Positions 1 to 64,000 are shown, numbered from the stretch's first letter. The stretch is 64,000 nt of DNA from Dehalococcoidia bacterium (GCA_965221295.1 OZ244879.1:877678-941677); one strand, 5' to 3'. Notes: generated from the sequence alone by a model not told the origin. Translations and numbers: made by a program.

Positions 1-1365
1 CGCAGCAGGGGCCATCAGTTGTTGCGCACCGCCCGGCGCAAGTCGGAAGGCAACCTGCCGGCGCTGGTCGTCCTGGGCGTTGGAACCGCGGGCGCCAAGC
101 GGGCGTTGATGTTCCTGCAGCGCATGTCGGAATTGTCGGAGATTGGGAGGGTGCAAAGCGCGATCTTCTACGACTGCAATGAGATAACGGTCAGCTACAT
201 TGGGAGTTTTCTGCGGAAGTTCCTGGGCAAGTCCAGGCCCGGCCGGGGCGTGCAGATATTGTTTCCCAACTACATCCCAGTGGCCAACGGATTCATGCGC
301 GACCCCCGCCTGTTCGAGGAATACGAGGGGCCCATGGAACGCGACATGGACAACGTTGTTGGCCAAATCATGGCCCAATCGGAACGGTCGGGGAGGTCGC
401 CGGAGACCATCATCGAATTCATGAGCTTTTCGGGCCATGCGGCCGTGGGCGGTCGGCTATACCGGAAGCTGCGGGCAGTCTTCCCAGGCGCCGTGATTCT
501 GCCGATACTCAAGCTGCCTGAAGATCACGTTTCCGAGGAATGGACCAGGCGGTACATTTGGGAACGCTTTGAGGAACTGCTGGAGGGATCAGACTGCCTG
601 TTGACCGGACAATCGGGCAGTACTTTCGGGGAAGGGGACGCCAGGTTGGCCACTGGGCTGGCTGGCGTGGAGGTTGCCGATTTTGACGAGGAAGGCGTCG
701 CCAGCAGCCCATTGGCGGCGGCCTGCCAGCGACTGGGCGCCGCATCGGGCGGTTGGCTCGGCATGGCCACGGTAAAGCGAAAGATGCCCGTGGTCAGGAA
801 ATTCGAATGGCTGCGGTTGCCTCCGTGGTGGCGTCAATATGCGGCGGTGGGGCCGGAGGAAGAACTGTCGATGGCGGTGGGCCACGCCATCTGGTCAACG
901 CTGGACCCGCCATCGCAGATAGCCGAGGGCATGAACGACCTGCGCCACGCGCCCCAGGAGGTGGTGGTGTCCCTGCCGGTGCACCCGGAATCGTTGGAGC
1001 CGGTGGCGGCGAGCGCCGCGGAGACGCTGGAGCGCAGCAACCTGTTCAACCAATTCCCCAACATGGACATCGCGTTCAACACGGCCCGGTTCCCAGAGGG
1101 GGTGTCCGAGGAGCCCTATCTTCACGTCACCCGCGTTTACCCGGTGCAGGGGGAGCTGGCTCCGGTGATGGAGATACTGCACCCTGGCCATTCCGCGGAC
1201 CAGCGTCAGGCGTTGGGCGCCCACGAGACCGGGTTCGGTACGTACTACCACCTGGACACCATCGACGATGGCATTCCCATATCCCGCATGTCCCGCGCGG
1301 AGGGACCGGCCGGCCGGCCCCGCGATCCTGAGGAAGAATGGAAACAACACGTGCGCTACATCTAG
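1..1365 (+). CDS. Divergent tubulin/FtsZ/CetZ-like GTPase-fold protein, paralogue A (probably 5'-truncated by the window edge)
   Basis: Frame is open from base 1. Motifs LVVLGVGTAG (T1-like), IFYDCN, NGFMRDP (T3-like) and IIEFMSFSGHAAVGG...ILPILKLP (degenerate T4 and following strand) occur in tubulin order. Collinear with the next ORF. Confidence 0.6.
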   Translation, partial: RSRGHQLLRTARRKSEGNLPALVVLGVGTAGAKRALMFLQRMSELSEIGRVQSAIFYDCNEITVSYIGSFLRKFLGKSRPGRGVQILFPNYIPVANGFMRDPRLFEEYEGPMERDMDNVVGQIMAQSERSGRSPETIIEFMSFSGHAAVGGRLYRKLRAVFPGAVILPILKLPEDHVSEEWTRRYIWERFEELLEGSDCLLTGQSGSTFGEGDARLATGLAGVEVADFDEEGVASSPLAAACQRLGAASGGWLGMATVKRKMPVVRKFEWLRLPPWWRQYAAVGPEEELSMAVGHAIWSTLDPPSQIAEGMNDLRHAPQEVVVSLPVHPESLEPVAASAAETLERSNLFNQFPNMDIAFNTARFPEGVSEEPYLHVTRVYPVQGELAPVMEILHPGHSADQRQALGAHETGFGTYYHLDTIDDGIPISRMSRAEGPAGRPRDPEEEWKQHVRYI

Positions 1366-1419
1366 GGATTTTTCCATAAATCCACCAAATGAGTGTGCGC
1401 AGGTGCGTAGGTAGGATGT

Positions 1420-1449
1420 TTGACACATTCCAACTTTATCTACTATGAT
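1420..1449 (+). promoter_or_regulatory. sigma70-type promoter for paralogue B
   Basis: TTGACA (1420-1425), 18-nt spacer, TATGAT (1444-1449) in an AT-rich intergenic stretch. Confidence 0.6.
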
Positions 1450-1625
1450 GACTGTGGCTAACAAGGCAACCGTCGATTACGACGAAAAGGATTTACCATA
1501 ACTGAATCTTCGCGCGACTTGCGCTTCGACCACACGTGACGCCTCTGCGCGGGCTAAAACGTGCAGGACGAACTACCAAGGCGGAGTCGCGGATTACTCA
1601 AACTGGCAAGGGGGTTGCAACAGCT

Positions 1626-3146
1626 ATGCCGCCGAAATTTCAGAATCGAACTTTTCACATCCGCAGAAACAGCCCCCATCGTCTTGGTTCGCAACAAGAC
1701 CACAATCGGGATGGCGTCCCCCCGCCCATCGTGTCGGTGGCGGTGGGAACCGCCGGTTACAAGCGCAGTTGGAAATGGGCCCAACGGATGGGCGAAGCCG
1801 GGGTGCTGGACCGGGTGCAGAGCCTTTTGATGTATGACTGCAACCAGGGCAGCATCGACGCCATCGACTCCGAAGCGCAGGCCATGCGACGGCGGGATCG
1901 GCTCGCCAACCTGCCGATTATCGTACCTGGCTACCTGCCCAAGGTGGACGGCTTCCTTCGCGATCCCAACGCCTACAAGGATTACTTTGGGCTGATCCAC
2001 CGCGACATGGAACGGATGGTGGATACCATCGCGCGCCGGTCGGAAGAGGTGGGCTCGCCTCCGCAGGTGATCCTCGAATGGCTTGGCTTCGGCGGCCACG
2101 CCAAGTTGGGCGGCGTGCTTCACCAAATGCTGCTGGAGAGGTTCCCGGACGCCCTGTTCTTCCCGATTATGCTCATGCCCCGCGAGCACGTGCTGGAAGA
2201 AAACATGCGACGGGAGACTTGGGGCGCCTACGAAGAAACCATGGGGTTGGCGCGTCCCCGGTCTGTCGGCAGCTCCGTCGGCGACCAGGGGGAATTGAGG
2301 GGCTACCCGGCCCTGATCACCGACAACCGGTTGTCTCGCGACTACCAGCGGCTGGACAATAAACTGGCAATCGGCCTGGCTTCCATGGAAGCCGGTATGC
2401 GTGACCGCATCGACAGCGGTTCGCTGTCTGAAACCGTGGCCAGCTTCGGGGGGTACTCGAATGGCTGGTTCGGGATGCGGGTGATGAGCCGGCGGCTGGA
2501 TGTGAACAACGTGCCTCAGTTGAGCCCGCGATGGCTGCCCAGGCGTATGCGTCGCTCCGAGTTGGTGGTGGTCAACGACGACGCCAAGCAGCTCTCCTGG
2601 GCCACCAAAAAGGCCATGTGGGACATACTGGACCCTAACCGCCGGGACATGAACCTGGCCAACCACGACTTCGTGCACGGCGAGTCCGTGATGCGCATGG
2701 TGATAACGCTCCCCGTGGAACCGGACGGCCTGGCGGAAATCGAAAACGACGTGCGCGACCAGCTTGACCGAGAGGACTTCGAGCTGGCGTACCCCAACCT
2801 CACGTGGTCCTTCGCTTCCGCCAACTTCCAGGAGAACCCCGGCGACCGGCACATGCACGTTTCGCTGCTGTACCCGCTTCAAACGGAGAAGATTTACAGC
2901 ATCACGGACATCATGTACGACACCTACACGCCGTCGCACATGGCCGACGGCCTGCAGCAAACCGGATTCGGCACGGGCCACTTCATGGCGTCCAACGGAT
3001 ACAACGCTGAAACCCAGTTTGGGTACGTGTCCCGGGGCGCTCAGGTCAGAAACGACCGGGAACAGCAGAACCGGGCCGCCGCTGTCGCCCAGGGTCGGCC
3101 GTATGGCAACGGCCACGAGAACGGCGTAGGCGGATTCCGTTCGTAG
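1626..3146 (+). CDS. Divergent tubulin/FtsZ/CetZ-like GTPase-fold protein, paralogue B
   Basis: IVSVAVGTAG, LMYDCN, DGFLRDP, ILEWLGFGGHAKLGG, FFPIMLMP, LITDN, IDSGSLSETV and GWFGM fall in the order of the FtsZ/CetZ T1-T7 elements. ATG 1626 follows a G-rich RBS; the ORF track starts at GTG 1536. Confidence 0.65.
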   Translation: MPPKFQNRTFHIRRNSPHRLGSQQDHNRDGVPPPIVSVAVGTAGYKRSWKWAQRMGEAGVLDRVQSLLMYDCNQGSIDAIDSEAQAMRRRDRLANLPIIVPGYLPKVDGFLRDPNAYKDYFGLIHRDMERMVDTIARRSEEVGSPPQVILEWLGFGGHAKLGGVLHQMLLERFPDALFFPIMLMPREHVLEENMRRETWGAYEETMGLARPRSVGSSVGDQGELRGYPALITDNRLSRDYQRLDNKLAIGLASMEAGMRDRIDSGSLSETVASFGGYSNGWFGMRVMSRRLDVNNVPQLSPRWLPRRMRRSELVVVNDDAKQLSWATKKAMWDILDPNRRDMNLANHDFVHGESVMRMVITLPVEPDGLAEIENDVRDQLDREDFELAYPNLTWSFASANFQENPGDRHMHVSLLYPLQTEKIYSITDIMYDTYTPSHMADGLQQTGFGTGHFMASNGYNAETQFGYVSRGAQVRNDREQQNRAAAVAQGRPYGNGHENGVGGFRS

Positions 3147-3172
3147 GCTGGCGGCGCTGCATCCGCTTTGCC

Positions 3173-3204
3173 AAAAAAGGGGCGACCGCAAGGTCGCCCC
3201 TTTT
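3173..3204. terminator. Bidirectional rho-independent terminator
   Basis: AAAAAAGGGGCGACC-GCAA-GGTCGCCCCTTTT perfect hairpin with A and T tails, between convergent genes. Confidence 0.9.
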
Positions 3205-3227
3205 CGTTACGCGACGCTGGTCGTTTG

Positions 3228-4358
3228 CTAGGTTTGTGCGGCGACCGGAGCGGCTCGCCGCGCCTTGTCCCGGAAATGGGGGATGATGTACTTTCCAAAT
3301 AGGCGCAGAGATTCCATCACCTCTTCGTGGGCAACCGGGCCTACCTGGAACAGGGGCATGATCTCGTCCACCCCCATGCGCTCGTAGTCCTCGATGTACT
3401 TGATGCAGTCGTCGGGGTTTCCGATGCAGAAGCGTCCGCCGTCCTCGATCAAGGAGCGGGAGCTGACTTCATCGGCGCGGGCGGTGTCGGCTTTGACGGC
3501 GCGTTGGTAGTGCCACTGGTAATCGGGCGGCACGCGGGCCGGATCGTAACCCTGCCAGACGTAGGAGTCGCGGATGCGCTGCTGCTCCCGGTACCAATCG
3601 ATTATGGTTTCGGCGCGCTCGAAAGCCTTTTGCCTGTTTTCCATGCACAGACCCACGGTATTGCCGGCAACCCGGGGATATACCAGCTTGGTTGCCGGTT
3701 CGGGGTCTTGGATGGCGTCCCGGTAGACTCGGATGAGGTCTTCGGCACGGTCGAGACCGACGCTGGTTTGGGCCAGACAGCCCAATCCCTGGCGTCCTAC
3801 CTTCTCGGCGGTGAACTCCTGGCTGACCGCCTGCCAGATCGGCGGATGCGGTTTCTGCACGGGTTTGGGGATGATTTCCCGGGGCGGGAATTGGTAATGC
3901 TTGCCCTGATAGGAAAACATCTCTTCAGTCCAGGCCCCCGGGATGATCTGGAGGTATTCTTCGACCATCTCCGACACATCGGGCAGGTCGGCTCCGTAGG
4001 GAATCATCTGGTAAGGGTAGCCGGATCGGCCTATGCCCAGGTCGACCCGCCCGTTGGACAGGATGTCCAGCGTGGCCATGCGTGACGCGACGTGCAGAGG
4101 GTGATGCAGGGGCGCCAGAACCACCGCGATGCCCAAACGCATATTGACGGTTCGCTGGCTGATGGCGGCCAGGGTGATGTCTGGGGCGCTGGAATGCGAC
4201 CATTCCGATCGGAAGTGGTGCTCCACGAACCAGACCGACGTCATGCCAATCTCTTCGGCGAAGCAAACCTGTTCCATCATTTCGTGAAATTTCCGGGATT
4301 CACTGCCAGCGTCCCAAGGCTTGGGCGCCTGGATTTGGTAAAAAAGGCCGAGGTCCAT
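3228..4358 (-). CDS. LLM-class flavin-dependent oxidoreductase (luciferase-like monooxygenase)
   Basis: VWFVEHHF, LDILSNGRVDLGIGR, PKPVQKPHPPIW; ATG 4358 preceded by CAGGAG. Confidence 0.9.
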   Translation of the reverse strand: MDLGLFYQIQAPKPWDAGSESRKFHEMMEQVCFAEEIGMTSVWFVEHHFRSEWSHSSAPDITLAAISQRTVNMRLGIAVVLAPLHHPLHVASRMATLDILSNGRVDLGIGRSGYPYQMIPYGADLPDVSEMVEEYLQIIPGAWTEEMFSYQGKHYQFPPREIIPKPVQKPHPPIWQAVSQEFTAEKVGRQGLGCLAQTSVGLDRAEDLIRVYRDAIQDPEPATKLVYPRVAGNTVGLCMENRQKAFERAETIIDWYREQQRIRDSYVWQGYDPARVPPDYQWHYQRAVKADTARADEVSSRSLIEDGGRFCIGNPDDCIKYIEDYERMGVDEIMPLFQVGPVAHEEVMESLRLFGKYIIPHFRDKARRAAPVAAQT

Positions 4359-4467
4359 AAATTTACGCTCCTGGAGGCGGTTGATCAACGTATGGTATCA
4401 AAAGAATCATAAACTATGTCCAAATAATTTCATAGGTTCTGGTCATAGGTTCAGGACACCGTTTCAA

Positions 4468-4497
4468 TTGACACTATCGAAAGGGCAGCCGTAGAAT
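4468..4497 (+). promoter_or_regulatory. sigma70-type promoter
   Basis: TTGACA-N18-TAGAAT upstream of the small Lrp-domain gene; TCATAGGTTC direct repeat at 4430 and 4443 just upstream. Confidence 0.55.
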
Positions 4498-4572
4498 TGG
4501 CGGGCGATTGATCGGCGCGCGATTCCCAACGCGCCCGGCCCTGAGCCGCCCGATCAACGAAAACCAAGGAGA

Positions 4573-4818
4573 ATGAAAGCCATGGCAACGAAAGCCTTTT
4601 TGCTGGTTGAAACCGCAGTGGGCCGTACGCGGGACGTAGCAACTACTCTGAGAGGGCTCGACGGCATCGAGTCAGTGGACGTGGTGACCGGGCCCTACGA
4701 CATCATTGCGATCATATCCGGGGACGACATGTCGGTGGTCGGCGGACTGGTGACCGAAAAAATCCATACGGTGGTGGGCGTGGTGCGCACCGTTACCTGC
4801 GTGGCGGTGGACGCTTGA
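4573..4818 (+). CDS. Stand-alone Lrp/AsnC ligand-binding (RAM) domain protein
   Basis: VTGPYDIIA and GVVRTVT motifs; AAGGAG RBS; ~80 aa with no HTH. Confidence 0.85.
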   Translation: MKAMATKAFLLVETAVGRTRDVATTLRGLDGIESVDVVTGPYDIIAIISGDDMSVVGGLVTEKIHTVVGVVRTVTCVAVDA

Positions 4819-4881
4819 CCAATCCGGCAACATCCAATCCGAAAATAACCAACACGGACGGGACGGGAACAGGAGGCTTCG

Positions 4882-6057
4882 GTGGAGTATCGCTTTACCC
4901 AGGATGACGACCAATTTCGGGGCGAGTTGCGCCGTTTCATTGAGTCGGAACTGCCCGACGATTGGGAGGGCGGCGGACGCTGGCCGGAAGAGTGCGACTG
5001 GGATTTTACGATGCACCTGAGGGGCCGGCTGGCCGAGCGGGGTTGGCTGACCATGCATTGGCCGGAGGAATACGGCGGCCAGGACGCTTCCCCAGTGCGG
5101 TCGGCCATCTACAACGAAGAGCTGGCCTACCTGCGGGCTCCCGGTCGGGATATTTTCGGCGTGCGTATGCTGGGCCCCACCCTGATGATTCACGGCAGCG
5201 AGGAACAGAAGCAGGCTCATCTGCCCCCCATCGCCCGGGGAGAAATTCAGTGGTGCCAGGGGTACAGCGAACCGGAATCGGGGTCGGATCTGGCGTCGCT
5301 GAGCGCCAGGGCCGTGCGGGACGGCGATGAGTACGTGATCAACGGCGCGAAGATCTGGACCACTTTGGCCCACCGGTCGGACTGGATCATGTGCCTGGCC
5401 CGGACGGACCCGGACGCTCCCCGTCACCGGGGCATCAGTTTCATCCTGGTGGACATGAAATCCCCCGGCGTGGAAGTGCGGCCGGTGATCAACATGGCGG
5501 GCGGGCACGAGTTCAACCAGGTGATATTCGACAACGTGCGAGTGCCCTCCAGCAACTTGGTGGGCGAAGAGAACCGCGGTTGGTACGTGGCGGTGACGCT
5601 GCTGGACTTCGAGCGCTCGGGCATCGACTACTCGGCCATCGCCCGGAGGTTGCTGGACGACACCCGGCATTACGCCAGCGGGATCTCGCGAAATGGAACG
5701 AAGGCGACCGGGTTGCCCTGGGTGCGCAACCTGCTGGCCGACCGCTACGTGGAATGCGAAGTGGCCCGCCTGATGGCTTACAACGTGGCCTGGATGCAGG
5801 GGGAGGGGCTGGTTCCCAACAAGGAGGCGTCCATGAGCAAAGCCTTCGGCAGCGAGACGTTGCATCGCTCTGCGAACGCGGCGCTGGAGGTGGCCGGCCT
5901 GCCGGGCGCGCTGGCCCGGGACGAATCCCGCGCTCCGTTGAAAGGGAGGCTGCCCGAAAACTGGATGATCAGCTTTTCCCACAAGATCGCCGGCGGCACG
6001 TCTGAAGTGCAGCGTGGCATCATTGCCGGACGCGGCCTGGGCCTGCCGCGAGGGTAG
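4882..6057 (+). CDS. Acyl-CoA dehydrogenase family protein
   Basis: WCQGYSEPESGSDLASL, INGAKIWTT, IAGGTSEVQRGII; GTG start after AGGAGG. Confidence 0.92.
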   Translation: MEYRFTQDDDQFRGELRRFIESELPDDWEGGGRWPEECDWDFTMHLRGRLAERGWLTMHWPEEYGGQDASPVRSAIYNEELAYLRAPGRDIFGVRMLGPTLMIHGSEEQKQAHLPPIARGEIQWCQGYSEPESGSDLASLSARAVRDGDEYVINGAKIWTTLAHRSDWIMCLARTDPDAPRHRGISFILVDMKSPGVEVRPVINMAGGHEFNQVIFDNVRVPSSNLVGEENRGWYVAVTLLDFERSGIDYSAIARRLLDDTRHYASGISRNGTKATGLPWVRNLLADRYVECEVARLMAYNVAWMQGEGLVPNKEASMSKAFGSETLHRSANAALEVAGLPGALARDESRAPLKGRLPENWMISFSHKIAGGTSEVQRGIIAGRGLGLPRG

Positions 6058-6175
6058 GGCGACTCTCGGGCGCTGGGCCGCTGGGCCATTCAGGCATAGG
6101 GAGAGACTTCGTTTGCTCAAGGGCTGGCGAGGCAGCGAACGGACTCCCGGGCTGAGGATTGGGAGCCGCGACCCG

Positions 6176-6517
6176 TTACAGGTCCAGAGATGCGAAGATG
6201 GCCGCTTCCTCCGGGGTGAGTTCCTGCATGGCCCGGCGGCAGCGGTCAAGGCAGCGAAAGATGCTGCGCGGCGTTACCGAGAACCGTTGCGCGGCTTCGT
6301 TCACCGACAAACCCTCCCCATGGATCGCCGCGGCGATGCGAAAGTCCTGCGCCAGCCGGCGATGGGTGATGAACCAAACCATGTCATCGAACTTGCAGCG
6401 GGACATTGGGCACTCCAGACACGCTTGCGCCACTTCGCATCCCGTATCAGCATAGTAGTCAAAGCCCGATTCTCTGCATCGGCGATTGCCGGTGTCGATT
6501 GTGTTTGCTCCGTACAT
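6176..6517 (-). CDS. Small protein with a 4-Cys cluster (C-x5-C-x2-C-x4-C) and a C-terminal helix-turn-helix
   Basis: DTGCEVAQACLECPMSRCKFD then GLSVNEAAQRFSVTPRSIFR. ATG 6517 chosen because a promoter lies at 6553-6582. Confidence 0.75.
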   Translation of the reverse strand: MYGANTIDTGNRRCRESGFDYYADTGCEVAQACLECPMSRCKFDDMVWFITHRRLAQDFRIAAAIHGEGLSVNEAAQRFSVTPRSIFRCLDRCRRAMQELTPEEAAIFASLDL

Positions 6518-6527
6518 GAGCGCTCCG

Positions 6528-6582
6528 AAACGTGCGTTCTGTATAGTGCCATATTGTAGAACCTGCGTTCCATAGTTGTCAA
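6528..6582 (-). promoter_or_regulatory. sigma70 promoter with two LexA (GAAC-N4-GTTC) SOS boxes
   Basis: Minus strand TTGACA (6582-6577), 18-nt spacer, TACAAT (6558-6553). GAAC-CTGC-GTTC at 6559-6570 sits in the spacer; AAAC-GTGC-GTTC at 6528-6539. Confidence 0.75.
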
Positions 6583-7189
6583 CCGTCGCCAAAGGCCCGC
6601 CAAGGCTGTTACAGAGCGCGACTGTCGCAGAAGTCGTGGGGGTTCATTCCCCTGGCGTCCTGAGGCAAGGCTGCCGGGCGCCGCCATTGTTGGAACCCCC
6701 TGAGCAGAACGGGGCGTTGAAATTTGACCAGCCCGGAACCTCGCGTGTACCCATTACCCTGGCGATGTTGTTGCGCGGAGCGGCGTACCCTGGCGCCATC
6801 ACGAGGAGCATTGCCCACATCAGCCGCTGCGACGGGCGGGAGCGACGCGGCAAATCCGCGCCGACACTCGCCGCTGCGTGAAGCAGGGTCGAACGCCCCG
6901 TGCGGGGCGGACGCCGGGATCGCCGCGCTTTTTTCGCGATGCCGGTTTGCCGAAACTGGGTGTGCGTGAGCTCCCGGAATACATAACCATTGGACGACAC
7001 GCTTCCCGCCTATGGTCTATTCTTCGGCTTCGACCAGGCTGGTACAGGTTCCGCTGGTACAGGTTCCGATGATTCTGGCCGGACCGGATGGAGCGCTGGC
7101 GCCCCGCCTGAACCTGCCAGGGCAGAGCCGTTTGCGGATGCGTCGGGAAATCTCAATGTGCTAACATCATTAGGCAAGGTGGTGGTTCT

Positions 7190-7594
7190 ATGCTGAGATT
7201 TCTCTGGCCGTTGCTGTTGATGTTCGGCCCACAATTGGCGCCGAGGGTGATCAAGTTCGTTCGCGCGGTGTGGCTCCTGCATAAGGACCATCGGGTGAAC
7301 GTGCTGCTCAAACTGCTGGTGCCCCTGGCGTTGGTTTACGCGGTCCTTCCCGTTGACCTGATCCGGGACCGAATTCCCTACGGGTTGGGACGTTACGATG
7401 ACATCATCATCCTGGGGTTGGCGCTTTTCATCTTCTGGAAACTCTGCCCGCCGGCGGTGGTGCGGGAACACATGGGGGAACCACCGCCGCCTCGTCCGGA
7501 GGACCGTGACCCGAGCAGCGTGGTGGATGGTGAAGCCCGACCCAAGGACGACCGGGAAAATCAAAGAGACCGGGAAAACCAACGAGGCAGTTGA
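7190..7594 (+). CDS. YkvA/DUF1232 family membrane protein
   Basis: LVYAVLPVDLIRDRIPYGLGRYDDIIIL signature. Confidence 0.85.
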   Translation: MLRFLWPLLLMFGPQLAPRVIKFVRAVWLLHKDHRVNVLLKLLVPLALVYAVLPVDLIRDRIPYGLGRYDDIIILGLALFIFWKLCPPAVVREHMGEPPPPRPEDRDPSSVVDGEARPKDDRENQRDRENQRGS

Positions 7595-8820
7595 TGTATG
7601 ACGGCCGAAGCGAGGGCATATCGCTTTACGTGCACGTCCCGTTCTGCCTGAGCAAATGCCCCTACTGCGATTTCAATACCTATCAGGGAATTGAATCTCA
7701 GTTTGACGATTACCGCGAGGCGGTAACGAGCGAGCTGGAGGCTTGGGGACGGGCGCTGGGGCATCCGCCCGTGAACACCATATTCCTGGGAGGCGGCACA
7801 CCGTCTTACCTGCCCACCGGGGATATTGGTCAGATATTGGATGGCATTGCCGAGGCCTACCCGGTGCGTGAAGGCGCAGAGGTAACCGCCGAGTGCAATC
7901 CCAATGACCTGACGGCGGCGAAGTGCGTGGAACTGCGGGCCGCGGGGGTAAATCGCATCAGCATGGGCGTCCAAAGCATGGACAATGGCCTGTTGGCGCT
8001 GCTCGGACGTCGGCACGATGCTACGGAGGCCATCGACGCGCTGAACGCCTGCCGCCTGGCTGGATTCGACAACGTGAATTTGGACCTGATGTATGGGTTG
8101 CCTCACCAGTCGCTGGAGCAATGGCGAGACACGGTGGAGCGGACGATTACGCAGGCTCCGGAGCACATCTCCATGTATTCCCTGACCCTGGAGGACGGCA
8201 CGCCACTGAAGCGCTGGGTCCAACAGGGAGCCTTGCCGGAGCCTGATGCCGACCTAGCCGCCGACATGTACGACCTGGCGCGTCGGATGCTCCGAGACGC
8301 TGGTTATCGCCATTACGAGATCAGCAACTGGAGTCGAGAGGGCAGGGAGTCGAAACACAACCTGGCGTATTGGCGCAACTTGCAATGGCTGGGCGTCGGG
8401 CCTGGGGCACATTCTTCGCTGCGCGCGGCGGACGCTGTGGGTGGCGTCCGGTTCTGGACGGCGCGGTCGCCGCGAGAGTACGCCAGCAAGGCGGCGGAAT
8501 GGGCAGCGATCGCGACCACTTGGCCAGAGGCGACGGCCCAGCGAATCGAGTCGGTTCCGACCGTTGACGGCTTGGAGGCCATAGACGAAGGTACCGCCGC
8601 GGCGGAAACGATGTTCTTGGGGCTGCGCCTGTTGGATGGGATGAATCTGGCGGAAGCGTCGGCCAGGATGGGCATCGACCTGGCGGCGCGCTACGCAAGG
8701 GAGATTGACGAGTTATTGGGCGATGGGTTGCTGGTGAGGGAGGTGGACGGACGCCTGCGGCTGGCAGAGAAGGCGTACCTGCTGGCAAACCAAGTGTTCA
8801 CCCGGTTTTTGGTAGAATAG
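7594..8820 (+). CDS. hemW: Radical SAM heme chaperone HemW (HemN-like)
   Basis: LYVHVPFCLSKCPYCDFN, IFLGGGTPS, HYEISNWS, HNLAYW. Confidence 0.9.
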   Translation: MYDGRSEGISLYVHVPFCLSKCPYCDFNTYQGIESQFDDYREAVTSELEAWGRALGHPPVNTIFLGGGTPSYLPTGDIGQILDGIAEAYPVREGAEVTAECNPNDLTAAKCVELRAAGVNRISMGVQSMDNGLLALLGRRHDATEAIDALNACRLAGFDNVNLDLMYGLPHQSLEQWRDTVERTITQAPEHISMYSLTLEDGTPLKRWVQQGALPEPDADLAADMYDLARRMLRDAGYRHYEISNWSREGRESKHNLAYWRNLQWLGVGPGAHSSLRAADAVGGVRFWTARSPREYASKAAEWAAIATTWPEATAQRIESVPTVDGLEAIDEGTAAAETMFLGLRLLDGMNLAEASARMGIDLAARYAREIDELLGDGLLVREVDGRLRLAEKAYLLANQVFTRFLVE

Positions 8821-8827
8821 CGGCCTG

Positions 8828-9118
8828 ATGTGGGAGTCTATATCAAGACTTATAGGGTTAATCCCCTGGCTCATTGGCCAACTGCCAGAGCGCGCGAGGC
8901 CTGCGGGCGTGGCGGCTGTTCTAAGTATGATGGTATTTTTAGCGTTTGCGGTTGTCAGATTGGCTTTGGGTCTTCCGGACGACGTACCGAGAGCAGTGAC
9001 TTGTGCAATGGGCGTTGCCTTGATTGCGCTTACCGTCGTCGCGTTAATTTGTGTCTTGGTCTTCTCCGTCATCGCTGTTTGGTCCGGGCTATCTTCAAAG
9101 CCCTCGCAACGTCCTTGA
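8828..9118 (+). CDS. Hypothetical small membrane protein
   Basis: Two hydrophobic stretches; starts 8 bp after hemW; 3' end overlaps the convergent ORF; no clear RBS. Confidence 0.35.
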   Translation: MWESISRLIGLIPWLIGQLPERARPAGVAAVLSMMVFLAFAVVRLALGLPDDVPRAVTCAMGVALIALTVVALICVLVFSVIAVWSGLSSKPSQRP

Positions 9119-9449
9119 TCGTCCACACAATCAAGACGACAGCAGCGGCGACCCACGCGATTATGCCCACAGTTACGATTATCGCTCCCGCCAAGACTGC
9201 GTTTTCCCCATCCAAACTGCCGCTCAGTTTGGGGAGTGCGTAAGCTCCGAACAGCACTATCAACATGCCGATTCCGGCAACCCCGGCGGCGACATAGAAG
9301 GCGCGATTCAGCAGGGAATAACCGTCCGTCAAGCGTTGTTCCCCGCCCCCAACTCCGGTAGCCTGCGCATCAGGGTTTGACGGCGCTTCAGTTTCCGGTG
9401 AGGGACCTTTAGCGTCAATTGGGTCGTATTGCACATCGGATGTAGCCAT
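9069..9449 (-). CDS. Hypothetical two-TM membrane protein
   Basis: CAGGAGG RBS before ATG 9449; two hydrophobic helices and a basic C-terminus. Confidence 0.6.
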   Translation of the reverse strand: MATSDVQYDPIDAKGPSPETEAPSNPDAQATGVGGGEQRLTDGYSLLNRAFYVAAGVAGIGMLIVLFGAYALPKLSGSLDGENAVLAGAIIVTVGIIAWVAAAVVLIVWTIKDVARALKIARTKQR

Positions 9450-9616
9450 TTCGCCCGCCTCCTGAGCTCCATCTTACCACCTGGCGAAACGCACCGACAA
9501 ACGCCACCGGCAGGCCTGCCGCGCGTCGCCTGTGCTAAACTGCCGTTGGCGTCCGCCGGCGCGGAACGCTTTGCCAACTTTCCCATTGATTGCAGACTCC
9601 CGGCGGAGGTTCCACT

Positions 9617-10843
9617 ATGGCCGTACAATCCTACACCATCAACGTGCCTGATGACGTTCTCGAAGACCTAAAGCATCGGCTGGCCCACGCGCGGTGGCCC
9701 GACGAAATACCCGGGGCCAAGTGGGATTACGGGTCAAACCTTGACTACATCAAAGAGCTGGTGGCCTATTGGCGTGATGGTTACGACTGGCGCAAAGCCG
9801 AAGCCGGCCTCAACGCATTCGCCAATTTCTACGCCACCATAGATGGCCAGGGCATCCACTTCATCCACGAGAAGGGCAAAGGCCCCAACCCCATGCCCAT
9901 CATCGTAACCCACGGGTGGCCAGGTTCGATCTACGAGATGCACAAGATCATCCCTATGCTGACTGACCCGGCGAGCCACGGTGGAGATCCGGCGGACTCT
10001 TTCGACGTAGTTGTGCCTTCCATGCCGGGATACGGTTTCAGCGCGCAAACTCGCGAACGCGGCGTGAATACCCGTAGGATTGCGGAGCTATGGGACAAAC
10101 TGATGGCCAACGAACTTGGCTACAAGCGCTACGCGGCTCAGGGCGGCGACTGGGGCGCGGGCGTAACCGCTCGCCTCGGGTTTCATCATTCCGAACACGT
10201 GCTGGGCATCCACACCACGTCGGTGACGCAGGCCATCCCCTACCAGGGCGCGAGCCTGCAGGGGCTAGGGATGCGCGAGCGGCTGGAGCAAGTGATCGGT
10301 ACGCCTCAAGGCGGCTACCGGCGCGATTTCGCAGCTATCCTGTCGGACGACGAGCTGGCGATGATCGATCAGCGGGTTTCCTGGGCGGCGGCCGAGGGCG
10401 GGTACGCTCACATCCAGGGCACCAAGCCTCAAACGTTGGCTTACGGGCTGAACGACTCGCCGGTGGGATTGTGCGCCTGGATAGTCGAGAAATACCGAAC
10501 ATGGAGCGACTGCAACGGCGACGTGGAAAGCGTCTACACGAAGGATGACCTGCTGACCACGGTGATGATCTACTGGGCCACCCAGACCATCAACTCCAGC
10601 GTCCGTTTGTACTATGAGAACGGACGGACGCCGTGGTACTTCGGGCCGGAAGACCGAATCAACGTGCCGTGCGCCATCGCGGTATTTCCCAAGGAGTTGT
10701 CCACGCCGCCGCGCTCATGGGCCGAGCGGACCTATAACGTGCAACGTTGGACCCAGATGGATAGCGGGGGCCATTTTGCCGCCCTGGAGAAGCCGGCGGA
10801 GCTGGTGGCCGATATGCGCGAATTCTTCCGAGGACTGCGGTAG
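9617..10843 (+). CDS. Epoxide hydrolase (EHN N-terminal domain, alpha/beta hydrolase)
   Basis: THGWPGS, AQGGDWG nucleophile motif, GGHFAALE; GGAGG RBS. Confidence 0.92.
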   Translation: MAVQSYTINVPDDVLEDLKHRLAHARWPDEIPGAKWDYGSNLDYIKELVAYWRDGYDWRKAEAGLNAFANFYATIDGQGIHFIHEKGKGPNPMPIIVTHGWPGSIYEMHKIIPMLTDPASHGGDPADSFDVVVPSMPGYGFSAQTRERGVNTRRIAELWDKLMANELGYKRYAAQGGDWGAGVTARLGFHHSEHVLGIHTTSVTQAIPYQGASLQGLGMRERLEQVIGTPQGGYRRDFAAILSDDELAMIDQRVSWAAAEGGYAHIQGTKPQTLAYGLNDSPVGLCAWIVEKYRTWSDCNGDVESVYTKDDLLTTVMIYWATQTINSSVRLYYENGRTPWYFGPEDRINVPCAIAVFPKELSTPPRSWAERTYNVQRWTQMDSGGHFAALEKPAELVADMREFFRGLR

Positions 10844-10886
10844 AATCACAGTGGCGAACTTCCCTGCGGGAGGAGTGGGAAACTTC

Positions 10887-11600
10887 ATGATGGGACCTAC
10901 GGAGTGGACGGTCATCGCCACGGGCATCGCGCTGTTCGTGGCCCTTGGTAGCCTGATCAGGCTCAGCAACTCGACCACTAGGCATGAGTTGAGAGCCGAA
11001 ATCGCCAACGTCAGAATGGAAATCGCCCGGCTCAAGACCGAACTAGAAAGCAAAATCGCCGAGCTCAAGTCGGAACTGACAGGCGACATTGCCGGCGCCA
11101 AAGCCGACAACAACGCTACGCGCGCTGAGCTGAAAGCTGATATAGCCGGAATCAGGACAGACATGGCCGATCTCAGGTCGGACTTCAAAGCCGCAATAGC
11201 CGAACTCGGAATCGAGCTGAAAGGCGAGATTGCCTCGGCCAAGGCCGAAAACAACGCAACGCGCGCTGAGTTGAAAGCCGAGATTGCCGCCGCCAGAGCA
11301 GATGCCAAGGCCGACAACAACGCAACGCGCGCTGAGCTGAAAGCCGATATTGGAGAACTCGGGGCGAAACTGAAGGGCGAGATTGCCGGCGCCAGAGCGG
11401 ATGCCAAGGCCGACGCGGCAAGCTTGAGACAGGAGACGCGGGACAATCGCGCCGAAATCATCACCAACCGGCGCTTGTTGGGACGTTTCGCCCTGCACCG
11501 GCACGGTGAAGACGGTATGCCCATGGCTCCACTCACCGACGCGTTAGAACCCCCCAACGGCAACGGAGAATCCGCCAGCAACGAAAACGGAAGCGACTGA
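10887..11600 (+). CDS. Membrane-anchored coiled-coil repeat protein (DUF1640/CCDC90-like)
   Basis: N-terminal TM helix then repeated AKA(D/E)NNATRAELKA(D/E)I units; GGAGGAG upstream of ATG 10887. Confidence 0.7.
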   Translation: MMGPTEWTVIATGIALFVALGSLIRLSNSTTRHELRAEIANVRMEIARLKTELESKIAELKSELTGDIAGAKADNNATRAELKADIAGIRTDMADLRSDFKAAIAELGIELKGEIASAKAENNATRAELKAEIAAARADAKADNNATRAELKADIGELGAKLKGEIAGARADAKADAASLRQETRDNRAEIITNRRLLGRFALHRHGEDGMPMAPLTDALEPPNGNGESASNENGSD

Positions 11601-11927
11601 ACGGAGCGCCGCCCCTCAAGTGTGGCTATTTCTTGCCAGTCATTACGGGATCTGCGCCGTGGAATCTCGCTGCGTCCCGATCGGAGCGACGTTATGCCAT
11701 TACAATTTCGAGCAGGACGCAGCAATCTCATAGTGGACGTGAGGTTTGGGCTAGGATGTGTGCCCGCGGAACGGGATCACCAACCCGTTAAAATGTTTGG
11801 GCAACGACCGAGGCGCTGTGCGATCCCGCCGTCCGATGCTGACAGAGTTGGCAAAACCCGCTACCATGTCCGCGCGAAACCCGGACCACAGCCCGGATAA
11901 CCGGGCGGATTGAGGAGGAATCAGTTA

Positions 11928-13112
11928 ATGATTACCAAGTTTGGCAGCCTTTGGGCCGGCAACGTCGATATGGACAACCCCGGCTACCAGGGAACACCGG
12001 CCAATGACCGCTGGCTATCGGATGAAGAACTGGCCGGCGGCGGCATCGAAAAGGCCGAGAAGATCGCCATCGCCATGGACCGTTTGGGCTACGACACCTT
12101 TTGGGCAGCGGAGCACCACTTCCAGCGAGAAGGCTACGAGGTTATTCCCAACCTGCTGATGCTCTGGGTTCACTTGGCGCACTTGACCAAGAATCTGCGA
12201 TTCGGTTGTGGATTCAACATCAACCCAATGTGGAACCCGCTTCGCCTGGCTGAAGATTATGCCACCGCAGACTGGTTGACCGATGGACGGGTGCGTTTTG
12301 GCGTGGGCCGTGGCTACCATACCCGCGAGATCGAGGTCTTCGGCGCGCCGATCCTTGACCAAAACGCGAACCGCGAACTGTTTGAGGAGCAAGTGGAAGT
12401 CATTTGGAAGGCTTTCAACCAGCGCAGTTTCTCGCACCATGGCAAGCATTACGACATTCCCCCAAACGTGCCCTATCGGGGCTACGATCTGGAGGAAATT
12501 ACGCTGGTGCCGCGACCCAAGTACGAGGTCGAATGGTGGCAACCGGTGGTGTCCGCCAGCGACCGCGCCATCAATTTCATGGCCAAGTGGGGGATCAAGG
12601 GAATCATTGGCGGCGGCGCGGCTACCGGTGGCGCCAGCGACGACGTTATCCATCGCTGGCAGGCAATCCACGCTGAGCACGGCAAGGAATGGGAGTTGGG
12701 CGAAGGTCTGGCCGTGGGCTATTCGGTGCAGATTGCCAACTCCGAAAAGGAAGCGATGGATCAGGCGCGGCTGTGGATGGAAGAACGGGTCAAGATGTTC
12801 GGGCCGTTGGGCTTCATCGCCGGATTGACCCAAGAGCAGCTGGACGCCCTGAACGCCTTCGGACGCCCAGTCCCCAAGGGTCTGAAGATGCCCGCCATCG
12901 AAGAGGCTGTGGCCGCCGGCCAATACCTGGTCGGCCCGCCGGACCGCATTACCGAACAGTTGATGCAGGTGCAAGAACGCTATCCAGGCCTGCACGAAAT
13001 CAACATCGGCGTGACCAACATGGGTATGCCCACCAGCGCTTCTCTGGACCAACTGGAATGGTTTGCCCAAGACGTGATGCCGCATTTCAACAAGCAGGGA
13101 ACTGACAATTAA
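11928..13112 (+). CDS. LLM-class flavin-dependent oxidoreductase
   Basis: FWAAEHHFQ, LTDGRVRFGVGRGYH; GAGGAGG RBS. Confidence 0.9.
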   Translation: MITKFGSLWAGNVDMDNPGYQGTPANDRWLSDEELAGGGIEKAEKIAIAMDRLGYDTFWAAEHHFQREGYEVIPNLLMLWVHLAHLTKNLRFGCGFNINPMWNPLRLAEDYATADWLTDGRVRFGVGRGYHTREIEVFGAPILDQNANRELFEEQVEVIWKAFNQRSFSHHGKHYDIPPNVPYRGYDLEEITLVPRPKYEVEWWQPVVSASDRAINFMAKWGIKGIIGGGAATGGASDDVIHRWQAIHAEHGKEWELGEGLAVGYSVQIANSEKEAMDQARLWMEERVKMFGPLGFIAGLTQEQLDALNAFGRPVPKGLKMPAIEEAVAAGQYLVGPPDRITEQLMQVQERYPGLHEINIGVTNMGMPTSASLDQLEWFAQDVMPHFNKQGTDN

Positions 13113-13516
13113 CCCAGCGATTCCGGCGCAACGCGGGTCGGCCGACCGTCAATCCCCGGCCCGTATCCTACTCATGGCCGTATTCCCGGCTGGACGAATG
13201 GGGTCAACGAGGAGCGCCGGCGAGTTTGGCAAATGTTCCGATCCGCATCCATGCATACCGTCCGCGGGCGTGCGCGCGCGTCCTCCGATGCCTCCAAAAT
13301 GCTTCGGCGCTGTTGCCGAGCTTTGCTGCATGGCGACCGGACGGGGCTGGTTAATGCCACGTTTTTGACGCTAAGCGAATCTCGTCGTGTTCGCGTCCAA
13401 AGAGCGCGCCCTTGCGGAATGCGGCGTTTCAGCGGGATGGGCGCGGTCTTGCCTCGCGCATGGACTACAGCAAGCAGGTCAATTTCGATCTCGAACCTGC
13501 CTCATTGAGCGTTTCC

Positions 13517-14542
13517 TTGTCCGTTTCTTCTCCAGACCAACCGACGCCCACCACTGTTGTCGGCGCCACAACTTGGGGCACCACGCTGGCCATTCTTGCC
13601 GCCCGCGCCGGCGCTCCAGTGCGGCTCCTGTGCCGAACCGAAGACGAGGCTCTCGGGTTGAGGCGTAAGGGAAGGCATGAAGAGCGGCTGCCCGGAGTCC
13701 AGTTTCCGCCTACGCTTTCAGTGGAGAGTGACCCCAGCGCAGCTTTGGACGACGCCAAGCTGGTCATCATTGCGGCGCCTTCCGACCGGTTTCGCCAAAA
13801 CCTGCGTAGAATCGCCCGCAGTATGCCCCCGGATGCGGTGGCGCTCAGCGTCACGAAGGGATTGGAGCTGCCCGCCGGTCTGCGCATGAGCCAGGTAATT
13901 GCTGAGGAGCTGCCCGATCACCCACCCGAACGGTTCGCCGCGCTGTCCGGCCCCAACCTGGCCGGCGAGGTGATCCTCGGCAAGCCCGCTTTGACGGTGG
14001 TGGCGTCGCTGGATCAATCGGCGGGCCGAATGGTTCAGGACACGCTGATGTCGCCGGCGTTCCGGGTGTACACCAGCGATGATGTGGTCGGCGTTGAACT
14101 GGGTGGTTCCTTGAAGAACATCATCGCGTTGGCCGCGGGCATGGCCGACGGTTTGGGAGCGGGCGACAACGCCAAGGCCGCGTTGGTTACGCGGGGTTTG
14201 AACGAGATTGGGCGCCTGGGTATCGCCGCCGGCGCTCAACTGATGACCTTCGCCGGCTTGGCCGGCCTGGGCGACGTGATGGCGACCTGCAACAGCCCGT
14301 TGAGCCGGAATCGCCACGTGGGCGAAGAACTGGCGAAAGGCCGTGCGCTCAAGGATATTCTGGCCGATATGGACGCCGTGGCGGAGGGCGTAAACACCAC
14401 GTTGGCCGCCCTGACCATGGCCGATTCCTTGGAAGTGGACATGCCGATAACGCGTCTCATGGCGAAGGTGCTATTCGAAGGCTGGCCGGCCTCGGAGTGC
14501 ATTCCAGCCCTTATGGAGCGCCCTCCACGGGCGGAATGGTAA
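13517..14542 (+). CDS. gpsA: NAD(P)H-dependent glycerol-3-phosphate dehydrogenase
   Basis: VVGATTWGTTLA, LSGPNLAGEV, GVELGGSLKNIIA, GLAGLGD, SRNR, AEGV. Start codon uncertain. Confidence 0.9.
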   Translation: MSVSSPDQPTPTTVVGATTWGTTLAILAARAGAPVRLLCRTEDEALGLRRKGRHEERLPGVQFPPTLSVESDPSAALDDAKLVIIAAPSDRFRQNLRRIARSMPPDAVALSVTKGLELPAGLRMSQVIAEELPDHPPERFAALSGPNLAGEVILGKPALTVVASLDQSAGRMVQDTLMSPAFRVYTSDDVVGVELGGSLKNIIALAAGMADGLGAGDNAKAALVTRGLNEIGRLGIAAGAQLMTFAGLAGLGDVMATCNSPLSRNRHVGEELAKGRALKDILADMDAVAEGVNTTLAALTMADSLEVDMPITRLMAKVLFEGWPASECIPALMERPPRAEW

Positions 14543-14661
14543 CCGGCTTACATCCACGCCGACACCCACACCGACGATGCGCCCTCGACGGCGGCATTGG
14601 CAACGGTGATCCAACGCTGCTGGGATGCGTCGACGGGGAGCGCCCTCCACGGACGGAATGG
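14515..14661 (+). repeat. 25-bp direct repeat of the gpsA 3' end
   Basis: GGAGCGCCCTCCACGG(G/A)CGGAATGG at 14515-14539 and 14637-14661. Confidence 0.85.
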
Positions 14662-14811
14662 GAGCCAGGTGCGCTCAGCAGGTGATCCGCGAGCAGGACG
14701 GGCGCCCGCCACGCGAGGTATGACATCATTCTGCGCCGGCAGGCCAAAGCGTGGCGGTCAAGTCGCCCCGACCCCGCCAACGCAAAAGGTGGTTGACGCG
14801 GAGCGACTTGC

Positions 14812-15792
14812 TCAGCGCAGCTCTCTGGGAAGCGTGAAGGTGATGTCCTCCTCGGCGCCTTCCAGAAGGGTTACCCGATTGGGCTGCAGGGCTTCTATCA
14901 CGGCTTCTACCAGCACCTCCGGCGTGGATGCTCCGGAGGTGACTCCCGCCCGCTGGCAACCGACCAGCCAATCCGGGTTGATTTCATCGGGTCCGTTGAT
15001 GAGGTAGGCGGGAGCGCCGTTGGCTTCGGCGACTTCGCGCAGACGATTGCAGTTGGACGAGTTCTGAGCGCCGATGACCAGGACCACGTCAACCAGGCCC
15101 GCCATCTGGGTCACGGCGTCCTGCCGGTTGGTGGTGGCGTAGCAGATGTCGTTCCGCACCAGGGCGCTGGGAAAGCGTTCCCGGATCGCGCCGATTGCGT
15201 TGCCGGTATCCCCGACCGACAGGGTAGTTTGAGTGATGACGGCGACCTCCGTATCTGAGGGCCAATCGATGTCGGCGCTAACGGCTTGCTCCGACAGCGG
15301 CGAGGCATCGTTGATCAACGTCATCGGCGCCTGCCCCATGGTGCCGCGAACTTCCTGATGCCCCTGGTGCCCAACCAGCAAGACTCGTTTGCCTTCCTGG
15401 TGGTACTTCTTGGCCTCATTGTGGACGCGAGTGACCAGAGGGCAAACGGCGTCTATGACCCGCAGACCGCGTTCGTTGGCCCGCTCAAAATCCTCAGGCG
15501 GGGAGCCGTGGGCAGAGAACACGACCAACGATCCCGGCGGCACTTCATCCACCTCCTCAACCGTAATGGCTCCCTTGCGTTCCAACTCGGCGACCACATA
15601 GGGATTGTGCACGATCTGGTGCTTGACGTACACCGGAGGTCCGAACCGCTTCAAACACTCTTCGACGACATCAATGGCCCGCACCACGCCGGCGCAGAAC
15701 CCCCGAGGCGAACTCAGTATCACTTCAACCATCTTGAAACCCTCTCTGGCCACATCGTTGTCGTTCAAACCAGCGAGCTCTTGGAAACTCAT
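14812..15792 (-). CDS. ispH: 4-hydroxy-3-methylbut-2-enyl diphosphate reductase
   Basis: PRGFCAGV, IVHN, SAHG, DAVCPLV, QTTLS, DICYATTNRQ, SGASTP. Start may be ATG 15732. Confidence 0.95.
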   Translation of the reverse strand: MSFQELAGLNDNDVAREGFKMVEVILSSPRGFCAGVVRAIDVVEECLKRFGPPVYVKHQIVHNPYVVAELERKGAITVEEVDEVPPGSLVVFSAHGSPPEDFERANERGLRVIDAVCPLVTRVHNEAKKYHQEGKRVLLVGHQGHQEVRGTMGQAPMTLINDASPLSEQAVSADIDWPSDTEVAVITQTTLSVGDTGNAIGAIRERFPSALVRNDICYATTNRQDAVTQMAGLVDVVLVIGAQNSSNCNRLREVAEANGAPAYLINGPDEINPDWLVGCQRAGVTSGASTPEVLVEAVIEALQPNRVTLLEGAEEDITFTLPRELR

Positions 15793-15868
15793 TCAGCACA
15801 TTCCTGTTGAATCTGTTGGTCTCTGTAAGAAGCGCCCGGCAGCGGACCTACCTGGCGGGAAACCCACG

Positions 15869-17050
15869 TCAGGCGCTGTCGGGAGTCCATCCCCAGGGTC
15901 GGGGACCCCAACCCGCTTCGTAGACTTCGCCACGCTTGACCGACATGACGGGCACGACAGCGCGTTGAGACTCTCGTCCGCTGCCGAGAACGTCATACAC
16001 GATCCAGTCTCCTTCCTCGATGGCCAATATGGAAATGTCGGCCTGTTTGCCCACCGCTAGGCTCCCCAACCGAGCTTCCTCTCCGATGGCGCGGGCTGGG
16101 TTGATGGTGCACATTTCCACGACACGGTCCAGCGTAAACCCCAGCGCCAGAAAGCGGGTCATCATCTCGGTCATGCTGTGGACGGTGCGGATGCGCCCGG
16201 GCACGGTGAGGTCGGTGCTGATGCAGTGGGGTTCTACGCCCTGGTCCAGCACCCGCTCGCCAATGTCGAAGCTGAAGTTCGCCCGGCCGTGGGCGGTGTC
16301 GAGCCAGACGCCGCGTTCGTGCGCCTCGCGAGCTTCAGGAACCAGTTTGCCGTCGCCGTCCAGCACGCCGCCGGGGTTGGCGGTGAAGAAGTGGGTCACG
16401 ATGTCGCCAGGCTCCATAATGGGCAGCAATTCCCGAATCACCTCAGCGGGGTAACGTTTCTCGGTGTCTCCAATATGCACCATGAGCGGCACGCCGGCTT
16501 CCCGGGCGGCGCGTTTGGCCTGCCGGGGCATCTCCATGCCCATGATTTCCAGCGCCGGAGAGACCATGCGGGCCTTGATGCCTCGGATCACCCCGTTGCT
16601 CTCCTCAACTACCTGGATGGTGCGTTCCAGGTCGATGCTGCTGGGCGCGAATATGTCGGGCGTCGTGGCCAAACCGGTGCGGCAGATATGGAGAAACGGA
16701 ATGATCTCGGTACGGCTGTTGGGGATGATGTGAGCCGGAAACCCGCCATAGGTATCGCAACCGCTACTGCCGGCGTCAACCATGGTGGTGACGCCGGCGC
16801 GCACTCCACCCAGGTCGGCGTTTACGCCGTTGCCGTTGACGCCCTCGTACACGTGGGTGTGCAGGTCGATGAGGCCGGGAGTCACGTATCTGCCTGCGAC
16901 TTCAACCACCCGGGCCGCCTCGTCGGCCGGTAGGTCGGCGGCTACGGCGGCGATTTTGCCATCGGCCACGCCAACGTCGAGAACGCCGTGCCAACCCTCG
17001 GTTGGATCAATGACATTGCCGCCCTTGATGAGCAGGTCGTAAGTGGGCAT
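15869..17050 (-). CDS. Amidohydrolase/deacetylase family metallohydrolase (dihydroorotase-like)
   Basis: PGLIDLHTH, GVTTMVDAGS, MVHIG, ISTD, GSLAVGKQADI. Confidence 0.88.
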   Translation of the reverse strand: MPTYDLLIKGGNVIDPTEGWHGVLDVGVADGKIAAVAADLPADEAARVVEVAGRYVTPGLIDLHTHVYEGVNGNGVNADLGGVRAGVTTMVDAGSSGCDTYGGFPAHIIPNSRTEIIPFLHICRTGLATTPDIFAPSSIDLERTIQVVEESNGVIRGIKARMVSPALEIMGMEMPRQAKRAAREAGVPLMVHIGDTEKRYPAEVIRELLPIMEPGDIVTHFFTANPGGVLDGDGKLVPEAREAHERGVWLDTAHGRANFSFDIGERVLDQGVEPHCISTDLTVPGRIRTVHSMTEMMTRFLALGFTLDRVVEMCTINPARAIGEEARLGSLAVGKQADISILAIEEGDWIVYDVLGSGRESQRAVVPVMSVKRGEVYEAGWGPRPWGWTPDSA

Positions 17051-17301
17051 GGTTCTGTTCCCTCCGGCCATCCTGATTGGGCCAGCGTAGTGAGCGGGGG
17101 CAGCGGTGTCAAGCCGGGCGCCTCGCTATGGCGGAGCCAACAGGCTCAACCGCGTCAGCGCTGTGGCGTGCACCCTGGAAGCTGGCGCCGCTTTTGCCTT
17201 GCCTATTCAATGTGCTATACTGCTGGCCAATTCGGGTAGGCCGGCGCGTACCGCTCTGCCCGTCGCTTTTTGCTAACCTCGCCCACAGGAGTGTATCGGC
17301 G

Positions 17302-18747
17302 GTGAAGGTCACCAGGGACAACGCATCACCCATTGAGATCACGCTGACGGTTGAACTGGAACCCGCGGACGAGGCGCCGTTCCTGGAACGTTCGTACCGC
17401 CGCACCGTTTCGCGCATCAACATCCCTGGCTTCCGGCGCGGCAAAGCTCCCCGCCATATTGTCGAAAACATGGTTGGGCGCGCCGCATTGTTGCAGGAAG
17501 CCCTGGATTTCATGGTTCCCGAAACCCTCGACACAGCGCTCACGGAGGCAGAGATCTCGGCCTTTGCGGAACCCAGCATCGAGGTTACCGAACTCGAACC
17601 CGTTTCCTTCACCGCCACTGTCCCCCTAGAACCTGACATCGACCTGGGCGACTATCGTTCCTTACGCGTTGATGTTGACGCCGTTGAATTTGATGAAAAG
17701 CGGATTGATGATCTGATCAACCGCCTACTGGAAGAGCAGGCGGTGTGGGAACCCGTCGAGCGGCCCGCCCAGTATGGCGACCGCCTCAATCTCGATGTCA
17801 ACGGGGAAATCGATGGCGAAACCGTGGTGGATGACCACGACATTGAATACATTCCCAACGAAGACAACGTGCTCCCCTTCCCTGGCTTCGCTCCCAATCT
17901 CGTGGGCTTGGTCGAGGAGGAAGAGCGCGAGTTCATGGTGACCGTTCCTGAGGACTACCCCCGGGAGCAATTCGCCGCCAAAGACGTCCAGTTCAAGGTG
18001 TCGGTTCTTTCCGTAAAGGAAAAAACCGTGCCCGAACTGGATGACGAATTCGCCCAATCCTTGGGCCAAGGGTTCGATGACGTGGATGCCCTCCGCGCCA
18101 ACCTGCGGGAGTCGCTGACCCAGCAGGACGAAGCCACGGCCCGCAATGAACTGGAGCAGAAAAGCCTGGAAGCCCTGTGTGAAGCCGCCGTGGTCAACGC
18201 TTCTGCCATCCTCTACGACCGCGAACTCGAGGCGTTGCAAACCGAACGCGAGAACGCGCTTCGGCGGCAGGGCATTGACTTTCCGACCTACCTTAGTTTC
18301 ATGGGCAAATCCGCCGAGGAATTCCTCGAAGAGTTGCGGCCCAACGCGGAACGTCGCCTCGTGACCGGGCTGGTCCTCCGCAAGCTCGCCGAAGTCGAGG
18401 GAATCGAAGTAGCCGACGAGGAAATCCAGGCCGAAACGGAACGCATCATGGAATCGTCCGCCGCCCAGCAGGATGAAGAGACGAACCCCGACAGCCTGCG
18501 CGAGTTCCTCGACTCGCCAATGATGCGCGATAATATCCGTTCCAACCTGCACAGCCGCCGGGTGATGGAACGGCTCACCGACATCACCCAGGGCAAACTC
18601 GACGGCGCAGAGGACGACTCGGAGGCCGCCGCTGCCCAGGAACCGCCAACCGCCGCCGAGGACATTGCGGCGGAAGTCGAAACGGAACCCCCCGCGGAGG
18701 CCGAGGTCGAAGCAGAGGCCGAAGGCGAAAACAACGCCTCTGGCTGA
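17302..18747 (+). CDS. tig: Trigger factor
   Basis: IPGFRRGKAP ribosome-binding motif, FKBP-like middle, PELDDEFA; GTG start after CAGGAG; upstream of clpP-clpX. Confidence 0.95.
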   Translation: MKVTRDNASPIEITLTVELEPADEAPFLERSYRRTVSRINIPGFRRGKAPRHIVENMVGRAALLQEALDFMVPETLDTALTEAEISAFAEPSIEVTELEPVSFTATVPLEPDIDLGDYRSLRVDVDAVEFDEKRIDDLINRLLEEQAVWEPVERPAQYGDRLNLDVNGEIDGETVVDDHDIEYIPNEDNVLPFPGFAPNLVGLVEEEEREFMVTVPEDYPREQFAAKDVQFKVSVLSVKEKTVPELDDEFAQSLGQGFDDVDALRANLRESLTQQDEATARNELEQKSLEALCEAAVVNASAILYDRELEALQTERENALRRQGIDFPTYLSFMGKSAEEFLEELRPNAERRLVTGLVLRKLAEVEGIEVADEEIQAETERIMESSAAQQDEETNPDSLREFLDSPMMRDNIRSNLHSRRVMERLTDITQGKLDGAEDDSEAAAAQEPPTAAEDIAAEVETEPPAEAEVEAEAEGENNASG

Positions 18748-18844
18748 GTCAACGCCCGCCCAGCCGCGTCGCCACCCCCCAAAGTGATCGGGTATCCGGC
18801 GCGCTCTGCCAACGGACTGTCCACTATTTCAGGAGCCCTTTCAA

Positions 18845-19492
18845 ATGTTGCGATTCCCCGAACCCCAGGACCTCCCGCCTCCCAGCAACGTCCTGCCTGG
18901 CATTATTCGTCCCACCACCGAAGGCGAACGCGCGTTCAATCCTTACTCCCTGCTGCTCCAAGCTCGGATCATCTACCTGGGCACCCCGGTGGACGACGAC
19001 GTGTCCAACGCCGTGGTATCCCAATTGCTCTACCTGGCCTGGGAAAACCCCGATGAGGACATCTACCTCTACATCAACTCCCCGGGCGGCTCGGTGCTGG
19101 ACGGCATGGCCATCTACGACACCATGCAGCTCATCAAACCGGATGTAGCCACCGTGTGCCTGGGCAAGGCCGCCAGCATGGGCGCGGTGCTGCTTTCCGG
19201 CGGAGCCAAGGGCAAACGCTACTGCACGCGCAACTCGACCGTCCTGATTCACCAGGTGATGGGCGGCATCCAGGGGTCTGCCTCCGACATCGAAATTACG
19301 GCCCAGGAAATCCTGCGCCTGCGCCAACGCCTGAACACCATCCTATCCGAAAATTGCGATCAGCCCTTCGACAAGGTATCCCGCGATTCTGACCGAGACT
19401 ACTGGATGGACGCCGAAAGCGCCGTCGCCTACGGCATCGTTGACCATGTACTCGACCAGTTGCCCGATGTCTTCACCCGCGCCGTTGCCTAG
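18845..19492 (+). CDS. clpP: ATP-dependent Clp protease proteolytic subunit (copy 1)
   Basis: YINSPGG, AASMG (Ser), IHQ (His), DRDYW (Asp). Confidence 0.95.
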
Positions 19493-19523
19493 GCAGCGTT
19501 CCGCAAAATGTCAGGAGACCCCA

Positions 19524-20174
19524 ATGGCCCTTCCCTTTGAAGATTCACCACTGCTCCAACCCAGCAACATCGTCCCCATGGTCATCGAGACCAGCCCCCG
19601 GGGCGAGCGCGCCTTCGACATATACTCATTGCTGCTGAGGGAGCGAATCATCTACCTGGGCACGCCCATCACCGACCAGGTGGCCAACGTCATCATTGCC
19701 CAACTGCTCTATCTGGAGCGGGAGGACCGCGACCGGGACATCAGCCTCTATATCAACAGCCCGGGCGGTTACATCGCTTCGGGCCTTGCCATCCTGGACA
19801 CCATGCGCCTCATCAATTCCGAGGTCTCGACCATATGCGTCGGCACCGCCGCCAGCATGGCCACGGTGCTTCTCGCCAACGGCGCCAAGGGAAAGCGCTA
19901 CTGCCTGCCCAATTCCACCGTTCACATGCACCAACCCAACGTGGGCAGCTTCCAGGGTCAGGCCGCTGACATTGAAATTCAGGCCAGGGAAATCGTGCGT
20001 CTCAAGGAACGTTTGTCCCGAATCCTGTCCGAAGCCACCGGCCAGCCCATGGAAAGGATCTCCGACGATACCGACCGCGACTTCTTCCTCACGGCCGAGG
20101 AAGCCATCGAGTACGGCATTGTGGATGAAATACTGGGCGCGCCAACGGAGGAACCCGCCGCAGAAGCCGCCTGA
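19524..20174 (+). CDS. clpP: ATP-dependent Clp protease proteolytic subunit (copy 2)
   Basis: [46 protein letters not shown]. Confidence 0.95.
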
Positions 20175-20215
20175 TCGCAACCCCTCCTGATCTACCAGAA
20201 ACTAGGCGGCCACTT

Positions 20216-21619
20216 ATGACCACTCGAAGTCGCAACGGCAACTCCAATCGCAATTCCTACCGCTGCAACTTTTGCAGCAGCCTGTTCCCACAGGGTCGCC
20301 TCATGCGTCCACCCGGCCAGAACCGTGGGGGGATCTGCTTCGATTGCATCCGCGAACTGGCGGCCTACGTAGCCGACCGAGGCGGCAAGCAACGTCCGGA
20401 AGAAGGCGCGCGTCGCGTCCCCAGGGCCTCCGACCGGGTTGAGTTGACGGATAACGCCCATGCGCAGGCTGAACCCCAGCCGCGAACCCTCGTTCCCCGG
20501 GAAATCTACGCCAACCTGGACGCCTACGTAATCGGACAGGAGAAGGCCAAGAAGACCCTGGCCGTGGCAGTTTATAACCACTTCAAACGCATTCGCGGCG
20601 GCGCCGAACCTTCCGACGTTGAGGTTCAGAAGTCCAACATTTTGCTGATCGGCCCCACCGGTTCCGGCAAAACCCTGCTGGCCGAGACCCTGGCCCGCAC
20701 TCTGGAAGTGCCCTTCGCCATCTGCGACGCCACCTCCCTGACCGAGTCGGGCTACGTCGGCGAGGACGTGGAGAATATCCTGTTGCGCCTCATCCAGGCC
20801 GCCGATTGGGACATCCCGCGCGCCGAACAGGGCATCATCTATATCGACGAGCTGGACAAGATCGCTCGCAAAGAGGGCGTCAACCGGTCTATCACCCGGG
20901 ACGTGGCCGGCGAAGGCGTGCAGCAAGAACTCCTCAAGATAATCGAAGGCTGCATCGCCAACGTACCGCCCCAGGGTGGGCGCAAGCATCCCCACCAGGA
21001 AATGTTGCAGATCAACACCCGCAACATCCTCTTCATCTGCGGCGGAGCGTTCGATGGCCTGGAAGACATGATCAATAAGCGGTTGTCCATAGGATCATCC
21101 ATGGGTTTCCTGGCCACCGGCCACGACCGCGCCGAAAGAAAACCCGCCGAAAGCGCCACTCTGGAGCAGGTCACCCCCGAAGACCTGCTCCAGTTCGGAT
21201 TCATCCCGGAGTTGGTGGGCCGTTTGCCCATCGTTTCCGCGCTCCAGCCCCTGGACCGCAAAGCGTTGGTTCGCGTGCTCATCGAACCCAAGAACGCCAT
21301 CGTCAAGCAGTACCAGCGGCTCTTCGCCCTCGATGAGGTTGCGCTGGAATTCACCGACGACGCCCTGGCCGCCGCCGCCGACCGCGCCCTCACTTACCAA
21401 ACCGGGGCCCGCGTGTTGCGCCATATCGTTGAAGACGCTTTGATGGAGGTCATGTACGAGCTGCCCTCCCTGGGCGATATTGGGCGCTGCGTTGTCCACG
21501 GGGACGCCATCAACGGCGACGCCTCGCCGCGCCTCTACCGCCGTGGTGGTGGCCGCTACCTGACCCTCAAGTCGGCCCTGGCGCGGTCAAATCAGGAAAC
21601 CCGCAGGAAGACCGCCTGA
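20216..21619 (+). CDS. clpX: ATP-dependent Clp protease ATP-binding subunit ClpX
   Basis: CNFC...CFDC zinc domain, [36 protein letters not shown]. Confidence 0.95.
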
Positions 21620-21625
21620 TTCGCT

Positions 21626-22453
21626 TCACCCAGCCGAATCAGCGGCGGCGATGGCGGCTTCAATTTCCTCCGTCAGTTCCAGACCATTCGGAAGAGTCAG
21701 GGCCAGCGGATTGCCCATGTCGTCCAGCGCTTCGCCGGGCCGAACGCCCAATCGCCCGTCGGCGACCGCTCTCAACGTCGCCAGCAGCAGGTACGGTTCC
21801 CGCCGGTACCCCTCGGCCCGTATGAGTTGAAACAGGCGATTTTCTTCGCCTTCGTCCTCGCGAGCCTGTGCAAAGCGTCGCCCGACCATGGCCGCCCACT
21901 CTGGATCAAACGGCCCACCGACGATGGGCAACTCGCAATGGGACAACACAGGCCCGCGGTCCACTTCCTCGGTGGCCAGGTGAATCATCGCGCCGGTTCT
22001 GGTGGCCCGGGTCGCAATCAACTCCCAGATAACAGATTGCCAGGGGCCGGTCGGCCCATCGGGCAGCGCGCCGTGCAGATTGAGGAGCGGGAACTGTCGG
22101 CACAAGGCCCCGCTGCAAATCAGCATATAGCCAGCCAACGCGCACACGTCGGGTTGATAGGGAGCCAGTAGGTTGATCAGCTGCTGGTCAAATCCATCGC
22201 GGTGTCGGGACATGGCGCCGCCGCCGTGTTCGCGCCGGTATCGCGCTGACGAAAGCGTAACCAGTGGCAGGCCGTATGACCGCGTCAGTTCAAAAAAGGC
22301 GTCGGATCCTTCAGCTTCGCCGGGTTCGCGATTGCTGAACACGAACTCGATCCGGGCGTCGAGGCGACCCTGCTGAATCGCGTCCGCCACAAACCGCAAC
22401 AGCCCTCTTGATCCTTCGCCCCGACCAGTGGAAAACCAACCTATACGCAACAT
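21626..22453 (-). CDS. purN: Phosphoribosylglycinamide formyltransferase (PurN-like formyltransferase)
   Basis: IGWFSTGRG, VFSNR, LAGYM, LNLHGALP, MIHL...VDRGP. Confidence 0.8.
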   Translation of the reverse strand: MLRIGWFSTGRGEGSRGLLRFVADAIQQGRLDARIEFVFSNREPGEAEGSDAFFELTRSYGLPLVTLSSARYRREHGGGAMSRHRDGFDQQLINLLAPYQPDVCALAGYMLICSGALCRQFPLLNLHGALPDGPTGPWQSVIWELIATRATRTGAMIHLATEEVDRGPVLSHCELPIVGGPFDPEWAAMVGRRFAQAREDEGEENRLFQLIRAEGYRREPYLLLATLRAVADGRLGVRPGEALDDMGNPLALTLPNGLELTEEIEAAIAAADSAG

Positions 22454-22614
22454 AACCCAGTCTTGGCGCAACCTGGAGGCTAGTATCGTGACTCTGGGGC
22501 GGCCGGCTCGGTTCGCGGCGACGGAAGGCCGACAGGGTTCGCGGCGGCGTCAATCATCAACCTGCCGATACCCCCGGCCGCGCCGACGGCGCTCCCGCCG
22601 CAACGGGTCCAGTT

Positions 22615-22986
22615 TCAGAACGGCGCTTGGTCATCTTCAAACAGCGAAGGGTCGTCCGGCTCCGGTGGCGGCGGCATGTCCCACTCGTCCTGGGGCGGAA
22701 GGTCGTTTTGGGAAGGACGGTCGTCGTCGGAGCGAAAGTCGCCGCCGGCGGACGCGCCCGTCACGCCACGCTCGGTTCCAACCTGCGAGATGCGCAACTC
22801 CGCCTCGGTGAGGAGCAATTGACAGCGGTTGGCTAGGTCCATCCCCTGATGGTAGAGCGATTCGGCCTCGGTCAACGGCAACTCCCCCTGTTCCAATTGG
22901 CCTACGGTCTCTTCCAGGCGGCGGTAGGCGTCCTCAAAGGAAAGGGAGGCCAGCTCTTCGGGCCAGTTTTCGTTGGGTTCGGTCAT
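22615..22986 (-). CDS. xseB: Exodeoxyribonuclease VII small subunit with acidic C-terminal extension
   Basis: SFEDAYRRLEETVGQLEQGELPL...LYHQGMDL...AELRI; downstream of xseA. Confidence 0.9.
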   Translation of the reverse strand: MTEPNENWPEELASLSFEDAYRRLEETVGQLEQGELPLTEAESLYHQGMDLANRCQLLLTEAELRISQVGTERGVTGASAGGDFRSDDDRPSQNDLPPQDEWDMPPPPEPDDPSLFEDDQAPF

Positions 22987-23010
22987 GGTGTTGGCGCGGA
23001 AGATCCGCGA

Positions 23011-24342
23011 TCACAGCAGTGGCCGCATCGCTTTCGGCGCCGGGACGTTGCGCCGCCGCCGGTTGGTCGGACGCGGATTGGGCTTGGCTCTTTCGTCGAT
23101 GTCCGCCACCGACGCTGGTTCCCGTTCCGGGGTCGCCATACCGGAGCGGGAGGCGTCGCGACCGGCCACCGCTGGCATCTTGCCGCCGCTCAGGGTGATT
23201 TCTAGCAGGTCCCCGTCCTGGGCCTGGTCCGGGGACGTCAGGGCGCCGGGCTTGGACTTCAGGCTGACTACGGCGTACCCCCGGCGCAAGGTGGCCGCCG
23301 GATCCAACGCGGTGAGCTTGGCCTGCTGCGCCGCCAAATCCCGCTGCAGTCGTTCCTTCCTACGGGCCATGGCGGCCGTCGCGCGTTCCGCCAGGTCGTC
23401 GATGTTGCGCATCAACGCAGACACGTCAGGCCCAACGCGCCGCAGCCGTTGCCGCTGCTGTTCCAGGGCGCCGAGTTTCTGGTCAATGTGACCCAGCATG
23501 GCCGAGTTCAGGCGCTGGCGCGCGGAGAAGACGTTGCTGAGCAATTGCTGCCGATCCGGCGTGGCCAACTCAGCCGCCGCGGAGGGAGTGGGCGCTCGCT
23601 GGTCGGCCACATCGTCCGCTATGGTGTGGTCGGTTTCATGGCCCACGCCGGATACCACGGGCACGGCGCTGGCGAAAATGGCGCGCGCCACTTTTTCGGA
23701 GTTGAAACACCACAGATCTTCCAGCGACCCGCCACCGCGCGCCAAGATGATCAGGTCCGCCAGGCCTTCGTCGTTCAGCAGTTTGATGGCGCTGGCGATT
23801 TGGCCGCTGGCGGTGTCGCCTTGCACCGCGGTCGGCGAAATCCGCAGCTGCGCCAGGGGATACCGGCGGCGCGCCACGTTTTGAATATCCTGCCACACTG
23901 CGCCGCTGGGCGACGTAACCACGCCAATCACCCTGGGAAATACCGGCAACGGGCGTTTGCGAGAGGCCTCGAACAGTCCTTCCCCGGCCAATTGCTGACG
24001 CAGCCGTGCCAGCTCCAGGGCCAACGCCCCTTCCCCCACGGGGACTACCACGGAGACCTGCAGGTTGGCTTCCCCGTAAGGCGCGTAGAAGGTGAAGTTC
24101 CCGCCGGCCAGGACTTCCCGTCCTTCTTCCAAGTCTTCCTGCCCCGACCGATTGCGGAACATCACGCAGCGAATGGCGCTGCCGTCCTCGCGAAGGCTGA
24201 AATAGGAGTGGCCGGAGGCGACGGTGCGCAGGTTCGCCACCTCGCCCTGCACGGTCAGCCGGGACAGCACGGCGTCAGACTCAAGTTTGTCCTTGAGATA
24301 CGCGGCCACCTGGCCAACCGAATACACAATTGGCGAAAGCAT
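23011..24342 (-). CDS. xseA: Exodeoxyribonuclease VII large subunit
   Basis: OB fold SGHSYFSL, IGVVTSPSGA, ARGGGSLEDLW, GVGHETD, APTPSAAAE, LRRGYA. Confidence 0.95.
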   Translation of the reverse strand: MLSPIVYSVGQVAAYLKDKLESDAVLSRLTVQGEVANLRTVASGHSYFSLREDGSAIRCVMFRNRSGQEDLEEGREVLAGGNFTFYAPYGEANLQVSVVVPVGEGALALELARLRQQLAGEGLFEASRKRPLPVFPRVIGVVTSPSGAVWQDIQNVARRRYPLAQLRISPTAVQGDTASGQIASAIKLLNDEGLADLIILARGGGSLEDLWCFNSEKVARAIFASAVPVVSGVGHETDHTIADDVADQRAPTPSAAAELATPDRQQLLSNVFSARQRLNSAMLGHIDQKLGALEQQRQRLRRVGPDVSALMRNIDDLAERATAAMARRKERLQRDLAAQQAKLTALDPAATLRRGYAVVSLKSKPGALTSPDQAQDGDLLEITLSGGKMPAVAGRDASRSGMATPEREPASVADIDERAKPNPRPTNRRRRNVPAPKAMRPLL

Positions 24343-24353
24343 GTCGAGGCCGG

Positions 24354-24920
24354 TCAGGAAACGCGTTCCGAATACGCGCCGTTCCTGGTGTCCACCTTCA
24401 CCACGGTTCCGGGGGTGATGAACATGGGCACCGTGATCTGCAACCCGGTTTCAAGGGTGGCGGGTTTGCCTCCCCCCTGGGCGGTGTTGCCTTTGAATGC
24501 CGGCGGCGTGTCCACCACTTCCAACTCAACGTGGATGGGCAGGTTCACGTTGATCGGCGACCCCTTGTACAAGACCAGCTCGACCATCATGCTCTCTTTC
24601 AGGTAGCCCAGGGCGTCTCCCAGCTGGTCGCTGGTCAACTCGTGCTGGTCGAAGGTTTCCTGGTCCATGAAGTAGTAATGCGAGCCGTCGGTGTACAGAT
24701 ATTGGGTCTCCCGGTTGTCCACCTCAGCAAGACTGAAGGCGGTGTCGTACCGCTGGAACGTGCGCTCGATCACTGACCCGTTGATCAGGTTCCGCATCTT
24801 GATCCGTGTAACCGGCGCTCGTTGCTGCATCTTGTGCCGTTCGTAATCCATGACCTGCCAGGGCTGGTTTTCCAACTCGATCACCATGCCCTTGTTCAGG
24901 TCGCCAAAGTTGATGCTCAT
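24354..24920 (-). CDS. efp: Elongation factor P
   Basis: QYLY, FMDQETFDQ, GNTAQGGGKPATLETG, VPMFI...VDTR. Confidence 0.95.
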   Translation of the reverse strand: MSINFGDLNKGMVIELENQPWQVMDYERHKMQQRAPVTRIKMRNLINGSVIERTFQRYDTAFSLAEVDNRETQYLYTDGSHYYFMDQETFDQHELTSDQLGDALGYLKESMMVELVLYKGSPINVNLPIHVELEVVDTPPAFKGNTAQGGGKPATLETGLQITVPMFITPGTVVKVDTRNGAYSERVS

Positions 24921-24935
24921 TCGTGGTATCCCCTT

Positions 24936-25394
24936 CTAATTCGCAAGTTCGCCCGCTTCGTCGTTGATGATGCCGACCAACGCTTCCAAAGCAGCAGTAT
25001 AGCCTCTCCAACCCAACCCGACAATTTGGCCACGGGCGGTATCGGCCAAAACCGAGTGTCTCCGCCAAGGCTCACGCGCGTGGATGTTGCTCAAGTGAAC
25101 CTCGATCACCGGCAGGTTGGAATCCGTCAGGGCGTCTTTGAGCGATAGGCCATAGTGGGTTAGCGCCCCGGCGTTGACAATCACGCCGTCGATGCGGCCC
25201 GCGCCTGCCTGCAATCGGTCGATCAGCGCGCCTTCGTGGTTGGATTGGAAACACTCCACCGCAACGCCGAGAGACTCCCCTCGTTCCTGGAGGCGTCGGT
25301 TGATCTCGTCCAGCGTCAGGGTTCCGTAGTGATGCCGGTCCCGGCGACCCAGAGCGTTCAGGTTAGGCCCGTGCAGCGCCAGTATCGTCGTCAT
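24936..25394 (-). CDS. aroQ: Type II 3-dehydroquinate dehydratase
   Basis: LHGPNLNALGRR, QSNHEG, NAGALTH, EVHLSNIHAREPWR. Confidence 0.95.
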   Translation of the reverse strand: MTTILALHGPNLNALGRRDRHHYGTLTLDEINRRLQERGESLGVAVECFQSNHEGALIDRLQAGAGRIDGVIVNAGALTHYGLSLKDALTDSNLPVIEVHLSNIHAREPWRRHSVLADTARGQIVGLGWRGYTAALEALVGIINDEAGELAN

Positions 25395-26451
25395 TTGTCG
25401 GGGCCTCATTTGTCAGGGCCTCATTCGTCAGGGCCTTGTCCGTTCGATCTTGTACGCTGGGCGCCGCCGCCATCGGGTGAAAGGTCAAGTAAGCCCGTCG
25501 CGCCTCCTGCTTGGTGATGTGCGTGTACATCTGGGTTGTCGATACGTTGCTGTGGCCCAGCAGGTCCTGGATCACGCGCAAATCGGCGTCCCCTTCCAGC
25601 ATGTGGCTGGCGAAACTGTGCCGGAGGGTATGCGGGTGGATGCCGTCCTTCAGGCCGGCGCGGGCCGCCTGGTTGCTGACGATTTTCTCAATGCTGCGCC
25701 GGGACAGCCGTCCTCCGTAGCGGTTCACGAAAAGGGGATCGTCACTGTGCTCGCCGGCGGCCAGGTGGGGGCGGCCTTCGCTCAAATAGCCGTCAATCGC
25801 CGCCTCGGCCGGTCCGCCGTACAGGGTCCAACGTTCCTTGTTTCCCTTGCCTCTGACCAGTATTTCCCGGCGGGCTCGGTGAACATCGCCCAAGTTCATC
25901 CCTTCGATCTCGGCCAGCCGCACGCCGCAGGCGTACAAAATCTCCAGGATCGCCCGGTCGCGCCGGCCGGTCGGGGTATCGTCGTCGGCAGCCTCCAGCA
26001 GACGGGCGGCCTCCTTCCTGCCCAGGAAACTCGGCAGAGGCTTCTCGACCTTGACGGGAAAGGACCTCGCCGAAGGCACCGGGGTGGACTTGAACCATCC
26101 CTGCTGCACGAGGAAGTTATAGAACGTCCGCAGGGCCGTCAGCTTACGCACGATGCTCACCCGCGCGTAACCCGCCGGGCCGCCGCTGCCATCGGCGCGA
26201 CCCTCGGTCGCCAGGTAGGCTACGTAACCGCGCAGCATCTGGCGATTCATGTCGCGCAGGTTCAGATCCTGGCGCCGGCAATAGGTCAGGAAGGCGCGCA
26301 GGTCATCCAGGTAAATTCGCCTGGTGTTCTGCGACAGCGACCTCTGGCCGGTCAGATAACGTCCGTAACGTTCCAGCAAGTCGGGCGTAGCCGGCCCGCA
26401 TTCTCGTTGGGAGGCGCTCCGGTCAACCGGATGTATCGCGCTAGTCGCCAA
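25363..26451 (-). CDS. xerC: Tyrosine recombinase XerC/XerD
   Basis: RDRAILEILYACGVR, GKGNKER, HPHTLRHSFASH, LLGH...TTQMY; in the conserved dprA-topA-xerC order. Confidence 0.9.
   Translation of the reverse strand: MATSAIHPVDRSASQRECGPATPDLLERYGRYLTGQRSLSQNTRRIYLDDLRAFLTYCRRQDLNLRDMNRQMLRGYVAYLATEGRADGSGGPAGYARVSIVRKLTALRTFYNFLVQQGWFKSTPVPSARSFPVKVEKPLPSFLGRKEAARLLEAADDDTPTGRRDRAILEILYACGVRLAEIEGMNLGDVHRARREILVRGKGNKERWTLYGGPAEAAIDGYLSEGRPHLAAGEHSDDPLFVNRYGGRLSRRSIEKIVSNQAARAGLKDGIHPHTLRHSFASHMLEGDADLRVIQDLLGHSNVSTTQMYTHITKQEARRAYLTFHPMAAAPSVQDRTDKALTNEALTNEAPTNDDDTGAARA
25392..25436 (-). repeat. 3 x 15-bp tandem repeat covering the aroQ initiation region and xerC tail
   Basis: CATT(T/C)GTC(G/A)GGGCCT x3 on the plus strand; encodes ALTNE/ALTNE/APTND in XerC. 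Confidence 0.85.
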
Positions 26452-28882
26452 CGGTTGCCGGCTCCGACGACGCCACGCCGTCCGTCTGATTCGCTTCAGC
26501 CGCGGGGGGATCGCCCTTCCACTTGCAAGTTGGGCAGGTGGCCTGGCCGCGCGCCGCCGTCACCAGCATCCCGGCGCATTGGGGGCAGGGCATCGGCAGC
26601 GGTTCCGTGTTCACCAAGAAGTCGCACTTCGGATAGTTGGCGCAGCCCCAGAACGGGCGGCCCGATTTGCGGGCGCGCCGCTCCACCAAGTCGCCGCCGC
26701 ATTTCGGGCAAGGGGCCTCGCTCTTCTTGACGATGTTGCGCCGGTTGTCGCAGGGGTTGTCCGCCGCGTTGTAACCAGTGCAGGCCAAGAATCGCCCGTA
26801 GCGACCCGTCTTGATCACCATGGGCCGCTCGCACCGTTCGCACACTTCGTCGGTTTCCTCGTCGGCCGGGCGGTCGCCGTTGTTCCGCATGTTGCGCGTA
26901 TTTTGGCAGGCCGGGTAACCGGTGCAGGCGAGGAACCGCCCAAATCGGCCCATCATCATGGTCATTGCTTCCCCGCACTTCTCGCAACTGGGCGAAAACT
27001 CCTTTTCGGCCGCGTTCACCGCCTGGTGAAATGGTCCGTAGAACTCGCTCAGCATGGGAACCCAGTCCAGATCGCCCTGCGCCACGCTGTCCAAGTCTTC
27101 TTCCATCCGCGCCGTGAAATTCAAGTCCATCACGTCGGCAAAATGTTGGGTTAGCAGGTCGGTCACCGTGCAACCCAGCTCGGTAGGCCGCAAGCGGCGC
27201 TGTTCCCGTTCCACGTATTCTCGTTCCACCAGCGTGGCAATCGTTGGAGCGTACGTGCTGGGGCGTCCGATGCCCTTGTCTTCCATTTCCTTGATCAGGG
27301 TGGCCTCGGAGAACCGTGGTGGCGGCTGGGTGAAATGCTGAATGCCTTTCAATTCCCGGTTGGTGAGACCGTCGCCGGCTGTGAGTTCGGGAAGGGCTCC
27401 GTCTTCCGCCGCTCCCGAGTCTTCTCGCCCTTCCTGGTACACCGCCCGGAAACCGGGGAACTTCAGGACCGACCCGGTAGCCCGAAAGCGGAACACGCTG
27501 TCCGATGGCGCGGCGCACGTGGCGTCGATGTCCACTGTAGTCGCCTCCAACAGCGCGTCGGCCATCTGGCTGGCCACCATGCGCTCCCAGATCAGCGTGT
27601 ACAGCCGCAGTTGGTCGCGGTCCAAATAGGCAGCCATGGCCGCCGGCGTCCGCCGGATGGAGGTAGGTCGTATCGCTTCGTGGGCTTCCTGGGCGTTCTT
27701 GCTTCGAGTCCGGTAGGAGCGGGCTTTGTCGGGGGTGTATTCCCGGCCGAATCGCTCCCTGATGTACTCCCGAGTTTCACGCACCGCCGACTCGGCCACG
27801 TTTACGCTGTCGGTCCTCATGTAGGTAATCAGGCCCACGGACCCTTCGCGACCCAGGTTCAGGCCCTCGTACAGCTGCTGGGCCAACGCCATCGTGCGCT
27901 GCGCGGTGAACCGCAACTTGCGGCCAGCGTCCTGCTGCAGGGTGCTGGTGATGAACGGCGGGGATGGCCGCTGGCGCCTGGGCTTCTTCTCTACCTTTTC
28001 CACCGAGTACCGGGCATCTTTCAGCTCAGCCTCGAGACTTCGCGCCGTGTCTTCGTCCGGAATCGACAGCTTGCGCCGGGCGTCCTTGCGAGAATGCAGC
28101 GTGGCGGTGAACGCGTTGGGGTTGCCCGGCGGATCGGTGTCCTTGAACAGTTCCGCTTCCAGCGACCACCATTCTTCGGGCACGAATTGCTCGATTTCGC
28201 GTTCCCGCTCCACGATCATCCGCAACGCCACCGACTGGACCCGCCCGGCTGACAATCCGAGCTGCACTTTCAGCCACAGCAGCGGGCTGATCTCGTACCC
28301 CACCAGGCGGTCCAGAATTCTACGGGCCTGCTGGGCGTTCACCAACTCCATGTCGATTTCTCGGGGATGCTGAAAGGCTTCTTCCACGGCCTGCTTGGTA
28401 ATCTCGTGGAAGACCACGCGCTTGGGAGGCTTGGGATTTTTGTCCCAACCGGCCGCCGCCTGCAGGTGCCACGAAATCGCCTCCCCTTCCCGATCGGGGT
28501 CGGTGGCCAGGAAGATGTCCGATGCCTTCTCCCCCGCCTTCTTCAGGCCATTGACCAGATCCCTTTTGTCCTTCATGGTCAAATATTTTGGGGTGAACTC
28601 CTCGTCCGTCTTCACACCCAGCGTCGATTTGGGCAGGTCGCGCACGTGGCCCATGGAGGCGGCCACCACGTACTTGTTGCCCAGAATCTGGCCAACCGTG
28701 CGCGCTTTCGCCGGCGATTCAACGATCACGAGCTTCTTGCCGGCGGCGGAGGGTACGCCCGATCGCCCGCGCGTCGCGCCGGCTTTCGTCCTGCCGCTGG
28801 AGCTCCGGGTAGCCTTGCCGGCCCGGGATTTGGCGGATGTCTTTCCGGTCGTCCTATTGCTGTCGCCGATCTTCGGTGGCAT
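26441..28882 (-). CDS. topA: DNA topoisomerase I (type IA)
   Basis: LVIVESPAKA, ATDPDREGEAI, SAGRVQS, ITYMRTDS (catalytic Tyr), AHEAIRPT, GIGRPSTY, C-terminal Zn ribbons. Confidence 0.97.
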   Translation of the reverse strand: MPPKIGDSNRTTGKTSAKSRAGKATRSSSGRTKAGATRGRSGVPSAAGKKLVIVESPAKARTVGQILGNKYVVAASMGHVRDLPKSTLGVKTDEEFTPKYLTMKDKRDLVNGLKKAGEKASDIFLATDPDREGEAISWHLQAAAGWDKNPKPPKRVVFHEITKQAVEEAFQHPREIDMELVNAQQARRILDRLVGYEISPLLWLKVQLGLSAGRVQSVALRMIVEREREIEQFVPEEWWSLEAELFKDTDPPGNPNAFTATLHSRKDARRKLSIPDEDTARSLEAELKDARYSVEKVEKKPRRQRPSPPFITSTLQQDAGRKLRFTAQRTMALAQQLYEGLNLGREGSVGLITYMRTDSVNVAESAVRETREYIRERFGREYTPDKARSYRTRSKNAQEAHEAIRPTSIRRTPAAMAAYLDRDQLRLYTLIWERMVASQMADALLEATTVDIDATCAAPSDSVFRFRATGSVLKFPGFRAVYQEGREDSGAAEDGALPELTAGDGLTNRELKGIQHFTQPPPRFSEATLIKEMEDKGIGRPSTYAPTIATLVEREYVEREQRRLRPTELGCTVTDLLTQHFADVMDLNFTARMEEDLDSVAQGDLDWVPMLSEFYGPFHQAVNAAEKEFSPSCEKCGEAMTMMMGRFGRFLACTGYPACQNTRNMRNNGDRPADEETDEVCERCERPMVIKTGRYGRFLACTGYNAADNPCDNRRNIVKKSEAPCPKCGGDLVERRARKSGRPFWGCANYPKCDFLVNTEPLPMPCPQCAGMLVTAARGQATCPTCKWKGDPPAAEANQTDGVASSEPATVGD

Positions 28883-28918
28883 TGGGCAGTCTTGTCTCCG
28901 CTTGGTTTTGCGTCAAGG

Positions 28919-30043
28919 TCAAGGCAACTGGTAGTGCATCATACCAGCCTGCGTAACCATCCCCTTGATTTCCAGCATGGTCAGCAGGCCGCTCACTTCC
29001 GTGATGGGCCGGCCGGTCAACCTCGCCAGATCATCAATATGGGTGGGTTCGTTGGTGATATGGCGCAGCAGGTCCAATTCGTCGGGGTCGTCTGATTCCC
29101 GGCTTGGCGCGGGCTCGGTGGATTCGTTGAGATGCATCGCGATCTGACGTTCCGCGGTGTCCAGTCCAATCTCAACTAATATATCACTAACGTCGCACAC
29201 CAGCTTGGCGCCTTCCCGGATCAATCGGTTGGTGAGTTTGCTGGCGTCCGAGTAAATGTCGCCCGGGACGCAGAAGATTTCCCGGTTTTGATCCAGGGCG
29301 TGATACACGGTCCACCGGGTGCCGCTGGTTTCGTTGGCCTCGGTGATCAGGGTTCCCAGCGTCAGTCCGCTGATGATCCGGTTGCGCCGGGGGAAATTCG
29401 ACGCCTCTGGCTTCGTCCCCAAGGGGAACTCGCTGAGCAGCGCGCCGCCTTCGCCTACGATCCGCTCGGCCAAGCGCAGGTTTTTGGGAGGATAAACCGT
29501 GTCCAACCCGTTGCCCAGCGCCGCCAGCGTCCTGCCTCCGGCGTCCAACGCGGCCTGATGCGCCTGCGCATCGATGCCCAGGGCCAACCCGCTCACCACG
29601 GTCACCCCGCGCGCCGCCAGTTCGGCGCACAGTTGCGCCGTGACCTTGCACCCATATCGCGTCGGCCTTCGCGTGCCGACCACCGCAACCGAGGCCTCAT
29701 CCGAAGGCAGCAATTGGCCGCGACAATACAATACCGGGGGCGGGTCCGCGATCTCTTTCAATCGCCGGGGGTACTGCGCGTCGTGCCACGTGAACGCCGC
29801 TACCCCAGCCTGGGCCAGTCGCTCCAATTCTCCGTCTGGGCTGACCTTTTCCCTGGATTCCACGATGGCCTTCACCACGCCGCCGCCGATTCCGGACGCC
29901 CGCAACTCCCGCTGCGACGCCCTCCACGCGGCCTCCAAATCCCCGTCGAAATGGGACTCCAACAACCGGAATCTTGCCGCGCCCAGGCCCGGCGTCTGAC
30001 TCAGGGCTATCCAATGTCCCAATGAACTGTTATCCCGCTGCAT
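28919..30043 (-). CDS. dprA: DNA-processing protein DprA
   Basis: VAVVGTR, VSGLALGIDA, FPRRNRIISGL, C-terminal winged helix. Confidence 0.95.
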   Translation of the reverse strand: MQRDNSSLGHWIALSQTPGLGAARFRLLESHFDGDLEAAWRASQRELRASGIGGGVVKAIVESREKVSPDGELERLAQAGVAAFTWHDAQYPRRLKEIADPPPVLYCRGQLLPSDEASVAVVGTRRPTRYGCKVTAQLCAELAARGVTVVSGLALGIDAQAHQAALDAGGRTLAALGNGLDTVYPPKNLRLAERIVGEGGALLSEFPLGTKPEASNFPRRNRIISGLTLGTLITEANETSGTRWTVYHALDQNREIFCVPGDIYSDASKLTNRLIREGAKLVCDVSDILVEIGLDTAERQIAMHLNESTEPAPSRESDDPDELDLLRHITNEPTHIDDLARLTGRPITEVSGLLTMLEIKGMVTQAGMMHYQLP

Positions 30044-30329
30044 CACGGCGGCGATTCTATCACAGCGGCATTTTTTCAAACAACGACCAATCGTCACCAT
30101 ATCGCGGTTTATGGAAAAACCCTTGGCCGCCCGCCAATTTTGAGAGGGGCGACCAACTGGCGTCGCCGACGCCCGACACGACCAGGGCAGCAGGGGAATC
30201 TCGTCGGCCGCAGCGAACCACTCTTCGCCCGCCGGAAGCCGTTCGCGCCGCAGCGTGTTTGCGGCGATGCTTCCGCCGATGGCGAAGAGGGCAGTCGCTT
30301 TCCGGTCAGGTGGATTTCTGGCCGGGGGC

Positions 30330-30367
30330 GTAACAACTTTGTAACAGTTCCGTCATTTGTACGTAAC
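30330..30367 (+). promoter_or_regulatory. Four 11-bp-phased GTAAC-like boxes (GlnR/OmpR-type operator) upstream of amt
   Basis: GTAAC-aacttt-GTAAC-agttcc-GTCAT-ttgtac-GTAAC. Confidence 0.65.
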
Positions 30368-30515
30368 ACGGGAAATCTACGCTGCCTGCGTACCATGCGC
30401 CTTCGCCATCATGGCGATACGCGCCGCCGACGGCAAGGCCATCCGCCTTCGAGCGGACCGCGGCGGCGGGACGATAGGGGCGCATGACAGTCAACGTCAG
30501 TGAGGAGCTAACTGT

Positions 30516-31736
30516 ATGGAGTTCACCGAACTGGAAGTACTGACCTTCCTGATTTCGTCGGCGCTGGTGTTCATCATGGTGCCCGGCCTAGCCCTGTTCT
30601 ATGGAGGCCTGGTGCGCCACAAGAACGTCATCGGAACGATGATGCACTCGATTGCGGCCATTGGCGTGGTGAGCGTCATTTGGGCGCTGTGGGGTTACAG
30701 CTTGGCGTTCGGCAACAGCGTGGGGAACCTGGGGTTCGTCGGAGACCTGACGAAGTTCGGCATGGTGGGCGTGCTGCCCGACGAGCAGGCGTTCATGGTG
30801 TTCCAGGGCATGTTCGCCATCATCACCGTGGCGCTGATCGCCGGCGGGTTTGCCGAACGGTTCAAGTTTTCATCGTACCTGGTATTCGCTGGGTTGTGGG
30901 TAACCATCGTGTACGCTCCCTTGTGCCATTGGGTTTGGGGCGGCGGTTGGTTGGGCAATTTGGGCAGTTTGCTGGGCATGAGCGAAGCGGGTTTTGCCCT
31001 GGACTTCGCCGGCGGCACGGTGGTCCACATCGCATCAGGAGCGGCGGCGTTGGCGGCGGCGTTTATCGTCGGCCGTCGGTTCGGTTTCGGGTCCGCAACG
31101 TTGACCCCGGACAACGTGCCGCTGGTGTTGTTGGGAGCGGGGCTGCTGTGGTTCGGCTGGTTCGGATTCAACGCCGGCAGCAGTTTCAACCTTTCCAGCT
31201 ACGACGCGGCCAACGCCTTCGTGGTGACCAACGTCGCGGCGGCCACCGCGATGTCGTCCTGGTCGTTCGTGTCCTGGTTCTTCTCGCATCGCCCGTCGGC
31301 CAGCGGCGCCGCGGCAGGAGCCGTGGCCGGCCTGGTGGCGATCACGCCGGCGGCGGGATTCGTGGGCGTGATGCCGGCCATGGTCATCGGCGCCGGAGCC
31401 GGTGCGGCGTGCTTCATGGCGGTTGAACTGGTCCACAAGCTGCGAATTGATGATTCGCTGGACGTTTTCGGCATCCACGGCGTGGGTGGAATGTGGGGCG
31501 CCCTGGCGACGGGGTTGTTCGTTGGCATCGGTTTCGGCGCTCTGGACGCCGACGTTTCGCGCATCGAGCAAGTTCTGTACCAAGTGATCGGCATCGGCGC
31601 GGCGTTCGCCTGGTCGTTCGTCGTGTCCAGCGTCATCTTGCTGGCCCTGAAATTCACCATCGGCCTGCGCGTCAACGACATCGAAGAAGAAGTTGGCCTT
31701 GACCTGAGCCAGCACGGCGAAGGGATGAACCAGTAG
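30516..31736 (+). CDS. amtB: Ammonium transporter
   Basis: MVPGLALFYGG, DFAGGTVVH, LLWFGWFGFNAGS, DDSLDVFGIHG. Confidence 0.95.
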   Translation: MEFTELEVLTFLISSALVFIMVPGLALFYGGLVRHKNVIGTMMHSIAAIGVVSVIWALWGYSLAFGNSVGNLGFVGDLTKFGMVGVLPDEQAFMVFQGMFAIITVALIAGGFAERFKFSSYLVFAGLWVTIVYAPLCHWVWGGGWLGNLGSLLGMSEAGFALDFAGGTVVHIASGAAALAAAFIVGRRFGFGSATLTPDNVPLVLLGAGLLWFGWFGFNAGSSFNLSSYDAANAFVVTNVAAATAMSSWSFVSWFFSHRPSASGAAAGAVAGLVAITPAAGFVGVMPAMVIGAGAGAACFMAVELVHKLRIDDSLDVFGIHGVGGMWGALATGLFVGIGFGALDADVSRIEQVLYQVIGIGAAFAWSFVVSSVILLALKFTIGLRVNDIEEEVGLDLSQHGEGMNQ

Positions 31737-32216
31737 CCGCGAACAACGATTATGGCGCCGCTCATGCAACATAAACCGGGAGCCTGATGCGGCGCTACAT
31801 GTTCGATGGGTCCCTCGGCTATGCCACGCTGTCCACAGCCCGCCGGCGCAATGCCGGCGGGCTGCCTTCCCTCACGGCGGCCGCTCGGGTCATCGCCGTT
31901 CCCTCGGCCAACGGCTGCAACCGGCTGGCTGATGGCGTTGAGGCGTCGGTGAAGCTGGAGCGCTCGCTGGGCACCTGGGCGGCGGGCTCGCGTCCACCCC
32001 TACACGTCCAGCCCGTGGGCCCTTCCACTGGAATATTGCGCGCCCCACCGAGCCTTGGCGTTGCAACGCCTTGGAGCCGGACACGTGGCTCTCACGAGGC
32101 GCGGCACCATATCCGACGACGAGCCATGGGGCGACGGGAGAGACCCGCCCCGGCTGATACAATGTTGCCGAAAAAACCCGGAGGCATCGGCGAAGCGCTC
32201 CAACAGGAGATCACCC

Positions 32217-33557
32217 TTGTTCACTGATCATCATGCTGCTGAACGTGAGTACGTGCTGCGAAGCGCCCGCGATTTCGACGTCAAGTTCATTCGCCTGTGG
32301 TTCACGGACATACTGGGCAACCTGAAGGGGTTTGCCATCACGGTGGATGACCTGGAAGACGCTTTGGAACTGGGAGTGGGATTCGACGGCGCCGCCATCG
32401 ACGGTTTCACCACCGACGAGGAGAGCGACCTGCGCGCCTTCCCCGACCCCACCACCTTCGCGCTGCTGCCCTGGAGGCCGCGCCAGAACGCCGTGGCCCG
32501 CATCTTCTGCGACATTCGCACGCCCCGGGGCGAGCCGTTCGTAGGCGACCCGCGCCAGGCTCTCAAACGCAACCTGGAACGGTTGGCGAGTTTGGGCTAC
32601 ATCTACTACGTGGGGCCGGAGCTGGAATATTTCTACCTGCGCGACCCCGAATCGCCCGAACCGTTGGACACCTATGGCTACTACGACCAGCTGTCCAGCA
32701 ACCCAGCCTCCGACCTGCGCCGGGATACCGTCCTCAACCTGGCCGAAATGGGCATCCCCGTGAAATACTCCCACCACGAAGGCGCCCCCAGCCAGCACGA
32801 AATCGACCTGCAATACACCGACGCTCTGACCATGGCCGACAACGTGATGACGGCCCGGTTGGTGATCAAGGAGCTGGCCCAGCAGCAGAACGTGTACGCC
32901 TCCTTCATGCCCAAACCGTTCCGCACCCGAAACGGCAGCGGAATGCACACCCATCAATCGCTGTTTCGCGGCAACTCCAACGCCTTCTACGACGCCGACG
33001 ACGACCTGCGCCTTTCGCTCACTGGCAAGCGCTTCATCGCCGGGTTGCTGCGGCACTCGCCCGAAATAACGTTGGTGACCAACCAGTGGGTGAATTCCTA
33101 CAAGCGTCTGGTGCCAGGTTACGAGGCTCCCGTGCACGTCTCGTGGACGGTGTCGAACCGCCTGGGCCTGATCCGGGTGCCGTCCTACAAGTCCGGTTAT
33201 GAAACATCATTGCGGGTGGAATACCGCGCTCCCGACTCGGCCTGCAATCCCTACCTGGCCTTCAGCGCGTTGCTGGCGGCGGGACTGAAGGGCATAGAGG
33301 AGGAATACCCACTGCCATCGCCGGAGACATCCGACGTGGCGAGGATGGATCCCGAAGAACGCGCGGCCAAAGGCATCGCGCGGTTGCCAACCAACCTGGG
33401 CGAAGCCATCGGCTTGGCCGAGCGGAGTTCCCTGCTGCGCGAGACGCTGGGCGATTTCGTGCACGAAACGCTGATCCGCAACAAGAAGAAGGAATGGGAA
33501 GAGTACAGCTCTGCGGTTACCGATTACGAAATATCGCGTTACCTGCCGTTGCTGTGA
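32217..33557 (+). CDS. glnA: Glutamine synthetase type I family
   Basis: FIRLWFTDILG, GPELEYF, HHEGAPSQHEI, FMPKP...NGSGMH, NSYKRLVPGYEAP, EYRAPD; TTG start after CAGGAG. Confidence 0.95.
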   Translation: MFTDHHAAEREYVLRSARDFDVKFIRLWFTDILGNLKGFAITVDDLEDALELGVGFDGAAIDGFTTDEESDLRAFPDPTTFALLPWRPRQNAVARIFCDIRTPRGEPFVGDPRQALKRNLERLASLGYIYYVGPELEYFYLRDPESPEPLDTYGYYDQLSSNPASDLRRDTVLNLAEMGIPVKYSHHEGAPSQHEIDLQYTDALTMADNVMTARLVIKELAQQQNVYASFMPKPFRTRNGSGMHTHQSLFRGNSNAFYDADDDLRLSLTGKRFIAGLLRHSPEITLVTNQWVNSYKRLVPGYEAPVHVSWTVSNRLGLIRVPSYKSGYETSLRVEYRAPDSACNPYLAFSALLAAGLKGIEEEYPLPSPETSDVARMDPEERAAKGIARLPTNLGEAIGLAERSSLLRETLGDFVHETLIRNKKKEWEEYSSAVTDYEISRYLPLL

Positions 33558-33601
33558 AACCGGGCGTCAATTCGGTCGAACCGGCAGAGGTGCGAGAAGC
33601 C

Positions 33602-34411
33602 ATGCAATTTTCTGGAAAACTGGTCATCATCGCCGCCCTTGCGGTAACGGCGCTTCTGGTCAGCAACATCATCGCCATTAAGCCGGTGTCCCTCTTCACC
33701 CTGCCGTTCAACTTCATCGGGAGCGAACTGTTCGTGGTGTCGGCCGCCATCATTTGCTTCCCAGTCGGCTACATCATCAGCGATATATTGACCGAAGTTT
33801 ACGGATTCCGCGTGGCACGTGGGGTCATCTGGCTCGGCTTCGTGTGCAACGTGCTGATGGTATTCCTGTTTTGGGTGGGTGATTTGATCCCGGGCGCGGT
33901 GTTCTGGCCAGCCGACCCGGTGGTGATCTCCGATGACGCCGGCAACGTGGTGGCCAATCTGCCCAGCGAGCACGCCTACGAGGCAATCCTCGGCGCCACG
34001 GGCTGGATCCTGCTGGGCTCGTTCGTCGCCTACATCGTGGGCGAATTCACCAACGCCGTGGTGATGGTGCTGTTGAAGAACCGCACCCAGGGCCGCATGT
34101 TGTGGCTCCGCACCATATCCTCCACCGTGGTGGGCCAGGGCATAGACTCGTTGCTGTTCTTCACCATAGCCTTCGGTTTCTCGGGCCTTTGGATTGGTGA
34201 GAATGGGTCGTGGCTGCCGGTGTTCAACGCCGCGGCGTGCGCCTGGATCGCCAAGTCCGTTTATGAAGTGATCGCCACGCCGCTGACCTACCTGGTGGTG
34301 GGCTGGCTGAAGCGCACGGAGCGGATGGACGTGTACGACGCCCCCAGGTCGCTCAACCCGTTCGGCGTGTTTGGCGACGCGCCGGCCGCCGCCTCCGCAA
34401 ACCGAGCCTGA
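33602..34411 (+). CDS. Queuosine precursor transporter (YhhQ/VUT family)
   Basis: SNIIAIK, DILTEVYG, GSFVAYIVGEF, LWLRTISSTVVGQGIDS. Confidence 0.88.
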   Translation: MQFSGKLVIIAALAVTALLVSNIIAIKPVSLFTLPFNFIGSELFVVSAAIICFPVGYIISDILTEVYGFRVARGVIWLGFVCNVLMVFLFWVGDLIPGAVFWPADPVVISDDAGNVVANLPSEHAYEAILGATGWILLGSFVAYIVGEFTNAVVMVLLKNRTQGRMLWLRTISSTVVGQGIDSLLFFTIAFGFSGLWIGENGSWLPVFNAAACAWIAKSVYEVIATPLTYLVVGWLKRTERMDVYDAPRSLNPFGVFGDAPAAASANRA

Positions 34412-34430
34412 CGTCGCGGCGCAAGTCAGC

Positions 34431-34688
34431 ATGGCCCAGCAGAACCCTGACCACGGAAACGCGCCGGACGGCGAGCATGATGGTCGCGCCCATGAGCATA
34501 GCCCCCATAAGCACGGCCAACGCGATCATCGCCACGAGGACCGCCCGAACCTCCGGGCCCTGGTAGGCAACCTGACCGGCGCCGGGCAGCCCTGGCCGAA
34601 GGTGGTGGTGGCGGTCGCGTCCAACTCCCTGCGCAAGATCTTGTCAATGCGCGGCTGTTGCGGCAACCATGGCCAGCCGGGGTGTTGA
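34431..34688 (+). CDS. Small His-rich protein with C-terminal GCCGNHGQPGC motif
   Basis: Starts 20 bp after the transporter on the same strand; His/Asp-rich N-terminus and Cys-rich C-terminus. Confidence 0.7.
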   Translation: MAQQNPDHGNAPDGEHDGRAHEHSPHKHGQRDHRHEDRPNLRALVGNLTGAGQPWPKVVVAVASNSLRKILSMRGCCGNHGQPGC

Positions 34689-34934
34689 CGGCGCTGAGCG
34701 ACGCCGGCGTGCCCGGCCATCCAGTTCCCGTTCCGCGCCAAACCCTTCCATCATCACGGTCATTGTCCATCGAGCGCGTCGACGGGATCATCTACCATCA
34801 AGATCGTCGGCGCGGCTCGTGAGCATGCGACATGGCGGGCGTTTCATGCGAAGGGGGTCAGGCATGGCCCGTGTGCCCGGCTTAGTGGGCGCTACAATGG
34901 GCGCTGCCAAACTCGAACAGTAGGAGCCAAAGTT

Positions 34935-35642
34935 ATGCGCGCCGAACAACGCAGGGTAGCCGGCGACGGCCTCCACTACCTGGCGATATTTCCCGACGAC
35001 TACGATGCCGAGGCGGATTACCCGGTGGTGGCCATGCTCCACGGGTTTGGCGCCAACATGCAGGACCTGGCCGGGCTGGCGCCGTCCATCAACCGCAAGG
35101 GCTACGTGTACGTGTGCCCCAACGCGCCAATACCCTTCGAGCTGGCGCCGGGCACGGTTGGCTACGGTTGGCATCCGCCCCGGGGCCAGGCCACCGACGA
35201 GCACTTTGAGCAGGCCGAGTCATTGCTGGGCGCCTTCTTCGATGAGACGCTGGCCGAGTTTCGCGCCGGAGATGGCCGGACCGTTCTGCTGGGCTTCTCC
35301 CAGGGCGGCGGCATGACCTACCGCATGGGCCTGGGCCGGCCGGATCGTTTCGCGGCCCTGGTGGCGCTCAGCGCGTCGTTGCCCGATCCAGAGGTTCTGC
35401 GGCCCCGCCTGCCGGACCACCGCGACCAGCCGGTGTTCGTCGCACACGGCCGGTACGACCAGATGGTGTCCATGGAGAGCGCGCGGCGCACGCGGGAGTT
35501 CCTGCTGGCGGAGAACTACAATCTCGCGTACCACGAGTACGACATGGGCCACGAAATCCCCGTGGAGGTTCTGCGGGACATGACGCCCTGGATCGAATCC
35601 ATTCTACCCCCGCTGGTAGCAGAAACCGACCGAATCTACTGA
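34935..35642 (+). CDS. Phospholipase/carboxylesterase-type alpha/beta hydrolase
   Basis: MLHGFG, GFSQGG, HGRYDQMV, MGHEI; TAGGAG RBS. Confidence 0.9.
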   Translation: MRAEQRRVAGDGLHYLAIFPDDYDAEADYPVVAMLHGFGANMQDLAGLAPSINRKGYVYVCPNAPIPFELAPGTVGYGWHPPRGQATDEHFEQAESLLGAFFDETLAEFRAGDGRTVLLGFSQGGGMTYRMGLGRPDRFAALVALSASLPDPEVLRPRLPDHRDQPVFVAHGRYDQMVSMESARRTREFLLAENYNLAYHEYDMGHEIPVEVLRDMTPWIESILPPLVAETDRIY

Positions 35643-35774
35643 GCCGGCGTGGGTTCGCAAGGATGGGCCGACAGGCCAGAGGGGGATTGAAGTTGTCGCC
35701 TGCGGAAAAGCACGGTTCGCGCTGGGTCGCCGATGAATTGGGGCTGCCGCCAATCGTTACTGGGAGATTTACTG

Positions 35775-37205
35775 ATGGCTAACCCGCAGCATATCCAATG
35801 GTTGTTAGAAGGCGTTGAGGCTTGGAACAAGCGCCGCATGGACCGCTTTTTTGATCCTGAGTTGTGGTTCACCCCCGACTTCAGCGAGGCGGATCTCCCC
35901 GGTGAACCGCTGTCCGGCGCTCTGTTGGATTACTCCAATTTCACTGGCGCAGCGCTATGGCGCACTAACCTCACCGGCGCTAACCTCATCCACGCTAACC
36001 TCACCCGCGCTAACCTTACCGGCGCCGACCTTACGGACGCTAACCTTACGGACGCTACCCTGACCGACGCTACCCTGACCGCTGCTGCCCTGACCGGCGC
36101 AAACCTTACCCGTGCAGATCTGACTCGCGTTTGGCTATCGCGCGCAGTCCTCTCTAAGGCAAACCTAAGAGGCGCAGTCCTCAATGATACGGATCTGGTC
36201 GGTGTAGATCTGAAAAACGTTAATCTCATGCAGAGCCAACCCTGGGAAGCGAAGATCTTTCCTAGGCCGACTGATGAAACGGTATCTCCGCTACGGTTTA
36301 AGGACGTGTGCAAAACCGTAAAAACCATAGGTCAATTGCTCGAAATCATCCGGGCCATCAAAGCGCGCTACGAGACGCACCGGAAAGATTTGATCTACTT
36401 TTTTCGCGGGGAATCACAACGTGGGTGGCCTCTTATCCCGTCGCTGGTACGCGGTGGTGCGCTGCAACGCTACGAACAACGCATGCTGCTCGACCTCCTA
36501 ACCCGTCGCCCCGAGGACTTTAGCGGCGCGGAGACGGCGCTATCCCGTTGGGTGCTCGCTCGGCACCACGGGTTGAAGACTCGTTTTCTCGACATTACGA
36601 GCAATCCCTTGGTCGCCATGTTCCACGCCTGCGAAGAAAAGGAAGAAAAGGCAGATGCCAAAAACCCAAAGGCAGATGCTCGCTTGCATGTGTTTGCAGT
36701 GCCCAGCTCGTTGGTGAAACCCTACACAAGCGACGTAATCAGCGTCATTGCCAACTTCGCGAGGTTAGATCGTTATCACCAACAGGTTTTGCTTGGTGAG
36801 CAGAATCTGGTGGGCGAGAAAAGAACCGTCAGAACGAGCGACCATGAATTCGCCAAGCTCAGGCTTTACCAGTTCATCAAACAGGAGAAGCCGTATTTTG
36901 AAGAGCGTATAGATCCTAGAGATTTCTACCGAGTGTTTGTGGTGGAGCCCCAACAGACATCGGAGCGCATTCGCGCGCAATCCGGGGCGTTCCTGGTTTC
37001 CGCGTTCCACACACGATTTGAACAACAAGAAATCTTGAAGTGGAACGATGACATCCCGGTTTATGCCCATTATCAACTGACGATACCTGCGGGCAAGAAA
37101 ACCCAAATCATCGAAGACTTGCAAATCGCCGGCATTACACGTGAATCCTTGTTCCCCGGACTTGATGAGACAACCAAAGCCATCACGGAACGCTACGAAA
37201 TGTAA
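35775..37205 (+). CDS. Pentapeptide-repeat / FRG-domain fusion protein
   Basis: A(N/D)LTG-type pentapeptides at the N-terminus; FRG-domain motifs YFFRGES, PSL, ARHHGLKTRFLDITSNPLVAMFHAC, RIRAQSGAF, GITRESLFP. Confidence 0.85.
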   Translation: MANPQHIQWLLEGVEAWNKRRMDRFFDPELWFTPDFSEADLPGEPLSGALLDYSNFTGAALWRTNLTGANLIHANLTRANLTGADLTDANLTDATLTDATLTAAALTGANLTRADLTRVWLSRAVLSKANLRGAVLNDTDLVGVDLKNVNLMQSQPWEAKIFPRPTDETVSPLRFKDVCKTVKTIGQLLEIIRAIKARYETHRKDLIYFFRGESQRGWPLIPSLVRGGALQRYEQRMLLDLLTRRPEDFSGAETALSRWVLARHHGLKTRFLDITSNPLVAMFHACEEKEEKADAKNPKADARLHVFAVPSSLVKPYTSDVISVIANFARLDRYHQQVLLGEQNLVGEKRTVRTSDHEFAKLRLYQFIKQEKPYFEERIDPRDFYRVFVVEPQQTSERIRAQSGAFLVSAFHTRFEQQEILKWNDDIPVYAHYQLTIPAGKKTQIIEDLQIAGITRESLFPGLDETTKAITERYEM

Positions 37206-37344
37206 GCGGCACAAGTTTGATGCGGCCCGGCCCAAGAGTTGGCTCGCCTAGACTTGAGAGTACGGGACCCAAAGTCGCAGCCTATCTATCCCGCAAAATC
37301 CATGCAACCCCGCATTAATCGCTGAGAGTCCAAGGAGAACCGTT

Positions 37345-38268
37345 ATGAAAGCCACTGCTAAGTTGCGCCAGATGTTGGCGTCCGACCGGATGGTCGTCGC
37401 CCCGTTCGTCCTCAACGCCCTGCACGCCCGCATCGCCGCGGACGTGGGACACCAGGCCGTGTACATGACCGGCGCCGGAACCGCCGCCGAAAAAGGGTTC
37501 CCCGACGTGGGTCTGCTGACCATGACCGAGATGGTCGCCAACGCCAAGTACATCGCCGACGCCGTGGACATCCCGGTCATCTGCGACGCTGACACGGGTT
37601 ACGGCAACCCGTTGAACGTGGGCCGCACGGTTCGCGAGTACGAGGCGGCCGGCGTTGCCGCCATCCACCTGGAAGACCAGGTGTTTCCCAAGAAGTGCGG
37701 ATTCTTCGCCGGCAAGCAGGTCGTCTCCGTTGCGGAACACGTGCAGAAGATTCACGCCGCCCTCGACGCCCGCTCCGACCCCGATTTCGTCATCATCGCC
37801 CGCTGCGACGCCTACGCCGTCACCGGCTGGGAGGACACCGTGGCGCGGTGCCGCGCCTACGTGGACGCCGGCGCCGACCTGGTGTTCGTGGATGGCATAA
37901 AGTCCCAGGACGACATCCAGCGCTACGCCCGGGATCTGGCCGACGTGCCGCGCATGTACAACGGCGACCTGGCCACGACGCGGACCATGGACGAACTCGG
38001 CTACAAGATCATGATCTGCGGCAGCACCATCTGGCTCATCTACAAGCAGGTGCGCGCCGCCTACGAAGAGTTGATGCATGACGGCATGGTCAACCCCGAC
38101 CGCTACGGCACCCGCTGGGACGTGGCCTCGGTACTGGGCCTCGACGCCATCTACGAACTGGAAAAGAAGTACGGAGTTCAGGACGTGGGGACTGACGTGG
38201 CAGCCCTGGCGGCCGCCCAGGCCGCGCAGATGGCCGCCGACGCCGCGCCGGTGACCGCGGGCGACTGA
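37345..38268 (+). CDS. Isocitrate lyase/PEP mutase family enzyme (PrpB/carboxyPEP mutase-like)
   Basis: CDADTGYGNPLNV, HLEDQVFPKKCG, IIARCDA. Confidence 0.9.
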   Translation: MKATAKLRQMLASDRMVVAPFVLNALHARIAADVGHQAVYMTGAGTAAEKGFPDVGLLTMTEMVANAKYIADAVDIPVICDADTGYGNPLNVGRTVREYEAAGVAAIHLEDQVFPKKCGFFAGKQVVSVAEHVQKIHAALDARSDPDFVIIARCDAYAVTGWEDTVARCRAYVDAGADLVFVDGIKSQDDIQRYARDLADVPRMYNGDLATTRTMDELGYKIMICGSTIWLIYKQVRAAYEELMHDGMVNPDRYGTRWDVASVLGLDAIYELEKKYGVQDVGTDVAALAAAQAAQMAADAAPVTAGD

Positions 38269-38352
38269 TCCACTGGAACTAGAGGTCGGCTGGGACCAAT
38301 AGTCCGGTGCGACGACTGGTCCGCAGGTACGACTGATCCTGGAGACGATGAC

Positions 38353-38727
38353 ATGGGCGACCGCTACCAACTGCTCTACGATGGCGACTGTCCCCTGTGC
38401 AGCCGGGAGGTTCTGGCTCTGCGCCGACGGGCTCCCGATGTCATAGAAGCGGTGGACATCATGGCGGCTGACTTTGACCCTGCCGCCTACGGCCTCGACG
38501 CGCGGCAGGCCCGGGCAGCGTTGTACGGAGTAAAGCCCGACGGCACGCTGACCGTGGGCATGGCCAGCCTGAGGGAAGCTTACCGCCTGGCGGGCTTGGG
38601 TTGGCTGATCGCATGGACGGGTTGGTGGCCGGCGCGTCCAGTATGCGACGGGTTCTACCGCTGGTTCGCCCGAAACCGAATGCGCATCAGCCGCGCCCTG
38701 GGCCGGCGGGACGAGTGCGGGGTTTAG
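38353..38727 (+). CDS. DCC1-like thiol-disulfide oxidoreductase (DUF393)
   Basis: LLYDGDCPLC and FYRWFARNR motifs. Confidence 0.88.
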   Translation: MGDRYQLLYDGDCPLCSREVLALRRRAPDVIEAVDIMAADFDPAAYGLDARQARAALYGVKPDGTLTVGMASLREAYRLAGLGWLIAWTGWWPARPVCDGFYRWFARNRMRISRALGRRDECGV

Positions 38728-38962
38728 GTGTACCCAAGCAGGCGACGCATAAAGAAAACCGGGACGCGTTCGGCGCGTTGGCGCCGCAACCGTCCCGGGT
38801 GGGGTTGACGACCTGGCGATGAGCCTAAACGCGCCAACCTCCTGACACGAGCGGTGGATGTAACGTTGGGACATTCCGCCCACCGCTGGCTACATTATAC
38901 GCAAATGATACTGACAAGGATACTGACCCATCACGCTCCTGTCTGTTGGCTGTTGAAGAGCT

Positions 38963-39064
38963 GCAAAAGAAAAACCGGGGCGTACTCAGTTGGCATTGCC
39001 AACCGCAGCCGTCCCGGTATCCAGGCGCAAGGTGTAGCATTCGCGGAACGCTCCGTCCGGCGCA
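38963..39064 (-). ncRNA. Candidate ~100-nt structured small RNA divergent from the DUF3800 gene
   Basis: Own promoter TTGACA-N17-TAGCAT (39099-39071); nested stem ACCGGG...CCCGGT enclosing GTTGGC-AAT-GCCAAC, followed by TTTTTCTTTT on the minus strand. Confidence 0.5.
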
Positions 39065-39070
39065 ACTAAT

Positions 39071-39099
39071 ATGCTAAGGCTCCTGGCAAAACTTGTCAA
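39071..39099 (-). promoter_or_regulatory. sigma70 promoter pointing away from the DUF3800 gene
   Basis: Minus strand TTGACA (39099-39094), 17-nt spacer, TAGCAT (39076-39071). Confidence 0.6.
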
Positions 39100-39136
39100 C
39101 CCTGACCGCATGCGAATTCAAGGGAGATTATCGACA

Positions 39137-39901
39137 ATGTTAGCGTTCATAGACGAAAGTGGCCTTCCCAACCAGAACGACAGGCAGGGGGTCGAATGGC
39201 CCCGCCCGGTGGTAGTGGCGGCTTGCTTTGAGGAACGCGATGCTCGAAATATCAGCGGTCGCCTGCACGGCTTGAAGCGAGATGTGTTGGGTCGTGAAAG
39301 CGCAGAACTCAAGGGCAGAGCCACCATTGATCGTGCTACTTACAGAAATAGCCGTAAACGTGAATACCGCGCGTTTGCCGCAGAGTTTTTCAGCGCCGTA
39401 TGCAACATGCCAGTTACCATTTTTGCTGCAATCATGAGAGGGCCGTTTGAGCCGGCCTCGCTCGATAACAGTTATTTGGAAAGACGTTTCCAATTCCTGC
39501 TGGAAAGAATCGATTTGCTGGCTGAAGAAAATAATTCAATGGCAACTGTAATATTCGATGGGGAGCAAAGGGATTTTGAAACCCTTAGTGGTAAGTTCAC
39601 GCGATTTCTTTATCGGTCCAATCGTGGCAGAGCCATGGAAAATATAACTGACACACCTTTCTTCGTTGATTCCAAAAATAGCATTGGCATTCAGATTGCC
39701 GACATGTGCGCTTACGTGATACGGGAATACCATGAAAATCGGTTAGATGAAGCGCCGCCGGATCGTGATGACCCGGATTATTACTGGCTTTCGGCCATTC
39801 GGCGTTGGTATCCATCGATCTATAGCAGCTCTCGTGATTTTCTCGTCAGGAAGGACGAAATGCGATACGGGTTTCATTTCTTGCTAGCTGGTCAGCGGTA
39901 A
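39137..39901 (+). CDS. DUF3800 domain protein
   Basis: N-terminal AFIDESG, central ELKG, VIFD, C-terminal DSKNSIGIQIADMCAY; GGGAG RBS; visibly more AT-rich than its neighbours. Confidence 0.85.
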   Translation: MLAFIDESGLPNQNDRQGVEWPRPVVVAACFEERDARNISGRLHGLKRDVLGRESAELKGRATIDRATYRNSRKREYRAFAAEFFSAVCNMPVTIFAAIMRGPFEPASLDNSYLERRFQFLLERIDLLAEENNSMATVIFDGEQRDFETLSGKFTRFLYRSNRGRAMENITDTPFFVDSKNSIGIQIADMCAYVIREYHENRLDEAPPDRDDPDYYWLSAIRRWYPSIYSSSRDFLVRKDEMRYGFHFLLAGQR

Positions 39902-39905
39902 CCTT

Positions 39906-40874
39906 ATGTGGGTCATACTTGCGCTGGGTAGTTCGCTGGCGTTTTGCTTCGTCAGCGTTTGCGACAAGCGGCTGCTGTCCTTCCACTTCCAGGGAGTCTC
40001 GCCGCTCTGCCTGTGGTGCGGCGTCTGCGGGATGGCGTATGGCTCAGCGCTGTTGCTGTTGGTGGGGATTCCCGACGGCGCTTCCTGGCAGGTGACGCTA
40101 TCCCCGGTGGCCGCGGGCCTGCTGATGGGATGCTCCGTTACGCTCCTGTTTCGCGGCCTAAGGCTGATGGAAGCCTCCCGCGCCGTGGCCATCGCGCAGA
40201 CCAACCCCATCTACGTCGCCATCCTGGCCCAGCTGTTCCTGGATGAGCGTATTTCAATCGGACAATGGGGCGGCATTGCTCTGGTGGTGGTGGGCGCGGC
40301 CCTGATTTCCCTACGGCTGTTCCAGGAGCGGCCCTACGGACGCGTCGGGCCGGGTATGAGCCTGCCCACCGCGGCGGCGCTTGCCCTGGGCGACCGGACG
40401 GCGGTGTATGGGCCAGCGATTCTACTGTTGAGCGCGCTGTGCGCCGCTGGCAGCTTCGTGGTCATCAAAGCCTCGCTGAACGCGGATCTTCCAGTGTTGA
40501 CGGTTTTCGGAATGCAGCAGGCGACGGTTGGGGCGGTTTTCGTTGTCGTTGGGCTCAGTGGCGGCCCGACCGCGGCCCGACAACTCTGGGCGGCCGTCCG
40601 CCGGCCCACGGCGCTGGGGATGCTGGCCACGGGCGAGTCGCTGATGCCGGCGGTCTCCATCCTGTTGTCGGTGTACGCGTACAGCATGGGCCCAGCTTCG
40701 CTGGTGGCCGCGGCCTTGGCCACTCGGCCGCTGTTCGTGTTCATCGCGTCAACCATCCTATCGAGGGTGCGCTGGCATTTGCTAGACGAATCGCTATCGC
40801 CGCAGGCTCTGGCGTTGAAGGGCGCATCAATCGCCATGATTGTGGGGGGAGTCGGCGCCCTCAGTTTGGGATAG
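39906..40874 (+). CDS. DMT/EamA family transporter
   Basis: About ten hydrophobic helices in two repeats; ASRAVAIAQTNPIYVAILA...FLDER. Confidence 0.85.
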   Translation: MWVILALGSSLAFCFVSVCDKRLLSFHFQGVSPLCLWCGVCGMAYGSALLLLVGIPDGASWQVTLSPVAAGLLMGCSVTLLFRGLRLMEASRAVAIAQTNPIYVAILAQLFLDERISIGQWGGIALVVVGAALISLRLFQERPYGRVGPGMSLPTAAALALGDRTAVYGPAILLLSALCAAGSFVVIKASLNADLPVLTVFGMQQATVGAVFVVVGLSGGPTAARQLWAAVRRPTALGMLATGESLMPAVSILLSVYAYSMGPASLVAAALATRPLFVFIASTILSRVRWHLLDESLSPQALALKGASIAMIVGGVGALSLG

Positions 40875-40970
40875 TCGCGTCAATTTACGCATATGATGCG
40901 CTAGCGCCGCCAATTGAACAATTAATCGTCATAGGTTAGCCGAATAAATACAATTGAATGCCATTGATGG

Positions 40971-40999
40971 TTGACAATCGGCAACGGAATGACTATCAT
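40971..40999 (+). promoter_or_regulatory. sigma70 promoter of the Lrp/AsnC gene
   Basis: TTGACA-N17-TATCAT with AT-rich upstream DNA. Confidence 0.65.
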
Positions 41000-41074
41000 C
41001 TTTCGGCAATCTATTCGCCGAGGATGCGGGATTAGCGCTGCGCTCGGCGAATTCCGTATGGAGTCGACCAGCCA

Positions 41075-41509
41075 ATGGATGAACTTGACCTGAAAATTAT
41101 CGGAATTCTTCAGTCCGATGGACGCGCTTCGAACGCCAAGATAGCTCGGGCTGTTGGCGTCAGCGAGGGCACGGTGCGCCGCCGGTTGCGCCGCCTGATC
41201 AAAGATGACATCGTCCACGTGGTGGCGGTGCCAAACTTGGAGAGGATGGGATATGGCACCACGGCTTTGATCGGACTGGAGACGGGTCCTGGCAAATCCG
41301 ACGCGGTTGCCGAGCGTATCGCCGACCTGGACGAAGCCCACTACGTGGTGGTCGCCACCGGCCCCTACGATGTCTTCGTCTGGACCGCCTTGGAGTCGGC
41401 GGAAAGCTTGGGGGACTTCCTGCGCACGCAGATTGGCGTGATTGACGGCGTTCAGAAGACGCAAACCTTCGTCACGCTTTCCACCAAGAAGCGATTCACC
41501 CGGGTGTAA
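41075..41509 (+). CDS. Lrp/AsnC family transcriptional regulator
   Basis: MDELDLKIIGILQSDGRAS...GVSEGTVRRRL HTH; TGPYD. Confidence 0.92.
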   Translation: MDELDLKIIGILQSDGRASNAKIARAVGVSEGTVRRRLRRLIKDDIVHVVAVPNLERMGYGTTALIGLETGPGKSDAVAERIADLDEAHYVVVATGPYDVFVWTALESAESLGDFLRTQIGVIDGVQKTQTFVTLSTKKRFTRV

Positions 41510-41688
41510 TGGGGAGTTCTCCACCAACCGGGTCGGGGTCGCCGCGGCGGGCTCTTCCCGGTTGCATCACATTGCCGCCGTGCTATAATTTCGCAATTAC
41601 GGCAAGCGCCTTGCGCCGCCAAGTCGCTGGCCGCTTGATCAGGGACGATTGACCGTACCACACCACATCAACCGAGGGGAAAGCCGCT

Positions 41689-41931
41689 ATGACCTACATC
41701 ATTACCGAGCCGTGTGTCGGCGTGAAAGACGCCGCCTGCGTCGATGTCTGCCCGGTAGATTGCATCTACACCACCGATGACGACGACATGTACTTCATCA
41801 GCCCCGATGAGTGCATCGATTGCGCGGCCTGTGAGCCGGTGTGCCCCGTAACGGCCATTTTCGCCGAGGAAGCGGTGCCGGCGATGTATGAGGAATACAT
41901 CAAGATCAACTACGACTACTTCAGCAAGTAG
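41689..41931 (+). CDS. Ferredoxin (7Fe FdxA-like)
   Basis: MTYIITEPC..KDAACVDVCPVDCI...ECIDCAACEPVCPV; extended -10 TGCTATAAT at 41581-41589. Confidence 0.93.
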   Translation: MTYIITEPCVGVKDAACVDVCPVDCIYTTDDDDMYFISPDECIDCAACEPVCPVTAIFAEEAVPAMYEEYIKINYDYFSK

Positions 41932-42107
41932 CGCCGCGCCGGCTGCCCGCCGTTCGGCTCGGCGACCCAACCCGACCCGAACGCAGTCTCTGCGACAGTC
42001 GTCAGAATCTCTCCGCCCGGCGCTCCGCAGCCGGGCGGATGTTTAACGCCTTCCCGCCGCCCATCCACCTCCGGAACTGAGCCGTTCCTAGCGTCGATGG
42101 ACAGCCC

Positions 42108-42331
42108 CGGAGAGCCGCCACATCCACGGGAGAGCCGCCACATCCACGGGAGAGCCGCCACATCCACGGGAGAGCCGCCACAATCACCGGGAGAGCCGCC
42201 ACAATCACCGGGAGAGCCGCCACAATCACCGGGAGAGCCGCCACATCGACGGGAGAGCCGCCACAATCACCGGGAGAGCCGCCACATCCACGGGAGAGCC
42301 GCCACAATCACCGGGAGAGCCGCCACATCCA
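42108..42331 (+). repeat. VNTR: 11 copies of a 20/21-bp unit immediately upstream of the aconitase RBS
   Basis: GGGAGAGCCGCCACATCCAC (20 bp) and GGGAGAGCCGCCACAATCACC (21 bp) variants interleaved. Confidence 0.95.
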
Positions 42332-42349
42332 GAGGAGGAGTGAAACGCA

Positions 42350-44632
42350 ATGAGCAACATTGATTCCACGCCCGAATTCGTGCGGGAAACCTACCGCAAG
42401 ATGGACGAAAAACTGACGCAGGTTCGGTCTCGTCTCAACCGTCCATTGACCCTGGCGGAGAAGCTGCTGCTCTCCCACTTGGATGACGTGGCCGACGCTG
42501 ACCTCCGCCCTGGCGACAGCTACATAAATCTCCGACCCGACCGGGTAGCCCACCAGGACGTCACCGGCCAGATGGCCATCCTCCAATTCATGCAATCCGG
42601 TCGCGACCGCGTGGCCGTTCCCACCACGGTCCATTGCGACCACCTGATCCAGGCCCGGGTCGGCGCCTCTTCCGACCTCCAAGACGCCCTCAACGAGAGC
42701 AACGAGGTGTACCAGTTCCTGGAGTCGGCCAGCCGCCGCTACGGCATGGGGTTCTGGAAGCCCGGTTCGGGCATCATTCACCAGGTGGTGTTGGAGAAAT
42801 ACGCCTTCCCCGGCGCGCTGATCATTGGCACCGACTCCCACACCGTCAACGGTGGCGGGCTGTGCTCCCTGGCCATCGGCGTGGGCGGCGCGGACGCTGC
42901 CGACGTAATGGCCGGTTTGCCCTGGGAGGTTCGCTACCCGCGCATCATCGGCGTCAAGCTCACCGGCTCCATGAGCGGCTGGACGGCTCCCAAGGACGTC
43001 ATTATCAAGTTGGCCTACGAGCTTACCGTGTCTGGCGGCACCAACGCCATTATCGAATACTTTGGCCCCGGCGCGTCGTCCATCTCGGCCACCGGCAAGG
43101 GAACCATCTGCAACATGGGCGCGGAACTGGGAGCCACCGGCGACGTGTTCCCTTACGACGAGCGCATGGCCACCTATCTCCGCGCCACCGGACGGGGCGA
43201 ATTGGTGGAAATCGCCGCAGAGTACGCGCATCTGTTGCGCTCCGACCCCGAGGTTGAACAGGAACCTGGGCAGTTCTACGATCACATCGTGGAAATCGAC
43301 CTGTCCACCCTTGAACCCCACATCACCGGCCCGCACTCGCCCGACCGCGCCCGGCCGATTTCGGCGCTGGCCGCCGAGATGGAGCGCGAGGGCTTCCCGG
43401 AGACAGTATCGGTGGCCCTGGTGGGCAGCTGCACCAACTCGTCCTACGAGGACATGGAACGCTGCGCCGACGTGGCCCGTCAGGCCGCGGCCCGCGGCGT
43501 CACGGCGGCCTCCGGCTTGCTCGTAACCCCAGGCTCCGAGCAGGTGCGCGCCACCATCGAACGCGACGGGCAGCAACAGGCCCTGGAGTCCATCGGCGCC
43601 ACCGTGCTCGCCAACGCCTGCGGCCCCTGCATTGGCCAGTGGAACCGGCCCGAGGCGCGCGGCACGGACAACAGCATTGTCACCTCCTACAACCGCAACT
43701 TCCCCAGCCGCAACGACGGCAACGCCGGCACCATGAACTTCATCGCCAGCCCCGAACTGGCCATCGCCATGGGACTGGGCGGCCGCCTGTCCTTCAACCC
43801 GCTCACCGATCCGCTGGTGGACGCTGATGGCAACGAGTTCATGCTGCAGCCGCCGTCGGAAGCCCCGGAGGTGCCGCCCACCGGTTTCGACCCCGGCAAC
43901 GACATGTACGTTGAACCACCGGAGGACGGCAGCAATGTCGAGGTGCGGGTTGACCCCAACAGCAACCGTCTGCAGGTGCTGGAGCCGTGGGAACCGTGGG
44001 ACGGCAAGGACTTCGAGGACATCCCAGTTTTGGTCAAGACCCAGGGCAAGACGACCACCGATTCGATCTCTCCGGCTGGCCCCTGGTTGCGCTTCCGCGG
44101 CCACCTGAACAACCTCAGCGACAACATGTTCCTGGCCGCCAACAACGCCTACACCGAAGACACCGGAACCGGCAAGAACCAGCTCTCCGGCGAAGAAATC
44201 ATGCCTATCCCGGAGATTGCCCGCGCCTACAAGGCCGAGGGCATCCGTTGGGTCGCCATCGGCGACGAAAACTACGGCGAGGGCTCCAGTCGGGAGCACG
44301 CCGCCCTGTCGCCACGGATGCTGGGCGCCGCCGCCATCATCACCCGCAGCTTTGCCCGCATCCACGAATCCAACCTCAAGAAACAGGGCCTGCTGCCCCT
44401 AACCTTTGAGGATCCAGCGGACTGGGAACGCGTGTTGGAAGATGACCGCATGAGCTTGGTGGGCCTGAACGATCTGTCGCCCGGCGTTCCGGTGCAGGCC
44501 ATCCTGAAGCACGCCGACGGCAGCGAGGAAACGCTGAACCTGCGCCACACCCTGAACGAATCTCAGATCGAATGGTTCAAAGCCGGCAGCGCGATGAACT
44601 ACATGAAGAACCAGGAAGGAGCCGGCAGCTAG
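42350..44632 (+). CDS. acnA: Aconitate hydratase (mitochondrial-type clade)
   Basis: LTLAEK, DRVAHQDVTGQMA, HCDH, GIIHQ, GTDSHT, GSCTNSS, ANACGPCIG, SYNRNF, YGEGSSREHAA. Confidence 0.95.
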   Translation: MSNIDSTPEFVRETYRKMDEKLTQVRSRLNRPLTLAEKLLLSHLDDVADADLRPGDSYINLRPDRVAHQDVTGQMAILQFMQSGRDRVAVPTTVHCDHLIQARVGASSDLQDALNESNEVYQFLESASRRYGMGFWKPGSGIIHQVVLEKYAFPGALIIGTDSHTVNGGGLCSLAIGVGGADAADVMAGLPWEVRYPRIIGVKLTGSMSGWTAPKDVIIKLAYELTVSGGTNAIIEYFGPGASSISATGKGTICNMGAELGATGDVFPYDERMATYLRATGRGELVEIAAEYAHLLRSDPEVEQEPGQFYDHIVEIDLSTLEPHITGPHSPDRARPISALAAEMEREGFPETVSVALVGSCTNSSYEDMERCADVARQAAARGVTAASGLLVTPGSEQVRATIERDGQQQALESIGATVLANACGPCIGQWNRPEARGTDNSIVTSYNRNFPSRNDGNAGTMNFIASPELAIAMGLGGRLSFNPLTDPLVDADGNEFMLQPPSEAPEVPPTGFDPGNDMYVEPPEDGSNVEVRVDPNSNRLQVLEPWEPWDGKDFEDIPVLVKTQGKTTTDSISPAGPWLRFRGHLNNLSDNMFLAANNAYTEDTGTGKNQLSGEEIMPIPEIARAYKAEGIRWVAIGDENYGEGSSREHAALSPRMLGAAAIITRSFARIHESNLKKQGLLPLTFEDPADWERVLEDDRMSLVGLNDLSPGVPVQAILKHADGSEETLNLRHTLNESQIEWFKAGSAMNYMKNQEGAGS

Positions 44633-45058
44633 CCCAAAAGGGCAGGTGGGCCCGCGTCGCCATTGCGGGCCCATGCCCACCCTGCCGTAACCGGCAACAT
44701 GCCGCAATCGCATTGACGACGACCAACGGCCGTGGACTCAGACAGCGCTCGCGGCCGACCGCCCAGTTATGAGGATTGCCGCCTCCCAGCAGTTCATCGC
44801 AACTGTAGCCGGGGAAGCCGTCTGCAGCGCCTGGGTCCGACGCGGCGGTGGATGGGGCGCCACGCAAAAACGCAACGCCGGTGTCAAACTGGGAGTGCGT
44901 TCGGTCCCCAACGCCGCTTGTTTGGCTTCGCTACCTTTGCTACAATTCCGACGCACGAAAGGCACGGACACGCGAAAGGCACGGACGGCGGAAGGCGATT
45001 GTTCGCCGACTTTTCGCCGAGCCAGGGAATTTGCGTAACCAATGGAGGAGGAAATACT

Positions 45059-45847
45059 ATGCCGTCGTTCTGGGAAAATATCAGAATGCCCGACCCTACA
45101 GGCGAGCGAGAATCCGGCGCCAATATCGCCGAAGGCGGTGACATGGCCGCCTACGTCAGCTTCCCGCCCCCCAGCGTGGGCACCAGCCTGCCCGCCATCA
45201 TCGTTGTGCAAGAAGCCTTTGGCGTCAACGAGCATATCCAGCGGGTGGCCGACCGTTTCGCCGCCGAGGGTTTCGTGGCGGTCGCCCCGGCCATGTTCCA
45301 CAGGAACGAACGCAACCCCAACCCGATGCTGGGTTACACCGCTGACGATTTCGACGCCGCCATCAACACCTACATGCCGGAGCTGACCGGTCAGGGCGTC
45401 ATTGACGACATCAACGCCACCGTCGACTATCTGCAGCGCACCTACCCGCGCACGCGGGGCCAGAAAATCGGCATCGTGGGTTACTGTATGGGAGGCCGCG
45501 TGGTCTATCTGGCCGCCAGCTCCTGCGACGGACTGAGCGCTGGCGTGGTGTACTACGGCGGCGCCATCATGGCCCCATATGGCGACGGCGTCACCCCCAT
45601 CGACGGCACCGCCAACATCAGCATCCCCGTCATGGGCAACTTCGGAGATACCGACGGCAATCCGACACCCGATGACGTGGGCAAGATCTCCGCAGCCCTC
45701 TCCGCCGCCGGCAAGGCCCACGACTTCAAGTCGTACCCAAACGCCGGCCACGGCTTCAACTGCGAAGACCGCGACAGCTACAACCAGGCCGCCGCTGACG
45801 ACGCCCAGGCCCGCACCCTGGCGTTCTTCAACCAACATCTGAAGTAA
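45059..45847 (+). CDS. Dienelactone hydrolase family protein
   Basis: VQEAFGVN, GYCMGG nucleophile, AGHGF; GGAGGAGG RBS. Confidence 0.92.
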   Translation: MPSFWENIRMPDPTGERESGANIAEGGDMAAYVSFPPPSVGTSLPAIIVVQEAFGVNEHIQRVADRFAAEGFVAVAPAMFHRNERNPNPMLGYTADDFDAAINTYMPELTGQGVIDDINATVDYLQRTYPRTRGQKIGIVGYCMGGRVVYLAASSCDGLSAGVVYYGGAIMAPYGDGVTPIDGTANISIPVMGNFGDTDGNPTPDDVGKISAALSAAGKAHDFKSYPNAGHGFNCEDRDSYNQAAADDAQARTLAFFNQHLK

Positions 45848-45871
45848 AAGCCGAGCGCAACCCGCGAAAGT

Positions 45872-45911
45872 GCGTCGGAGCGGCCACTCAGCCGCTCCGA
45901 CGCTCTTTTTT
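45872..45911 (+). terminator. Rho-independent terminator
   Basis: GCGTCGGAGCGGC-CACTCA-GCCGCTCCGACGC followed by TCTTTTTT. Confidence 0.85.
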
Positions 45912-45978
45912 CACCGCTGCGCTAGGCGTCGCCGCTGGCTAGGCTCCAAGCGTTATGACGCCGGGTGGTTGCCGGTCA

Positions 45979-47397
45979 TCATGACACTGATGGTCTGTGC
46001 TGGCTCCACGGTTGAGCGTCCTCAAAAGCAGCCATGGCGCGAAGCACGCGGCCCTCAGCTCCCGCCGGACCGACCAGGTGCAGGCCGATGGGCAAACCGG
46101 CCGCAGAGAACCCGCAGGGCACGCTGGCTGCCGTCTGACCGCTCATGTTGATGGGGAAGGTGAAAGGCAGGTAGCCCCACCACGGATCGACGGCCCGGCC
46201 GGCGATGCTGGTGGGATGCTCGCCAATGGGGAAGGCGGTAACGGCCATGGCCGGCGTCAGCAGCAGGTCGTAGGTGTTGAAGAAATCAGCAAACCGGCGT
46301 TTGTGACGGTCCACGTAGGCCAGGGCCCGGGACAGGTCGGCGGCGGTGTACCGCGATGCGGCGTCGAAGGTACTGCGCACGTAGTGGCTGAGTTCATCCC
46401 GTCGATCCGGGTACAGATCTGCGTAGGATGTGTAGGACGCCGTACCGAACACGGTTGAGAAGGGCGGAAAGGGGTCGCCCTCGATCTCCGGCGCGGCCTC
46501 CTCGACGATGGCTCCCATTTCCTGGAATACCTGGGCCGCGGCGCGGGTCGCTTGAACCACTTCGGGATCAACGGCGGCGTAGCCAAGATCGTCGCTCCAG
46601 GCGACGCGCCAGCCCTGCACGCCGCCTGCCAGCATGGCCGTGTAATCGGGCGGCGTGTCGGTCATGGTGTTGGGGTCGCGGGAATCTGGGCCGGCCAGTA
46701 CCTGGAGCAGCATCGCCGTATCGCCCACCGTGCGGCTCATCGGACCAGACTGCGAGAAGTGGTTGACTGCCGGGCCGCCGTACCCGCCATAACGAGGGAC
46801 ACGCCCCTGGGATGGTTTGATGCCGGTTACTCCACTGAAGCTGGACGGGATGCGGATGCTGCCGCCTCCGTCGCTGCCGATAGCCAGCGGGCACAGGCCG
46901 GCGGCCAGGGCCGATCCCGCCCCACCGCTGCTGCCGCCCGGCGTGTAGTCGGTGTTCCACGGGTTGCGGCACGGTTCGCTGACCAGGTTCTCGGTGGTGC
47001 CAGACTGCCCGAACTCCGGCGTGTTTGTTTTGCCCAGCACAATGGCTCCGGCCGCCTTGACCCGCTCTACGACGATGGAATCCCGGTCCGGTACGCGATC
47101 GCGGAATATGGCGGAACCCATGGTGGTCGCGACGCCACGGGTTAGTTCCAAGTCCTTGACGGAAATGGGAACACCGTGGAGCGGCCCCAGGGTTTCGCCG
47201 CGTCGCACGGCCTCATCGGCGGCGCGGGCGTCAGCGAAGGCTTGGTCTGGACACAGGGCCAGGTAGGCGTTGAGCCGCGGGTTGAATTCATCGATGCGCC
47301 GGTAGAACAGCTCAACGAGTTCAACGGACGAGACTTCGCCCGCGGCGATCATCCGTCGGATTTCGGTGGCGGGAGTGAAGGCGAGTTCGGTGTCCAT
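45979..47397 (-). CDS. Amidase signature family enzyme
   Basis: VPISVKD, GKTNTPEF, PGGSSGG, GSDGGGSIRIP. Confidence 0.92.
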   Translation of the reverse strand: MDTELAFTPATEIRRMIAAGEVSSVELVELFYRRIDEFNPRLNAYLALCPDQAFADARAADEAVRRGETLGPLHGVPISVKDLELTRGVATTMGSAIFRDRVPDRDSIVVERVKAAGAIVLGKTNTPEFGQSGTTENLVSEPCRNPWNTDYTPGGSSGGAGSALAAGLCPLAIGSDGGGSIRIPSSFSGVTGIKPSQGRVPRYGGYGGPAVNHFSQSGPMSRTVGDTAMLLQVLAGPDSRDPNTMTDTPPDYTAMLAGGVQGWRVAWSDDLGYAAVDPEVVQATRAAAQVFQEMGAIVEEAAPEIEGDPFPPFSTVFGTASYTSYADLYPDRRDELSHYVRSTFDAASRYTAADLSRALAYVDRHKRRFADFFNTYDLLLTPAMAVTAFPIGEHPTSIAGRAVDPWWGYLPFTFPINMSGQTAASVPCGFSAAGLPIGLHLVGPAGAEGRVLRAMAAFEDAQPWSQHRPSVS

Positions 47398-47548
47398 GAC
47401 ATGCCTCTTTAGGATGCGTAGGTGGGGATCCGGATAACGGCCAAATGGCGACATCGCCATTATACCCACCGACGCCAGGTAGGTAATAGCGGCGGTTCGC
47501 CCCCTGGCCTGGGCGCCGGTCGGTCAGGGGTGGAGCGGAAGCGCCGCC

Positions 47549-48130
47549 CTCCCCCAACTGTCATTGCGAGGAGCGCTAGCGACGCGGCAATCCCGTTGCC
47601 TGGGCGAACGGCCACCGGGGCAGGAGGGCGGAGCCTCCCCCAACTGTCATTGCGAGGAGCGAATAGCGACGCGGCAATCCCGTTGCCTGGGCGAACGGCC
47701 GCCTGGGCGGGAGGGCGGAGCGCCTCCCCCACCTGTCATCGCGAGGAGCGCCTCTTTTTTCTGTCATTGCGAGGCGCGCTAGCGACGCGGCAATCCCGTT
47801 GCCAGGGCGAACGGCCACCGGGGCAGGAGGGCGGAGCCTCCCCCAACTGTCATTGCGAGGAGCGAATAGCGACGCGGCAATCCCGTTGCCTGGGCGAACG
47901 GCCGCTGGGGCAGGAGGGCGGCTCCTTCCCCAACTGTCATTGCGAGGAGCGAATAGCGACGCGGCGATCCCGATGCCTGGGCGAACGGCAGCCGGGGCGG
48001 TAGGGCGGAGCGCCGTTGGTTGTGGTCGTCGAGATTGCCGCGCTTCGCTCGCAATGACAGTAATAGAATGTTCGCAATGACAGTAATGGAACGTTCGCAA
48101 TCACAGTTGGGGAACGTTCGCGATCACAGC
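47549..48130. repeat. REP/RPE-like palindromic element array 1
   Basis: Five ~86-bp units with core TGTCATTGCGAGGAGC..AGCGACGCGGCAATCCCGTTGCC, an inverted GAGATTGCCGCGCTTCGCTCGCAATGACA at 48031-48059, then ~3.5 x 23-bp TCGCAAT(G/C)ACAG units. Confidence 0.9.
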
Positions 48131-48182
48131 GGGAGGGGGCGAACGGCCGCCGCGCCAGATTGACCGCTACACGGGAGCGCGT

Positions 48183-49652
48183 CTACACGGGAGCGCGTCG
48201 GGTGTGCCAGTCGGTGGCCTGCTGGTAGGCGTAGGCGATCCGCAAGATGGTGGCTTCGGCGAAGGGGCCGCCACCGATTTGCAGCCCAATCGGGAGGCCA
48301 TCCCCGGTAAACCCGCCGGGAATGGACACCGCCGGCATCCCGGCCAACGGATAACATCCGGTGTAGGATCGTCGGAAGAAGAACCGCTGACGCACATCAT
48401 CCGCCGACTCGAAGGGCGCGGTGAGAGCGTCATGCCGGGGAGCTGGATAGGGAGCGGTGGGCGACACCAGCGCGTCAACCCGGCTGAAGGCGTCTTCCAA
48501 TTGGCGCCGAAGCAGGACACGGGCCTTCATGGCTCGGTTCTGCACCTTGGCCGGCACAAGCGCCGCGGACTGCAAGCGGGTGCGTGACGCCCGGTCCAAC
48601 AACTCGGGCGCTCGACGCATGAGATCGTCCCGGGCGCCGGCGCCCTCCGTGTCCGCGATTCCTACGAAGATCGCCCCCGCGAGTTCCGTAAGCGGCAGGG
48701 ACACGTCGGAAATCTCCGCCCCCAGGCCGGCCAACGTCTCCAGGGCGGCGTCGGTGGCGCGGCGAACGTCGGGGTGCATGTCGGGGGCGTCGCACAGTTC
48801 CGTCATGCGGCCGATTCGCATACCGTGGATGTCGCCGTCGAGGATCCCGTAGTAATCGGGCGCCGGCCGGCGGCTGGTGGTGGGATCGCGTGGGTCATAC
48901 CCGGCGATGGCTCCCAGTACCAGCGCGCAATCTTCCACCGTCTTGGTCATTGGCGACGCGGCGTCCATGAACCAGCACATGGGAGTGATGCCGTAGCGAC
49001 TGATGCGGGTGAAGGTGGGCCGAAGCCCAACGGCGTTGCAGTACGACGCCGGGCCGCGTCCGCTGCCGCCGGTGTCCTCGCCGACGGACGCCGCGCAGAG
49101 GTGGGCCGCCAGGGCAGCGCCGGAGCCGCTGCTGGACTCGCCGGGAGTATGCCCAAAGCGCCAGGGATTCTGTGGGATGCCGTAGGGCGGGTCGGCGGTG
49201 CCGCCCATGGCCAATTCGCTCAGGTTCAGCTTGCCCAGCAGAATGGCGCCGGCGGCTTTCAGGCGAGACACCACGGTCGCGTCGTCAGATGGCACGTGGT
49301 CAGCGTAGGCCCGGGAGCCGTTGCTGGTGAGGATGCCAGCAGTGTTGAACTGGTCCTTGATGGCCACCGGCGCCCCGAACAAGGGCGCGTTGATGGCGGC
49401 CGCATCACCGCGACGCAGTTTGTTGTCGATGTCGGCGGCGGCGCCCAGGGCTTCCTCCCTGGCCACGGTGATGTAGGCTTTGATATCGCCATCGATGGCG
49501 TCGATGCGCCGCAGGTAGGCGTTAACGGCGTCGGTGGCGGTGAACTGGCCGCCCCTGATGGCAGCAGAGGTTGCCGCCGCGGAGAGGAAAACGATGTCGT
49601 CGCGGTCTGAGTTTGATGCCATTGGGTTCGATGCCATAGAGTTTGATGCCAT
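48183..49652 (-). CDS. Amidase signature family enzyme (GatA/AtzE-like)
   Basis: VAIKD, GKLNLSEL, PGESSSGS, GEDTGGSGRGP; N-terminal MASN(S/P) x3 repeat. Confidence 0.9.
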   Translation of the reverse strand: MASNSMASNPMASNSDRDDIVFLSAAATSAAIRGGQFTATDAVNAYLRRIDAIDGDIKAYITVAREEALGAAADIDNKLRRGDAAAINAPLFGAPVAIKDQFNTAGILTSNGSRAYADHVPSDDATVVSRLKAAGAILLGKLNLSELAMGGTADPPYGIPQNPWRFGHTPGESSSGSGAALAAHLCAASVGEDTGGSGRGPASYCNAVGLRPTFTRISRYGITPMCWFMDAASPMTKTVEDCALVLGAIAGYDPRDPTTSRRPAPDYYGILDGDIHGMRIGRMTELCDAPDMHPDVRRATDAALETLAGLGAEISDVSLPLTELAGAIFVGIADTEGAGARDDLMRRAPELLDRASRTRLQSAALVPAKVQNRAMKARVLLRRQLEDAFSRVDALVSPTAPYPAPRHDALTAPFESADDVRQRFFFRRSYTGCYPLAGMPAVSIPGGFTGDGLPIGLQIGGGPFAEATILRIAYAYQQATDWHTRRAPV

Positions 49653-49775
49653 ACAGAAAGCTCCGATGGGTTCGCGGGCGCCTTTGTCCGTGGGCCGCCT
49701 TGGGGCCCGTGTCCCCGGCGCTATTGTCCCCGGCGTTATTTCCCTAGCTTTATGAGTGGCGCCGGAAACGATGTC

Positions 49776-49967
49776 CTACTCGCCGGGATCGGGAAATATC
49801 GACACTGGCTCTATGCCTTCCAGGTCGAGGTCGCGCAGGCGGTCCAGCTCCTGCATCAGGCTGGAGAAACGGTTCACCACTTCGGGCAGCTCCGCCTCGT
49901 CGATGGGGATGCCCACGAGTTCCGCCAGGTTTCGCACCTGCGTTTCTGACATGCTTGGTTCGGGCAT
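49776..49967 (-). CDS. GatC/AtzG-like small amidase partner
   Basis: VRNLAELVGIPIDEAEL...LDRLRDLDLEGIEP pattern; GAGGT RBS; upstream of an amidase. Confidence 0.7.
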   Translation of the reverse strand: MPEPSMSETQVRNLAELVGIPIDEAELPEVVNRFSSLMQELDRLRDLDLEGIEPVSIFPDPGE

Positions 49968-50221
49968 AGTAATGACCTCAGCAATTCACGACGGTTCATA
50001 TGACGCCATATTTCACGCGCAACCATGTTCCACGCTTGGTAGTTGAGGGCCGAGCATGGCGATTTCGCTGTGGCGGGAGCCGTAGCCCTACCACCGGATG
50101 CGCGACTTTCCTCATCGCCAGAATGCGCGGGCGAAACGGCAAGCGTGGCGCCGGCAACGGTACGATACGGGTTGGGGCCGGCAGTGTCAAATTGACTGGA
50201 GAGAGGCAACACGGCTGCAAA

Positions 50222-52411
50222 TCACAGCCACCTTCGGAACCAGTCCAGCATCCGCTCCAGGTAGGCTTGACGCAGGGCCACGTGCCCGACGCGCAGAAAC
50301 CCGTGCCCACAGCCGGGGAACCGCGCCATCTCAACTTCCTTGCCCAGGCGTTTCATCACCTGGAAATACTGTTCGCTCTGCCCGATGGGGCAGCGGGCGT
50401 CGGCCTCGCCGTGCAGCAGCAGGACGGGCGTTTCCACCTGCGGAGCGAAGGTGATGGGAGAGCGTTGTAGGAGCCGGTAGGCCAGGCCGTCCACGCCTTC
50501 GGCCAGCTCGTTGGCCAGCGGGCGACTGATGGGCATACCGCCGCCCGGGCGGTCGGCCCACTGGGATTCACCGAAGCTGGCGGCGATGTCGGAGGTTCCG
50601 TACATGCTCCATAGGTCGATGCAGGGCGCTCCGGCGACGGCGGCACGAAAGCGGCCGGTGTGTCCAATGGTCCAGGTGGTCATGTAACCGCCGTAGCTGT
50701 AGCCATGGATGCCCAAACGGTTGGTGTCAACGTAGTCGCGCTGGCAAACGGCGTCGACGGCGGCCATCAGGTCTTCGTAATCTTTGCCGCCCCAATCGCC
50801 CAGAACCGCGTTGACGAACTTCGCGCCGTAGGTGGACGACCCTCGGGGATTGGCTGCCAAAGTGAGGTAACCAGCGCCAGCCAGGACCTGATGCCAGGGT
50901 ACGAACGAGTCGTAGAAGGCGCCGTTGGGTCCGCCGTGGATTTCCAGAACCAACGGATATTTCAGCGCGGGATCAAAACCGGGCGGGTGATAGAGCCGGC
51001 ATTCTATATCCCAATCGGCTTTGGCGATGCTGAACTTCTGCATGGGAACCGGGCGGTGGCCCTGCAGCCAGGCGTCGTTGTGCGCCGAGAGTCGCCGACG
51101 TTGTCGCCCATGCCGGATCGCCAGGTGCAGGTCGGATGGCGCGGCCGGGCCCGAGGCGACCAGCGCCACTCGCTCGGCGGTCGCATCGATAGCAATACCC
51201 GACAACAACTCGCCGCCGTCAGTGAGCGGCGCTGGCTGGGTCGCCGGCTTACCGGATGTCTCGCTGTTTAGCGGGCCATCAGGAACATCCAGCGAGTACA
51301 GCCGGGTTTGGCCGGCGGCGTCGGCGAGAAATACCACCTGGTCGTTGCCGCCGTCCTTGCCCCGCGTCCAGCGCAGCTCCAACGTCGGGTAGATGCCTGG
51401 GTAGCCGATGCAGGGCCTGATGCCGTCGTCGGTTAGGCGGCGCGGCGGTTGGTTCTCCTCCAGGACATACAGGTACGACTGCCACAGCGTCGTGAGTCCG
51501 TCGTCCTCGCCGCCGGCTGCGAGTAGGCGCTGCCCATCGGGCGACCACGCCACCGCCGCGGCGTCGGTGAGCCCCTGCGACCATAGTTTCGGCTCTTGCA
51601 GCGCTTGGCCGGCGTGATCAATCGTCAGAACGTAAACTTCGTTGGTAGCGGATATGTCTCGGGAGGCGGCGCGCCCGGATATGAATGCGATGCGTTGGCC
51701 GTCCTGCGACCAGGCGGGAGCCATATCGTCCCAGTCGCCATGCGTGACCTGCGTCGCTTCGCCAGTATGCGCGTCAACTAGGAACAGATGGAAGTGTGAG
51801 TCGCCGCGCCAGCCGATGGCGTCGTGGCGGTAACGAATGCGGCGCATTTCTCTGGGCCGGGGTTCGTCTGGCCGGGGTTCGTCTGGCCGGAGTTCGTCTG
51901 TCCGGAGTTCGTCTGTCCGTGGCTTGGTCGCCTGGGATTCACCTGGCCGGGTTTCGGGGGCGTCGGGATGCGCTGCATCGGAATTCGGAGCCAGGGAATC
52001 ATCCGGCTCCACGTCGGCCACGACAACGAGGCGCGTTGCATCCGGCGCCCATGCGAATTCGCGGACCCCGGACGGCAAAGAAGTCAGCTGGGCCGCTTCA
52101 CCGCCGTCGGCGGGCATGAGCCAGACCTGGCGGTGGGCATCGGGAGAGTCGTCGGGTCGCAGGAAGGCCAGGCGGGCGCCGTCGGGGGAATAGCGTGGGT
52201 GACTGTCGGAGTCGCCGCGGGTGAAGGGCAGCGGGTCCGGCGGCGGCGCGTCGTCGGCCACCCTGACCTGGTAGATGCGCGAGCGGTTTTCAGAAGTCGC
52301 CGCATCGACCCACGAGAGCACGTAAGCGCACCGTCCGCCATCGGGCGACATGGTGGGGTCGCTCACGCCGGTCAGATGGCGAAACAGGTCGGGTCCAATT
52401 GGTTCAGACAT
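50222..52411 (-). CDS. S9 family peptidase (PD40 beta-propeller + prolyl oligopeptidase domain)
   Basis: WSPDG-type repeats, IHGGP, GYSYGG, LLHGEADARC, C-terminal GHG. Confidence 0.93.
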   Translation of the reverse strand: MSEPIGPDLFRHLTGVSDPTMSPDGGRCAYVLSWVDAATSENRSRIYQVRVADDAPPPDPLPFTRGDSDSHPRYSPDGARLAFLRPDDSPDAHRQVWLMPADGGEAAQLTSLPSGVREFAWAPDATRLVVVADVEPDDSLAPNSDAAHPDAPETRPGESQATKPRTDELRTDELRPDEPRPDEPRPREMRRIRYRHDAIGWRGDSHFHLFLVDAHTGEATQVTHGDWDDMAPAWSQDGQRIAFISGRAASRDISATNEVYVLTIDHAGQALQEPKLWSQGLTDAAAVAWSPDGQRLLAAGGEDDGLTTLWQSYLYVLEENQPPRRLTDDGIRPCIGYPGIYPTLELRWTRGKDGGNDQVVFLADAAGQTRLYSLDVPDGPLNSETSGKPATQPAPLTDGGELLSGIAIDATAERVALVASGPAAPSDLHLAIRHGRQRRRLSAHNDAWLQGHRPVPMQKFSIAKADWDIECRLYHPPGFDPALKYPLVLEIHGGPNGAFYDSFVPWHQVLAGAGYLTLAANPRGSSTYGAKFVNAVLGDWGGKDYEDLMAAVDAVCQRDYVDTNRLGIHGYSYGGYMTTWTIGHTGRFRAAVAGAPCIDLWSMYGTSDIAASFGESQWADRPGGGMPISRPLANELAEGVDGLAYRLLQRSPITFAPQVETPVLLLHGEADARCPIGQSEQYFQVMKRLGKEVEMARFPGCGHGFLRVGHVALRQAYLERMLDWFRRWL
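51856..51915 (-). repeat. 4 x 15-bp in-frame tandem repeat inside the S9 peptidase
   Basis: (G/T)CCGG(G/A)GTTCGTCTG x4 on the plus strand, encoding TDELR/PDEPR. Confidence 0.9.
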
Positions 52412-52658
52412 CACGACGACCTCCCGTCAGGTTGCTGGGAACAGCAGAGCGCCGTTGGCGTGGCGTTAGTGTAGCGCCACGGAAGCGATGGATGCTGGCC
52501 GGGTGGCGGTTGGAAGCTTCCTGCCGCGCCAGCGAATGTCGCCGCAACGAGCGTTACCATATCGAGCGTTACTATATCGATTGATAATAGTAATGCCGCC
52601 CTATCCTTGACATTCCATTGCAGTCGGGCGCATACTGCCCAGACTCAGGGAGAGGACC

Positions 52659-54203
52659 ATGGCCACCGTAAATCTCCGCCCAGATCAGTTCACGCTGTTT
52701 GGATACAGCATCCATTACGCGTGGGCGATCGTCGTCATCACAGCGCTGATGCGCTTGGTGTCGTCGTCGTTCCGCATGTCTTTTCCGGCGCTGGTGCCGA
52801 TCATCGCCGAGGTGTTCGGCTGGAGCGAAGGCCTGATCCTGCTGGCCTTTTCGCTACAGTGGGTGGTTTCGGGCGTGTTCGGTCCGCCGTCGGGTTGGCT
52901 GGGCGACCGCTATGGCGCGCGGTTCACCATGACGCTGGGGGCGTCGCTGTATATCGCGGGCATGATCCTCACCGGGTTCATGACGGAAATCTGGCAGCTC
53001 TACGTGTTCTTTGGGGTGATGCTGAGCGCATCCATGGGCATCTTCCAGGTGCCGTTGACGGTGGCGGTTACGTCCTGGTTCCGCAGGCATCTGGGCCTGG
53101 GAATGGGCATACTCCAATCCTCGCAGGGATTCGGGCCAGTGATCGCGCCGCCCATCATGCTGGGGTTGGTGGCGCTGTTCGCAGTGGGCCCGGGCAAGGA
53201 ATGGACGGGAATATTCCCCGCCTTCCTGGAGCCCGACACCATCGGCGTGCGCATGGCTTTCTGGGTGCCCGGCATCATCGGCGGCATCATACTACTGCTG
53301 CTGACCCGCATCTTCTACAACTCGCCGGAGGATGTTGGCTTGCGCCAGTTGGGAGCCAGCGCGTCTGACGAGCCCCGGCGCGCGCCCACCACGGGCGCGG
53401 GAGCCAAGGAGCGGGCGCGGGTGTTCCTGCAGCAGGTGCGCAAGACTCCCGCCTTCTGGAACCTGATCGGCATACACTACTGGGGCTGCGCCGGTCACAG
53501 CATCATCATCGTCTTCCTGCCCATCATGGTGGTGGAGGCGCTAAGGCCGGCTGGCGGTTACCAGGGCATCCAGGACCCGGCGTTGCTCAGCGCCACCGCC
53601 ATCGGCGCCGGCGCGGCGGCCACCATGAGCCTGGTGAGCACCATAACCCGCTTCGGCGTGCCCATCGCGGCCGACCTGCTGGGCAGCAAGTGGGTGATGG
53701 CAGTCTGCTTCTCGCTGCAATTCGCCCCAGTGATCATCCTGCTGTTCGCCAACGACGCCTGGATGTTTTACCTGTTCGCGGTACTGTTCGGCATCGGGTT
53801 CGGCGGCGAGATGTCCGCTTTCCCCATCATCAACCGCCAGTATTACGGCAGCGCTCCCATCGGCAGCGCCTACGGATTCCAGATGATGGGAGCCGGCGCG
53901 GGCATGGCCTCGGGCGCGGGGTTGGGCAGCCTGCTGCTCATCGGCGTTCGCGAATTGGGATTCCCCACCATACTGGACAACCCGTACTGCTGGACGATCC
54001 TCCTGTCCTTCATCATGAGCTTGGGCGGCGTGGTCGCCATATTGTTCCTGCCCGATACGCACCGGCATCAAATGCCGGACTGGGAGGAACAACTGGCGCC
54101 CGAATTCCGCACCGGCGGAGCGGCGGCGGCTGCAACGGCGCCGGCGGCTCCCAGCGGGTCCAGCGGTTCACCGTCCCCGGCCGCTTCCGGCGACGGCAAC
54201 TGA
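52659..54203 (+). CDS. MFS transporter
   Basis: GWLGDRYGAR motif A and many TM helices; TTGACA-N18-CATACT at 52607-52636. Confidence 0.9.
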   Translation: MATVNLRPDQFTLFGYSIHYAWAIVVITALMRLVSSSFRMSFPALVPIIAEVFGWSEGLILLAFSLQWVVSGVFGPPSGWLGDRYGARFTMTLGASLYIAGMILTGFMTEIWQLYVFFGVMLSASMGIFQVPLTVAVTSWFRRHLGLGMGILQSSQGFGPVIAPPIMLGLVALFAVGPGKEWTGIFPAFLEPDTIGVRMAFWVPGIIGGIILLLLTRIFYNSPEDVGLRQLGASASDEPRRAPTTGAGAKERARVFLQQVRKTPAFWNLIGIHYWGCAGHSIIIVFLPIMVVEALRPAGGYQGIQDPALLSATAIGAGAAATMSLVSTITRFGVPIAADLLGSKWVMAVCFSLQFAPVIILLFANDAWMFYLFAVLFGIGFGGEMSAFPIINRQYYGSAPIGSAYGFQMMGAGAGMASGAGLGSLLLIGVRELGFPTILDNPYCWTILLSFIMSLGGVVAILFLPDTHRHQMPDWEEQLAPEFRTGGAAAAATAPAAPSGSSGSPSPAASGDGN

Positions 54204-54368
54204 TTCACCTGCCATCCCGACCCTGCGGCCGCCCTTCGCCACCGGTCGTGGGGGTGAAGGGCATGGCTGCAGTTGGGCAAGCCGTCATACGAGCGGCGCC
54301 GCTACCCAGCAACGGCAGTGACGGATCTCTAGCGTTCGGCAATCTTGCTATGATGATCAGCAGGGGCC

Positions 54369-54623
54369 ATGATGTCAGCCTACGCCTACAACGCCGAGAC
54401 GAGCCGCCGGCCCGCCGACGTTGAACTCATTCGGCGGACGGCGGAAGCCGTCGGCGCTGAATTGCAGCCGCGCTGCGTCATCCTTTTCGGTTCTCGGGCG
54501 CGTGGAGAGCATCGCCCCAACAGCGATGTGGACCTCGCCATCATCGTCGGGCCGTCCCAATTGGACGCGCGCCAGCGACATGAGCGCCAGTGCGCCAGAA
54601 GCCGCGGCTCCCGCTGGAGTTAG
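54369..54623 (+). pseudogene. Short, probably truncated minimal nucleotidyltransferase (MNT-like)
   Basis: VILFGSRARGEHRPNSDVDLAII motif; the ORF ends soon after with no third Asp strand and no HEPN partner. Confidence 0.6.
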
Positions 54624-54627
54624 TGGG

Positions 54628-55950
54628 TCAACCAGACCGGCCGCTCAGTTGGGCCTCGTTTCCCTGCTGCGCACCGCGCTCCGGCGTCGGGTTGCCGAGG
54701 AACAAGAACAGGCTGGACCCCAAGAGGCTCACGGCGCCGATGACTCCCATGCTCCAAAAGTAGCCGTCCGCTCTTGCGTCGGCCAATATGCCCACGAAAA
54801 GAGGCGCCGCCAACATGAGGACGTTCATGGGGATCATGGATATGCCCGTGATGCTGGCGAAGGCCTTGCGGCCAAAGTAGACTCCCCGTATGGAGGTGGT
54901 TAAAGGATGGCGACCGCCGAATCCGATGCCCATCAGGACGGCGAACAAGAAAGCCATGGGCTGGGATTCCGCGAACATCAGCGCGGCCACCGCGCCCGAC
55001 TGAACAGACGAGAAGGCGAATAAGGCGGTGCGGATCGGCATACGATCCCCGACGTAGCCGCCTACGACTGTGAACACTGCGGATACGCCAGTGTAGGCGC
55101 CGACGACCCATCCCACGGTCTGGAGTGAGATTCCTTGCTCATACAGCATGGGCCCGGCGTGCACGGTGACGGTTCCGATTACGGTGGTGGAGCAGGCGTG
55201 CCCCATCGTTATGAGCCAGAAGGACTTGGTTCTGAGGGCTTGCTGCCAGGTGTAACTCGGCTCATTATCGCTGTCTCCCGACCTGGCCGTGGCTCGGGCA
55301 AAACCGGCGAGGGCGGCTCCGTCGGGGCGCTGGCCATAAGGTTCAGGCGCGTTCTTTATCAGCAAGGACACCGGAAACGCTACGGCCACCAGGAACAATC
55401 CAATGGAGAGGCCGGTGATTCTCCAACCAGGACGCCCGGGAACGTCGGGATCAATGGCGAAGGCAATCAGTGGCACCAGCGCCATTCCCCCCAGCAGGGA
55501 CCCTTCCATCGCCAGCGCCATGGCGGTCGAGCGGTGGCGCACGAACCAGTTGTTCAACACGGTCATCATGGGCATCCAACAGCCCAAACCCATTCCGCCG
55601 CTCATCACCACGAAGGATAGGTAGAATTGCCAGAGGCTGTTCATCTGGCTCATCAGGACGAAACCGCCTCCGGCGATAGACAGTCCAATCGCCACCATTC
55701 GGCGGGATCCCAGCTTGTCAATCAGGTAGCCACTGATGGGACCCATGATCGAGCCTTCCGCCCGGCTGAGCGAGAAAGCTATGGAGAGTTGGGTATTGCT
55801 CCAGCCAAAATGTTCTCTGATCACCACGAACCAAGCGGTCATGGCTTGGAAAATGGGGACAATGCCGATGACCATGACGAAGGCGGCCACGCCGACCAGC
55901 GTCCAACCGTAGAACCAAGTTCCCGAAAATAGTGCGCGCGGGGACTTCAA
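54628..55950 (-). CDS. MFS transporter
   Basis: GYLIDKLGSRR and GYVGDRM motifs, ~12 TM helices; likely TTG start after GAGGTG. Confidence 0.9.
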   Translation of the reverse strand: MKSPRALFSGTWFYGWTLVGVAAFVMVIGIVPIFQAMTAWFVVIREHFGWSNTQLSIAFSLSRAEGSIMGPISGYLIDKLGSRRMVAIGLSIAGGGFVLMSQMNSLWQFYLSFVVMSGGMGLGCWMPMMTVLNNWFVRHRSTAMALAMEGSLLGGMALVPLIAFAIDPDVPGRPGWRITGLSIGLFLVAVAFPVSLLIKNAPEPYGQRPDGAALAGFARATARSGDSDNEPSYTWQQALRTKSFWLITMGHACSTTVIGTVTVHAGPMLYEQGISLQTVGWVVGAYTGVSAVFTVVGGYVGDRMPIRTALFAFSSVQSGAVAALMFAESQPMAFLFAVLMGIGFGGRHPLTTSIRGVYFGRKAFASITGISMIPMNVLMLAAPLFVGILADARADGYFWSMGVIGAVSLLGSSLFLFLGNPTPERGAQQGNEAQLSGRSG

Positions 55951-56937
55951 GACGTCACCTCGGGGACGGTTCTGGGATGCATGACCTGACGGTCGGCCCG
56001 CTTGCCACCCGCCGAACGTCGCTTCCTGCAATGTTCCGCCATCATGTAGCTGACTGTCGGCTCAGCCACGGCGGTTGTCGGCAGGGCGGCGACAACCAGG
56101 GTTTTCCCCAAAGAAGCCCGGCTATAGCAGTTTTGCCCGAGGGTAGTGGTCAATGGCGCGCGTCGCCAAACCTGATGCCGAACAGTACTTCGCGTAGGAC
56201 GATAATCTCGTTCTTGGGCAACGGCGTCAAGTCCACCGCCGCCACAGCCTACAGTGCCTTGAAGGGAAACGGGGCAACGCGCTTGGGCGTCCGGTTTCCG
56301 ACCAATCTTCCGATTGGCTGGAATGCCACGGAGATGTGGATGTATAGGGCGGGTCCGTGGGGTGGTCTGCATCCCGTATCTCACTTCTTTCATCATCGGT
56401 CCAAATGGGAACATGATGGCGAGAAAATTTCTGGAATCAAGCCGCGACCAAGGACATGCGCCAAAAGAACTGGGCCAACGGGGCCCCACGAACGAAAATC
56501 GCACACTCTCGTCGATGGTCGCCACTGGACTTGCGGCCGGTTCGGCTGGCGAGATTCTGCCGACGAATCGCCAATAGCATCGTTGCGGGAATCATGATTC
56601 TCAAGGCGTTTGCCGACCGACTACGGCTTTTAGCAAATAATGTTAGGCTACTTTCATTCTACCACACGATGATATGGTCCTCAACTCAGCGTACTCAATG
56701 GTAGCGTCTCAGTTCGACATCCGGTGACCGCCTGAACCGACAGGGAACAGGATGTCGCTTGCGGCAAGGGTGGCACAATGCGCGAGCTAGGACTTTCCTT
56801 CACTTCCTAGCTGAGGCGACACTATGCCCAGAGTCAGGCTCCAATGTTCGGCTAGTCACGGCCCCGTTCCGGCGGTATGATGTGGCCAATCGTACCGTCC
56901 TTACAACACTAGACTCCCAACACAAGGAGGCGTTACC

Positions 56938-57927
56938 ATGGCAGACGGAATCACCATCCTGGTTGGCACCGCTGGGCAAGGCGTCATGCGCAGTACCGAT
57001 AGTGGCCAGTCCTGGCGGCGCGTCGGCATCACCCAAGGCATCCACTCGGACGCCGTCGTGCGCTGCTTGACCCCCGTGCCCGGCGCCGAAGGCAGCGTCC
57101 TCGCCGGTTGCGACCGGGGCATCATCCGAAGCGACGACAACGGCGACACTTGGCGCAGCGTCGATACGGCGATGAACGGGACCGCGGTCTGGGCCATCGC
57201 TTTTGATCCGTCCAATCCTCAGGTCGGCTTCGCGGGCACCGGCACTCCCGACCCCTGCCGCATCTACCGCACCCGTGATGGCGGAGCGACGTGGGAGCTG
57301 CGCCCGGTGGAAGTCGCCGCCGAGTGTCCGGCCGTGGGCGTGCCCCGGGTCACCGGCATCGCCATTGATCCAGCGGACGGCAACAGCGTTTGGGTCGGCA
57401 TCGAGGTGGATGGATTGCGCCACAGTTCGGACGGCGGCGACACCTGGGAAACCGTGCCGCACCAGGCCATCCCCAACATGGACATACACAACGTAACCGT
57501 AACCGAGGGCCCGCCGCATCGGGTGGTGGTAATGGTCAACGACGACGTGTTCCTGACCGACGACAACGGCGGTTCCTGGCGTAATCTGAACGTGCGGCAG
57601 AACTTCCCGCTGGGCTACCCGCGGGGCATCAAGGTCAAGCCCGACGATCCGCAAACCATCTACACCACCTTCGGCGATACCACGCCGGGATCAACGGGAG
57701 TGGTGATGCGCTCCAGCGACGCCGGCGCCACGTGGAGCAACCTCGACCTGCCGGTGGAGCCGAACACGGCGATGTGGGTGGTGAACTCGCAGCCGCAGAA
57801 TCCCGACTTCCTGCTGGCCGGCAGCCGCTACGGGTACCTGTACCAATCGGGCGACGCCGGGGCTTCCTGGAGCAAGTTTGACCGGGAGTTCAGCGAAATC
57901 TCGTCGGTGATGTGGTTCCCCAACTGA
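56938..57927 (+). CDS. BNR/Asp-box repeat beta-propeller protein
   Basis: Repeated S/T-x-D-x-G-x-(T/S)-W Asp boxes; AAGGAGG RBS. Confidence 0.85.
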   Translation: MADGITILVGTAGQGVMRSTDSGQSWRRVGITQGIHSDAVVRCLTPVPGAEGSVLAGCDRGIIRSDDNGDTWRSVDTAMNGTAVWAIAFDPSNPQVGFAGTGTPDPCRIYRTRDGGATWELRPVEVAAECPAVGVPRVTGIAIDPADGNSVWVGIEVDGLRHSSDGGDTWETVPHQAIPNMDIHNVTVTEGPPHRVVVMVNDDVFLTDDNGGSWRNLNVRQNFPLGYPRGIKVKPDDPQTIYTTFGDTTPGSTGVVMRSSDAGATWSNLDLPVEPNTAMWVVNSQPQNPDFLLAGSRYGYLYQSGDAGASWSKFDREFSEISSVMWFPN

Positions 57928-57929
57928 GG

Positions 57930-58540
57930 ACGGAGCGCCGCCCTCCGCCCACCGCGCTGGGCGGCCGTTGGCCCAGGCAACGGGATTGCCGCGTCGCTGT
58001 CGCTCCTCGCAATGACAGTTGTGGGAGGCGCTGCTCGCAATGACAGTTGCTTTTGTCATGGTGAGGGTACTTTTACTGTCATTGCGAGCGAAGCGCGGCA
58101 ATCCCGTCGACCGCAACCAACGGCCCTCCGCCCTCCCAGACCGGCGGCCGTTGGCCCAGGCAACGGGATTGCCGCGTCGCTAGCGCTCCTCGCAATGACA
58201 GGTAAGGAGGCGCTCCTCGCCCTGACAGTTGCTTTTGTCATGGTGAGCGTGTTTTTGCTGTCATTGCGAGCGAAGCGCGGCAATCTCGTCGTTCGCAACC
58301 AACGGCCCTCCGCCCTCCCGGCCCGGCGGCCGTTTGCCCAGGGTCCGGGATTGCCGCGTCGCTGGGGCTCCTCGCAATGACAGTTGCTTTTGTCATGGCG
58401 AGGGTGCTTTTAATGTCATTCCGAGCGAAGCGCGGCAATCTCGTCGTTCGCAACCAACGGCGCTCCGCCCTCCCTGCCCGGCGGCCGTTGGCCCAGGCAA
58501 CGGGATTGCCGCGTCGCTAGCGCTCCTCGCAATGACAGAT
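57930..58540. repeat. REP/RPE-like palindromic element array 2 (same family as array 1)
   Basis: Alternating GGGATTGCCGCGTCGCTAGCGCTCCTCGCAATGACA and TGTCATTGCGAGCGAAGCGCGGCAATC in ~160-180-bp units, between convergent genes. Confidence 0.9.
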
Positions 58541-58565
58541 GGGTGATGCGAGCGCTCCGCAGAAT

Positions 58566-59432
58566 CTAACCGCCTGAGCCGGCCACCCGTTCGCGGATCG
58601 CTTTCAGGATCTCCACGTTGGGGCGATCGGGACCTCGACTTTCCTTGTCGAAACCGGGCACTTCTAGGAAAAAGGGCAGGTCGGCGAAGGCGGGATGGGC
58701 CATTATGTTGGCGAACCCTTCCTCGCCGATCAGTCCTTCACCGATGTTGTCGTGCCGATCCACGCCAGACCCGCAGGGCCGCTTGGAGTCGTTGGCGTGC
58801 ACCGCCGTAAGCCGATCCAGCCCAATATCGCGGTCAAACTCGTCGATCATGCCGGCGACGCCATCGGGGTTGGTAAGATCGTATCCGGCGGCGAAGGCGT
58901 GTTGAGTATCCAGGCAGATGCCCAGGCGCGGGCTATCAACCGCGCGCAGCACGTCGCCCAACTCACTGAACTTGGCGCCGATATGCTGGCCCATTCCGGC
59001 CATGTTCTCCAGGCACAATATCGGACCGTCGGGAGACTGCTCCAGCGTCCGGTTGACGCTTTCCACCACCTGGGGAAACACTCCCTCGTAGCCAGCTCCG
59101 CCGTGGCTGCCGGGATGGAATATGACGCCGCCCGCGCCGATCTGATGGGCCAGGTTCATGTACTGAACCAGCGACGTTATCGACTTCTCCACGTTTTCCG
59201 GGTTGGAATTGCCCAAGTTGATGAGGTAGATGGCGTGCAGGAAGGGCGGAGCCAAACCCGCATCCGCGTTCTTCGTCCGAAATTCCTCGGCCTGCGCGTC
59301 AGTCAGGGCCTTGAACCGCCAGGACCGTGTGGACGAGCCGAAGATCTGGACTGCCTCCGCGCCAATTTCAACCGCCCGGTCCACTGCGTTGGCAATTCCT
59401 CCGGCGGCGGATACGTGAGCTCCGATTATCAT
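58566..59432 (-). CDS. nfo: Endonuclease IV (AP endonuclease)
   Basis: IGAHVSAAGG, HAIYLINL, FHPG, LENMAG, CLDTQH, HANDSK...DRHDNIG. Confidence 0.95.
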   Translation of the reverse strand: MIIGAHVSAAGGIANAVDRAVEIGAEAVQIFGSSTRSWRFKALTDAQAEEFRTKNADAGLAPPFLHAIYLINLGNSNPENVEKSITSLVQYMNLAHQIGAGGVIFHPGSHGGAGYEGVFPQVVESVNRTLEQSPDGPILCLENMAGMGQHIGAKFSELGDVLRAVDSPRLGICLDTQHAFAAGYDLTNPDGVAGMIDEFDRDIGLDRLTAVHANDSKRPCGSGVDRHDNIGEGLIGEEGFANIMAHPAFADLPFFLEVPGFDKESRGPDRPNVEILKAIRERVAGSGG

Positions 59433-59524
59433 TGCGCTTCCCTCACCGTAGTTGCTAATGTACCCAGCAACACTACCACAACTAGCCCAATCGCTGAACC
59501 TACGCCCGCGACTCGCGCCACCAA

Positions 59525-60733
59525 ATGCCCGCCCATCTGATGAACATCCCCGCCATGAACATCCCTGCCATGAACATCCCTGCCATGAACATCCCTGCCA
59601 TGAACATCCCTGCCATGAACATCCCTGCCATGAACATCCCTGCCATGAACATCCCTGCTATGAACATCCCGGACGCCATGAATGTCCTGACGGTGGTGGA
59701 GACCGGCCAGCCACCCACTCTGGCCATGGCGCGACGCCCGGTTCCCCAACTCGAACCCGGCGAGGCGCTGGTGCGGGTGGACGCCTGCGGTTTCTGCCAC
59801 CACGACCTGTTGGTGATGAGCGGGAAGCTGCGTCGCGGCGTCGCCCGAGGCGTCACGTTGGGCCACGAAATCGCTGGCGCGGTGGTTGCCGTGTACGACG
59901 ATGCCACCGACTTGCGCCCCGGGCAGCGCGTGGTGAGCCTACTCACGGCTGCCTGTGGGGAGTGCGCCCGCTGCCGGGCCGGCCGGGAACATCGCTGCCT
60001 GGTGGGGGCAGGCGTCGGGCACGGTAGGGACGGCGGTTTCGCCGAATACGTCGCGCTGCCCGCGTCAGCATTGGTTCCGACGCCAGACAACCTTCCCGAC
60101 CACCTGGCGGCGCTGTTGGCGTGTCCGGCTGGCGTCGCGCTCAACGGCGTGTCGGCGGCCGCAGTCGGACCGGGCAGCACGGTGGTGGTGACGGGCGCTG
60201 GGGGCGGCCTGGGAATCCATGCGGTTCAGTTGGCGGCCATCCAGGGAGCTCGGGTAGTGGCAGTATCCACTTCGCCGGAAAAGACGCCCGAACTGGAATC
60301 CTTGGGAGCGTTCGTGGCGCTTGACCCCGGGGAAATCCCGGATTTCAACGAAGTGGTGATGGCGCTGACCGACGACGCCGGCGCGGACGCCGTAATCGAC
60401 ACCGTTGGTTCTCCCCTTTGGCCGGCGACGCTTCGTTGCCTAGGTCAATACGGACGCTTGGCGTTGCTGGGAGATGTCTCCGGTGAGCCGGCTGCGTTGA
60501 ACCTGGCCGAGGTCATCTTCCGGGATGCCCAAATCCTCGGCGTTTCAGGGGTGTCGCTGGCGACTCTGCGCCGGGTTATGGATCTGGCGGCCGCCAACCG
60601 CCTGCGGCCGGTGGTCTCGCAAACGCTACCGCTGTCGCCGGAAGGCGTCGGCGAAGCTTTTCGGCTGCTATCCGAGCGGCGCCCACTGGGTCGGGTGGCG
60701 CTTACGCCGCGGCCTCCCGGCGACCCCAGCTAA
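59525..60733 (+). CDS. Zinc-dependent (MDR) alcohol dehydrogenase family protein
   Basis: CGFCHHD, GHE, CGECARC...C, TGAGGGLG. Start is ambiguous because of the (MNIPA)8 repeat. Confidence 0.9.
   Translation: MPAHLMNIPAMNIPAMNIPAMNIPAMNIPAMNIPAMNIPAMNIPAMNIPDAMNVLTVVETGQPPTLAMARRPVPQLEPGEALVRVDACGFCHHDLLVMSGKLRRGVARGVTLGHEIAGAVVAVYDDATDLRPGQRVVSLLTAACGECARCRAGREHRCLVGAGVGHGRDGGFAEYVALPASALVPTPDNLPDHLAALLACPAGVALNGVSAAAVGPGSTVVVTGAGGGLGIHAVQLAAIQGARVVAVSTSPEKTPELESLGAFVALDPGEIPDFNEVVMALTDDAGADAVIDTVGSPLWPATLRCLGQYGRLALLGDVSGEPAALNLAEVIFRDAQILGVSGVSLATLRRVMDLAAANRLRPVVSQTLPLSPEGVGEAFRLLSERRPLGRVALTPRPPGDPS
59540..59670 (+). repeat. 8+ x 15-bp tandem repeat, each unit starting with ATG
   Basis: ATGAACATCCCTGCC x8 (minor variants) plus a partial ninth copy. 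Confidence 0.95.
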
Positions 60734-61658
60734 AGGCGCGGCCAAACTCGCGGCGTTCCCAGACCACTAAGAACTGCGCTGCGATGAAAATGGAGCTGTA
60801 AGTTCCCACCACGACGCCGATGGCCACCACCAGCAGTAGCTCCCGTATGGAATCGCCGCCAATCAGCAGCATGGCCAGCAGGACCAACAGCGTGGTGAAG
60901 CTGGTGTTGATGGAGCGGCCCACACTCTCGATGATGCTGAGGTTCACGGTGTCTTCCAATCGGCGTTCCGGCAATCTTATGGTATTTTCCCGGATGCGGT
61001 CGAACACCACGATGGTATCGTTGACCGAATATCCGGCGACGGTGAGAATGCCCACGATGAACATGGAGTTGACCTCCATGCCCAACACGCGACCCAGGAT
61101 CGAAAACACCCCCAGCACGATCAGGGTATCGTGGATCAGCGTCACTACCGCGGCCACGCCGTAGCGGTACGCCCGAGGCACGCGACGAAAGGCGTACCAG
61201 ATGTACGCCAGGATGAAAATCGACGCCACCAGCAAGGCCAGGAAGGTGTTGCGCACGGTTTCCTGCGCGATTATTGGCGACACCGTGTCGGCCCGGGACC
61301 CCGCGATGGGGCCGACCGACTCTTCCAGGGCGTCCTGAATGACCTGCCGCTCGGACACCTGGCCGCCGGACGACTCTTCCAGCACCCGGGTCCTGATCAG
61401 AACGGAATTATCGCCAACTGCCTGCACCAAGGCGCTGGGATGTCCCATTCGGGTCAGAACGCTCTTCACGTCGTCCGGCAGGACCGGTTCCTCAAAAGCG
61501 ATGTCGAGCACCGATCCGCTGGTGAAATCGATTCCAGGTTTGAGGCCGGAACCTCCGCTGGCCCAGCCTGGCGGAGCGATCATCGAGAGGAGACCGGGAA
61601 TGATCAGGGCCGCAGACAGGACGAAGTACCAGCCCCGCTTGCCGACAATGTTGAACAT
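60702..61658 (-). CDS. secF: Protein translocase subunit SecF
   Basis: GIDFTSGS, LIHD, GYSVNDTIVVFDRIRE, RSINTS, GTYSSIFIA. Confidence 0.95.
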   Translation of the reverse strand: MFNIVGKRGWYFVLSAALIIPGLLSMIAPPGWASGGSGLKPGIDFTSGSVLDIAFEEPVLPDDVKSVLTRMGHPSALVQAVGDNSVLIRTRVLEESSGGQVSERQVIQDALEESVGPIAGSRADTVSPIIAQETVRNTFLALLVASIFILAYIWYAFRRVPRAYRYGVAAVVTLIHDTLIVLGVFSILGRVLGMEVNSMFIVGILTVAGYSVNDTIVVFDRIRENTIRLPERRLEDTVNLSIIESVGRSINTSFTTLLVLLAMLLIGGDSIRELLLVVAIGVVVGTYSSIFIAAQFLVVWERREFGRAFSWGRREAAA

Positions 61659-61661
61659 TTG

Positions 61662-63494
61662 CTAACCGCCTCCCTGGGCTGACCGAGACTGTGGCCCCGA
61701 GGCGCGAGGCTGAATCTTTTCTGGGGTGAACAATTTGGCCATGCCCCCCAAGCCCATCGCCTGCAGGGCTTGCAACAGGTTGCGACTCACCAGCACCGCC
61801 GTGAACATGCTGACCATTACACCCACCAAGAGGGTCAGCGCGAATCCGTTGATCAGACCGCCGCCCAAACGGTTACCGAACCACAACAGGACCACGCAGG
61901 TGATCAGCGTACTGACGTTGCCGTCCCGGATAGCCGGCCAAGCCCGGTTGAATCCTACGTCCATGGCCGACGCCAGGCTACGGCCCAGGCGTATCTCCTC
62001 TTTGATGCGCTCGAATATCAAGATATTGGCGTCCACGGCTAGGCCGATGGACAGTATAAAGCCGCCGATGTGGGGCAGCGTGAGCGTGATCGGCACCAGT
62101 TTGAAGATCGCCAGCGTAACCAGGGCGTAGTAGATGAGCGCCACCGCGGCAACGACGCCAGCCGCCCGGTAGTATGCGATGACGAAGATCAAGACCAGAG
62201 CCAGTCCCACCAGGCCGGCCATCAGGCTGCGTTGCAGCGACTCGGCGCCCCGTAGCGCGTCAACGTCCGATTCCTGGATCAAAGTCAAGGGAACCGGCAG
62301 GCGGCCAGACTTCAACTGAATCGCCAGCGTACGGGCGCTCTCGCGATTGAAATTGCCGGAAATCTGGCTGCGCCCGTCTCTAATGTGGGCTCGAGCCACC
62401 GGCGCGATCAGCTGCTGACCGTCCAGTATGACCGCGATCACCTCTTCCGATCCCGGGTTGGTCTGTACGTTGATCTCCTCGGTCATTTGACTGAAGATGC
62501 CCGCTCCCCGGTCGTCAAACTGGATGTTAACTACCCACTCGCCCGTAACGGAATCGGTGCTGGCGTAGGCGTCCACCAGATCGTCTCCGGTCAGCCCGAT
62601 GCTGCTGTCCGCAAAGGGAGGCAGGCACCCTACGCGGAGGACGGGCCCGGCGCACTGGCGCCTTTGGAATTCCAACTGGGCGGTTTCGCCGATCAACCGC
62701 TTGGCGTCTTCAATGCCTCCGGTGACCTGGTAGGCCTCCACCGGTCCCACTTCCGCCTCCAGAACCGTCTCCAGTTGTTGCCGTTGGACGATGCTCAGGG
62801 TGTCCGCGGTGGTGATGCGAAATTCACCGTCGCCCCGGCTCGTCACTTCGGTGTCGCCGTATCCCCGGTCGTTCACCACGCTGCCAAGTTTTTCGATGTC
62901 GGCAGCCTCGGCGAATCGAACGGTGACCACGGAACCGCTGGCGCCGGGCAGCTGCACGATGATGCGGTCGTCGCCGAACCGCTGTACGATGGGTTCCTCA
63001 GTGCCGTAGAGGTTGACGCGCCGGCTGATGATATTCAGCACGCCGTCCATCTGATCCGAAGTCGGCGGCGCCAGGTCGCTGTTGATGAACGCCTCTGGTT
63101 CTCCGATGTCATTCACCAACGCCAGGCGCGCTTCCTCCCTCCGCTCCGGGGTTAGGTAGGCTCCCTCGATCTCAAAAGTCGCGCCGTCGCCACCTTGGGT
63201 TACGGTGGCGTCGTAGTCGGCGCCGGCCAGAGCTTCTTCGATCGCCGCCGCGTCCACCTCCACATCCTCCGCAAAGGCAACCGTCAGGGAGGTCCCGGTT
63301 TCCGCTTGGTAAACCAGGTGAGCGCCGCCCTGCAGGTCCAAGCCCAATTTCAAACCCAACGGGCCGGTTTCGGCGCGGTCGAGACGGGGCAGGCCCGGTA
63401 TTCCGATGTGGATTTCAGGCAGGGCCAGGGAAACGGCTGAAACGGCCAGGACGACCACAATCAGTGTGGCCAACAGAATGGTGCGGCGTCGCAT
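61662..63494 (-). CDS. secD: Protein translocase subunit SecD
   Basis: LGLDLQGG, RIIVQLPG, LKSGRLPVPL, GLAVDANILIFERIKEE, GFALTL. Confidence 0.95.
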   Translation of the reverse strand: MRRRTILLATLIVVVLAVSAVSLALPEIHIGIPGLPRLDRAETGPLGLKLGLDLQGGAHLVYQAETGTSLTVAFAEDVEVDAAAIEEALAGADYDATVTQGGDGATFEIEGAYLTPERREEARLALVNDIGEPEAFINSDLAPPTSDQMDGVLNIISRRVNLYGTEEPIVQRFGDDRIIVQLPGASGSVVTVRFAEAADIEKLGSVVNDRGYGDTEVTSRGDGEFRITTADTLSIVQRQQLETVLEAEVGPVEAYQVTGGIEDAKRLIGETAQLEFQRRQCAGPVLRVGCLPPFADSSIGLTGDDLVDAYASTDSVTGEWVVNIQFDDRGAGIFSQMTEEINVQTNPGSEEVIAVILDGQQLIAPVARAHIRDGRSQISGNFNRESARTLAIQLKSGRLPVPLTLIQESDVDALRGAESLQRSLMAGLVGLALVLIFVIAYYRAAGVVAAVALIYYALVTLAIFKLVPITLTLPHIGGFILSIGLAVDANILIFERIKEEIRLGRSLASAMDVGFNRAWPAIRDGNVSTLITCVVLLWFGNRLGGGLINGFALTLLVGVMVSMFTAVLVSRNLLQALQAMGLGGMAKLFTPEKIQPRASGPQSRSAQGGG

Positions 63495-63503
63495 ATCGCG
63501 TAA

Positions 63504-64000
63504 TCAATCCTCAAGTACATCATCATCCGCCAGCAATCGCGTGGCCAGCGAGAGGGCGTCTTCCCGACTGCCAATTTCACCCATTGCTTCTGCCTCGCGC
63601 AGTCGCTCAAGCAGCGCGCCAACGCGTGGGCCGGGCGGTATGTTCAGAGTTGCCATCAAGTCGTTTCCATTGACCAGCGCCCTGACCGCTCGCTCGCCGA
63701 GCGGGGGCGCGGTTCCCGCTTCAAGAACGGTGGCAATCATTCTAGCATAGTTATTCCAGCGTTCTGGGGACAATTCCGGCCCTCGCGCCGCCAGAAAGTC
63801 CGCCATCGCCAGATATAGCGTATCCACTGCCGCGTCGCCCAAGTCCCGGTAGTACCGGTAAATCGCCCGAGGCGAGGGCATCTGGTCGCCGTGTCGGAGT
63901 TGGCTGGGTCGCAGATGATGCAGCGTCATGGCGGAAGCCAAGGATATGGAACGCCGGGCCAACCGAAGCGCCGCCAGGCGCGACTCAACCATTTCGGCGC
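63504..64000 (-). CDS. C-terminal part of a CCA-adding/poly(A) polymerase-type HD-domain protein (truncated by the window end)
   Basis: HHLRP, LVNGNDLM..LNIPPGPRVGALL...EAEAMGEIGSREDAL tail typical of this family. Confidence 0.75.
   Translation of the reverse strand, partial: AEMVESRLAALRLARRSISLASAMTLHHLRPSQLRHGDQMPSPRAIYRYYRDLGDAAVDTLYLAMADFLAARGPELSPERWNNYARMIATVLEAGTAPPLGERAVRALVNGNDLMATLNIPPGPRVGALLERLREAEAMGEIGSREDALSLATRLLADDDVLED

What the first reader, a model, noticed from the sequence alone, without database searches (positions are those of the whole stretch)
1..3204. Tandem pair of highly divergent tubulin/FtsZ/CetZ-like paralogues with a rewritten signature loop
Seen: two collinear ~450-510 aa paralogues share VGTAG, YDCN, GF(M/L)RDP, (S/G)F(S/G)GHAxxGG and PIxxxP, plus a C-terminal TGFGT motif, and end at one strong terminator. 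Paralogue B also has LITDN, a helix YQRLDNKLA and IDSGSLSETV. Established: this order matches the tubulin-superfamily T1 (GxGxxG), T3, T4 (GGGTGxG), T6 (xDN) and T7 elements, but here T4 reads GFGGHAKLGG or SFSGHAAVGG. Both proteins carry a Trp/Arg-rich insert (WLRLPPWWRQY; PRWLPRRMRR) in the C-terminal domain. No dcw genes are adjacent. Inference: a co-polymerising two-subunit filament system (BtubAB-like logic), distinct from the division FtsZ and possibly membrane-binding through the aromatic insert. Paralogue A has lost the DN and T7-like residues, which suggests an active/inactive division of labour.
Basis: partly seen in the sequence, partly recalled or inferred. Interest (0 to 1): 0.82.

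Follow-up and report, generated by a model that had tools for sequence, protein, structure and literature searches.

The report
Hidden two-gene bacterial tubulin family
One genus of marine Chloroflexota bacteria always carries, besides its normal division protein FtsZ, two neighbouring genes for proteins predicted to have the tubulin fold but with a rewritten GTP-binding signature that standard family libraries miss, and they likely form a separate cytoskeletal filament in which an abundant subunit polymerises and a scarce, catalytically altered partner would cap or anchor it.

Summary
Every listed motif is present, and gene A starts 24 nt before the window. Both AlphaFold models match tubulin, BtubA/B and CetZ (Z 24-26; FtsZ 18-19; SDR Rossmann folds at most 11). 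No Pfam, NCBIfam or PHROGs tubulin model detects them. The T4 loop reads GFGGH(A), with His in 88/88 aligned members. The pair is core in one Dehalococcoidia (SAR202-type) genus: at least two family matches in 54/54 genomes, under purifying selection, alongside one normal FtsZ. Relatives elsewhere are rare single genes. B keeps the catalytic acid of helix H8 (47/47; single-gene relatives 25/27), while A has lost it (0/47). A 1:1 BtubAB-like operon fits poorly. B has its own sigma-70-type promoter (53/53) and Shine-Dalgarno site (53/53), whereas A has no Shine-Dalgarno site (0/52). The Trp-rich M-loop is conserved only in A. Best reading, inferred: B is the bulk filament and A a low-copy end cap or membrane anchor. 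GTP binding, polymerisation and A-B contact are untested. The scan's index showed no earlier finding of this family; two notes describe a different, CetZ-like family. Verdict: new family within the tubulin superfamily.

The parts
1..1365 (+). Paralogue A, 462 aa; gene starts 24 nt upstream of the window (G000:C1:877654). Predicted tubulin fold; lacks the H8 catalytic acid; no Shine-Dalgarno site
   Evidence: ORF; fold; 0/47 acidic; SD 0/52
424..453 (+). A: rewritten T4 signature loop SFSGHAAVGG (residues 150-159)
703..720 (+). A: degenerate T7/H8 region SSPLAA; Ala248 stands where B has Glu269
772..852 (+). A: beta-hairpin between strand S7 and helix H9 (M-loop position, inferred) with conserved F-x-W-x-x-x-P-P-W-W tip
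1420..1449 (+). sigma-70-type promoter-like site TTGACA-N18-TATGAT for B, conserved in all A-B gaps
   Evidence: 53/53 gaps versus 353/5300 shuffles
1608..1614 (+). Shine-Dalgarno-like site AAGGGGG of B
   Evidence: 53/53
1626..3146 (+). Paralogue B, 506 aa. Predicted tubulin fold; keeps T6 DN, H7 Asp244 and the H8 acid Glu269
2085..2114 (+). B: rewritten T4 signature loop GFGGHAKLGG (residues 154-163)
2313..2369 (+). B: T6 (LITDN) and start of helix H7 (YQRLDNKLA)
2409..2438 (+). B: T7/H8 IDSGSLSETV; Glu269 (window 2430-2432) aligns with the catalytic acid position of BtubB and CetZ-like proteins
2499..2585 (+). B: M-loop-position hairpin, basic and hydrophobic but variable; Trp not conserved
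3173..3208 (+). GC-rich hairpin flanked by A and T runs; likely bidirectional intrinsic terminator shared with the convergent gene

Best explanation
A and B are two members of a tubulin-superfamily family with a predicted CetZ/tubulin-type fold, always encoded side by side in one Dehalococcoidia genus, and they likely build a non-division filament in which B would be the abundant polymerising GTPase and A would be a scarce end cap or seed that likely ties the filament to the membrane. Shown: the conserved pairing, purifying selection, a separate FtsZ, the rewritten T4 loop, the catalytic acid kept in B and lost in A, and strong expression signals for B but not for A. Predicted: the fold. Inferred: (1) B binds GTP through T1-T3, T6, the H7 Asp and a new T4 (invariant His158, Lys160 invariant in B) and polymerises head to tail, with Glu269 completing the neighbour's active site. 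(2) A keeps much of the nucleotide-binding face but has lost or relaxed the opposite face (T7, H8, the H10 D-V-x-D-Q-L-x-R-E motif), so it would accept a B subunit on one side only and sit at the minus end, in the manner of gamma-tubulin (recalled analogy). (3) A's invariant aromatic hairpin would hold that end at the membrane or at a partner protein. (4) The cellular job is most likely shaping or organising the envelope of a cell without detectable penicillin-binding proteins or MreB, as CetZ does in wall-less archaea.
For: Fold: models at pLDDT 84.3/86.6, pTM 0.85/0.87. B: Z 25.1 to tubulin (rmsd 3.9, 336 aligned), 24.9 BtubA, 24.8 CetZ2, 18.3 FtsZ, best non-tubulin 10.9. A: Z 25.8 to CetZ 3zid (rmsd 4.4, 311 aligned), 25.3 BtubA, 19.0 FtsZ, best non-tubulin 10.4. 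Loop register T1-T7 from profile alignments to CetZ-like proteins (E 7e-4, probability 27) and to BtubB (E 0.27). Pairing: 52 of 53 B loci have A directly upstream, and the other starts 317 nt from its contig end; 54 of 54 genus genomes have at least 2 matches. dN/dS medians 0.11 (A) and 0.06 (B) over 15 pairs. One PF00091 FtsZ in 54 of 54. H8 acid: B 47/47, single-gene relatives 25/27, A 0/47; mean conservation of T7 and H8 is 0.60 and 0.64 in A against 0.75 and 0.86 in B. Promoter of at least 9/12 in 53 of 53 gaps versus 353 of 5300 shuffles; SD in B 53/53, A 0/52, upstream hydrolase control 42/42. Membrane hints: 3 of 22 family proteins scored carry two hydrophobic 19-residue segments inside the C-terminal domain (P0129, P0133, P0143); 5 of 19 single-gene loci have an adjacent vWA protein with a hydrophobic N-terminus. 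Own genome: no transpeptidase match; only two weak MreB_Mbl matches.
Against: No biochemistry or expression data. The T4 rewrite removes the Thr and two Gly of GGGTG(S/T)G, and the T7 N-x-D residues are absent even in B, so GTP binding and hydrolysis are not guaranteed. A's nucleotide pocket is also altered: T6 DN to TQ, second T4 Gly to Ser/Ala in 44 of 47, and the aromatic before the H7 Asp in only 8 of 47. A's H10 has its own conserved small residues (A344 invariant; A347, A348 at least 90%), which could be a new fixed dimer interface rather than a dead face. Absence of an SD site does not prove low expression. All 54 genomes are one genus, and the upstream hydrolase is equally syntenic (52 loci), so adjacency alone is weak evidence of a functional link. 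In CetZ1 the hydrophobic M-loop tip was needed for envelope localisation in vivo but not for liposome binding in vitro (bioRxiv 10.1101/2024.04.08.588506, passages). The sequence link to CetZ is weak (probability 27) and the loop register rests on it and on predicted secondary structure; model coordinates could not be inspected.
Confidence: 0.4

Rival explanations
1. Alternating 1:1 co-polymer with alpha/beta-tubulin logic, evolved independently: B supplies the catalytic Glu (alpha-like), A lacks it (beta-like), so every second GTP site is silent.
For: The acid is kept in B (47/47) and lost in A (0/47) at the position aligned to the catalytic residue, the asymmetry described for alpha E254 / beta K254 and AtubA/B (PMC13394414, passages). 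Invariant gene order. Terminator-like sites between A and B's promoter in only 2 of 53 gaps, so read-through is possible. A's H10 has conserved small residues.
Against: B has its own promoter (53/53) and SD (53/53), A has no SD (0/52). The gap is 218-1222 nt and holds an IS element in L041, unlike the overlapping atubA stop / atubB RBS. The silent position in A is variable (V/A/S/G), not a fixed substitute. A is not sister to B in the quick tree.
Confidence: 0.22
2. Two independent tubulin-like proteins with separate jobs, like CetZ1 and CetZ2, that stay adjacent only through conserved gene order in one genus.
For: Separate expression signals; a weaker promoter-like site upstream of A in 20 of 52 loci; the flanking hydrolase is equally syntenic; relatives work as single genes; only 32% identity.
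Against: A has lost the acid that 25 of 27 single-gene relatives keep, so a self-sufficient dynamic A filament is unlikely. A-type genes were not seen without B in the 203 family genomes listed.
Confidence: 0.18
3. Tubulin-fold scaffold or sensor that no longer works as a GTP-driven filament: the His-containing T4 loop binds another ligand or none, and the proteins act as adaptors or signalling modules at the membrane.
For: The canonical GGGTG(S/T)G and T7 N-x-D are both absent across the family. Some relatives are fused to a receiver domain or to a membrane segment plus trypsin-like domain, or lie beside vWA proteins or GAF and subtilase genes.
Against: T1 G-T-A-G, T2 D-C-N, T3 G-F, T6 DN, the H7 Asp/Asn and the H8 acid are conserved in register around the predicted pocket, as expected if a guanine nucleotide and a head-to-tail contact are kept.
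Confidence: 0.14
4. TubZ/PhuZ-like DNA segregation motor of a mobile element, domesticated in this genus.
For: Patchy distribution. Some extra copies sit among phage-like or conjugation genes (helicase and Holliday-junction resolvase in L058, T4SS pilin in L056) and one is repeated within a genome.
Against: The pair sits at a fixed chromosomal site between metabolic genes with no DNA-binding adaptor gene. Z to TubZ/PhuZ is 16-21 against 24-26 for CetZ/tubulin. No relative in IMG/VR by the two patterns used (0 of 104 candidate stretches).
Confidence: 0.06

Closest known systems
Archaeal CetZ (H. volcanii CetZ1/CetZ2, PDB 4b46/4b45; M. thermophila CetZ, 3zid) and the CetZ-like proteins of other Dehalococcoidia
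   Same: Predicted two-domain fold (Z 24-26); non-division role alongside FtsZ; long hydrophobic loop at the M-loop position; weak profile match in register T1-T7 (E 7e-4).
   Different: No PF00091 or CetZ_C match; T4 is GFGGHA instead of GGGTGSG; 11-12% structural identity; separated from Dehalococcoidia CetZ-like proteins by a very long branch; conserved N-terminal strand and C-terminal GFG motif; fixed two-gene arrangement.
BtubA/BtubB (Prosthecobacter), Asgard AtubA/B and eukaryotic alpha/beta-tubulin
   Same: Fold (Z 23-26); tandem paralogues; one partner has and the other lacks the catalytic acid after T7.
   Different: Only 9-16% identity; no tubulin signature; separate promoter and unequal ribosome-binding sites rather than a tight operon; single-gene relatives exist; A and B are not sister clades in the quick tree.
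FtsZl1 / Tubulin_2 (PF13809) and FtsZl2 families (Makarova and Koonin 2010, PMC2875224)
   Same: Divergent FtsZ-like proteins found in addition to FtsZ; vWA membrane-protein neighbours in 5 of 19 single-gene loci recall FtsZl1 operons; lack of informative neighbours recalls FtsZl2.
   Different: No Tubulin_2 match; no long coiled-coil region, and a complete tubulin C-terminal domain is predicted (FtsZl1 lacks it); the GGGTG(S/T)G signature by which both families were found is absent; not proteobacterial.
TubZ / PhuZ
   Same: Fold (Z 16-21); low-confidence C-terminal tails; some accessory copies in mobile-looking regions.
   Different: Chromosomal core genes; no TubR/centromere module seen; lower structural scores; rewritten T4.
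gamma-tubulin (functional analogy only, recalled)
   Same: Low-copy paralogue that would present a nucleotide face to the bulk subunit and cap the minus end.
   Different: No special similarity (Z 22.7-23.9, below CetZ/BtubA); no ring-complex partners; the analogy is inferred.

Membership tests
Tubulin/FtsZ superfamily | Rossmann-like GTPase domain, central helix H7 and alpha/beta C-terminal domain | tested here: met
   Predicted models; Foldseek E about 2e-12; Z 24-26 over more than 300 residues against at most 10.9 for non-tubulins
Tubulin/FtsZ superfamily | Loops T1, T2, T3, T6 and the H7 Asn/Asp in register | tested here: met
   B and single-gene relatives. A has TQ at T6 but keeps the H7 Asp (47/47)
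Tubulin/FtsZ superfamily | T4 signature GGGTG(S/T)G | tested here: not met
   Reads G-G-H-A-x-L-G; His in 88/88. Diverged members lacking motifs are known (PMC2875224), so this lowers membership of named families, not of the superfamily
Tubulin/FtsZ superfamily | Catalytic acid after T7 (alpha-tubulin E254 position) | tested here: met
   B 47/47 Glu, relatives 25/27 Asp/Glu; not met in A (0/47); register
Tubulin/FtsZ superfamily | GTP binding, GTPase activity, polymerisation | not testable with these tools
   Needs biochemistry
FtsZ (division) | PF00091 match, dcw context, universal presence | tested here: not met
   No match; a true ftsA-ftsZ lies elsewhere; family found in 2 of 401 phylum genomes
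CetZ | PF00091 plus CetZ_C (PF21011) domains | tested here: not met
   0 matches in own genome, while 47 of 251 class genomes and the H. volcanii control match; 0 of 41 members match either model
CetZ | Structural closeness to CetZ rather than FtsZ, long M-loop | tested here: inconclusive
   CetZ, BtubA and tubulin are tied at Z 24-26, above FtsZ 18-19; hairpin at the S7-H9 position
BtubAB / alpha-beta tubulin heterodimer systems | Sequence membership of the tubulin clade | tested here: not met
   Profile match to BtubB only E 0.27; 9-16% identity
BtubAB / alpha-beta tubulin heterodimer systems | Tandem genes with catalytic asymmetry | tested here: met
BtubAB / alpha-beta tubulin heterodimer systems | Tight operon giving equal amounts of both subunits | tested here: not met
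   Internal promoter 53/53; SD B 53/53 versus A 0/52; IS insertion tolerated. Sequence signals only, not measured
BtubAB / alpha-beta tubulin heterodimer systems | Obligate 1:1 alternating protofilament | not testable with these tools
   Needs co-expression and cryo-EM
FtsZl1 (Tubulin_2) | PF13809 match, long coiled coil and helical C-terminal domain, signature loop | tested here: not met
   definition from PMC2875224
FtsZl1 (Tubulin_2) | vWA-protein gene neighbour | tested here: inconclusive
   Not beside the A-B pair; beside 5 of 19 single-gene relatives, three of them close kin
TubZ/PhuZ | Plasmid or phage location with DNA-binding adaptor | tested here: not met
   Fixed chromosomal site, no adaptor gene; no viral contig relative found; no tubulin PHROG match in 88 members

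The most novel reading that the evidence does not exclude
A bacterial lineage has independently evolved a two-component tubulin system from a CetZ-like ancestor. It uses a new His-based phosphate loop, a bulk polymerising subunit and a dedicated non-catalytic paralogue that nucleates, caps and membrane-anchors the filament. That would be gamma-tubulin-like (or alpha/beta-like) division of labour arising outside the eukaryote/Asgard tubulin clade, serving as the shape skeleton of a cell without wall or MreB.
Probability: 0.35. Interest if true: 0.9.

Novelty: new variant of a known kind. Interest (0 to 1): 0.72.

Why it matters
Surveys of the tubulin/FtsZ superfamily collect members with PF00091 (PMC9871819, passages) or the GGGTG(S/T)G signature (PMC2875224). 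This family passes neither filter yet has the full predicted fold. It gives a natural test of whether the signature loop is needed for GTP use. It also offers a second, independent case of paralogue specialisation into catalytic and non-catalytic subunits, which bears on how alpha/beta/gamma-tubulin logic arose. Both proteins are soluble-looking and can be expressed for direct tests. If the cap/anchor reading is right, it would be a minimal two-protein nucleated tubulin cytoskeleton in bacteria.

Tried and rejected
Complex prediction of B(1-490) + A(1-430) + 2 GTP with paired 47-row alignments: no verdict (scores 0.00, 0.00; controls not folded); not used as evidence either way. A-A and B-B were not modelled (one job only). 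Pfam, NCBIfam and PHROGs gave no tubulin-type match in 2, 41, 88 and 88 proteins. Sequence search of the PDB gave nothing significant with the single protein or the 41-row profile; the 88-row profile gave BtubB at E 0.27 and an encapsulin-like 'bacteriocin' chain at E 0.008 that the fold searches do not support. Profile comparison with the genus FtsZ found no aligned core (10 near-identical rows, weak profile). IMG/VR: 0 of 104 pattern matches confirmed. The metagenome scan gave 4 loci; the 3 read are single genes, L121 was not read. The tree is the quick version; the careful search did not finish and long branches meet, so root and order of events are open. Organism names for distant members could not be obtained. 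Literature: SAR202+tubulin, 2 unrelated papers; 'tubulin superfamily'+Dehalococcoidia, 0; tubulin+FtsZ+Chloroflexota+CetZ, 3 papers with 2 listed; FtsZl1, 13; Foldseek-era terms, 2; one search failed. None of the listings, passages or sections seen describes this family; supplements were not read and subscription papers are not covered. Rejected: non-tubulin Rossmann fold (Z at most 10.9); pseudogene status of A (dN/dS 0.11, intact in all loci); leaderless translation of A (the promoter-like site, where present, ends 46-83 nt before the ATG, with one further match at 15 nt). A Misato-like reading (also a diverged T4, recalled) was not tested beyond the empty Pfam scan. Misses in genome samples mean not found in those searched.
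Full report
OBSERVATION. The window begins inside gene A, whose ATG lies 24 nt upstream (462 aa). Gene B runs from 1626 to 3146 (506 aa). They are 32% identical, E 3e-66. A GC-rich hairpin with A and T runs follows B (z -5.8, 0 of 200 shuffles as stable). The neighbours are an alpha/beta hydrolase upstream and a convergent luciferase-like monooxygenase downstream.

FOLD. Pfam finds nothing in either protein and no tubulin-type family in 41 relatives; NCBIfam and PHROGs find none in 88. The ESM Atlas feature search lists tubulin-domain clusters at 0.88-0.91, a lead only. AlphaFold2 with 88- and 97-row alignments gives confident models (pLDDT 84.3 and 86.6). Foldseek returns tubulins, BtubB and CetZ1 at E about 1e-12 for B. 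Against 48,161 representative chains, B scores Z 25.1 with tubulin (rmsd 3.9, 336 aligned), 24.9 BtubA, 24.8 CetZ2, 20.3/19.0/17.7 TubZ, 18.3 FtsZ, about 16 PhuZ and at most 10.9 for non-tubulins. A scores 25.8 with CetZ (rmsd 4.4, 311 aligned), 25.3 BtubA, 25.1 tubulin, 19.0 FtsZ and at most 10.4 for non-tubulins. Identities are 9-16%. The predicted fold is therefore the complete two-domain tubulin fold, nearer the CetZ/tubulin side than FtsZ, with those families tied.

DISTRIBUTION. A scan of GTDB genomes gave 60 loci, all titled Dehalococcoidia, Chloroflexi/Chloroflexota or SAR202. One named record, bin87, is listed as SAR202 from a sponge microbiome (PMC5649159, passages). Of 53 B-type loci, 52 have A directly upstream (one partial at a contig end); the remaining one starts 317 nt from its contig end; 7 loci hold a third, unpaired type. 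In the window's family, 62 of 203 genomes match: 54 of 54 in its genus, each with at least two matches, and 8 of 149 in other genera, as single and sometimes broken genes. Wider samples gave 4 of 301 (order), 2 of 401 (class) and 2 of 401 (phylum), each including the own genome. A profile search of 1.84 billion representatives gave 95 hits. All 54 genus genomes have exactly one PF00091 gene, in the own genome an ordinary ftsZ behind ftsA. Both genes are under purifying selection (median dN/dS 0.11 for A, 0.06 for B, 0.07 for the hydrolase; 15 chosen pairs). In a quick tree A, B and the third type C are each one clade, B is sister to C, A sits on a long branch, and all are far from Dehalococcoidia CetZ-like proteins (careful search unfinished). 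Pairing is thus a fixed trait of one genus, not of the family.

ACTIVE SITE. Counts come from 47 A and 47 B proteins (the window plus 46 of the 52 paired loci; L008, L010, L011, L023, L026 and L053 left out) and 27 single-gene relatives. Register comes from a profile alignment to 16 Dehalococcoidia CetZ-like proteins (E 7e-4, probability 27), a weak match to BtubB (E 0.27) and the predicted secondary structure. T1 (G-T-A-G), T2 (Y-D-C-N), T3 (G-F-x-R-D-P) and the H7 Asp (47/47 in both) are kept. T4 GGGTG(S/T)G becomes G-G-H-A-x-L-G, with His in 88 of 88 rows of the family alignment. The T7 N-x-D is absent, but the following acid, aligned with the catalytic position (alpha-tubulin E254, PMC13394414 passages; CetZ1 E218 in T7), is Glu in 47/47 B and Asp/Glu in 25/27 relatives, and is never acidic in A (V25, A14, S5, G2). 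A also changes T6 DN to TQ (Gln 44/47), has Ser/Ala at the second T4 Gly in 44/47, and loses the H10 residues D375, Q379 and E383 that are invariant in B. T7 and H8 are the least conserved core elements of A (0.60, 0.64 against 0.75, 0.86 in B). Against a simply dead face, A's H10 has its own conserved alanines.

THE INSERT. It forms a beta-hairpin between S7 and H9 in both models, the M-loop position, and aligns with a hydrophobic-basic insert of the CetZ-like proteins. Its F-x-W-x-x-x-P-P-W-W tip is conserved in A; in B the Trp is found in 14 of 47. CetZ1 has a long M-loop (PMC9856176, passages). Making its tip less hydrophobic detached foci from the envelope in vivo but did not change liposome binding (bioRxiv 10.1101/2024.04.08.588506, passages). 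So the loop may bind membrane, a neighbouring subunit or a partner. Three of 22 family proteins scored have a pair of hydrophobic segments elsewhere in the C-terminal domain. Of 19 single-gene loci, 5 have an adjacent vWA protein (three are close kin) and 2 follow minD-minE (66 of 179 neighbouring ORFs were scanned).

EXPRESSION SIGNALS. A promoter of at least 9/12 with invariant TTGAC lies 175-238 nt before B in 53 of 53 gaps against 353 of 5300 shuffles. B has a strong SD in 53 of 53 and the hydrolase in 42 of 42 with a parseable start; A has none in 52. A weaker promoter-like site precedes A in 20 of 52. Terminator-like sites follow B in 27 of 54 loci and lie between A and B's promoter in 2 of 53; L041 carries an IS element in the gap. 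These signals predict much more B than A; this was not measured.

CELL CONTEXT. The own genome (95.6% complete) has no transpeptidase match and only two weak MreB_Mbl matches, one being ftsA and the other in a 672-aa frame that was not identified. It has MinE and no Tubulin_2 or CetZ_C gene, whereas 47 of 251 class genomes carry CetZ_C proteins.

MECHANISM. Best reading (0.40): B polymerises as a GTPase filament; A, scarce and lacking the catalytic face, seeds or caps one end and anchors it through its aromatic hairpin; the filament shapes or organises the envelope. Rivals: 1:1 alternating co-polymer (0.22), independent proteins kept adjacent by synteny (0.18), non-filament scaffold (0.14), DNA segregation motor (0.06). 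Nucleotide binding, polymerisation, A-B contact and membrane binding are all untested.

KNOWN SYSTEMS AND NOVELTY. The family belongs to the tubulin superfamily by predicted fold but fails the defining tests for FtsZ, CetZ, Btub/tubulin, FtsZl1 and TubZ (see membership table). Santana-Molina et al. collected members with PF00091 and mention CetZ-like proteins in Dehalococcoidia (PMC9871819, passages); those carry CetZ_C and the normal signature and are a different group. Makarova and Koonin's FtsZl1/2 were found through the signature loop (PMC2875224, abstract and findings, parts 1-2 of 5). Five searches showed no description of this family; supplements were not read. The scan's index has no look-alike; two notes concern the CetZ-like family with a membrane partner. 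Verdict: a new family, i.e. a new variant of a known kind; interest 0.72.

Noticed in passing
L073:5894-9207, L081:7061-9706: In another genus of the family the single-gene relative lies directly behind minD-minE and is broken by a stop or split in both genomes; L073 also has a vWA gene downstream.
   Followed up: partly
L060, L061, L062 (about 6800-9600); L071:4929-7780: Unpaired relatives sit beside membrane-anchored vWA proteins (N-terminal hydrophobic segment; coiled coil in L060-L062), recalling FtsZl1 operons; possibly a second system with a membrane partner.
   Followed up: partly
L058/L059 (about 4200-9300), L080, L056: Third-type copies in mobile-looking regions (UvrD-like helicase, Holliday-junction resolvase; T4SS pilin, Toprim); one genome has near-identical repeats.
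   Followed up: partly
P0127, L119:828-2534; P0165; P0129, P0133, P0143: Family members fused to a C-terminal response-regulator receiver, or to a membrane segment plus trypsin-like domain, or with a hydrophobic hairpin inside the C-terminal domain.
   Followed up: partly
L072:524-5007, L075:3398-7591: Relatives flanked by a small protein with a similar N-terminus, a GAF-domain gene and a subtilase gene in two genomes.
   Followed up: no
L082:7803-9173; P0199, P0202: Very distant relatives in other Chloroflexota (T4 reading GFGGS in L082), one beside LuxR-type and conjugation coupling genes.
   Followed up: no
L041:6778-8000: IS element (transposase split over two frames) between A and B's promoter.
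   Followed up: yes
window 1450-1625: B has a long 5' leader (about 150-210 nt across loci) with poorly conserved sequence; regulatory role unknown.
   Followed up: no
window 10715-11600 (+): ORF with repeated A-E-L-K-A-D/E-I-A type helical units and an N-terminal hydrophobic segment.
   Followed up: no
L001:14736-15536 (upstream of window): Alpha/beta hydrolase syntenic with the pair in 52 loci; link to the pair unknown.
   Followed up: partly
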